Positions 1 through 38,163 of a stretch of 38,163 nucleotides of DNA are shown in pieces. Origin of the DNA: a virus (Duplodnaviria; Caudoviricetes); IMG/VR virus record IMGVR_UViG_3300023197_000052, positions 1 to 38,163 of that record; one strand, given 5' to 3'. The position numbers and the translations under genes are program-made. The notes under the pieces are model-generated. The model searched no databases. It had not been told where the DNA came from and saw only the letters and a program-made list of their open reading frames with translations. Numbering within the stretch: position 1 is the stretch's first letter; every line of letters begins with the position of its first letter.

Positions 1-33
1 GATGTCGCGCACCGGATCGACCTCGCCGTAGAG

Positions 34-72
34 CGGCGATCGAAATGGCAAAGTGTGACAGTAGTTGGCAAA
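34..72 (+). repeat. Left-end transposase-binding-type repeats (two adjacent ~20-bp sites)
   Basis: CGGCGATCGAAATGGCAA (34-51) is the exact reverse complement of 38001-38018; GTGTGACAGTAGTTGGCAAA (53-72) matches the reverse complement of 37864-37883 at 18/20. Confidence 0.85.
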
Positions 73-91
73 GACCCGCCGCGCGCACCTT

Positions 92-120
92 GACCGCCTG
101 CCCTGGGCGGTCTTTTTTTT
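92..120 (+). terminator. Intrinsic terminator pointing inward from the left end
   Basis: GACCGCC...GGCGGTC stem followed by T8. Confidence 0.75.
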
Positions 121-334
121 CGCACCTGGCCCCGGGGTGGGGCCTGGCCGGCGGGTCGCGGGGCCACGTCCCCCGAGGAATGGGTCTGGCGTGAGGCCAG
201 GTCGGCCGGTGAGCGTTGGGGCTCGGCCGGGCCGGGGTCTCGGGGGCCGCCGTTGGGTGGCGTGTTATGCGGTTTTCAATGATCCTTAAACGGGCCGCCG
301 AAGGCCCGCTGAAGCCAAATGATCAGCCGAAGGT

Positions 335-658
335 CTACTCCGAAAGCGGGCCCGCGTCCCGGGTGACCGCCGATCCCTGGCCATACTGCGTTTGCTTCGC
401 TGGCCGGTACGGCACCCAATGATTGAGCTTTTCCCGCCGTTTGTCGCATCCGCCGCAGGCTCTGATGCCCATCGCCCGCGTGATAGTGGCGATCGTGTCG
501 CCCAGGCCACGACTCGGCTCTATCCCTTCTCGTATCAAGCCCCACACCTTCGCCGGCAACTGCACCGTCTTTCCGTCGTGCACCACACGAAGCGCGTGAC
601 GCCTGAGTTCATCCGCGTGCTCGGGGTGTCGGTCAAGATCGACGCTGACGAGTTTCAT
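335..658 (-). CDS. Small Cys-containing phage protein (GLGDTI...CGGCxxR motif)
   Basis: Last gene of the late operon, ATGA overlap with the upstream gene; GLGDTIATITRAMGIRACGGCDKRREKLN resembles a motif I associate with tail-end genes of Planctomycete phages. Confidence 0.65.
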   Translation of the reverse strand: MKLVSVDLDRHPEHADELRRHALRVVHDGKTVQLPAKVWGLIREGIEPSRGLGDTIATITRAMGIRACGGCDKRREKLNHWVPYRPAKQTQYGQGSAVTRDAGPLSE

Positions 659-1278
659 GGGGAAACCTCCGAGACGGTGATGTTGACGTACTTAAATGAC
701 CAGTTCTGCTGGGTCGTATCGTCGCATTGTGCGAAAGTCTCAGCCGTCTTCTCTCTACAATTCGTGTCCGGATAAGCACCGGTGATGCCCTCACCGCACG
801 GCTTTTCAGTTGATACCAATTGCCCGTCTGAAACTGAATTATCCACGGTTCCCTGAAAAGTGACTATGTATTTGCCATCGTCCGTAAGACTCAAAAACGC
901 CTTTTCGACGAGCATGAAAATGTCGTTGCCGTCGGCGTTGTTGCACGCGATACAGACAACCCTTTGATCGGCGGACAGCCTGACGGAATCCCATGATGCA
1001 CAGATGCCAATGTCATCGTCTTGCGCGCTCACACGCCGCGTGAATGTGCATGAAGCGACCTGGTTGGTGCAGTTGGGATCGTCGTACACCAGTGCGGTCG
1101 CCGTGATGTCGTATTCGTAGTTCCATCCGTTTCGAGGAAAATCTGACTTTTGTGGCGTGCCGCTGGGCCAGCATGTGCAGCAACACGGATCGTCACAGCA
1201 GCCACTGCAATCCTTGTCCGCCTTATCGACGGGCTGGCCGTTTTTCTCTAAAGGTTGTCCGCTCGCGTTCTCTAGCAA
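655..1278 (-). CDS. Cys-rich hypothetical tail-end protein
   Basis: 207 aa ORF in operon with CSGCC...CCCTC cluster; start codon uncertain; visibly lower GC. Confidence 0.6.
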   Translation of the reverse strand: MLENASGQPLEKNGQPVDKADKDCSGCCDDPCCCTCWPSGTPQKSDFPRNGWNYEYDITATALVYDDPNCTNQVASCTFTRRVSAQDDDIGICASWDSVRLSADQRVVCIACNNADGNDIFMLVEKAFLSLTDDGKYIVTFQGTVDNSVSDGQLVSTEKPCGEGITGAYPDTNCREKTAETFAQCDDTTQQNWSFKYVNITVSEVSP

Positions 1279-2273
1279 CTTGCCTTATCCAGCCATTTGA
1301 GTGTGCCCGAGTCGTTCTTCAAATACTGCTCATTCGATGCGTTGTAGCCGCTGATCGTTTTCAGCTCCGCCTCGATGGTGGTGGGCTCCCAGCAGCCGCT
1401 GGAATGATTCCACCGCAACAGTTGTCCGGCCGCCGGCGAGCTGCACGTCGTGATACCGGCCGTGCCGTCAGGATGGGTGATTTGGATCGTTTGCGGCATC
1501 GCGCTTTTGTCGATGTGCCCGGCCTCATCCCAATAAATGCGGCCCGCGACGGATCCGTCCGGATTTTTCACTTGGGTCGAGCTGGTGTAGCTTTTGGGCG
1601 AGTTGTGCTTGGGCACAATGTCCGGGGCGCTGGTGCTGCCCTCGTTTTTGAAGGCGATGTAGCCGTCAAGCTGTGTGCGCTGGTTTTCGCCGCGCAGCTT
1701 AAACACCTTTTCATTCAGCGCTTTGATCAAGCGCCCCAGAGCGCCGAACCGCAGCGTGCGGTGGTAAAAGCGAATCACTGGCGTGCCCCATTGCGGCAGA
1801 TGCGTGATCGAAAACTTAGCGCTGTCGTGGTTGCCCGCGTTGCTCCTCGCCGCCAAACGCCGATCGAAAATGCGCGTCGAGGGCGAATCGCCCGAGCGGT
1901 CCGTGAAAGTGACCGGATTCTGGTCTTTGTCCAATCGCTCGACGATATACCAGTATCCTTCTTGGCTACCGTCGCCGCCGCGTGCGATCACCGCCAGAAT
2001 GTTGTCGTAGGCGCAATACCAATTGCCCTCGCCCTCGATGTCATGGACGTGGTCAAAGTCAACGCCGTCGAACTTGCGCGGGTTGTTTAGAACCGAGCCA
2101 TCCGCGGCGCGCTGCGTGGCGGTGTACACGCCGGCGCCGGTCGCCTCGCCGTCAATGATGGCGACATACTGCTCGTGCGGATCGGTCTGCGCGTGGCCGC
2201 TGGCGCGCTGCTGCGTCTGCTCGGAGAGCTGCCGCTTGGTGCGCTCGAGGTTGTGGCCGATCGGCTCGCTCAC
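1272..2273 (-). CDS. Putative tail fibre / minor tail protein
   Basis: 333 aa, ATGA-coupled, distal tail position, fibre-like GQLLRWN...WEP and GTLKW segments. Confidence 0.6.
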   Translation of the reverse strand: MSEPIGHNLERTKRQLSEQTQQRASGHAQTDPHEQYVAIIDGEATGAGVYTATQRAADGSVLNNPRKFDGVDFDHVHDIEGEGNWYCAYDNILAVIARGGDGSQEGYWYIVERLDKDQNPVTFTDRSGDSPSTRIFDRRLAARSNAGNHDSAKFSITHLPQWGTPVIRFYHRTLRFGALGRLIKALNEKVFKLRGENQRTQLDGYIAFKNEGSTSAPDIVPKHNSPKSYTSSTQVKNPDGSVAGRIYWDEAGHIDKSAMPQTIQITHPDGTAGITTCSSPAAGQLLRWNHSSGCWEPTTIEAELKTISGYNASNEQYLKNDSGTLKWLDKASC

Positions 2274-2920
2274 TCGCTGATAATCTCCGTGGTGATGTTG
2301 GTCACGGCCGTTGGTGCGCTCGCGTCGGCCGTGGCCGTGGCTGTTTGCGTGTTGGTTTCTTCAGCACCGCCCGACGCGACCGCGCGGACGCCCACCTCGA
2401 CGGTCGTGCCACCGGCGAACGTGCCGACGCTGGCGGTCTGTTCACGCTTGTTCGCATCAAAGCTGACATTGGCGACGGCGTTGTTGTAATCCACCCCATT
2501 GCCTGAGCCGCCATCGGTGTAGACATTGAAGCTGGCCGGGCTGACCTCCTCGTGCTGATTGAAATACGACCAGGCGACCTCGAGTTCGCCGCCGGCCAGC
2601 GCATACGCTCGCACCGTCGCCGGGGCGTTGGGCGCGGCGCCGATCAAGTCACCATTGGCATCGAACGCCACCCGCCTGAGCCTTCCGGGCGGCTGCTCGA
2701 TGCCGCAACGCGTCACGGCTTGCACATGAACGAACCGCTCGCTGTTCGCGCCGCCGCCCGAAAACGTGTATCCGGTACTTCCGGGCGGCAGATACGCCAA
2801 CAGCGAATCGCTGCCGTTGCGCGTCGAACGCCCAAGCACCTTGTACCCCGCCAGACTGTCGGGGCGAAAGTTCCGGGGGCGAAAGCCGACCGGCCGAAAT
2901 GTCAAAGGCCGTTGAATCAT
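2270..2920 (-). CDS. Minor tail protein with fibronectin type III-like domain
   Basis: PNAP...LEVAW...FNVY...VGVRAV...APTAV pattern typical of FN3. Confidence 0.65.
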   Translation of the reverse strand: MIQRPLTFRPVGFRPRNFRPDSLAGYKVLGRSTRNGSDSLLAYLPPGSTGYTFSGGGANSERFVHVQAVTRCGIEQPPGRLRRVAFDANGDLIGAAPNAPATVRAYALAGGELEVAWSYFNQHEEVSPASFNVYTDGGSGNGVDYNNAVANVSFDANKREQTASVGTFAGGTTVEVGVRAVASGGAEETNTQTATATADASAPTAVTNITTEIISE

Positions 2921-2923
2921 GCT

Positions 2924-3499
2924 TTAAGAAATCGTCGAAGCGGTGAACTCGCCGTTCTGGTTAAACGTGACGTCAAACACATCGTTGCTGTCGCTTTGAT
3001 CGCGGAACGTCAGCGTCTTCGTGCCATCGCCGTTGTCGGTCACAGTCGCGTTGGGTGAAGCGAGGTACGCCAAAAGCATCTCCATCAGCGTCTTTTGGCT
3101 CACGCCATCGACCGTCGCGGCGTCGGCCGGCACGCCCATGTCTTGCCACCAAACGGTGCCGTCGCCGCTCACCGACGTGTCGCCACTGTTCTGGCTTTTA
3201 ACGTACAGCCGCACGACGTCACCGCTTTTGACCGGCAGCGTGATGATTGATCGCCGCAGGATCGAGGTGTCGCCGCTCGTACGCTTGTTGATGGCCGTGT
3301 GCTCGGCCTGTTTTTCGCCATTGCCGCGATCGACGGTGGCGTCGATCTCAAACACCGTGCGGCTTCCGGTCGTCAAACCACTTGGGACCAGCAGCCCGAG
3401 CCCCAGCAATCCATCGCGGGCCGCCGTGTAATTCAATACCGCCGATCGCGTGGTCAGATCCAGAGCGCTGAAGCTTTGTCTCGCCGCGTTGATGCTCAT
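2924..3499 (-). CDS. Hypothetical virion/tail protein
   Basis: 191 aa, translationally coupled within the tail operon. Confidence 0.6.
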   Translation of the reverse strand: MSINAARQSFSALDLTTRSAVLNYTAARDGLLGLGLLVPSGLTTGSRTVFEIDATVDRGNGEKQAEHTAINKRTSGDTSILRRSIITLPVKSGDVVRLYVKSQNSGDTSVSGDGTVWWQDMGVPADAATVDGVSQKTLMEMLLAYLASPNATVTDNGDGTKTLTFRDQSDSNDVFDVTFNQNGEFTASTIS

Positions 3500-4239
3500 G
3501 CTCGTGTTCCCAGCTCGTACAAAAACTGAATCTCTTGCTCGCCCAACACATGGTCGTAAATCGCCACTTCATCAACTGCGCCGTCGAAATACCCGCGGAT
3601 GCCCGATGACTCAGTGTCCACCGTCGCCCCGATCGCCGTGGCGTGCTGGGCGGTGTCGATGTCCCCGCTGCCGGCGGTGTTCGTGCTGTTGATCGGCATC
3701 TCGATCCCGTCCATGTAGGCCGTCAGATCGTCCTCGTTGCCGCCGGGAAAGGTCAGCGCGTACATGTGCCACTCGCCGTCAGTGATGTCTTTTCCCGAAG
3801 GCTCATCCCACACACGGTTTCCGTTCGAGGTTCTGAGCGCGACCGTGTCGTTTTCGATGTAAAAGGTGAACTGTTCATTGCCTCGCGTTTCGCTGCTGAA
3901 CTCATCGCCCAGATCGACCATGGCGTTGGCTGGAAAAGTCGCGTCTGTGCTGGTCGTCTTTGCCCAAACCACGATCGTGCGGGGCTCGTTGTCGATCACC
4001 ACCGCCGTCTGCACGGCAGCGCGCTCATCGGTTCCGTTGAACGTCACGGCCATGTCCGTGTCGCCGATCAAAGCGCCGTCCTGAGCCAGCGCCGGCGAGT
4101 TCTCATAGGCCATGTCGTTCACGCCCAGCTCGTCGATCGCGGTCATGCCGTGCGATTCGCCGAGCCGCCAATAGCCGACCGGGCCGAGCTCGAGCACGGC
4201 GGAGCGGTAGGCCGCGTGGTGTATCGATGCTGTTTGCAT
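3496..4239 (-). CDS. LamG/concanavalin-A-like domain tail protein
   Basis: PVGYWRLGE, DGEWHMYALTF, YFDGAVDEVAIYDHVL motifs; ATG at 4239 overlaps the upstream stop. Confidence 0.85.
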   Translation of the reverse strand: MQTASIHHAAYRSAVLELGPVGYWRLGESHGMTAIDELGVNDMAYENSPALAQDGALIGDTDMAVTFNGTDERAAVQTAVVIDNEPRTIVVWAKTTSTDATFPANAMVDLGDEFSSETRGNEQFTFYIENDTVALRTSNGNRVWDEPSGKDITDGEWHMYALTFPGGNEDDLTAYMDGIEMPINSTNTAGSGDIDTAQHATAIGATVDTESSGIRGYFDGAVDEVAIYDHVLGEQEIQFLYELGTRA

Positions 4240-4619
4240 CACACGTCCTCGCTTTGCTGCCAACTCAGCGTCGCTTCGCCGGCGTTGCCGGTAGCCTGCG
4301 GCACGCCGGCCTGCACGCCGATCGGCAAATCCGCCAACCCGTCGAAGGTTTCATACACGCTTGTTTCATTGCCGGCCGGGTCGATCACGCTCAGCCCATA
4401 CGCCAACAGCGCGCACTTATCGTCCGGCCCATAGCGTGCATCCACGGTGCGGTTGCTTTGATTCTGGCTCACCTTCGCCGGCGTCTCCTTCACCAGCGCG
4501 CCGCCGGCCGGCTGCGCGTTGGCGAGCTTGGCCACGTTCTCATCGCCCACGTACAGACGAAGCTGGTCCTGCTTCGTCCAGTTCGCTTTGACCGAGGTTG
4601 TGAGCTTGAGGATGGCCAT
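4239..4619 (-). CDS. Hypothetical tail protein
   Basis: 126 aa from ATG 4619 (MAILKLTTS), TGATG coupling with the upstream gene. Confidence 0.6.
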   Translation of the reverse strand: MAILKLTTSVKANWTKQDQLRLYVGDENVAKLANAQPAGGALVKETPAKVSQNQSNRTVDARYGPDDKCALLAYGLSVIDPAGNETSVYETFDGLADLPIGVQAGVPQATGNAGEATLSWQQSEDV

Positions 4620-6814
4620 CAGGCGATGCCCTCCGTCTGCGCGGTGTCGCTTAAATGCAGCCGCACGAGCTGGCGACTCGATCCGCCGAGGTTGAAGGTC
4701 AGCCCCACGACGCTCGGGGCCCGGCTCTCGTCGGCGTTGGTCGTAAATCCAAGATTTCGGCCAGTGAGCCCGGTGATCCGATCGCCCACGCGCCAGCGGT
4801 CGAACATCATCAGCCACGTCGAGGCGGCGATCGAGATGCGCTGGCTCTCCATCTGATCGCGCTTGCGCTCAGCCGCTTGTTGCACGCTCGTCACCACATC
4901 CGCGTTTCCGGCGGTGATGGTCTGGCCTTTGGTCTTTTGCCACGACCCGCTGCTGTTAAACACGCTCTTGGTCGATCGCCAGTGCTCGGCGAAGTCGAGC
5001 TCGAGGTACTGGCCCTTCTCGTAGTCGCTGCCGGCGCTCGCTTGCTTGGTCGCGTCGTAGCGCGCCGCGTGGTCGCCCTCGACCACGCAGGTCAAGCGAA
5101 ACTGGAGCTGCTCGTTGAGGATCAGTTGCCACCAGCTCTCGGTCGGCAGGGCGACAAACTTGTTGCTGGTGCGCAGCTTGTCGATGTTGACCGCCGCCAG
5201 GTTTTCGACGGCGGATCCGGTCAGCTCGATGCCGAACCAGCTATCGAGCGTGCGGAAGTTGAGGCTGGTCACATCGTGCCAGGTCGAGCCGCCGTCCTCG
5301 CTGACCTCCAGCTTGTAGTCAGCGCCCACCAGCCGCTGGCTCGCATCGCGCAACGGCAGCGCCTGCCGCACGCGGCGCGACCACACGATGTCGTCGGTGA
5401 TGCCGAGGTTGCTTCGCTCGGTCGCCAGGGCGCTGTTGTTGATATCGAGAAAGCTCACCCAATCAAAGCCATTGGCGTCATGCTGATACAGCCCGCTCTG
5501 ATAGCCGTTGCCGTCGCCGGCCCACGCGCCGCTGCAATCCAGCCCCCACAGCCGGCCGACGTGGCCGAACTCGGCGAATTGCTCGCGGCCGGCGACGTGC
5601 TTTTCGTGATACGAGCTGTCGCCCTTGTCATCCAACAACGTCGCATCGACCGTCGCCCCATCGACGTCACCTGGATTCCACAGCGGCTTGAGCGGCACAC
5701 TCACTTCAACAAGCGACCGCGCGAAACCGCGCACCTCGTTGACCACCGGCACCGCGTCGTATTGGCCGCGCACCATCGACACGTCGTTGCGCCGCAGTTG
5801 ATCGGCGGTTTTGGACGAAAACTGGCCGCGCCTTTCCAGCTTGAGATCGTTTTCCGGGCCGGCGTTTTGGCGCCATAGCTTCAGCTCGTACGCGTGCTGA
5901 TCCGGCTGGCCCGAGCGGGGCAGGTTCGCCATCTCGAAGCCGGCCTCCGCGCAGACGCGCTGGATTGCTTCGAGCGGGCCCAGACCGTGCACGTCCACCT
6001 CCGGCAGCCGATCGTCGAGCCCGCCCCAGCGGCCCGTGTTTTTTGTGCCATTGAGCGCGTCGCGTGTGTCCTCCTCAACCACGATCTGCCGATCGATGTT
6101 GCCATCCGGCCCGTAAATCCAGACCGCGATCAGCGTTTGTAGCGCATCGCGCACCGTCCACCAGGTCGCGGCCGCGTTGTCGGGGTCGGTGAAGGCGCGG
6201 TAATCGAAATTGAAGGTGGGGTGGTCAAAGCTTTGGCCGCCGTGCATGTTCGGCCGGCCGTTGAAGTTAAACACGGCCGGCATCGACGGCGTCTCAAGAA
6301 TGCGAATGCGGGTCGCCGTTTGAAAACTGGGGTGATAATACCACTGCCCGCGAATGATCCGGCCGGTGACCTGGTTGTCGATCACCGGAAACGGCACGGC
6401 GACGAGCCGAAGCTGCTCGTTTTCCCGCCCCCCCGAAGCATCGATCGTGAACGGCGTCCGCTGCAAAGCGCCGGCGAACATCAGCCGCCCCCCGGACGCG
6501 CCGCCCTCGCCGCCGAACGCATCGAGCGGCGTGGTGTAAACCGCCACCTGGTCATCGACGTTGTAGCGCGAGAAAAGCGACTCGATCGACTGATCGCGAT
6601 CGAACGGCACGACCTCCATTGTCACGTGGCCGGGGTTCACCCCAGTCTGCCATCGCACCTGGTTGACGCGCAGCAGTGGATCCCACTCGAAGCCGCTGTC
6701 TTTGGTCAGCTTCTTGTAATCACTTCCCCCGTATACCGCAGGGCGCACGTACACATCCGTGCGCACCTCGCGCTGGATCGGGCTTGAGGTTGGGGGACTG
6801 GATTGCCTGCTCAT
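4619..6814 (-). CDS. Large tail tip / hub (Tal-like) protein
   Basis: 731 aa following tape measure and Dit-like genes; C-terminal WRVGDRI...VVGLTFNL...VRLHL hub-type pattern. Confidence 0.65.
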   Translation of the reverse strand: MSRQSSPPTSSPIQREVRTDVYVRPAVYGGSDYKKLTKDSGFEWDPLLRVNQVRWQTGVNPGHVTMEVVPFDRDQSIESLFSRYNVDDQVAVYTTPLDAFGGEGGASGGRLMFAGALQRTPFTIDASGGRENEQLRLVAVPFPVIDNQVTGRIIRGQWYYHPSFQTATRIRILETPSMPAVFNFNGRPNMHGGQSFDHPTFNFDYRAFTDPDNAAATWWTVRDALQTLIAVWIYGPDGNIDRQIVVEEDTRDALNGTKNTGRWGGLDDRLPEVDVHGLGPLEAIQRVCAEAGFEMANLPRSGQPDQHAYELKLWRQNAGPENDLKLERRGQFSSKTADQLRRNDVSMVRGQYDAVPVVNEVRGFARSLVEVSVPLKPLWNPGDVDGATVDATLLDDKGDSSYHEKHVAGREQFAEFGHVGRLWGLDCSGAWAGDGNGYQSGLYQHDANGFDWVSFLDINNSALATERSNLGITDDIVWSRRVRQALPLRDASQRLVGADYKLEVSEDGGSTWHDVTSLNFRTLDSWFGIELTGSAVENLAAVNIDKLRTSNKFVALPTESWWQLILNEQLQFRLTCVVEGDHAARYDATKQASAGSDYEKGQYLELDFAEHWRSTKSVFNSSGSWQKTKGQTITAGNADVVTSVQQAAERKRDQMESQRISIAASTWLMMFDRWRVGDRITGLTGRNLGFTTNADESRAPSVVGLTFNLGGSSRQLVRLHLSDTAQTEGIA

Positions 6815-7191
6815 CGCGATAGCTGCTGCCAGGTAAATTGCACGCCCACGCGGACGTCGCTGTTGTTGGGCCGGATGCCGCCGTTTTGGCGGAACTCGGC
6901 CAGGTCGAGGTTTTGATACTGCTGGCCGTGGATCGTCACGCTGTGGGTCGTGTCATCGGCTTGCATCGATTCGTACGTGTCGAGCTCATTTTGCAGGTCC
7001 GCGATTGTGGCGGCGGTGAGGGTGCCGCTGATCACCAGGTTGCGCGGCTGGATCGGGCCTTTGACGACAAACCTTCCCGGCGCGCCCGGAAACCGCTCGG
7101 TGCGCCGGCCGGCGGCGCTGGCGGTCGGCCGGCGCAAGCGCCAGTCGGCTCGCTGGTTCACGGGCGTGTTGTCGATCGAATAAACGGCCAT
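6811..7191 (-). CDS. Putative distal tail (Dit-like) protein
   Basis: 126 aa directly after the tape measure gene; RNLVISGTL...VQFTWQQ beta pattern. Confidence 0.55.
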   Translation of the reverse strand: MAVYSIDNTPVNQRADWRLRRPTASAAGRRTERFPGAPGRFVVKGPIQPRNLVISGTLTAATIADLQNELDTYESMQADDTTHSVTIHGQQYQNLDLAEFRQNGGIRPNNSDVRVGVQFTWQQLSR

Positions 7192-7237
7192 TGGCTAATG
7201 TCTGATGTCTGATCTCTGATGGCTGATGTTGATGCGG

Positions 7238-8911
7238 TTACTGGTCCGGTCGCTTGCCTCTCACCGCGTCGTCCAGGTCGCCGGTGTCGGGGTCTTTGGC
7301 GCCGTTGAACTGCTGGGCGATGTTGATGTTGGTGATGCCCTCGGGCGAACGAAAAGTCGAACCCACCTCGACATTGCCGCCCGCATTCTCGATGCCTTCG
7401 ATCACGCCGGACCGCACGTCGCCGGTGGCGGCATCCAACCCCGGTGTTCCAGCGCCGACCCCGACCGGAATCCCGATTGTGCTGGAGCCAATGTCACTTG
7501 GCACGCTGAGCGTGAGCGCTTGCTCCACCGCCTTTGCGGTGCTGAATCCCCGAGCCACCGCATCGTCGAATACCTCCAGTGCCGCGTTTTTTTCGGCGGC
7601 GGATATATCGCCGCTTAGCACCTCTTCTTCGAGCTGTCGGGACAGTGTGGATCGGATGAACTTTTGCTGCGTTGCCTTCGTGCTTGATTGCCGCCCAACC
7701 TTCTCTTGAGCCTCCTGGCGTTTCGCCGCGCGATTCAATCGGAAACGCGGCGACTCGGCTTCGATTTCAGCGAGCCGCTCCCCGGTCAAATTGACCTGGC
7801 TGGGATCAGCCTGGCCCGCCTGGCGCACCGCCTGGATGCGCGACTTAAACTTCTTGAATACCTCGTCCTTGGTCAGAATGCCCGCGAGCGGCCCGGCCTC
7901 GGTGCCGAAGATGCCGGCAAATTGTTTCTCGCTGATCTCGCCCTTGTCGCGTGCTTCTTTAACCCGCTCCAGCGCCGTGATCGTGTCCGTGCCCACCGGC
8001 ACGCCGATCTCGGGCAGCACCTCTTTACCCGTCTGCGATCGCTGAGCGCCAAGCAACTGGATCAGCCGTTTGCCCGCGGTGGCGGCGCGTCGCGTGGGCA
8101 GGCCCTGACCGGTGATGCCGGAGATAAAGCCGCCTGCCTCAGCCACGCTGAGCCCGCCCTCGGTCGTCGCCTCGCCGATGATGTCACCGAACGCTGGTCC
8201 AAGCGCGGCCGGGTTCTTCTCGCCCGCTTGCTCGATCGTTTTGAACAAAATGTTCTGGGCGCGCTTCGGGTCGCGCCCCGGAAGCTGGCTCTGGAGCGTG
8301 AGCAGCGGATCGGCGACGGTTTTGATCCCGCCCTGGGTCGTGGTCGCGCTTTCGAGGATTTCGTTGATGATGCGCTGCTGCTGCTCGGTCGACGACTGGC
8401 CGCGCCGGCTTTTGATTTCGGCCAGCAAGTTCACGCCGGCGGTCGGGTCCAATCCCTGCTCAGCGGCTGCCCGTCGCGCCTCGTTGATGTCCTCGGTCGA
8501 TGCGCCGAGAAAGCGCGCCTCTGTGCTGGCGTTGATCGCGTCGCGTTGCAGCCGGGCGTTTTCCTTTAGATGCCGATTCGCCTCCGCGATCGCTGACGCG
8601 TAAGCACGAAATGCCGCGACCACCCCGCCGACGCCGAGCATGCCGCCGGCCAACGATGCCACCGACTTCGCCGCTCCCTTCAGGCTCTGGCCGAAGCTGT
8701 CGGTTTGAGTCCTTGCTCCGCGAGCCCGTCGATCGAGCTGGTTGTAATTACGCGCCAGCTCCGCGTGCTGTTTCGCCGCGCGCGACGCCTGGTCGCCGGT
8801 CTTATCGACGACCCGGCCCAGCGCCTTGGTCGAGCGCGTCGTCTCCTTGAGCTTGCGCTCGGCCTGGCGGTTGTCCGCCGAGATGCGGTATTTGATCTCA
8901 CCTTCGGCCAT
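7238..8911 (-). CDS. Tail tape measure protein
   Basis: 557 aa, Ala/Gln-rich helical, N-terminal IKYRISAD motif, Gly/Ala-rich hydrophobic stretch, syntenic position. Confidence 0.8.
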   Translation of the reverse strand: MAEGEIKYRISADNRQAERKLKETTRSTKALGRVVDKTGDQASRAAKQHAELARNYNQLDRRARGARTQTDSFGQSLKGAAKSVASLAGGMLGVGGVVAAFRAYASAIAEANRHLKENARLQRDAINASTEARFLGASTEDINEARRAAAEQGLDPTAGVNLLAEIKSRRGQSSTEQQQRIINEILESATTTQGGIKTVADPLLTLQSQLPGRDPKRAQNILFKTIEQAGEKNPAALGPAFGDIIGEATTEGGLSVAEAGGFISGITGQGLPTRRAATAGKRLIQLLGAQRSQTGKEVLPEIGVPVGTDTITALERVKEARDKGEISEKQFAGIFGTEAGPLAGILTKDEVFKKFKSRIQAVRQAGQADPSQVNLTGERLAEIEAESPRFRLNRAAKRQEAQEKVGRQSSTKATQQKFIRSTLSRQLEEEVLSGDISAAEKNAALEVFDDAVARGFSTAKAVEQALTLSVPSDIGSSTIGIPVGVGAGTPGLDAATGDVRSGVIEGIENAGGNVEVGSTFRSPEGITNINIAQQFNGAKDPDTGDLDDAVRGKRPDQ

Positions 8912-9000
8912 GGTTGGGCTATGTGCTGTTGGCTGTTGACTGTTGGCTCGTCACACGTCTGGTCTGGCCAATGGCTCACGGCCAAGGGCCAACGGCTTGC

Positions 9001-9861
9001 TTAGGCCACGGTCAGCGGCAGGGTGCCCGGCGAGCCGGCGTCCGCGACGCTGAAGCCCTGCACGCTCACGCTGCCGTCCTGCTGGCGCTGGAGCTGCGAG
9101 CTGCCGGTGCGAAAGCGTGTGTTTTTGGCGGTGATGACCGGGTTCGTGTTGCCGCCGTGGGCCTGGCCGGTCACCACCAGGTCGCCGCTGCTGCTGCCGA
9201 TCAAACTCGCATCCTGCATGTTCTCCAGCGTCAGCGACGGCTGGACCGGGTAATCCTGGCCGGTGCCCACCAGGTCCGCGCCGGTCGGATACTTCAGCCC
9301 CTCGTCCTGGTCGGGTAAGAACGTGCCACGATTGACATCGATCGTCACGCCGGTGACCCCGGGCGTGGTGATCGCCGGGTGCGAGAGCGAGGCGATGTTT
9401 TGCACCTTCGTCTTGCTGCCGCTGGGCGCGGTCGTGTTGGTCGTGCTTGTGCGGGAGAAGGGGTGGGTGGAGCCGTCGGCGCTGTAGCCGAAGCCGGACA
9501 GCTCGATCGACCCATCCTGCTGCCGCTGGATGCTGAGGTTGCCGCTTTCCAGCAGCGCGTTGGCGATGGCGAACTTCTCGTTGTCGTTGGACCCGTGCGC
9601 CTGGCCGATGATCTCGATGTCCTCGACCGGCGTGGTCAACAGGTTGACGAACGCGGCGATGTCCTCCAGCGTGAGCGAAAACGTCACCGGCCAGTTTCCG
9701 GGCGTGCCGATGTTGTCGGCGCCCACCGGATACGCCTCGCCCTCGTTCTGATCGGCGATGAAGGTGCCCTCGTCGTAGTCGATCGACGCCTGGGTGATGC
9801 CGGGGTAATCGGTCGTCCCCTTCGTAAAGCGGACGATGTTTTGGATCTTGACTTTGGCCAT
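9001..9861 (-). CDS. Putative major tail (tube) protein with internal tandem duplication
   Basis: Between tail terminator and tape measure; AGGAG RBS; the two halves share QNI, PG(I/V)T, GTF..DQ.EG..YP.GAD..GT, SLTLE, GQAHG and QRQQDGS. Confidence 0.7.
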   Translation of the reverse strand: MAKVKIQNIVRFTKGTTDYPGITQASIDYDEGTFIADQNEGEAYPVGADNIGTPGNWPVTFSLTLEDIAAFVNLLTTPVEDIEIIGQAHGSNDNEKFAIANALLESGNLSIQRQQDGSIELSGFGYSADGSTHPFSRTSTTNTTAPSGSKTKVQNIASLSHPAITTPGVTGVTIDVNRGTFLPDQDEGLKYPTGADLVGTGQDYPVQPSLTLENMQDASLIGSSSGDLVVTGQAHGGNTNPVITAKNTRFRTGSSQLQRQQDGSVSVQGFSVADAGSPGTLPLTVA

Positions 9862-9899
9862 CGTTTGGCTCCTGGCTGTTGGCTGTTGGCTGTTGGCAG

Positions 9900-10337
9900 C
9901 TACGTGCTTTGCAGGTTTCGTTCGTATTCGATCGTGTAATCGCAGCCCACCACCGCGTACGTGCCCTGCCGGTCGTCAAGAGTCAGCCACTGCACGCCCC
10001 CGGACGCTTCCTCCATAAAGTGAATGTTGGTTTGTCCCGTAAATAACTTTTCGATCTGCGGCTCAAGCTTCTCCCACGTGTCGGTCGCCTGCTCGAACGC
10101 GGTCGCGCGGTCGCTGCCGTCGATCGGCACGATCGCGGCGATCGAGACCAGTAGCTGTCGGCTGACCATCCCCTCGCCGATCTTGGTGCCCTGGTCCTGG
10201 CCGGGGATGACGTTGACCAGGACGCCGCCGCGATCCGAAGGCATTTGCTGCTCGGTCTTGATCCGATCAGCATCGACCCCGCCCTGAGCGAGGGTGGTGC
10301 GGATGGTCTCGAGGATGGTCTTGCGCGTGCTGGCCAT
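9900..10337 (-). CDS. Putative tail terminator/completion protein
   Basis: 145 aa, MASTRKTIL..I..TL N-terminus and C-terminal YTIEY strand; synteny. Confidence 0.65.
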   Translation of the reverse strand: MASTRKTILETIRTTLAQGGVDADRIKTEQQMPSDRGGVLVNVIPGQDQGTKIGEGMVSRQLLVSIAAIVPIDGSDRATAFEQATDTWEKLEPQIEKLFTGQTNIHFMEEASGGVQWLTLDDRQGTYAVVGCDYTIEYERNLQST

Positions 10338-10407
10338 GGTTGGCTTTTGGCTATCGGCTGTTGGCTGTTGGCGTTTGGCGGCCGGTTAAACGATGATTAA
10401 ATACCCA

Positions 10408-11031
10408 TTACGTCTCCTGGATCGCGCCTTGCAGCAGCGTCGCGAGGCGCTGCTGTTTGTCCTGCGCCGCCTGGCGCAGCGCGTCGGTGCCGTGCACGGT
10501 CACGCGCTTTTTCAAGGCAAACAGCGGCCGGAGCTTGCCCGAGCCGGGGTCGCGGTTGAAGCCGATCAGGTTGCCCGCGCTGGAGCGCTGGATGAAAAAG
10601 TTTTGCTGCTGCATCGCCTCGCGCGGCGTCGTCTTGGCGCCGCCGCGCTTCGATCGGTTGTCGCCGATCGGAATCCACAGGTGCTTGGCGTTTTTCGGCG
10701 TGATCGTCACGTCCTGGTCGCCGAGGATCGTCGGCGCGTAGCGCGAGGCGGGCCCTTGCGTCACCCCGACGAACCCGGACAGCGGCGGCCGGTCGAGGTC
10801 GTGGCTGATCGAGCGCCGCAGATTGCCCGAGCGCAAGCCCACGGGTGTGCTGCCGCCGGCGCCGCTGCCGGCCGGGGCCGATAGGTAATTGATCTTCAGG
10901 TGGTTTTCGACCTCGATCAGCCCCTGCTGCAACCGCCGCTGCAGCGCATCGAGCAGAGCGCGCGGCCGGCGAGCGCTTTGCTCGATCGTCCGCTGCGACT
11001 GTTGGCTCAGGCTGATGCGTAGTTGAGTCAT
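10408..11031 (-). CDS. Virion morphogenesis / neck protein (HK97 gp10 / Mu gpG-like)
   Basis: RSGNLRRSI, YA..I.G..TITPKNAKHLWIP motifs. Confidence 0.7.
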   Translation of the reverse strand: MTQLRISLSQQSQRTIEQSARRPRALLDALQRRLQQGLIEVENHLKINYLSAPAGSGAGGSTPVGLRSGNLRRSISHDLDRPPLSGFVGVTQGPASRYAPTILGDQDVTITPKNAKHLWIPIGDNRSKRGGAKTTPREAMQQQNFFIQRSSAGNLIGFNRDPGSGKLRPLFALKKRVTVHGTDALRQAAQDKQQRLATLLQGAIQET

Positions 11032-11062
11032 TGGCTTTTAGCTTTTAGCGGTTGGCGGTTGG

Positions 11063-11437
11063 CTACGCTTGTTCGGTACCTTCGACACTTCGGCTGACCC
11101 GGTCGCGCGTGCGATCGTGCAACCGGTGCAGCGCTTCCTCGATCTTGGTGATGGCGATCGCGTTTTCGCGGCACGGGTGGCTGCCCAACTGAAAACTGCG
11201 AAGCCGATCGAGCACGATCGACAGCAAGCATTCGTTTGTTACGCCATTGACGCCCGCTTCGCACACGGCCCCTTCTTGAAATTCGATCTCCTGCAAAAGC
11301 GCTGGTGTCGATCCACGCGTTTGAATGTTGTACCGGTGCTGAGCCCCGCCGGCGCCGGCTTCGTCGCAGACGACAACGTCAAGCAAATCGGCTTTCGTGC
11401 CGGTGTGGTGATCGTGAAGAAACCGTTCGCTGCTCAT
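11063..11437 (-). CDS. tad1: Tad1-like (Thoeris anti-defence, Acb2/Tad1 sponge family) protein
   Basis: 124 aa, AGGAG RBS; IEFQEG....GVNGVTNECLL.IV.DRL..FQ....CRENAIAITKIEEAL..L..RT.DR..R.VEGT matches the Tad1 pattern as I recall it. Confidence 0.8.
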   Translation of the reverse strand: MSSERFLHDHHTGTKADLLDVVVCDEAGAGGAQHRYNIQTRGSTPALLQEIEFQEGAVCEAGVNGVTNECLLSIVLDRLRSFQLGSHPCRENAIAITKIEEALHRLHDRTRDRVSRSVEGTEQA

Positions 11438-11503
11438 CTGATGTTCTCCTGGTTTTCGCGTTTTGCTTACCACTTGGCCACTTGGCCACGCTTCACTCCG
11501 CCC

Positions 11504-12118
11504 TCACATCAATCGCTTGTATCGCATCACCGCGTCGTGCAGCGCGAAATGGATTTTCGTCTCCGCCAGGCTGACCCCGCCCTGGTCGCCGAGGTCCAGC
11601 TCGCGGACGCCGGCGGTCTTTCGGTTCTGCCACAGCCGGATCGCCTGTTGGACAACGCCGTGTTTCAGTTCCGGCGGCGGCGCTTGCGCCTCGGCGGTCG
11701 GCGCGTTCTGGCTCGGGTCGTAAAAGCCGGCGGTGTATGTCACGCGCAAACATTTGACCCGCGCGAAGAAGCGCCGGCCGACCGCTTCGAGCATGCCCAG
11801 CTCGTCGCTGGCGATCACGTAATCGTCGGGGTCGGTCAAAATCTCGGCGTTGTTGTCGAAGTCGCTGTCGTTGCCCGGCCAGTAAAGCTGAGCCAGCTCG
11901 CTGATCGACTCGATCGGCACGGTGCTTAGCCTGATCCGATGCGTGTGGGCCGGCACCTTGTGCGGGTACTCTTTGATCGAGGTCGCGCGCTGCAGCTTGA
12001 CCTTCGCCAGCTCCTCGGCTTGGGCGGAAGCGGCCTGGATGAGCGTGGTCGCCAGCGCATCGTCGTCGTTGCTGGCCCAGCCCATCTGATCCTTGAGTTG
12101 TTGCAGCGTGGCGAGCAT
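11504..12118 (-). CDS. Head-tail connector/adaptor (gp6-like)
   Basis: LATLQQLK..., LIQAAS..AE, LRVTYTAGF...PPELK.GV motifs. Confidence 0.85.
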   Translation of the reverse strand: MLATLQQLKDQMGWASNDDDALATTLIQAASAQAEELAKVKLQRATSIKEYPHKVPAHTHRIRLSTVPIESISELAQLYWPGNDSDFDNNAEILTDPDDYVIASDELGMLEAVGRRFFARVKCLRVTYTAGFYDPSQNAPTAEAQAPPPELKHGVVQQAIRLWQNRKTAGVRELDLGDQGGVSLAETKIHFALHDAVMRYKRLM

Positions 12119-12182
12119 GGTTGGCTGTTAGCTTTTGGCTTGTGGCTGTTGGCCGTTGGCCGTTGGTAAACCGGACACTTCT

Positions 12183-12506
12183 TCACTCGGCGCCTTGTCC
12201 CTCGGTCCCTCGGTCCCTTGGTCCCTGCACCCGGCTGTCGCCGGGCACGGTGCCCAGCACGCGGTGGTTGGCGGCGACGCGTTTTCCGTCCGTGTCACGC
12301 GACTCCGTCAGCTTGTCGTGCTTGATCGCCTGTTCGTACTCGGCGCGCGTCATGTGCAGGATTTCGTTCTTGCCGCCGAAATCTTTCACCGGCTTGAGCA
12401 GTTGCACCTTGAGCATGCCGGGCGCGATCTCCGCCTCGTACGGCTTCTGCGTCACGGTGGTGTCGGCCGCTTCGGTTTGCTTCCGGGGGTTCCGGGGGTC
12501 AGCCAT
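12183..12506 (-). CDS. Hypothetical head-associated protein
   Basis: ATG 12506 preceded by AAGGA; 107 aa; C-terminus runs into octamer repeats. Confidence 0.55.
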   Translation of the reverse strand: MADPRNPRKQTEAADTTVTQKPYEAEIAPGMLKVQLLKPVKDFGGKNEILHMTRAEYEQAIKHDKLTESRDTDGKRVAANHRVLGTVPGDSRVQGPRDRGTEGQGAE

Positions 12507-12660
12507 GGCGGTATTCCTTTTGGTCGGGTGCCTCGCGCCGCTGCTGGTCGGTGGGGAACTGGCGATCGTTGGCCTGATCTTCGAGCCGGCCGCTGTCGCC
12601 TCCGTCGCGGACGCGCTTGGTTCGATCCGGCTGGTTCCCAACTCGTGCACGATCGTTCAT
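12499..12660 (-). CDS. Possible small hypothetical protein
   Basis: ATG preceded by AAAGGGA; 53 aa; fills the gap in the operon. Confidence 0.35.
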   Translation of the reverse strand: MNDRARVGNQPDRTKRVRDGGDSGRLEDQANDRQFPTDQQRREAPDQKEYRHG

Positions 12661-12800
12661 CGAATCCCTTTCAATCCTTGTTTGGCGAGCCAATGGCCAA
12701 CGGCCAAAAGCCATTCCCTTCCGGGGGAAGCCGATCGATTGCCGCTAAACAACCGATCGACTGTCGCGGCCACCCGTTAGCGGGCGAGCGCCTACGACGA

Positions 12801-13004
12801 TCACGATGCCTGCCGCTCGACGATCTCGTATTGATGATCGAGCAGCCCGTTCTCGGCGATCTTGGCGTCGCTCATCGTGTAGGTGCCCTCATCGAGCACG
12901 ACGCCGTTGGGTGTGACCACGCGGCGCGGCACGCGCACCTTGTGGCCCTTGGCGCTGTTGCGGCCGTCCTGTTTCTGCTTCTGGTTCTGCTGGCTCTCGG
13001 CCAT
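12801..13004 (-). CDS. Small hypothetical protein after major capsid
   Basis: MAESQQNQ start preceded by AAAGGA; 67 aa. Confidence 0.55.
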   Translation of the reverse strand: MAESQQNQKQKQDGRNSAKGHKVRVPRRVVTPNGVVLDEGTYTMSDAKIAENGLLDHQYEIVERQAS

Positions 13005-13048
13005 CACGGTTCCTTTCGGTTGACGGTTGTTTTTCGGTGCGGTTAAAG

Positions 13049-13088
13049 GGCTGTTGGCCTCTGGCCAAAAGCCAAAGGCCAACAGCCA
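13049..13088. other. Hairpin built from inverted heptamer repeats downstream of capsid gene
   Basis: GGCTGTTGGCCT...AGGCCAACAGCC inverted arms; possible mRNA-stabilising or attenuating structure. Confidence 0.45.
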
Positions 13089-13103
13089 ACGGCTCAATCA
13101 GGC

Positions 13104-14369
13104 TTACGCCGAGGTCTGCACGGCGGCGATCACCTCGCCGTCGCCGGCGCCGTCGATGTTGATGGCGTAGCGGCGGGTGGAGAGCATCGCCGTCTGGTCG
13201 GACGAGAACTTGAACGACGGATCGGCGCGGAAGCTGAAGGCGCGTCGATCGCCGAACCGGGCGCCCATGCGCAGGTTGCCGATCACGGCGCTGATCTGGC
13301 TGGCGCTGGAGCTGTTGGGCATGATGTCGGTAAGGACCACCGGATAGCCCATGAACAGCGGCCGTCGCCGGCCCTCGATCTCGCCGGCCGTCACGCCGCC
13401 GGCGCTCAGCATCAGCCGCACCATGACCAGCCAGTAGTATTGCTGGCTGCAATACCAGGCGAGCTGGCCGCCGCCGAACGCGCGGCTGGAGAGGTAGCTC
13501 ACCGCCTCCTCGTGATCGGCGAGGGTGAGCGCGCTCCAAGTACTGCCCGAGCCGGTCTTGATCTGACCGATGGCCAGTGCACTGAGAATGCCGGTCACCG
13601 AGTTAAACGACGCCGTGCCGTCGCCCCTGAAGCCGGCGTCGTCCACCGCCTTGGCGTGGCTCATGGCCATGTCGTCGGCGATCATCTCGGCGATGGCGAT
13701 GATCGCGTCCTCGGTCACCTCGTTGTTGACCTCGGTATAAGCGCCCCACTTCTTGGCGGTAAGCGTCTTGCTCGACAGCGTCGGGCTGGCCGAGCTGAGG
13801 GCCGAGCCCTCGGTCATGGGCGAGGCGCCGATACGGCCGGTCTTCTTGGTGTAATTGAGCACGTCGGTGGACATGGGCATGGTCATCGCCGCCGGCTCGA
13901 ACACGCCGTAGGTCTCCAGCAGGTTGACCATCGTGGTCACCCACTGCTCGGGGATGACGGCATCGGCGTTGGTGGTGCTAAACGCCTTGGTGCCCATCGC
14001 GTCGAACACCTCTTTGTGCTCGCTCTTGAGCGACTCGATGGCCCACTCGGCGCCCAGCACCTTGCCGGCCATCGCCAGGCCGAAGGCGCGGGCTTCGTCT
14101 TCGCTTTGGAAGTGGCCGCGATAGTGGCGCGACCCGCCGCCGGCGATCGACTCGATGCGCTTGAGCCGCTTGGTGATGTCCTTTTGCAGCGCGTCGTGGT
14201 TCTCTTCGAGCTGCTTGACCGCATCGCGCACTTCGGTCAACGACTTCTCGTCGGCGACGTGGGCCATCAGCTCGCTGATGCCCTCGGCCGGCGACTTCTC
14301 GCCGGCGTCCACTTTGTCGATGATGTCCCGCATCTCCTGCGGGAGCTGCTTTTGTTGTGTGTCAGGCAT
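13104..14369 (-). CDS. Major capsid protein, HK97 family
   Basis: 421 aa, coiled-coil delta-like N-terminus, VIPEQW, EG, KKWGAYTEVNNE, FRGDGT..GIL, LFMGYPV, GNL motifs; AAGGA RBS. Confidence 0.92.
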   Translation of the reverse strand: MPDTQQKQLPQEMRDIIDKVDAGEKSPAEGISELMAHVADEKSLTEVRDAVKQLEENHDALQKDITKRLKRIESIAGGGSRHYRGHFQSEDEARAFGLAMAGKVLGAEWAIESLKSEHKEVFDAMGTKAFSTTNADAVIPEQWVTTMVNLLETYGVFEPAAMTMPMSTDVLNYTKKTGRIGASPMTEGSALSSASPTLSSKTLTAKKWGAYTEVNNEVTEDAIIAIAEMIADDMAMSHAKAVDDAGFRGDGTASFNSVTGILSALAIGQIKTGSGSTWSALTLADHEEAVSYLSSRAFGGGQLAWYCSQQYYWLVMVRLMLSAGGVTAGEIEGRRRPLFMGYPVVLTDIMPNSSSASQISAVIGNLRMGARFGDRRAFSFRADPSFKFSSDQTAMLSTRRYAINIDGAGDGEVIAAVQTSA

Positions 14370-14414
14370 GAGATTCCTTTCGTGGTTTAAGGGACCGCCC
14401 GATCGTGGGCGGGA

Positions 14415-15482
14415 TCAGCCCCAGCCGCTCTTTTTCTGCGAGTGGCGTGGGTTCTTCCGGGGGTCACCGTCGCCTTCCGCTTGCGCGGACGCTGACGTTC
14501 CTGGGACACCGTGGCGTGCGACCGACTCGGCGACGGTTTCAATGAGCCGGCCCACGGGGCCATCGGGGTCCGGGTCCGCCAGTTCGTTTTTGATCGCGGT
14601 TTTCACCGCGTCGTTGATCTGCTTTTGTGTCGGCGTGTTTTGACGCCAGAGCTTGACGCTGTTTGCGCCCTGGTTCTCTTGGTCGCGGTCGGCCAAGCTC
14701 TGAAGCTCGCTAAAATCGAGGTCGAGCGCATCGGCGATCGCCCGCAGGACGTTGTCGGGCGGGCGAATGATCTCGCCTCGCTCGATGCCGCCCAGCGTGC
14801 TCTGGTCAATGGGCAGGTCAGCCGCGACGTCCGCGAGCGTCATTTCCCGTTCTTCGCGCCGCGCCCGGATGCGCTGGCCGAGTTGCTCGCCTTTGGTTTT
14901 TGGATTCATCTTGCTTCCTTTTGCGAGGGCTTCCTGGTTCGCCGGCACACTCACCGCGCTGATCTCGATCAGCTCGATCTCGGTGAAGACGCGCACCTTG
15001 CGCGTTTCGCCGTCCACCTCCATCTCGCGCATCTGCCATTCGTGGACGATGAAGCCGACGCTCACCGCGCGCTGCACGCCCTGGCGGTAGCGCTGCCAAT
15101 ACCGCTCGGCGAGCTCGTCGTTGGTCATGAACTTCGCCGTGCCGCGCAATTGATTCTGCGACAGCTCGAGCGCCTGCCACTGGCCGATCGTCGTCGGCTC
15201 GCCGCTCACGCCCACGTGCATGTGGCCGGCAAGGAGGACGGGGTTGCGCTCGAAGCGGTCGAGCGCACGGCGGAACGCGGCCGGCTCGATCACCTCGCCA
15301 AAACGGTCGATGTCGTTGGTCGAACAAACAAAGCGGATCGTCCGCTCGTTTTCGTCGATCGAATCCGGCTGAGCGAAGGCGCGCGCCGCGCCGCGATCGC
15401 CCTGGCTCGGCTCGACCGACTTGGCGAGCGGGTTCAGCCAGCGCTGCTGAGCGTCGGCGTATTTATGCGCTTGATGTGGCAT
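14415..15482 (-). CDS. HK97-family prohead protease fused to an XRE-type HTH domain
   Basis: IDRFGEVI, NPVLLAGH, AVSVGF, LIEISAVSVPAN protease motifs, then LGQRIRARRE...TLADVA...STLGGIERG...LRAIADAL. Confidence 0.88.
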   Translation of the reverse strand: MPHQAHKYADAQQRWLNPLAKSVEPSQGDRGAARAFAQPDSIDENERTIRFVCSTNDIDRFGEVIEPAAFRRALDRFERNPVLLAGHMHVGVSGEPTTIGQWQALELSQNQLRGTAKFMTNDELAERYWQRYRQGVQRAVSVGFIVHEWQMREMEVDGETRKVRVFTEIELIEISAVSVPANQEALAKGSKMNPKTKGEQLGQRIRARREEREMTLADVAADLPIDQSTLGGIERGEIIRPPDNVLRAIADALDLDFSELQSLADRDQENQGANSVKLWRQNTPTQKQINDAVKTAIKNELADPDPDGPVGRLIETVAESVARHGVPGTSASAQAEGDGDPRKNPRHSQKKSGWG

Positions 15483-17955
15483 GATCGGCTTCCTTGCTTG
15501 GTTGGGGCGTTTGCTCGCGGGCGTCCAACTGCGCCAGCCTTCCGGGGGTCGTCACACCGAAGGCGAGGATTTTTTCGATGGCGTCCTCCATCGATTTGAC
15601 CTGGTCGTCGGGGAACCGGCTGATGCTGGTGCAGCCGCAGCTGATGTCCTGCTCGGGCACGCCGACGGCGCGCGGGTGGGGCGCGGTGTGGATCGTGCCG
15701 ACGATCTGAAAGTCGTCATCGCGCGGGATGGGATCATCCATCGTCGCCCGCTCGGTCGCGGCATGTTCGGGCCGGCCGGTTTCCTTGTGGCTCCAGAGCC
15801 AGCTTTTCATCGGCACATTCGCCTGATCTTTGCCGACAGCGCGCGACTCTTCGACCGCACTAGACGTTTCCTGAAACGCCACGGTGCGCGCCCGGGTGCC
15901 CTCGACGTTCATCCGCTTCTTCACGCGCTCGCCGAGCTGCTCGATGTTTTCGCCCGCTTCTAGGCCTTCGGCGAGATCGCTTCGCACGCGCTCGGCGACG
16001 CGGCGCGGCTGGCCCTTGATCTGCACGCGGCGCCGCCGGATCGCGGCCTGCGCTTCTTCGTCCCGGATATTAAATTGGTCCGCTTCTTCGGCGCCGGTAA
16101 TCGCGGCGACCTCGTCCATGATCTGCTGGCCGCCGAGCCGGACGCTCTCGCGCACCAGCGGGCCGGTGACGCTGAGCAGGTCGTTTTCGGCGGCGACGAC
16201 ATCGAACATGATCTCGGCGATCACGTCCTTGGCGCCGACGGGCAAGTCAAACACGCGCTCGTGCTTGGCACCCGTGTCCGGCTCGTGCCAGACCACGCCG
16301 AGCTGCTCGCCGTGCGCCTCGCTTAGCGCCTTGCGGCCCAGTGTCCGATCGAGGTTCTTCAAAATAGCGCGCCGCCACTTTTGCACGCGTCCGCGATACT
16401 TCTTTTCGAAGCTCTTACGGATGCCGTCCCAGCTTGCGCGCCACTGCGCCCACAGGCGCTGGCGTTTCTCCGGCTGCTCGTCCGGCGCCTCGACGGTCGG
16501 CGGATCGTCCGCGCGCTGTCGCCACGATGCTTCTGATGAATCGTCCGGCTCGGCTTGGTCGCCTGGCTCATCATTTTCGCCGGGCATCGGTTCGCCGATC
16601 TGGATTTCGGTCGCTTTTTGCCAACCGGTCTTCTGCCAGTCGTTGATGGGCAGCCCCAGGTCAAAGAGCTCGATCGCGTCGGCCGGCGTCGCCTTGAGTC
16701 GATCGACCATCTGCCCTGCCGTTTCGACGCGCGATGCGATCGTCTCTTTGACCGCGGGCACGTTCGACGAGTCGAACCAACTGACAAGCCGGCGGTTTCG
16801 CCGCGTCATCTGCTGCCGCGCTTTGAGGTGGCCGGGGCAGGCGCGTTGCTTGGGATCGGCCAGGCGGCGTGCGTGTTTCATCGCATCGCGCATCGCGATC
16901 GACCGATCGTCGGCGAAGCGTGCCACGATGCCTTTGTCGAAATGGCCGGCCAGCCAATCGGCCAACGGCAGAATGCGATCGATCCAGGCCGAATCCTTGG
17001 CCGACTTGACGTACTCGAAGCGGCCGCCTTCTGGCGAAAAACCGATGGCGGCTTTGTCGATGCCGTAGGCGGCGCAGATTTCCTCGACGCTCGTCCGGCG
17101 AAGCGTGGAAAACTCCATCTCGGAAAACGTCGCTTGCGTGCGCTCGAACTTGAGCCCGCCTTCCAAAAGCATGAACCGGCGGCGGTTTTGCGCGCCCGCG
17201 TGTTTCTCGTTGACTTGTTGCCGGATTTGGTTGCGCTGCTCGTCGGTCAGGCTGCTGTCAGTTTGCAGCGCGCCGCCGGGCTCGACGTCGTTGTCCAGGC
17301 TGTTTTCGTTGGCGCTGTCGGCTTTCCAGACCTGGTTGATCGCGCGCTTGACGACATCGAGGATGCCCACGCCCGTGTGTGGCTGGTTCGTGTCGAACGC
17401 GGGCACGTCGATGCGCCATTGCTCTTCGGGTTGGATCGTGAGCCGCTGGCCCTGGCTGCCGGCGGGTCGGTACGTGTAGCTGGTCACCTCGCCGCTCGTT
17501 TTGTCCACCTCCGGGGTCATCTGCGGCGCGCCCACCGGCAGCATCTCGGTGGGTTGGTTGCCGCGCATCTGAGTAAAGACCCAGTGCACGCGGCCGGTGA
17601 GCATCAGCCAGCCGGCGGTTTCCAACCAGAAATCGTCGCCGCTCACACCGGGGGCGGGGTTGTCGATCAAATCAATGATCGGCCCCGACTCCAAAAGCTC
17701 GTCGTTGGCCGTGGAGACGTTAAACGGCAGGCTGGCGATGGCGCCGGCGATGAACTGGGTGGCGCGGAACACGGCGGCGATCTGCTGGTACGGGTGACTG
17801 GGCCCGCGGTTTCGATTCGCCGGCCAGGCGCCGTGCTCGATCAGGTTGGCCCACGCCTCGACGCTCATGGACTGGGCGCTTTTGCCGCGCACGTGATCGG
17901 CCCACGCCTGAAGCGCGCTCTCGGTGGCCGCAAATTGTCGTCCGATCGTGGCCAT
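15463..17955 (-). CDS. Portal protein (HK97-type) fused to a Mu gp30/F-like head morphogenesis domain
   Basis: IASLP, NP, LTGR, LEGGLKF, EICAAYGI portal motifs; C-terminal RARTVA..ET...KSW...R.EH...P.....SCGC motifs. Confidence 0.85.
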   Translation of the reverse strand: MATIGRQFAATESALQAWADHVRGKSAQSMSVEAWANLIEHGAWPANRNRGPSHPYQQIAAVFRATQFIAGAIASLPFNVSTANDELLESGPIIDLIDNPAPGVSGDDFWLETAGWLMLTGRVHWVFTQMRGNQPTEMLPVGAPQMTPEVDKTSGEVTSYTYRPAGSQGQRLTIQPEEQWRIDVPAFDTNQPHTGVGILDVVKRAINQVWKADSANENSLDNDVEPGGALQTDSSLTDEQRNQIRQQVNEKHAGAQNRRRFMLLEGGLKFERTQATFSEMEFSTLRRTSVEEICAAYGIDKAAIGFSPEGGRFEYVKSAKDSAWIDRILPLADWLAGHFDKGIVARFADDRSIAMRDAMKHARRLADPKQRACPGHLKARQQMTRRNRRLVSWFDSSNVPAVKETIASRVETAGQMVDRLKATPADAIELFDLGLPINDWQKTGWQKATEIQIGEPMPGENDEPGDQAEPDDSSEASWRQRADDPPTVEAPDEQPEKRQRLWAQWRASWDGIRKSFEKKYRGRVQKWRRAILKNLDRTLGRKALSEAHGEQLGVVWHEPDTGAKHERVFDLPVGAKDVIAEIMFDVVAAENDLLSVTGPLVRESVRLGGQQIMDEVAAITGAEEADQFNIRDEEAQAAIRRRRVQIKGQPRRVAERVRSDLAEGLEAGENIEQLGERVKKRMNVEGTRARTVAFQETSSAVEESRAVGKDQANVPMKSWLWSHKETGRPEHAATERATMDDPIPRDDDFQIVGTIHTAPHPRAVGVPEQDISCGCTSISRFPDDQVKSMEDAIEKILAFGVTTPGRLAQLDAREQTPQPSKEADHATSSA

Positions 17956-19386
17956 CTACAGTCGCTCACACCTCGCCGCCGATACCGCGTGCAGCCCCGC
18001 CCGAAGCGCCAGCGCGCCGCTGTAGGCGATGTCGCAGTGGCTCTCGGCCAGCAACGGGTTTTCGCTCTCGACCAGTTTGAGTTTTTCTTTGGAGTCCTCA
18101 GTCACTCCGCTCGTGCCGCTGGTGACCGCTTGCTTTTGGATCGAATAAAGATCGGTCGCGATGTATTTGTGCTCGCCATCGACCGGCGGGATCGTTTGCG
18201 TTTGATCGCGAAACGCGGTGGCCAGCGCGCTGCCCAGCTCGCCCTTGCGCGTACCGGCGAAGTTGACCCCTTCCCACCGATCGCCGAAAAGCTGGGTCAG
18301 TTTTTCGTTGGGCGCCATCCCCAGGCCCGTCGCGTCGCCACAGCCGACCGACCGGCCGTTGGCATTGAGCAGGCCGCGCACTGTGTTTTGCTGAAACTCG
18401 AACGAGCAGTCGCGCATCAGGATCAAAAAGCGAAGCTGACGGTCCGCCGGCTTGCCGACGTTGACCCACACGCTGGAGAGGTGGCCACGCCTGGCCACGT
18501 CCCAGCCGATCTCCGGGCGAAGCTCGGTCGTCTTCAGCGCCTCAAGGATCGACGGGTCAAAGCCGCTGTTGCGCTCGATGTGCATGCAGTCGAATAAGAG
18601 CGGCCTTCCGTTTTCGCCGGCCAGTTCAAGCTGGGCCCAGGTCAAGAGCGGATCGAGCTCGCCGATGAAGTGACACTCGTACTCGCGCTTCCAGCCCGAC
18701 TCGTCGTTGTAGAGCGCGCGGAAGTTTTCGATCGAGGTCGGCTGGCCGTTCTGATCGCGAAGGACAAAGCCCTCTTCGTTCACGCTTTGATAGATGTCGC
18801 ACACGTGAACCGAATACGTTCCGGGGTCGCTGACCAGCTCGTAAAACTTGGTGTCCTTGGAGCGCGGCGTGGAGATGCAGATCACCTTGAACCCGCGCGT
18901 GGCGAGGGGAAACACCACGCGCCAGTGGTCGTAGCCGCCCTTGGGAAACAGCCCGAACTCGGTAAAGATCACGTTGCCGGTGAGGCCGGCGATCGTGTCC
19001 GGGTTGCGGCCCGGCAGACTCATCACGACCCCGCCGTTTGGCAGATACATGATGCGGCTGCGGAAGACGAACCAGTGATCGAACGTGGCGTCGTATTCGA
19101 CGTACTGAGCGCCTTCCTCGACCTGAATCTCACCGATGCGCTGCTTGTACTTGTGAGCCCACTCCTTGCACTTGTCGAACGTGGCATCCGCCTGCCGCTG
19201 GGTCAGGGACACGATGTACCACGCCTCGCCGTCGCGCATCGCCTCGAACACGGCCTTGCCGGCGGTCACAAAGTCCTTGCCCTTCTGCCGGTGCCAGCAG
19301 ACGGCCAGCACGCGCGCCTCGTCCTGGAAAAAGCGCCGCTGGCTACGGTCGAGTGTGGGCAGAGGTTGTGGTGCTTGGCTCACCAT
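17956..19386 (-). CDS. Terminase large subunit (Mu gp28-like)
   Basis: HRQKGKDF Walker-A-like, VIFTEFG Walker B variant, ISTP, REYEC, IGWDVAR, DATGLG, HCDIAYS.ALA motifs. Confidence 0.92.
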   Translation of the reverse strand: MVSQAPQPLPTLDRSQRRFFQDEARVLAVCWHRQKGKDFVTAGKAVFEAMRDGEAWYIVSLTQRQADATFDKCKEWAHKYKQRIGEIQVEEGAQYVEYDATFDHWFVFRSRIMYLPNGGVVMSLPGRNPDTIAGLTGNVIFTEFGLFPKGGYDHWRVVFPLATRGFKVICISTPRSKDTKFYELVSDPGTYSVHVCDIYQSVNEEGFVLRDQNGQPTSIENFRALYNDESGWKREYECHFIGELDPLLTWAQLELAGENGRPLLFDCMHIERNSGFDPSILEALKTTELRPEIGWDVARRGHLSSVWVNVGKPADRQLRFLILMRDCSFEFQQNTVRGLLNANGRSVGCGDATGLGMAPNEKLTQLFGDRWEGVNFAGTRKGELGSALATAFRDQTQTIPPVDGEHKYIATDLYSIQKQAVTSGTSGVTEDSKEKLKLVESENPLLAESHCDIAYSGALALRAGLHAVSAARCERL

Positions 19387-19392
19387 CCGTGG

Positions 19393-19980
19393 TTACGCCG
19401 CCTCGTTTAACTGGTGTTGAACCCCGGTCAGCTCCTGCTGAATCTGATCGAAAATGCCGGGGTCGATCTGCTTGCCTTGCTGATGGTCTTTCGACAGCTT
19501 GTCGAGTGTCTTTTGAAGCTGTTTCAACTGGTCCACCACCCCGGACGTCTGCTGGCGCAGTTGCTTGAGTTTTTCGTCGCTCTGCGCTTTTTGCTGCTGC
19601 CAGCCGATCGTGTTTTGCAGCGCCACGCTCAGCTTCATCAGCGTGCCGGCGTCGAGCCCTTCGGCTTCGGCGCCCATCAGCTTCTCGGTCATCAGTTGCT
19701 GGAGCCGGGCGACCATCGTGTCGTCCAGGTCGCCGCCGGAATGGCGCGCCAGCTCCGCGAACTGGCTGGCCATGGACTTGGCGTGCTCAAGCTGCTGAAG
19801 CCGCTCTTTCCAGTTGGCCGTCCACCGGGCCGTCGAGCGGTAGGTGACGTCGTAGCCCTTGCTCGACAGCCAGTCGTAGATCTCCTGCGCCGTCACGCCA
19901 CGCTTGGACGCGAGCTTCTCCAGCTCCGGCCGGTCGGCGTCGGTCACCTGCTGATCCACCTTGTGCGGCACCGGGCTCAT
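19393..19980 (-). CDS. Putative terminase small subunit (Mu gp27 / DUF3486-like)
   Basis: T..EI..WL...GY.V..RST.RW pattern; immediately upstream of the large subunit. Confidence 0.75.
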   Translation of the reverse strand: MSPVPHKVDQQVTDADRPELEKLASKRGVTAQEIYDWLSSKGYDVTYRSTARWTANWKERLQQLEHAKSMASQFAELARHSGGDLDDTMVARLQQLMTEKLMGAEAEGLDAGTLMKLSVALQNTIGWQQQKAQSDEKLKQLRQQTSGVVDQLKQLQKTLDKLSKDHQQGKQIDPGIFDQIQQELTGVQHQLNEAA

Positions 19981-20345
19981 TGGTTTCGGTCGTCCTCGAT
20001 TAACGGGTCCGGTTCGCTCGCTTCATTGACCAAACGCAGGCCCTGGTCGGTGATCTGGTAGCTCAGCGTCGAGGCGCTGTGGTGTTGCCACTGGTAGTGC
20101 CGATCGTCGCGATGCTCGATGTAGCCGCTCTTCTCCAGCTCATCGCAGAGCCTCAGCAGATGCGCCTGATCGTCGAGCTCGCCGTCGTGGGTCGAGGCGT
20201 AGCCGATCACATCCGCCAGCCGCTGCCCGCGGAACCAGCCACTGCGCGGGTCGCGCACCGCGTTGAGCGCTTGAAGAATCTGGCGTCGCAGCCGTGCGTC
20301 GCGCTTCAGCTCAGCCTGCCGTTGGTTTGCGTCGAACTGGCTCAT
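19977..20345 (-). CDS. Mu gp26-like winged-helix protein
   Basis: RRQILQAL...LEKSGYIE...ITDQG pattern and synteny. Confidence 0.65.
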   Translation of the reverse strand: MSQFDANQRQAELKRDARLRRQILQALNAVRDPRSGWFRGQRLADVIGYASTHDGELDDQAHLLRLCDELEKSGYIEHRDDRHYQWQHHSASTLSYQITDQGLRLVNEASEPDPLIEDDRNQ

Positions 20346-20818
20346 GCCGCTGGTCCTTTGTGCTGCTCGTTGGCCCGCTCGCGCTTGCCGCGCTCGAACG
20401 CCCGCTCCTGCTCGATCCGCTGGATCCGCTGGTGCAGCTCCTTGATCTCGTCCTTGGTCGCGAGCTTGTCGTGGATGTATTTCGACAGCTCGTTGACCTG
20501 GTTGAGCAGCTTCAGCTCGTTGCTCTGGTCGCGCTCGGAGAGCTTGGTGAACTGCGCCTCGCCGGCGTCGAGGCGCTTGAAGATCGTGCGCACCTGCTCG
20601 TTGAGGCTCTTGACCTCGCCCATCAGGTCCGAGTGCATCTGGCCGAAGCGGTTGTTAATTGCCTGATCCGTTCGCCGCTGCACCTCGTCTTCGAGCTGGT
20701 CGATCTTGCGGATCTTCTGCATCGCCCACCAGCCGCCGATGCCGATGATCAAATTAAAGATCATCTGCCCGACGAAGAGCCAGATCGCGACAGCGTTGGT
20801 GGCGGCGAGTGTGAGCAT
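20342..20818 (-). CDS. Membrane-anchored coiled-coil protein (Mu gp25-position)
   Basis: N-terminal TM helix followed by heptad-rich region; synteny. Confidence 0.65.
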   Translation of the reverse strand: MLTLAATNAVAIWLFVGQMIFNLIIGIGGWWAMQKIRKIDQLEDEVQRRTDQAINNRFGQMHSDLMGEVKSLNEQVRTIFKRLDAGEAQFTKLSERDQSNELKLLNQVNELSKYIHDKLATKDEIKELHQRIQRIEQERAFERGKRERANEQHKGPAA

Positions 20819-20825
20819 GGCTCAG

Positions 20826-20888
20826 TGGTCCGGGGGTCCGGGGGTCCGGGGGTCCGGGGGTCCAATGGTCGAATGGCCAAGTGGCCGA
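20826..20888. repeat. Octamer tandem repeats (GGTCCGGG x4 plus AATGGCCA-like x3)
   Basis: Directly visible, 5' of the 20818 start codon. Confidence 0.85.
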
Positions 20889-20987
20889 GCCCCTTTTGGG
20901 GAAAAGGGTCACGCCCCCGTTTCCGGGGGCGGCCCATCGAATAGCGTGTTACGAGGCACGCTTTCGTTCGTGGTTGTGCCCCCGGTG

Positions 20988-21374
20988 TCAGCCACCGGGG
21001 GCGCCATCCTCGGAAGTGGAGCTGTTCTCCCGCTCGGCGCTGGATTCGGCCGTGCCTTGACCGGTCGCGCTCACCGCAGCTTCAAACGCTTGCGAGAGGC
21101 GCTGCTCGAGGTCGGCCTGCGTGTCACTCTCTTGCGTATACGGCGCGACGATCGTGGCGTGATAGCCCTTGGCCTTGGCGTCGGCGGTGCCGTCGCTGTC
21201 GGTGAAGGCGAGCGCACTTTGGGCGCTTTGGCCCGAGGGCTGCTCGACGGAGGCGGGGAACATGTTGTTTTGCACGTCCTTGTGCACGTTGACCGAACAG
21301 CCGGCGGCCAACAGACACATCGCCCCGATCATCGCGCATACGGACAGCATCGAAAGCGAGCGAAGCTTTCGCAT
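20988..21374 (-). CDS. Putative lipoprotein (possible spanin/lysis component)
   Basis: ATG 21374 preceded by AAAGGGA; basic N-terminus, hydrophobic stretch, LAAGC lipobox; forms the 3' part of the 508-aa ORF. Confidence 0.6.
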   Translation of the reverse strand: MRKLRSLSMLSVCAMIGAMCLLAAGCSVNVHKDVQNNMFPASVEQPSGQSAQSALAFTDSDGTADAKAKGYHATIVAPYTQESDTQADLEQRLSQAFEAAVSATGQGTAESSAERENSSTSEDGAPGG

Positions 21375-21945
21375 AAGGCGTCCCTTTCGTAAACAGAGGA
21401 CCAAAGTTGCCCAAACCGTGCCGAGGTTCACGCCTCGGTGATAGATTGGAATCAGATACGGTTGCACGTAGTCCGCTTGTAGCAGCACCCGGAACCAGCG
21501 GTCGCGCTGCAGGCGCGCTTTGAGATACGACAGCGCGTGGCTGTAGTCGATGTTGCGCACCCAGAAATCGTGAAACACCGCCGCGCGGGCGGTGCGTGAT
21601 TGGCGAGCCAGCACGCTGCGCAAAAACCATGGAATGCTGGCAAAGTCGGTACGAAAAGCGGGATTGACGACGTATTGCACGCCGCTTTGACTGACAAACA
21701 CCAGCCGTTCGAGCACTAGCCACGTGCGCTTACCCACCAGCTCGACGCGCAACGGTGTGATAAAAGCGGCTTGCTCGAGCGGAAGCTCACCGGAAGGTTT
21801 GACAAACGGCGAAAACGGCAAATCGTCCTTGCCAACGTTCGCCGCCAAACCCAGCATCAACGGCATAAGCTGCACACCGATCACACTCGCTTCCGGCCAA
21901 AGGCCAAATGCCAACAGCCCCCCGAAAGCCGCCAACGCCATCATC
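21375..21945 (-). CDS. DUF1353-family domain preceded by hydrophobic segments (in frame with the lipoprotein)
   Basis: F.TDFASIP, AAVFHDF, R.D..F motifs; no separate stop codon; boundaries approximate. Confidence 0.65.
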
Positions 21946-22015
21946 GAAAAAGCCCCGACGCCGGGCGCGCTCAGCGCCCGGCGCGGGACTCGACAAGGAG
22001 ACGATGCGGGCGATG

Positions 22016-22043
22016 TCTGATTGCTGATTGCTGATTGCTGATG
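22016..22043. repeat. Heptamer tandem repeat (CTGATTG)n
   Basis: TCTGATTGCTGATTGCTGATTGCTGATG. Confidence 0.8.
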
Positions 22044-22263
22044 TGGCGAAAAAACGCGCTCGGGGGACCGGGCCCCTTGCGCGTCGGACGCGCTCGGCTC
22101 CGTCTGCTCGTTGACGGTCGAGTCGCCCCGTTGGCTATCGACCGTGGCGTCCGATCTCTTCCGCTCTCGCACGGTGCCCGCCCCGGTCGCCGGCGCCGTG
22201 GTCACTGAGCGCTCGCGCTTGGCATCACATTTCACTCGGCCACTCTCGCCCCGCTTCCGGGGG

Positions 22264-22307
22264 CTCGGTCCCTCGGTCCCTTGGTCCCTCGGTCCCTCGG
22301 TCCCTCG
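22264..22307. repeat. Octamer tandem repeat (GGTCCCTC)n, also at ~12197-12225
   Basis: CTCGGTCCCTCGGTCCCTTGGTCCCT shared between the two loci. Confidence 0.85.
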
Positions 22308-22500
22308 GCTTTCCGCCACCGCCAGGTATTGCTTGGCGCGCCGGCGATGCCAGACGCGGTCCTCGGCCGCCTCGCACAGCTCGGCAGCGAAGGCGTGCTC
22401 GCGGGCGTGTCGCTTGGCGGCCTGGCGCTGGGCTGGGGTGTGGGCCATGGAGGCGTCCTTACCTGGGCTGCCGGCCGTCCGGGGCCGGATCGGGGGCGAT

Positions 22501-22565
22501 AAAAAAGGTCCCACTCACACTCTGTGCGCCGCAGAACACCTACGGCACAGTGCATGAGCGGGCCC
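22501..22565 (-). terminator. Long hairpin plus U-tract in the leader of the late operon
   Basis: Minus strand GGCCCGCTCATGCACTGTGCCGTAG...CTGCGGCGCACAGAGTGTGAGTGGGACC-TTTTTT. Confidence 0.65.
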
Positions 22566-22790
22566 TCATCGGGTCCACTCGAAGCCGGATCAATCAGCCG
22601 TTAAGGCCAGTTTGACCGGCGAATGTTTACTGCCACAAAACGAATCGGCCCTCGTCATGGGCCACGGGGTCACCAGTCCCCGCTGGGTTGTGTGATTGAT
22701 TTCACTAGTTTGTCGTAGGGCTGTCAACGCGCGTCAACTGGCGGCATCGCGACGTGTGGAAAACCTGACATAAAAGCTTTTTCGTTGCCC

Positions 22791-22818
22791 TTGACAGCCA
22801 TATCATAAGTGATATACT
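22791..22818 (+). promoter_or_regulatory. Sigma70-type promoter with overlapping palindromic operator
   Basis: TTGACA-16 bp-TATACT; ATATCA-TAAG-TGATAT inverted repeat at 22800-22815. Confidence 0.7.
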
Positions 22819-22893
22819 GCGGGCAGAAGTTGGGCAAAGGGCCCGACACCCGGCCCCGGGAATCAGGGGCGAGCAGAGATAGGGAGCAGAGCC

Positions 22894-23112
22894 ATGAGTC
22901 AGGTACAAACAGCAAGAGATCGGCAGCGCGAGCAGTACGAGGCGTCGGCCCACCAGCAGGTCGAGATGTACCGCCGGATACTCGCCCAGGCTGACGAGCG
23001 CTCTCGGGCTGGCGATGTGGTGCTGGCCAATCAGCGCCGCCGTGAGGCTGGCGAGTATTGGGACACGCGGATGAATGAGATGGCCCGATCCATCGTCCGA
23101 GAGAATGGATGA
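22894..23112 (+). CDS. Small hypothetical protein
   Basis: 72 aa, GGGAG RBS, first gene after the promoter. Confidence 0.6.
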   Translation: MSQVQTARDRQREQYEASAHQQVEMYRRILAQADERSRAGDVVLANQRRREAGEYWDTRMNEMARSIVRENG

Positions 23113-23175
23113 CCACCCAGCCGCGCCGCTGGAGACGGCGGCGCGGGGATTACCCGAAGCGGCCGACAGCGAGCG

Positions 23176-23418
23176 ATGCAGATAGGGAGCAGCATCTTGG
23201 CACGCATCACAAATAGAAACCTCACCATCTACGACATTGACGGGCGGCGCTGCATTGCCAGCGACGACGCCGATGGGCGATCGCTGGCAAGTCAAGTGCT
23301 CGGCGGCAGACGGGCCGACGATGAGGCCGCGCAGCCAACCGGGTTGAGTGTCGATGAACTGAGCAAGGAACAGCAGCGCCGCCTGTCGCTGCATGGATGG
23401 TGCTTCTGCGAAGACTGA
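23176..23418 (+). CDS. Small hypothetical protein
   Basis: 80 aa ORF between the two flanking + strand genes. Confidence 0.5.
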   Translation: MQIGSSILARITNRNLTIYDIDGRRCIASDDADGRSLASQVLGGRRADDEAAQPTGLSVDELSKEQQRRLSLHGWCFCED

Positions 23419-23457
23419 CTTCCCTTCCCCGCCGGTTTGACCGCCGGCGGGGGAATT

Positions 23458-23661
23458 ATGCAAAGCGACGAGCTAATCCAGCGAATCGAGTCGCGGCTGC
23501 ACGAGCTGGGCTGGAGCCACCAGCGGCTGGCCGACGAGGCGGGGCTGACCCAGCCGCGCGTCTCGACCCTGCTGCGCGGCCGGCACGTGCCCAACCTCAC
23601 CACACTGCGCCGGATTGCCGACGCGCTGGGCTGTGATTTGGAGCTTCGGCCGCGTCACTGA
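23458..23661 (+). CDS. XRE/Cro-family HTH transcriptional regulator
   Basis: GWSHQRLADEAGLTQPRVSTLLRG...PNLTTLRRIADALG; GGGGA RBS. Confidence 0.9.
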   Translation: MQSDELIQRIESRLHELGWSHQRLADEAGLTQPRVSTLLRGRHVPNLTTLRRIADALGCDLELRPRH

Positions 23662-24092
23662 CGCTGATCGCGCCGATGCCACTCACGACGGCTTACTCGC
23701 TCGCCATGCCACCAATACGTTTTTCTGCTGGCTTGATCGTTGCCTCGCGCTCGCCACTGGCCGTGGGCGCGCCATTGATCGTCAATTGAGCCGGTCCAGT
23801 GCAAATCCCTCGGCGCTTGCGGGTGGGTCCACACGCCAATTTGAGTGCCGCCCACCACCTGCACGGTCGTCTGCGAGCTCACACTCGCCGGGCCAATTCG
23901 ATCCGGCAAACGCTCGGGTTTGACCGTCACGCTGTGCTTCCCCCGCGCTTCGACCAGGGCCTTGGGTGATTGATCAGTGACCCCCTCGGCCCGGCCACGC
24001 GCATGTCCACCGGCACTGCCGGCATCGCCACAGCCGGCGACCGCGATTGCGAGTGCGGCGAAAGTTGTTAGGATTGCGTTCGGTCCCCGCAT
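23655..24092 (-). CDS. Putative lipoprotein (lysogenic accessory gene)
   Basis: ATG 24092, hydrophobic signal with AVAGC lipobox, Trp-rich C-terminus. Confidence 0.6.
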   Translation of the reverse strand: MRGPNAILTTFAALAIAVAGCGDAGSAGGHARGRAEGVTDQSPKALVEARGKHSVTVKPERLPDRIGPASVSSQTTVQVVGGTQIGVWTHPQAPRDLHWTGSIDDQWRAHGQWRARGNDQASRKTYWWHGERVSRREWHRRDQRQ

Positions 24093-24107
24093 TTTGTGGA
24101 GCCCCTT

Positions 24108-24708
24108 ATGCAAGTGCCGGTTGGTCCCCATCGCTACACACTGACGCTGGAGCCCGACTACATTGATCTCGAAGGCGAACCGGTGCTTGGACTCTGCGAC
24201 AGCGATCGCCAGGTCATCCGCATCAGCGCCGTCGCGCCGCCGGCCAAGCGGCTGACGCTGTTCTGGCACGAGCTGGGCCACGCTTGGTTGCGTGAGCTGG
24301 ACGTCCACGAGTCTCATCCTTACCCACAAGTGTTGGAGCCCTCTCCGGCGTTTGATCGATACTTTTCAACAGCCCCGCTTGAGAGCCAGCAAGCCGGGGT
24401 TTCGCGGAGCCGCATTGTGCTCATCTTTGTGTATGCGCGGCATTGACACGGCCCTTGGGAGTCTCTTAGCGGCCCTGTGCGCTCAACACGCCTGTCGCCA
24501 CACAATGTGGGTAAGGATGAGCGTCCACGAGTCGCACGCCCTCGGCGACGAGCCGCTGGCCAATCTGATCGGGCTGGCCATGGCGAACCTATCGGCACGC
24601 ACGCTGGCGCGCATCCAGATTTACCTGACCCAGGGCATCGACGCGGATGCGGTGCTCGACACCCCGCACCTGCCCGGTCCCGTCCCCGTCGTCCGCCTCA
24701 GCTCGTAG
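24108..24708 (+). pseudogene. ImmA/IrrE-like HExxH metallopeptidase interrupted by a MITE
   Basis: GLC...I.I......KR..LFWHELGH in the 5' part; DEPLAN in the 3' part. Removing 220 bp gives one 126-aa ORF. Confidence 0.85.
24313..24521. mobile_element. 209-bp MITE, 16-bp terminal inverted repeats, 11-bp target duplication (IS4-like)
   Basis: CTCATCCTTACCCACA (24313-24328) and TGTGGGTAAGGATGAG (24506-24521); CGTCCACGAGT at 24302-24312 and 24522-24532. Confidence 0.92.
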
Positions 24709-25018
24709 GACCGCGCCGCCGGCTGCCTGTCTTTTTCGACGCCTTCTTGGCCGCTTTTTTCGCCGGCTTGGCCGGCTGCTGCGCGACGTCGATCTCCGCG
24801 AGTATTTCTTCGACGCCGGGATCATACTGTGCTTGCAACGCGCGGCGGCGATAGTCAGCGCGCGTCTGCTCGTCGGCCTCCAAGTACATCATCATCGCCG
24901 CCACGGCCCCGTACCACTTCCCCTTTTTGCCGTGATCTCTGGTCACGGCCTCGTTGAAGCGGTCGAGGATCGGCTTGGGCACCCACCAGTTGAGGTTGTC
25001 TTTTTTCACGGTAAACAC
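24698..25018 (-). CDS. Putative immunity repressor, possibly ribbon-helix-helix
   Basis: Divergent from the early operon across an AT-rich region; LNWWVP strand then two helices; Lys/Ala-rich tail. Confidence 0.55.
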   Translation of the reverse strand: MFTVKKDNLNWWVPKPILDRFNEAVTRDHGKKGKWYGAVAAMMMYLEADEQTRADYRRRALQAQYDPGVEEILAEIDVAQQPAKPAKKAAKKASKKTGSRRRGPTS

Positions 25019-25144
25019 TTATATCGCCTAAAGTTACCCATATCAAAGTAAGTAAAACTTAAGAAAATTTTAGTATCTGCCTTGACGAAGCCGACAGAAT
25101 GAGTACGATAGCCTACACTTATGAAAATCTATGAGTTGTCCTTC
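25019..25144. promoter_or_regulatory. AT-rich divergent control region with candidate early promoter
   Basis: Sharp AT enrichment; TTGACG (25082-25087), 16 bp, TACGAT (25104-25109). Confidence 0.65.
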
Positions 25145-25347
25145 ATGGCGATCCTCATCAACAACCCGGAACTGGAAAGCAGGCTGACGAAGCTCGGCAA
25201 AAACAGCGCCCTCGGGCTTTGTCTAAGACCGCCATGGCGGAGGCGATCCTCTACGAACACACCCGCGATCTGCGCAGCGCCGATCGCTGGAAGCGCGATC
25301 GCATCGAGCGGATCGCGATTGAGCGGCGCGACCAGGACGCCGCCTGA
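25145..25347 (+). pseudogene. Frameshifted Cro/Ner-position ribbon-helix-helix-like gene
   Basis: One extra A in the A5 run at 25199-25203 gives MAILINNPELESRLTKLGKKQRPRALSKTAMAEAILYEH...RRDQDAA (67 aa). Confidence 0.65.
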
Positions 25348-25556
25348 CGATTCACCAGGCCGCCGGCGAATAACCGGTCGCCGGCGGTGCCACAAAGCGG
25401 GCCGAAGAACACCCAGAGGGGCGAGAGCCCCCTGCGGCCTTTCTGATTTCCGGGGCCGCGATCGGCGGGCCAGCGCCCGCCGGCCGGATTTGAGGGGGGC
25501 GTGACACGACGCATGCCCCGGACTGTAGCCCCGGACCTCGTCGCAGGGACGCGAGC

Positions 25557-26147
25557 ATGGCCGAGTTTGTTGGACAAATTGAGGAGCCGCCCATGTCCAG
25601 CCACGTGCTTCAGCGCCTGCACGAGCAAGGCGCTTTGACCCCACAGCAGTTTGCGGACCTGACTCACCTTCAGCCGCACAGCGGCTACGCCTACTACGAC
25701 CAGCGCGAGCTGAATTACACCAAGCTCCGCATGCTGCTGCGCATGAACGACCCGCGGATCGTGCAGGCGTTTCTGGATGACCTGCTGCCCAGCGACTGGG
25801 CTGTGACCCAGCTTCCGGGCGAGCTGGACATCGACGGCGACGGCGATGTGGACACCGACGATGCGCTTAAGCAAACCACCGACGCGCTGCGCAACTTCGC
25901 CAACCTCATCGAGTCGATCCGCGCCAGCGGCTACGAGCTGTCGGATGACGAAAGGCGCGAGATCGCCGAGCACGTCGGCGAGCTGATCCAGAGGCTCTGC
26001 GCCACGCGGCAGATCGTGGACCACATCCAAAGCCACCGACCGCGCCGCAAGCGAGCGAAGCGAGCGCCCGCCTACGCGACGCCCAAAGCCAACGGCCAAC
26101 CGACCGCCCACCCCAACGGACAAGGAGAGCACTGCGATGGTCACTAA
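25557..26147 (+). CDS. Early regulatory-type protein with DxDxDG motif
   Basis: HTH-like N-terminus (LTPQQFADLTHL..HSGYAY), DIDGDGDVDTDD, helical C-terminus; alternative start 25593 with GAGGAG RBS. Confidence 0.65.
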   Translation: MAEFVGQIEEPPMSSHVLQRLHEQGALTPQQFADLTHLQPHSGYAYYDQRELNYTKLRMLLRMNDPRIVQAFLDDLLPSDWAVTQLPGELDIDGDGDVDTDDALKQTTDALRNFANLIESIRASGYELSDDERREIAEHVGELIQRLCATRQIVDHIQSHRPRRKRAKRAPAYATPKANGQPTAHPNGQGEHCDGH

Positions 26148-26472
26148 CACGTTGACCCACACCCGGCGCAAGCGCGGCCAGGTCCGCCTGGGCGAGGACG
26201 ACGAGCGCGCGCTGCTGGCGCTGACCACGCGTTACGAGCCGATCCCCGCGATCGCCTCGCGGATCGACCACGGCCCCGGCTACACGATGGCGCTGATTCA
26301 CGAGCTGCGTCGTCACGGATTCGCCGTCATCGGCGGCCCGCCGGGCAATCGGCTGGCGGCGATCACGCTCGCCGGCCAGCAGCGCAAGGAGCATTTGATC
26401 AGCGACGTGCTGGACCACGACTTCGACCGCCTCGGCGCGGTGATGGAAGGGAGGCGCCGTCTCTATGCGTAG
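26137..26472 (+). CDS. Hypothetical early protein
   Basis: 111 aa, AAGGAG RBS, overlapping neighbours. Confidence 0.65.
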   Translation: MVTNTLTHTRRKRGQVRLGEDDERALLALTTRYEPIPAIASRIDHGPGYTMALIHELRRHGFAVIGGPPGNRLAAITLAGQQRKEHLISDVLDHDFDRLGAVMEGRRRLYA

Positions 26473-26854
26473 CACCCGATCGAAAAAAACGAAGAAGCGC
26501 ACCCGCTTCGCGGACCAGCGCTATCTGGAGCCGGCGCGGATCGTGCATGTCAGCGACAGCGAAGCGCCGCCGTCGCGCACGCGCCTGGAGTGTGCTTGTT
26601 GCGAGAAGCTGTTTTCCGGGGGGCAGGTCGTGGACGGGCCGGTGACCTGGAACGGCGCGGCCCAGATGTATGAGACCGAGCGGACGCTGTACTGCGACCA
26701 CTGCGACCACTTGCAGGTCTGGGGCGAGGCCCTGGACCGCGAGCACCACAAGACGGGCGTGCCGATCGAGCCGCCGGTTTTCATCACCGCGCAATCGGAC
26801 ATCGACGCCTTTTTAAGCGAGCACCCGGAAGCGAAGGGGACGATCGATGCGTAA
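26465..26854 (+). CDS. Zn-ribbon-like hypothetical protein
   Basis: CACC and CDHC pairs; GGGAGG RBS. Confidence 0.65.
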   Translation: MRSTRSKKTKKRTRFADQRYLEPARIVHVSDSEAPPSRTRLECACCEKLFSGGQVVDGPVTWNGAAQMYETERTLYCDHCDHLQVWGEALDREHHKTGVPIEPPVFITAQSDIDAFLSEHPEAKGTIDA

Positions 26855-27152
26855 GGCCAAGACGCTTTATCTGTACGCGGCGCCATTCGTGGTCGCCGGC
26901 GCGGCGGGCGTGATGCTCGCCTCAAAGCTGGGGCTGGGCTTTGGCGACATCCACTACTGGTCGCTGCTGGCGCTGATGGCGCTGTGCGCGGCGATCGGCG
27001 TGGACTTCGGCGTCGAGCTCGGCAAGCAGCGGGCGAAGCGGACGCAGTGGCGTGCGATTCTGCGACGTATTGAGCAAAACCACCAACACACGGCGTCCGA
27101 CACGACATGGATCCCAGACAAAAAACCAGACCGGCAAGGCACGGCTGATTGA
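26847..27152 (+). CDS. Small membrane protein (two TM segments)
   Basis: Two hydrophobic stretches; AAGGGG RBS. Confidence 0.65.
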   Translation: MRKAKTLYLYAAPFVVAGAAGVMLASKLGLGFGDIHYWSLLALMALCAAIGVDFGVELGKQRAKRTQWRAILRRIEQNHQHTASDTTWIPDKKPDRQGTAD

Positions 27153-27211
27153 CAATTTGATCAGGGTCGCCACCTGGTCCGCTTCAAGGCCATCACACAA
27201 GGAGATATTAA

Positions 27212-27844
27212 ATGGCCAATAAGCAAGAGCTGACGGTTGCACCACCGAACCTGCAAACGGGCGTGTTTCGCATTCGCGGGACCAGTCCGTATGTCCAGAA
27301 CAAGTTTAGTGCCAAGGCGCGTGAGGAGATGCGCCAGAAGCAGGAGGCCGGATCGACGGCCAACAAGGGCAAGAAGAAGGAGGCCAAGGATTTTGAAAAG
27401 GCGGCGGAAGCTGGCAAGCACTACGCCTCGGACGGCTGGATCGGCATCCCCGCGCCCGGCCTTCGCAGCGCGCTCATCAGCGCGTGCCGGCTAGCCGGCT
27501 TTCAGATGGTCAAGGCGAAAATTGCCGTGATGGTCACGGCGGACGGCTTTGATGTCACTGACGGGACGCCGCTGGTCAAGATCGTCAAAGGTGAGCCCGA
27601 GTATCACGAAACGTTCGTCAGAAACGAGAGCGGCGTGGCCGATCTGCGGCCGCGACCGATGTGGCAGCCGGGCTGGGAAGCGGACGTGCGCATTCAGTTC
27701 GATGCGGACATGTTCACTTTGCAGGACGTCGCAAACCTGCTGGTGCGCGCCGGGATGCAGGTCGGCATCGGCGAGGGTCGAAACGACAGCCGCAAGTCGA
27801 CCGGCATGGGGTGGGGCCAGTTTGAAGTGCTCGCCAGCGAATAA
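27212..27844 (+). CDS. Stand-alone RAMP-superfamily (Cas7/Csm3-like) RNA-binding protein
   Basis: Strong AAGGAG RBS; FRIRGTSPY first strand, GIPAPGLRSALISA (compare IPGSSLKGALRS), C-terminal Gly-rich loop GIGEGRNDSRKSTGMGWGQFEV. Confidence 0.8.
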   Translation: MANKQELTVAPPNLQTGVFRIRGTSPYVQNKFSAKAREEMRQKQEAGSTANKGKKKEAKDFEKAAEAGKHYASDGWIGIPAPGLRSALISACRLAGFQMVKAKIAVMVTADGFDVTDGTPLVKIVKGEPEYHETFVRNESGVADLRPRPMWQPGWEADVRIQFDADMFTLQDVANLLVRAGMQVGIGEGRNDSRKSTGMGWGQFEVLASE

Positions 27845-27856
27845 AAGGGATTAAGC

Positions 27857-28360
27857 ATGGCAGTGAAGCCGAACGAAGAGCAGCAAGCGGAACTCGAACG
27901 GATTCGACAGGATCACGGCGGCATCCTGAACCCCAAGGACGTCGTGGCCGCAGCGTCTGACCCAAGCAACCCGCTTCACGGGTGTTTCACCTGGGATGAC
28001 CGCAAGGCCGCTTACGACTTTCGGTTGTGGGAAGCCCGCCAGTTGATCCGCGTGTCGGTCACCGTGCCCAGGCAGACGCAGCGGCCGACGCGCGCTTACG
28101 TCAGCCTCGATCAACAACGCGCCAACGGCGGCGGCTATCGGGCGCTCGCGGAAGTGCTTGAAGACGACGAGGCGCGCGAACAGCTTCTGCGCCAGGCGCT
28201 GCGTGAGCTGAAGGCGATCGAGCGCAAGTACCGCGAGCTAAAGGAGCTTGCCCCGATTTTCGAGCAGGCCGAGCAACTGCGACTGGACCACGCCCCGGCC
28301 GAGGCGGTCAACGAACCCGCCGCACAACCGTCAGCCGTGGCTGCGCTGGGCCAGGCGTGA
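27857..28360 (+). CDS. Partner protein of the RAMP gene (G.L.P..VV..A.DP..PLH..F.WDD..AA...R...AR.LI type)
   Basis: 167 aa, 12 bp after the RAMP stop, AAGGGA RBS; the 3' end overlaps the first degenerate pentamers. Confidence 0.75.
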   Translation: MAVKPNEEQQAELERIRQDHGGILNPKDVVAAASDPSNPLHGCFTWDDRKAAYDFRLWEARQLIRVSVTVPRQTQRPTRAYVSLDQQRANGGGYRALAEVLEDDEAREQLLRQALRELKAIERKYRELKELAPIFEQAEQLRLDHAPAEAVNEPAAQPSAVAALGQA

Positions 28361-28820
28361 CACGGCCGGCTAGGCCAGGCCAGGCTAGGCACGGCAAGGC
28401 GCGGAGTGGCGAGGCGCGGCAAGGCAAGGCGAGGCGCGGCAGGCGCGGCAGGCGAGGCCGGGCGAGGCGTGGCGCGGCGAGGCGCGGCGTGGCCAGACGC
28501 GGCAGGCGAGGCGTGACCAGGCGCGGCCAGGCTGGGCCAGGCGAGACCAGGCGCGGCCAGGCCAGGCGTGGCGGGCGAGGCGAGGCACGGCGGGGCAGGG
28601 CCAGGCGAGGCGGGGCGCTGCAAGGCAGGCCAGACTGGGCCGGGCCAGGCCAGGCCTGGCCCGGCAGGGCATGGTGATGCGAGCCGAGGCGAGTCTCGGC
28701 AGGCGGGGCACGGCGTGGCGAGGCGTGGCCAGGCGAGGCGAGTCTCGGCAGGCGAGGCTTGGCGAGGCGAGGCCCGGCGAGGCGAGGCCAGACTGGGCCG
28801 GGCTTGGCACGGCAAGGCAA
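28334..28820 (+). repeat. GGC-NN pentamer array, putative non-coding guide RNA precursor
   Basis: About 91 pentamers by manual count with near-constant GGC and variable NN, in blocks of 6, 14, 1, 10, 13, 10, 14, 9 and 14 separated by 4-nt GGCA/GGCC/GGCG. Confidence 0.9.
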
Positions 28821-28823
28821 AAC

Positions 28824-28851
28824 CACCGCGGGGCGTAACCGTCTCGCGGTG
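28824..28851 (+). other. Hairpin closing the pentamer array
   Basis: CACCGCG-G-GGCG-TAAC-CGTC-T-CGCGGTG, 12-bp stem including two G-U pairs; no U-tract. Confidence 0.7.
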
Positions 28852-28877
28852 CATTGAGAAGATCGGCACCGCACGCT

Positions 28878-28910
28878 GACATCAGACATCAAACATCAGA
28901 CATCAAACAT
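28878..28910 (+). repeat. Heptamer repeat (ACATCAG/A)n before transposase start
   Basis: GACATCAGACATCAAACATCAGACATCAAACAT; a related repeat lies on the - strand at 7192-7234. Confidence 0.85.
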
Positions 28911-28913
28911 TCA

Positions 28914-31217
28914 ATGACCGAACCCGCCTTACAACTTCACCGCCCTGATCGGCCGCCGGACGCCGCTTCCGGGGGCGGGGATTGGTCCCAATGGATCAGC
29001 GCGGCCGAGGCCGCCCGGCGGCTGGGCAAGGACCGCGATGCGCTGCTGCGCACCTGCCGGCAGAAGCTCCAGCATCAGGGGCTGGCCTATCACGGCACGC
29101 CCCCGAACGGCGGCAACGCCCGGTGGTTTGTCTTCCGGGGCTGGGCGCCCGGCAAGCTAAACGACGGGCCGGTGGGGGTCGCCCATCAAACGCCCGATTT
29201 GAGCCAGTACCCGCGGAAGGCGGTGCAGATCGCCTGGCGGCGCGTGCAGGCGGTGCAACGATTCCGCGAGGCCAAGCGCACGCGGCGCGGGCGAGTCGCC
29301 GACTGGCTCGATGACTGGATTCATCAAATGCGCGGCGAGCTTGGGATCAAGATCAGCCAACGCTCGTTGTATCGCTGGAATCAGCTCTACCAATCACCGG
29401 CGGATGTTGAGCAGCTGGTCGATGGCCGGGGCGGCGACCAGAAAAGCCTCGGCGATCCCGCGGCGTGGGATCATTTCAAGGAGCTTTATTTGGACGACCG
29501 CCAGCCCAGCCTCAAGCAATGCTGGCGCTATACGAAAGCGGAGGCCAAGGCGCGGGGCTGGAGCTGGTGCAGCGAGCGGAGCTGCCGGCGTCAACTCGAT
29601 GAGCGCATCCCTCCGGAAACCCAGCAATACCATCGCGCTCCGCGCCAGTGGCACAACCAGCGCGATTATCTGGCGCAAAACCCCGAGCGGTTCGGGGCCA
29701 ACGCGTGCTGGGTCGGCGATCATGCCCAGCTCGATTTCTGGTGCTTGTTCGGCAAGAGCCTGATCCGGCCGTGGCTGACCGCCTGGCAGGACTGGCGGAC
29801 GCGTCGGCTGGTCGGTTACACGCTAAGCGCCTCGCCCAACTCGTCCACGATTTTGCAAGCGTTCCGCGCGGCGGTGAAAGATCCCGCCAACCCCGGGCTG
29901 CCGGACGAGGTGCTGATCGACAACGGCAAGGATTACGACAGCTACGTCTTTAACGGACAGACCAAAAGCCAGCGGCTGACCAAGCAACGCCTCGAAGCGG
30001 ACGAACCGGAGTTCCGGGGGCTGTTCGGGATGCTCGAAGTCGAGGTGCATTTTTCCCTCGCCTACAACCCCGACTCAAAGGCTCGTTTGGAACGGTTGTT
30101 CGGCACGATCCACGGGTTTTTCGATAAGTTTCAATCGACCTACTGCGGCCGATCAAGCGAGGCCAAGCCCGAAAGTTTGGCGGAGACGCTCAAGCACCCG
30201 GAACGCATTCCGACGTTCGAGAACGTGGTCGAAAGCTTCCGGGGGTTTGCCAGCGAAATCAACAAGCGCGCCGATCACGACATCGCCGATCTGACCACGA
30301 CCGGCGACGAGCAGGGCCAGCCCGTCAGCCCCGATTGGGCGATGGACCAATGGTGCGACCGCAAGCGCGTGCCGGCCGATCCGCGCACGCTCGACCTGTT
30401 TATGATGCACTGGCACCAGCCGGTGCAGGCCACGCGCAACGGCATTTCGATCAAGCCGCTGGGCAAAACGCTCACCTATGGCGCCCACGATCCGGCGCTG
30501 ACCCCGTACAAGGGCACATCCAAAAAAGACCGACCCTGGCTGCACGTGGCCTACGACCAGAACGATCTGTCCACGATCGAGGTATTTGACCACCAACTGC
30601 GCCACATCACCACCTGCGAGCTGAATCAGTACAAGCAGCGCGGCGGCCAGCAGGGGCTCAACCGGCGCGAGCTGCAGCGCGCGATGAAGCGCCAGCGCGA
30701 ATACCAGAAAGCGCTCAAGACGGTGAAGGACAACCGCGAGCTGGAGATGCTCACCCAGGCCGAGCTGTTGGCGAAGGTCAACGCCGAATCCGAGAACACG
30801 GACCCGCCGCCCCCGAAGGGCGATGGGACCGATCAGCCGGCGGCGCTCGCGCCGGTGCGCACGCCGCTCGACGGCCAGGCCGAGCAGATCGAAAAAGGGC
30901 GGCAAAAAGAGCGTATGCGCCAGGCCGCCGGCGCGGAACACCACGGCGATGCAACGTCGGTTGATGACGATGAAGACACCGATCAATACACCAGCCTGGA
31001 CGACCTGGCCGAGCTTGGCCGCCAGCGCCAGGCCGAGCGCGACGACGACGAGGGGCCGATCGATTTAAGCGAGCATCGGCCCCCGGCACACCCCGAAACC
31101 GCGGACGATGACGATCAGGACACGGACGTCATGGACTCGCCCCCGCTTCGGCTGACCGAGCATCGCGATCACCGCGATGACGAGGATGAGGCGGGGCATT
31201 TGCTCGACGAGCTGTAG
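28914..31217 (+). CDS. MuA-like DDE transposase
   Basis: N-terminal HTH (WISAAEAARRLG), ISQRSLYRW, WVGDH, IDNGKD, SKARLERLF catalytic motifs, VAYD..DL..I.V C-domain, acidic tail. Confidence 0.93.
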   Translation: MTEPALQLHRPDRPPDAASGGGDWSQWISAAEAARRLGKDRDALLRTCRQKLQHQGLAYHGTPPNGGNARWFVFRGWAPGKLNDGPVGVAHQTPDLSQYPRKAVQIAWRRVQAVQRFREAKRTRRGRVADWLDDWIHQMRGELGIKISQRSLYRWNQLYQSPADVEQLVDGRGGDQKSLGDPAAWDHFKELYLDDRQPSLKQCWRYTKAEAKARGWSWCSERSCRRQLDERIPPETQQYHRAPRQWHNQRDYLAQNPERFGANACWVGDHAQLDFWCLFGKSLIRPWLTAWQDWRTRRLVGYTLSASPNSSTILQAFRAAVKDPANPGLPDEVLIDNGKDYDSYVFNGQTKSQRLTKQRLEADEPEFRGLFGMLEVEVHFSLAYNPDSKARLERLFGTIHGFFDKFQSTYCGRSSEAKPESLAETLKHPERIPTFENVVESFRGFASEINKRADHDIADLTTTGDEQGQPVSPDWAMDQWCDRKRVPADPRTLDLFMMHWHQPVQATRNGISIKPLGKTLTYGAHDPALTPYKGTSKKDRPWLHVAYDQNDLSTIEVFDHQLRHITTCELNQYKQRGGQQGLNRRELQRAMKRQREYQKALKTVKDNRELEMLTQAELLAKVNAESENTDPPPPKGDGTDQPAALAPVRTPLDGQAEQIEKGRQKERMRQAAGAEHHGDATSVDDDEDTDQYTSLDDLAELGRQRQAERDDDEGPIDLSEHRPPAHPETADDDDQDTDVMDSPPLRLTEHRDHRDDEDEAGHLLDEL

Positions 31218-31219
31218 CC

Positions 31220-32326
31220 ATGGCATCCGATGACATTCTCGATCGCATTGCCCAGGACGCACGGAGGCTGCGCGTGGCACGGAATCTGCCCGAAGGCAAA
31301 CTGAGCTGGGATTGGATCCAGCGCGTTCAGCAGGACTTCGAGGAGCTGCTGCACGCCCAGGGCCTGTCGGTGCAACAGGTCTCGCGGAAGCTGGGCAAGG
31401 GCTTTAGCCCGTCCACGCTCAGCCAGTTCCGGTCGATGGAAAGCGGCGATGAATACATCGGCGACATCGACCGGATCGTGCGCGGCATCAACCAGTTTAT
31501 TGAGACTTACGTGCGCAGCCAGCAGGTGCAGCGGCCGCGCGACTGGATCGACACAGCCGTGGCCAAGCGCATGATGAGCGTGATCCGCAACAGCGTGGAG
31601 CTGACCTCGATCGGCATCATCTATTCGGACGCCGGCCGGGGCAAGACGATGACCCTGCAGGCTGCGTCGCAAACGTTTCCGGGCTCCATCTTGCTTCGGA
31701 TCGGCCGGCGGTCGCGCACCTGCCCGGGGCTGGCACGCACCCTCGCCCGCACGCTTCGCATGAAAAGCAACCGCACGACCGGCGACCTGGAAGAAGCGCT
31801 GATCGATCAGCTCACCGGTTCGGGCCGGCTGATTCTGATCGACGAGGCGCATCAGCTCGACTTCGCCGCGCTCGAATTGCTTCGCGACTTACACGATGAG
31901 TGCGCTTTGCCGATCGTCTTCGCCGGCACGATCGACATCAACAAGAAGCTGACCGACAGCGACGTGTTTTACGGCCAGTTTAATCGGCGTGTGGCGGCCC
32001 GTTACGACGTCACCGAAAACCAGCGCGACGGCGGCGGGTCGACCAAGCCGCTTCACTCGGTGGACGAAATCCGCCGCATGTTCCAGGGCGAGCAAGTGCG
32101 GCTGACCGACGACGGGGCCACCACGCTGATGCATATGGCCAATCTTTTGGGGATGGGCGGGCTCGGCCTCTGCAACCAGGTCATGCTGATGGCTCAGCGC
32201 GTGGCGGAGGATGGCATAGTGGACTCGAAGACGATCCTCAAGGTCGTCAAGCAGATGCACGGTGTCGAGCACTACAAGCACAGGGTCGAGCGCGCGATTG
32301 AAAACAGCGACGTGAAAGCAGCGTGA
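31220..32326 (+). CDS. MuB-like transposition AAA+ ATPase
   Basis: N-terminal HTH, AGRGKT Walker A, LILIDEAHQL Walker B, LRDLHD, IVFAG, QFNRR. Confidence 0.93.
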   Translation: MASDDILDRIAQDARRLRVARNLPEGKLSWDWIQRVQQDFEELLHAQGLSVQQVSRKLGKGFSPSTLSQFRSMESGDEYIGDIDRIVRGINQFIETYVRSQQVQRPRDWIDTAVAKRMMSVIRNSVELTSIGIIYSDAGRGKTMTLQAASQTFPGSILLRIGRRSRTCPGLARTLARTLRMKSNRTTGDLEEALIDQLTGSGRLILIDEAHQLDFAALELLRDLHDECALPIVFAGTIDINKKLTDSDVFYGQFNRRVAARYDVTENQRDGGGSTKPLHSVDEIRRMFQGEQVRLTDDGATTLMHMANLLGMGGLGLCNQVMLMAQRVAEDGIVDSKTILKVVKQMHGVEHYKHRVERAIENSDVKAA

Positions 32327-32838
32327 TCATGCCCCCGGAAACGGACCGCCAGCAAATCCTCACCGAGCTCACGGCCGCCGCCGTGCCGGACGGCCACGGC
32401 CGGCTGTGGTGCGACCTCACGTGCGTGCGTGAGACGCTCCAGCGCTACCTGGCCGATACCGAGCCCCAGCCCGAAGCGGCGCATCCGCCGCACCCCTCGG
32501 TGTCGCTGATCATACACGAGAGCGAGCGGTTGTTCGGCGTCAGCGCCTTGCGCGAGCATCGCGGCCGAAGCAAGCCGCATCACCGGGCCCGCATGACGGC
32601 GGCGATCGCGATGGCCGAGCTGCGCGGCATGGGCCAGCCCGAGATCGCGGCGGCGCTCAACTACGCCAGCCATTCCTCAATCGTCAATCTGATCCAGGCC
32701 GGCCGGCAAGACGACCAGGTCGCGCACGCGCTGCTCAATCTCTTGCAGCGCTTCGGATTCGTCACTCCCCAACCGCGCAATCGAAAGGACTCGAATGCAA
32801 CCAGCGCACCAACAACCGATGAAGCGTGTGCGGCCTGA
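32323..32838 (+). CDS. Protein with DnaA C-terminal (domain IV)-like HTH
   Basis: RSK..HRAR..A......L.GM...EIAAALN..HSSIV pattern. Confidence 0.65.
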   Translation: MIMPPETDRQQILTELTAAAVPDGHGRLWCDLTCVRETLQRYLADTEPQPEAAHPPHPSVSLIIHESERLFGVSALREHRGRSKPHHRARMTAAIAMAELRGMGQPEIAAALNYASHSSIVNLIQAGRQDDQVAHALLNLLQRFGFVTPQPRNRKDSNATSAPTTDEACAA

Positions 32839-33052
32839 AGAGGCGCGGATCAACGCGAAAAACGCCGGCCAGGAGAAGCCTGAAAGCGCCCAGCGCGTGA
32901 ATCAGCGCGGCTCGATTGACAATGCGAACCACGATCCGCAGATCGACGCCTCGGCGAACCGCATCGCGACCCAGCACATGCGCGACTTCGGCTTTTGCGA
33001 CTACCGCGTGCCGTCCGGGGGCGGCCAAATGGCCCACGGCATTCGTGCTTAA
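32819..33052 (+). CDS. Possible small hypothetical protein
   Basis: ORF fills the operon gap; start uncertain (32795 or 32819). Confidence 0.35.
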   Translation: MKRVRPEEARINAKNAGQEKPESAQRVNQRGSIDNANHDPQIDASANRIATQHMRDFGFCDYRVPSGGGQMAHGIRA

Positions 33053-33097
33053 GTTTGGTTCACAGATTACACAGATTGTACGGAAAAAAGGATTTAC

Positions 33098-33439
33098 ATG
33101 AGCAAAGATGGAAAAATAAGCAGCGCCGGTGTGACGCACGACCAAGTCGTTGAGTACATCAATGAAGTGGTCGGCGGCGACGATCCGCTCGCGCCATTGG
33201 AGTTGGCCCAAAGAATCGCGCTGAAGGCGCTGGAAAACAGCAACGGCGATAGTTTGAAAACAGTCGTCCGCGATGCGGATGAGCAACCGCTTTACGCCAT
33301 GATCGTCGTCAAGGGAGAGGGCACCGGCGAAATCGTCGCGGCCGTCGATGCCATCGAAGACCGATGGGAACGCGAACACGACCAAAAGGTCGAAACCAAC
33401 GGCCAACAGCCAACGGCTAAAAGCCATGAGTTGGAGTAA
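33098..33439 (+). CDS. Hypothetical acidic protein
   Basis: 113 aa, AAAGGA RBS. Confidence 0.65.
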   Translation: MSKDGKISSAGVTHDQVVEYINEVVGGDDPLAPLELAQRIALKALENSNGDSLKTVVRDADEQPLYAMIVVKGEGTGEIVAAVDAIEDRWEREHDQKVETNGQQPTAKSHELE

Positions 33440-33923
33440 CACCCAAAAGCAACTGTTCGCGCGGGCGTGCCAAGGGGCGGGCCTGGACGATGACATGCGC
33501 CGACTGATCCTCGGCCAGTGCGAGGGGCGCGCGGTGCACGGCGGCCGGATAACCTCGACCAGCCCGCGTCTGACGCAGCGCGACTTTGAGCACTGCATGG
33601 CCGTGGTCGAGCGCAGCTCGCCCAACGACCAGGTGCAGATCAAGCGCGGCGGCGCGCTTCGCTTCCCGCCCGGCCACTGGCAGCAGCAGGCGACCGACGA
33701 GGGCGAGCGCAAGCGCTTGATTCACCTGGCGTATCAGTTGGCGAAGGGCATCAGCGCGGCGATGGAGAGCTGGCCGGCGGCGGACGAGGCGCTGGTCGGC
33801 TGGATTCAGACGCGCATCAACCAACACCGCAGCTCGGTCGAGGAGCTGCCCCGGCGCGAGCTGACGGACCTCGTGCACGGACTGAAAGCCTACGCGCGGC
33901 GGCACAAGATCGACGCCGCGTAG
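33426..33923 (+). CDS. GemA / Mu gp16 (DUF1018)-like protein
   Basis: A....GLDDD.RR..L....TS...LT N-terminal pattern and L...E...L..GLK...R C-terminal pattern; typical of Mu-like phages. Confidence 0.75.
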   Translation: MSWSNTQKQLFARACQGAGLDDDMRRLILGQCEGRAVHGGRITSTSPRLTQRDFEHCMAVVERSSPNDQVQIKRGGALRFPPGHWQQQATDEGERKRLIHLAYQLAKGISAAMESWPAADEALVGWIQTRINQHRSSVEELPRRELTDLVHGLKAYARRHKIDAA

Positions 33924-33954
33924 CACCACGATTAACTGACGAGAGGACCGATTT

Positions 33955-34474
33955 ATGCCACTTGGAAATCAACGATTGCTGGACCCCGTCGATCGCAAGC
34001 GCGACATGGAGGTGAGTGCGATCGCAACTCAGTGGGTGACCGCCATTGACGCGGGGGGGGCTGGACGCTGCCGACAACGGCGGCTCGACCATCATCGATC
34101 CGAGCAACGCGATCAGCAGCGACACACGGCATCCCTTGTCTCGCCCGACCGACCGGGGCAGCGCGCTGATGGTCCGCTTCGGCTACGCCAACGGCGACAC
34201 GCCCAGCACCGATCCGGTCGTCCAAATCTTCGGCCGCACGGGCTCAGATGTGTGGCAGCCGATTTTCAACGACCTGGGTCAGCGTGAAATAACATTGCCG
34301 ACTGACATCAACACTGATATTGACGACGGGACAAACAAACACACCCACCCCGACCCAAGCAAGCACCGGCTTGATCCCGCCGGCTGCCGAGAGTTATTGG
34401 TCGGTGTCAAAACGGCCTACGCCGTGAGCTCGGGGGATGCCTCGCTTGCGTTTGTTCAGATCAAGGTCATCTAA
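33955..34474 (+). pseudogene. Hypothetical gene split by a G8 homopolymer frameshift
   Basis: GAGGA RBS at 33955; G8 at 34053-34060; G7 would join both ORFs into 172 aa ending with TAATG coupling to the next gene. Confidence 0.7.
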
Positions 34475-35760
34475 TGAGCATGCAGCGACTCCAACAACGG
34501 TCGCCGGGCAGAGCGCCGCGCACGGCGGCCCTTCTTGGTCGCGCGCCTTTCGACCCCCGGCAGATTCCCGGTTGCAAGCTGTGGTTGTCGGCCGAGCATC
34601 TTGTCACGCCACGCGGCACGGCGATTGGGTCGTGGCTCGATGCCAGTGGCCACGATCACGGCCTCACCCAGTCCACCTCCAGCAAGAAGCCCACGTTTGG
34701 CGGTGAGAGCTATAACCTCATCCCGTGGAGTGAAGAGCTTGACAGGTGGGCTACCAATAACGCATCAGTCACTACTGACGCGGCGGTTGCTCCCGGCGGC
34801 AGTTCGACGGCTGAAAAGCTGGTTGAAGATTCATCCGATGGTAAACACCTAATCCGCGGATCGCTCAATTTTACGAGCACTCCGGTCACATTCTCGGTAT
34901 TTCTGAAACAGGCCGAGCGAGAGTGGGGCATCGTTAACCCAAACGGAGGAGGCGATGCGGCTTGGTTTGATCTAAAAAACGGTGTGGTTGGTGCAATTCA
35001 AGGGGATGTCGCGGATTCTGGTATCGAACCGGCTAACAACGGTTTCTTCCGATGTTGGGTGGTTTCTTCTGCCGTGTCTACAAGTACCGCGTTTCCAGAG
35101 ATTCTTCTTGCTGACGCAGATAACTCGAATGTGTATCAAGGCGACGGCTCCTCTGGTATTTATGTTTGGGGCGCTCAGTTTGTAGAAGGGAGTGACCGCC
35201 TCCCCTACCAACGCACCGGCCCCGAGCCCTCCGCCAACGCCCGGTTGCTGCACTTCGACGGTGCGGACGACTTCCTCGGAACATCCGCCCCGGCGATAGC
35301 AGACCTTCACGAGACCGAGAACTGGTGTCTCGGGGCGTGGTTTCGAACCGATACGCCCGCCTCACGCCAAGCCATCATCGGGTCTTTGAAGTTTGGGGTG
35401 TCGGTCTACGAGTTTGGGTTGATAATTTCTGGGGGCGGGGACGCGGGCGTGTTCCTGCGGGATCAAAACAACAACGCCTCTTTTGTGGTGGCCGGCTCGG
35501 CGGACACTGATTGGCACTTTTTAGTAGCTAATCGCAAGCCGGGCGTGTTCGAGTGTTGGCAGGATGGCGTAAAGCAGAACTCAGCCTCCACCAACATCAC
35601 TAAAACGAACAATGCGAATCGCCCTTTCCGGATAGGCGGCACCTACGACGGTGTAGATTTCTTTAACGGGCGTATTCATTCCGCCTACGCCTTCAATCGC
35701 GGGTTGACGGACAACGAGATTGCGATGCTCTACAACAAGACGAAGGGGTTGGTTGTATGA
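34474..35760 (+). CDS. LamG-like protein with inserted fibre/carbohydrate-binding-type beta-sandwich domain
   Basis: FDP..I.G.KLWL.A, W.DASG, FDGADDFL, FRIGG...FFNGRI...FNR.LT..EI; insert NLIPWSE...TFSVFLK...NGFFRCW...IYVWGAQ...PYQRT. Confidence 0.8.
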   Translation: MSMQRLQQRSPGRAPRTAALLGRAPFDPRQIPGCKLWLSAEHLVTPRGTAIGSWLDASGHDHGLTQSTSSKKPTFGGESYNLIPWSEELDRWATNNASVTTDAAVAPGGSSTAEKLVEDSSDGKHLIRGSLNFTSTPVTFSVFLKQAEREWGIVNPNGGGDAAWFDLKNGVVGAIQGDVADSGIEPANNGFFRCWVVSSAVSTSTAFPEILLADADNSNVYQGDGSSGIYVWGAQFVEGSDRLPYQRTGPEPSANARLLHFDGADDFLGTSAPAIADLHETENWCLGAWFRTDTPASRQAIIGSLKFGVSVYEFGLIISGGGDAGVFLRDQNNNASFVVAGSADTDWHFLVANRKPGVFECWQDGVKQNSASTNITKTNNANRPFRIGGTYDGVDFFNGRIHSAYAFNRGLTDNEIAMLYNKTKGLVV

Positions 35761-36092
35761 GTATGGACATCCCGAACACCGTGGACCGCGCTCACATCGT
35801 CGTGGCGGCGTCTGACCGCGATGCGGCCAACCAGTTCGCCGCACAGGTCGATCCCGATTCCGGCGGGCCGTACACCTTCAACATCCCGCTTATCCCCAGC
35901 GACGGCCCCGACGACGCCGAGCCGACCCATTATGGGTGCTCTACGCGGTTGACCGGGAGCGGGGCTGCACAGGTGGAACAACTGAAACCTCAGCTTGGAA
36001 GCGTGCAACTCTACTGGCTGAGCGGGGGCTGGACGTGGGGCCGTGCGTTGGAAGACGCCGGCCTGAAGAAGCAAAAAAGCGGAGCGGAATAG
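35757..36092 (+). CDS. Small protein coupled to the LamG gene (possible fibre-associated factor)
   Basis: 111 aa, ATGA overlap; D.AN......TF..PL...G...PTHY.C pattern. Confidence 0.65.
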   Translation: MSMDIPNTVDRAHIVVAASDRDAANQFAAQVDPDSGGPYTFNIPLIPSDGPDDAEPTHYGCSTRLTGSGAAQVEQLKPQLGSVQLYWLSGGWTWGRALEDAGLKKQKSGAE

Positions 36093-36107
36093 TAAGGCAC
36101 GGACGCC

Positions 36108-36863
36108 ATGCAAACAACGATGCAAAACGTGCTCGAGGGCCGGCAGCGCTACGCGGCATTGCATGGCGACTGTCTCGATATCCCGCGCCGTATGCCCGAA
36201 GGAGCAATCGATGCATGCATTATTGATCCACCCTATGGCATGCAGTACCAGGGAAAGAACGCCCACCGTCAAGCCATTGCCAACGACGATCGTCCCTTCA
36301 TCTGGTGGCTGCACGATGCGTTCCGTTTGCTCAAAGACAGCGCGGCGCTGGCGTGCTTCTGTCGCTGGAAGGATCAACAGGATTGGCGCACGGCGATTCG
36401 CCTGGCCGGCTTCCAGATCCGCTCTCAGGTGATCTGGGATCGCATGCAGCACGGCATGGGCCATCCCGGCGCGACCTTCGCCCCGCGTCACGATGTGATC
36501 TGGTTCGCGACCAAAGGGCGCTACCGCTTCCCCGGAGGCCGGCCGCCAACCGTGCTGCAACATCAAAAGCCGGCGGCCAAACACCTTCGTCATTCGACCG
36601 AAAAGCCGCTGGCGTTGATGCACGAGTTGGTGGCGTATCTGACCGCAGCCGGCGATGTCGTCTACGACCCGTGCATGGGCTCGGGGTCCACGGGTGAAGC
36701 GGCCGTGGAGCTGGGCCGGCGATTCATCGGCATCGAGCTAGACGGATCGCATTGCGAAACCGCGCGGCAGCGGATGCGCCGCGCGACTCGTCGTGGCCGC
36801 GATGTAGCCACGAAACCCGCGGGCGGCATTCACGCCATTGAGCGAATGCGAGCTGTGGCATGA
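36108..36863 (+). CDS. DNA N6-adenine/N4-cytosine methyltransferase (beta class), orphan
   Basis: GDCL, DPPY (motif IV), H.TEKP, DPCMGSGSTG (motif I), FIGIEL. Confidence 0.93.
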   Translation: MQTTMQNVLEGRQRYAALHGDCLDIPRRMPEGAIDACIIDPPYGMQYQGKNAHRQAIANDDRPFIWWLHDAFRLLKDSAALACFCRWKDQQDWRTAIRLAGFQIRSQVIWDRMQHGMGHPGATFAPRHDVIWFATKGRYRFPGGRPPTVLQHQKPAAKHLRHSTEKPLALMHELVAYLTAAGDVVYDPCMGSGSTGEAAVELGRRFIGIELDGSHCETARQRMRRATRRGRDVATKPAGGIHAIERMRAVA

Positions 36864-37168
36864 GCGAGGCACACACCATCACCGAAGCCGAGGTTTATCG
36901 CGCCGTCTGCCAGGTGACCGGGCTCAATCGGTACTGGCTGCGGACGAGCCTGATGCGCGATCACTTCTGCCAAGCACGCGTGGTCGCCGCGCTCGCGCTG
37001 CGCGATTGGTGTGACATGAGCTGGCCGCAAATCGCAGCCTCGCTAAACCGAGCCCACAGCTCGGTGATCGAAATCCACCGGCGACGCGCCAGCGACCAGG
37101 AGGTGGTCGAGGATCTCCAGCGCGTCCACGAGCGTTTACGCCAGCTTCGAAAGGCCATCGATGACTGA
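36860..37168 (+). CDS. DnaA C-terminal (domain IV)-like HTH protein
   Basis: V..AVC..TG......AR.VA..ALR..CDMSWPQIA..LNR.HSSVI pattern. Confidence 0.75.
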   Translation: MSEAHTITEAEVYRAVCQVTGLNRYWLRTSLMRDHFCQARVVAALALRDWCDMSWPQIAASLNRAHSSVIEIHRRRASDQEVVEDLQRVHERLRQLRKAIDD

Positions 37169-37349
37169 TCAATCGGACCATCAGCCGGCACCGGCCCATC
37201 CTGCCACCACGGTCTGTGTCCAGTGCCACGCGGTCGTGGTGTTGCCCGGGTGCCGGCGGTGCGGGGCGGCATACTGCGGACACTGCCGACAGTTCGACCA
37301 CGTCGATGGGTACGACCATTGCCCGGCGTGTGGCGAGAGGTATCGATGA
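37161..37349 (+). CDS. Small Cys-rich zinc-finger-like protein
   Basis: Four CxxC pairs in 62 aa; overlapping start/stop with both neighbours. Confidence 0.6.
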   Translation: MTDQSDHQPAPAHPATTVCVQCHAVVVLPGCRRCGAAYCGHCRQFDHVDGYDHCPACGERYR

Positions 37350-37786
37350 TCGCTGAGCTCACCCGAGACCAGAAAAAGCAGCGCATCCTCAACGCGCTGC
37401 AGCGCCGCCGCGAACGCCGGCCGGACCAGACGCCCAGGTCGCTGCCGGCCATGGCGATCGCTCGGGCGCTGGGCATCCGCCCGCGCGGCAATCGCGGCTC
37501 GCGCCGGCGCGGGGTCCGCATCCTCATCCGCGAGCTGCGGGAGCACGACGGCCAGCCGATCCTGATGGACCAGCGGGGCTACTACCTCGGCCAGGACGCC
37601 GCCGACTACCAGCGCGCCGAGGCCCACGCCCGCCGCTCGGGCCTGAGCCAGCTCGCGCTGGGCGCGACGATACGCCACCACCCCGAGCACCACGACGCCA
37701 CCGGCCAGCTCACCATCGCCGCCGCTTTGCCCAGCGACCGCCGCTCCATCTCACAACCGGCTTCATCCGACAGGCGAGCCACGTGA
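37346..37786 (+). CDS. Putative winged-helix DNA-binding protein
   Basis: IARALGI....R.VR.LI.ELR...G.PI....RGYYL pattern; ATGA coupling. Confidence 0.7.
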   Translation: MIAELTRDQKKQRILNALQRRRERRPDQTPRSLPAMAIARALGIRPRGNRGSRRRGVRILIRELREHDGQPILMDQRGYYLGQDAADYQRAEAHARRSGLSQLALGATIRHHPEHHDATGQLTIAAALPSDRRSISQPASSDRRAT

Positions 37787-37863
37787 CGGGGCGCCGAAGG
37801 CGCGCCGAGCGCCGAAGGTCGCGGCGCTCGCGCCCCGCTTGATTGTTTCACAGGCGGCCCGTT

Positions 37864-38018
37864 TTTGCCATTTACTGTCACACGCCTCGCCGATCGGCCG
37901 CTTTTTTGCCATTTCGATTTGCTCCCCGACGACCGGCTCACTTTTCCATAACTCACTATTAGTTCTGTAGTTGCCACCATAGGACGGCAAACCGACACGG
38001 TTGCCATTTCGATCGCCG
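37864..38018 (-). repeat. Right-end transposase-binding-type repeats (three sites)
   Basis: TTTGCCATTTACTGTCACAC (37864-37883), TTTGCCATTTCGAT (37905-37918), TTGCCATTTCGATCGCCG (38001-38018). Confidence 0.85.
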
Positions 38019-38163
38019 GATTACGGTTTCACGTGGCCGCCGCGAGTCTTATTCCTGTTTGAGCGCAAGCCCGCAGCTCGGTTGAGCTGAAGGTTGGCGC
38101 TTTCAGTTCGGTATCTGCCGCGTGTGCTGTCACGCACGCCGGCAACGCCCCGGCCGAAGGTGT

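Follow-up and report, generated by a model that had tools for sequence, protein, structure and literature searches.

A putative staggered VIPR guide array with tetranucleotide junctions in a Mu-like phage

A GGCNN tract in a Mu-like phage is likely a VIPR guide array. Cleavage of its transcript at or close to the 4-nt junctions would yield seven guides, which likely direct Vipr filaments to silence the DNA of rival phages. The window, i.e. the whole stretch of DNA analysed here, is a complete virus record of 38,163 bases. VIPR, a DNA silencer related to CRISPR and first published in 2026, combines a stand-alone RAMP and a single accessory gene with RNAs of 9–16 GGY/NN units. It reads DNA by skipping one base, in most cases the wobble base (bioRxiv 10.64898/2026.04.26.720920, also PMC13142463). 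A sequence-only reading of the tract had proposed seven separate guides with a gapped code, split by tetramers. This agrees with the published VIPR model, with the RAMP predicted for the neighbouring gene and with the matches found for blocks of related arrays.

The array consists of seven blocks separated by tetramers

The GGCNN tract at 28334–28830 was retiled independently with a scoring-based approach. This resulted in eight 4-nt units and seven blocks of five-base units, the blocks comprising 14, 10, 13, 10, 14, 9 and 14 units. A degenerate lead-in and a mini-block of a single unit were also resolved. The 4-nt units are GGCC at 28364, GGCG at 28570 and GGCA at 28438, 28447, 28501, 28624, 28698 and 28747, with no others; the letters are thus non-consensus in two of the eight junctions (GGCC, GGCG), and all eight register breaks are minus one. 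The eight tetramers of the sequence-only reading were recovered at the same positions with the same letters, and its NN strings for the seven blocks agreed letter for letter. Tandem Repeats Finder reported a period of 5 with 85.6 copies and a score of 212 for the tract. The array is far beyond chance. Its start lies within the last codons of the 167-aa gene and its end 93 bases upstream of the transposase ATG, the order on one strand being vipr, vap, array, hairpin and transposase. The features of the locus are as follows.

27212..27844, + strand: vipr, stand-alone RAMP (Cas7-like) gene, 210 aa, as predicted from the fold and a weak alignment with SUSP1 Vipr
27857..28360, + strand: vap-like partner gene, 167 aa, 12 nt 3′ of vipr; phrog_15946 (unknown function)
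28334..28367, + strand: lead-in block of six degenerate units, overlapping the vap stop codon and closed by GGCC at 28364 (tiling, ORF end)
28368..28437, + strand: candidate guide block 1, 14 units (tiling)
28438..28450, + strand: mini-block, GGCA, one unit, GGCA (tiling)
28451..28504, + strand: candidate guide block 2, 10 units and GGCA junction at 28501 (tiling)
28505..28573, + strand: candidate guide block 3, 13 units and non-consensus GGCG junction at 28570 (tiling)
28574..28627, + strand: candidate guide block 4, 10 units and GGCA junction at 28624 (tiling)
28628..28701, + strand: candidate guide block 5, 14 units and GGCA junction at 28698 (tiling)
28702..28750, + strand: candidate guide block 6, 9 units and GGCA junction at 28747 (tiling)
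28751..28820, + strand: candidate guide block 7, 14 units (tiling)
28824..28851, + strand: 12-pair hairpin directly 3′ of the array; z −4.25, none of 200 shuffles as stable
28914..31217, + strand: Mu-type DDE transposase gene (MuA-like); Pfam HTH_Tnp_Mu_2, DDE_2, Mu-transpos_C
31220–32326: MuB-like AAA gene, directly after the transposase gene; Pfam AAA_22

The tiling left no structured tail between the blocks, and an Rfam search of the locus gave no match up to E 1. Neither a sigma-70 promoter nor a T-tailed terminator was detected on the + strand at the locus; the 12-pair hairpin may shield or terminate the transcript. As naked RNA, block 5 shows strong self-folding (z −4.8). One Logan contig with a depth of 9.2, possibly the source of the window, covers the array without any difference.

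GGC starts 72 of the 84 units and GGY 73 of the 84. The NN letters are biased, with GA in 22/84 and CA in 15/84 units (together 37/84), so that each NN carries 3.38 of 4 bits over the 84 units and the earlier estimate of 18–28 informative nt per guide is slightly too high. Each block does have its own NN string, as had been proposed. Two three-unit runs with a rare unit each occur twice (28515–28529 and 28545–28559; 28628–28642 and 28786–28800; 0.056 expected, p ~0.001), and the blocks are therefore distinct without being wholly independent in origin. The rare unit is GAC, copied both within and between blocks, and the junction GGCGA GTCTC GGCA is also found twice in the array. VIPR guides may arise as copies of their neighbours and change later.

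On both strands, open frames run through the tract, and ORFs of 103–244 aa overlap it, as they would in a low-complexity protein-coding gene. The frames are open because T is scarce, and their translations are Arg/Gly/Ala or Pro/Arg/Leu repeats, a consequence of the 5-nt period. Related arrays also lie before, between or after genes and have any length. We therefore give a coding function next to no credence.

The neighbouring genes encode a predicted RAMP and a conserved partner

Pfam gave no match for the ORF at 27212–27844. A search for Vipr homologues returned 1917, and the closest relatives are 60–72% like the window protein. Its AlphaFold2 model has a pLDDT of 91.3. With this model, the Foldseek matches listed were all CRISPR Csm/Cmr/type VII/III-E complexes (best E 5.8e-6), and VIA-align against 6s6b_I gave Z 12.2 and rmsd 3.6 over 152 aligned residues, the VIPR criterion being a Z of at least 6 to CRISPR RAMPs. 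The vipr product is thus predicted to have a RAMP/Cas7 fold. In the model, the strand pair 129–151 would form the thumb, and the G-rich C-terminal loop contains the invariant residues G185, G189, R190, G198, G200, W201 and G202.

Alignment with SUSP1 Vipr (YP_009199429.1) by pairwise BLASTP was weak and full-length, with 21% identity over 190 columns and E 3e-5. hhalign aligned the stretch from thumb to G-loop with E 1.7e-5 and 78.5% probability, and a profile search gave a weak match to PDB 36pp, ‘SUSP1 Vipr protein’ (E 0.09). In the profile alignment SUSP1 R138, D177, W178 and R179 correspond to R148, E188, G189 and R190 of the window protein; the accessible part of the SUSP1 structural report links these SUSP1 residues to GGY binding (10.64898/2026.04.26.720927). 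Two SUSP1 contact residues are changed in the window protein, W178 to Gly and H17 to Asn. By these alignments the window Vipr would count as a homologue of a characterised Vipr, with weak similarity. The six clusters consulted for Vipr homology did not include the seed X1U2U4, and in the family of G001 the Vipr query was without match in 120 of 121 genomes, with one weak match.

For the partner gene 75 proteins were found including itself (74 homologues), and in at least 44 of 72 distinct loci vipr is followed by a homologue. Its N-terminal part is weakly winged-helix-like and its C-terminal part helical; the best fold matches reach only Z 5–6, none of them clear. No significant alignment with SUSP1 Vap1 (YP_009199428.1) was obtained. 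The locus is minimal, with vipr, one vap and no nuclease seen.

The cassette lies in a Mu-like phage

A Pfam search over 35 window ORFs identified portal, capsid and protease domains, a Mu-type transposase and a MuB-like ATPase; a terminase is also encoded. Inverted repeats are present near both ends of the window (26–82 and 37854–38026). They are likely transposase binding sites, which suggests a near-complete Mu-like genome. Transposase homologues with names come mostly from Phycisphaeraceae or Planctomycetota, and the host therefore probably belongs to a Phycisphaerae-like group. The prohead protease gene (14415–15482) encodes a Cro/CI-type helix-turn-helix domain at residues 200–261, an unusual fusion.

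Using tblastn, neither vipr nor vap was found in about 10 kb around each of 99 related Mu-like transposases. The Mu-like phage has therefore probably acquired the VIPR cassette sideways. These 99 loci contain just five short GGY tracts of 5–12 units; tracts in loci without a vipr match lie at L124:8378–8470, L146:9153, L180:9606 and L100:13423, and may represent solo guides or distant VIPR loci. In the window, neither CRISPR repeats or spacers nor further cas genes were detected (35 ORFs against Pfam; repeat search). Short tandem repeats of 7–8 nt lie between many of its genes (7192–7234, 8925–8948, 9865–9897, 10339–10379, 12120–12226, 20827–20870, 22017–22042, 22264–22308, 28878–28910 and 33396–33426). 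The repeat at 28878 is present on other contigs of the same runs and may therefore be a host-type element.

Related arrays share a conserved junction sequence

We parsed 90 distinct related arrays from 83 loci with a Vipr relative. With equal penalties, 464 of 489 register breaks were 4 nt long, 23 were 6 nt and 2 were of other length. Among the 464 tetramers, 335 were GGCA, 386 were NGCA and 400 ended in A, as compared with 31–37% A-ending tetramers expected had a random variable base been lost. The junction thus has a conserved sequence, mostly GGCA before GG. Inner blocks had 8–14 units in 254 of 369 cases, versus 22% for random breaks, and 1–3 units in 49 of 369. A GGY array was found within 1.5 kb of vipr in 54 of 72 distinct loci, located upstream of, between or downstream of the genes; the other 18 have no array by the stricter rule, and 3 of these 18 have one under a looser rule.

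Several window blocks had been seen to end in a non-GGC pentamer. As a family rule this failed, with non-GGY units at 74/337 last positions versus 577/3050 inner positions (p = 0.19), and only GAC was enriched as the last unit (26/337 versus 98/3050 inner, p = 0.0002). The fold downstream of the array had z < −2 in just 10 of 88 arrays (median z 0.13). A structured 3′ tail or hairpin is not conserved across related arrays.

We considered whether the tract could be a functionless, degenerate GGCNN microsatellite produced by slippage, as the two duplicated short runs and the other intergenic repeats of the phage might suggest. A slippage microsatellite should homogenise, as the sequence-only reading had argued; identical neighbouring units are not commoner than in shuffles (9/77 versus 7.2, p = 0.28). 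Moreover, the breaks are nearly always minus one, of a single sequence and evenly spaced. The location of the arrays, beside a RAMP gene in 54 of 72 loci versus five short tracts in the 99 vipr-less Mu-like loci, points the same way. Together with the target match described below, this makes a microsatellite highly improbable.

Cyanophage Cy-LDV1 (L002, BK059895.1) encodes an unannotated Vipr relative with 56.5% identity and carries two staggered GGCA arrays, at 15680–15869 and 16467–16627. Vipr relatives with 28–35% identity, annotated as hypothetical, are present in 25 Mycobacterium and 4 Gordonia phage records; such cultured phages could be test systems.

Six blocks of related arrays match coding sequences with one skipped base

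We compared 275 distinct blocks with 9–18 units with the window and 84 loci, on both strands and with the arrays masked (2.5 million letters). The null consisted of 14 shuffles per block and skip. At least three matches above the shuffle median were reached by 0, 6, 3 and 0 blocks at skips of 0, 1, 2 and 3 (expected 0.36, 0.71, 0.57 and 0.36), and at least four by 0, 2, 1 and 0 blocks (expected 0, 0, 0.14 and 0). At the margin of at least two, skip 1 and skip 2 were equal, with 13 blocks each versus about 5 expected. These counts alone are modest, and the weight rests on the positions of the six skip-one matches.

All six lie on the coding strand of a long open frame, with the third codon (wobble) base skipped; four blocks have 90–100% NN match and two have 77–78%, the published criterion being at least 80%. 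The best is a block of locus L008 that agrees in 20/20 letters with the Walker A codons of a Sak4-like gene (phrog_124) of L007. A block of L010 matches 18/20 further into the same gene, and one of L036 matches 25/32 on a similar Walker A. A block of L032 (at 1318) agrees in 22/24 letters, in frame, with the partner gene of each of two other VIPR phages (L021:10839 and L051:5546), which amounts to VIPR against VIPR via the accessory gene. The two remaining blocks match other genes (L032, 20/22; L062, 23/30). The in-frame 20/20 match comes close to refuting a microsatellite.

Inside the six blocks, which were chosen as maxima, 128 of 148 letters agree. In the blocks neighbouring them the agreement is 14/64 or 19/64, depending on whether the tetramer counts as a step, i.e. 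chance level. Since the match ends at the tetramer and the neighbours are at chance, the tetramer is a boundary between independent guides in related arrays.

The L008 guide (7460–7509), with its 20/20 match at L007:2611, matches its own copy of the gene (L008:7612) at just 17/20. Likewise, the L036 guide matches 21/32 on its own Walker A versus 25/32 on the foreign one. Both guides look as if they were aimed at kin, with self spared. Comparison of related-array blocks with 123 Vipr, 75 Vap and 120 transposase proteins gave no excess.

Search for targets of the seven window blocks

The window's own NN strings had been proposed as guides with gapped targets. In the gapped searches no window block gave a match accepted as above chance, blocks 28451 and 28702 being compared with the loci only and blocks 28368, 28505, 28574, 28628 and 28751 also with sequence collections. 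Relative to shuffles, none of the seven blocks had a target at skips of 0–3 in the window or the 84 loci, and no block had its best skip-one match inside the window (array masked). In the 99 loci around Mu-like transposases the best match was 22/28, with a null maximum of 21 in 40 shuffles, and was not accepted. Exact scans of viral contigs with the 12-unit core of block 28368 and the 11-unit core of block 28751 gave 0 matches each. With 8-unit seeds, in which 16 letters are forced, viral contigs gave 7 matches for block 28628 (extending to at most 21/28), 12 for block 28368 (at most 22/28) and 7 for block 28574 (at most 18/20). The 11-unit core of block 28505 had 0 matches in metagenomes, and among genomes around G001 block 28368 matched 0 of 281 and block 28628 matched 0 of 144.

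Several candidates were rejected. Block 28451 matches 18/20 in a tape-measure-like gene of L075. Here the skipped base is the second of the codon, and shuffled strings score up to 17, which makes this a likely chance match. The 9-unit seed of block 28751 had 41 matches in metagenomes, extending to no more than 23/28, of which 18 letters are forced, and lying in frames interrupted by stops. Block 28505 matched in 7 of 144 genomes around G001 versus 0 for its reversed control, a control that is not matched in codon make-up; the matches extend to only 20–21/26 and fall in unrelated host genes. As spellings of rival Mu transposases, blocks 28505 and 28628 reached 20/26 and 19/28 among 120 transposases, within the null.

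Such a blank would be expected if a real VIPR cassette had been gained sideways by the Mu-like phage and its guides were outdated or decaying, their targets gone. The lack of vipr and vap around the 99 related transposases fits this reading, as do the two non-consensus junctions and block 5, in which 4 of the last 5 units are not GGC-initial. Against decay, both genes are intact, with Vipr 60–72% like its closest relatives, GGC is kept in 72 of 84 units and the block lengths match the mode of the family. Moreover, sampling of Phycisphaerae phages is thin, and in the relatives, too, only 6 of 275 blocks gave targets in the sequence searched; the blank for the window blocks therefore says little. 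We consider a decayed cassette very unlikely.

Discussion

We conclude that the window locus is likely a staggered VIPR array, a system and layout already in print. The legend of fig. S18 in the discovery paper describes ‘staggered arrays with overlapping vrRNAs’, with guides from ‘1 nt overlapping positions’, and draws processed ends at the staggered junctions without a stated experiment (10.64898/2026.04.26.720920). Sequencing confirmed the ribozyme and single-guide layouts in that study, not staggered arrays (10.64898/2026.04.26.720920). The window shares with the published staggered arrays a lone RAMP gene with one partner gene in a phage, a similar guide length (9–14 GGY/NN units, published 9–16) and the lack of a self-match above the null in its own contig. 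Back-to-back guides with a one-base overlap are also common to both, as GGCA before GGC amounts to such an overlap. The target matches that end at the tetramer in relatives support the published drawing.

In its text, the discovery paper names no junction sequence, Mu-like carrier or staggered-array targets, its figures and data S1–S4 lying outside the text; its supplement text makes no mention of the GGCA word or of Planctomycetota. The accessible part of 10.64898/2026.10.15.759431, on infection biology, does not mention Mu-like or transposable carriers, staggered arrays or Planctomycetota, and that of 10.64898/2026.10.21.760802 does not mention staggered arrays. Relative to the texts searched, the Mu-like carrier and the GGCA junction word are new details, which the bioRxiv supplementary data may list.

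Comparison with type II VIPR (SUSP1, P. fulva), whose SUSP1 structures are the subject of 10.64898/2026.04.26.720927 as far as that report is accessible, reveals a homologous Vipr, with R148/E188/R190 where SUSP1 has R138/D177/R179. The SUSP1-type code, which skips the wobble base, and its targets, rival phage genes including the VIPR genes of other phages, both recur in relatives of the window locus. The guides differ: SUSP1 guides are separate units, mostly of GGT, each with a structured tail of ~40 nt, whereas the window has seven fused, tail-less blocks of GGC units, and its partner has no detectable similarity to SUSP1 Vap1. With class 1 CRISPR backbones (Csm3, Cmr, Cas7), Vipr has in common the RAMP fold, the glycine-rich loop and a filament along the guide RNA. 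Class 1 systems have a repeat-spacer array and several cas genes; neither was detected in the window, and its code is gapped.

By analogy with the published systems, an early operon would be read through vipr, vap and the array. One Vipr would bind per five-base unit, with GGC hidden and NN exposed, as the published structures suggest, and 9–14 Vipr subunits would coat each piece. The target would be read as NN-x-NN-x, and the seven blocks would therefore cover 27–42 bp each. The 4-nt unit would break the filament register, while its conserved sequence, mostly GGCA before GG, would mark the cut. Cutting at the junction would replace the structured tail of SUSP1-type guides and yield RNAs of ~49–74 nt. 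The complexes may then bind their 27–42-bp sites in rival elements and block transcription. As no nuclease was seen in the locus, the complexes would repress the transcription of competing elements within a Phycisphaerae-like host.

It is conceivable, if doubtful, that Vipr itself or its partner recognises the NGCA-before-GG junction as a sequence-specific signal for cutting. The array could instead stay uncut, each 4-nt unit ending one Vipr filament and starting the next, so that one RNA holds several independent guides. In line with this, the locus showed neither a nuclease nor a ribozyme (Rfam without match up to E 1), and the target evidence in relatives shows independent units, not cutting. 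A pure register break needs no fixed sequence, yet NGCA is found in 386 of 464 tetramers, and the ends drawn in fig. S18 are processed ends. We regard an uncut array as unlikely.

Were the junction indeed read as a cutting signal by Vipr or its partner, the two-gene cassette would split one tail-less transcript into seven guides without Cas6, a ribozyme or a repeat handle. It would then be the simplest self-processing multiplex guide array, located within the early operon of a transposable Phycisphaerae phage. With two genes and seven guides in 1.6 kb, the locus is compact and easily expressed, and could therefore settle the mode of cutting of staggered arrays. Should a 4-nt word be enough to separate guides, several DNA-binding complexes could be programmed at once from one short transcript.
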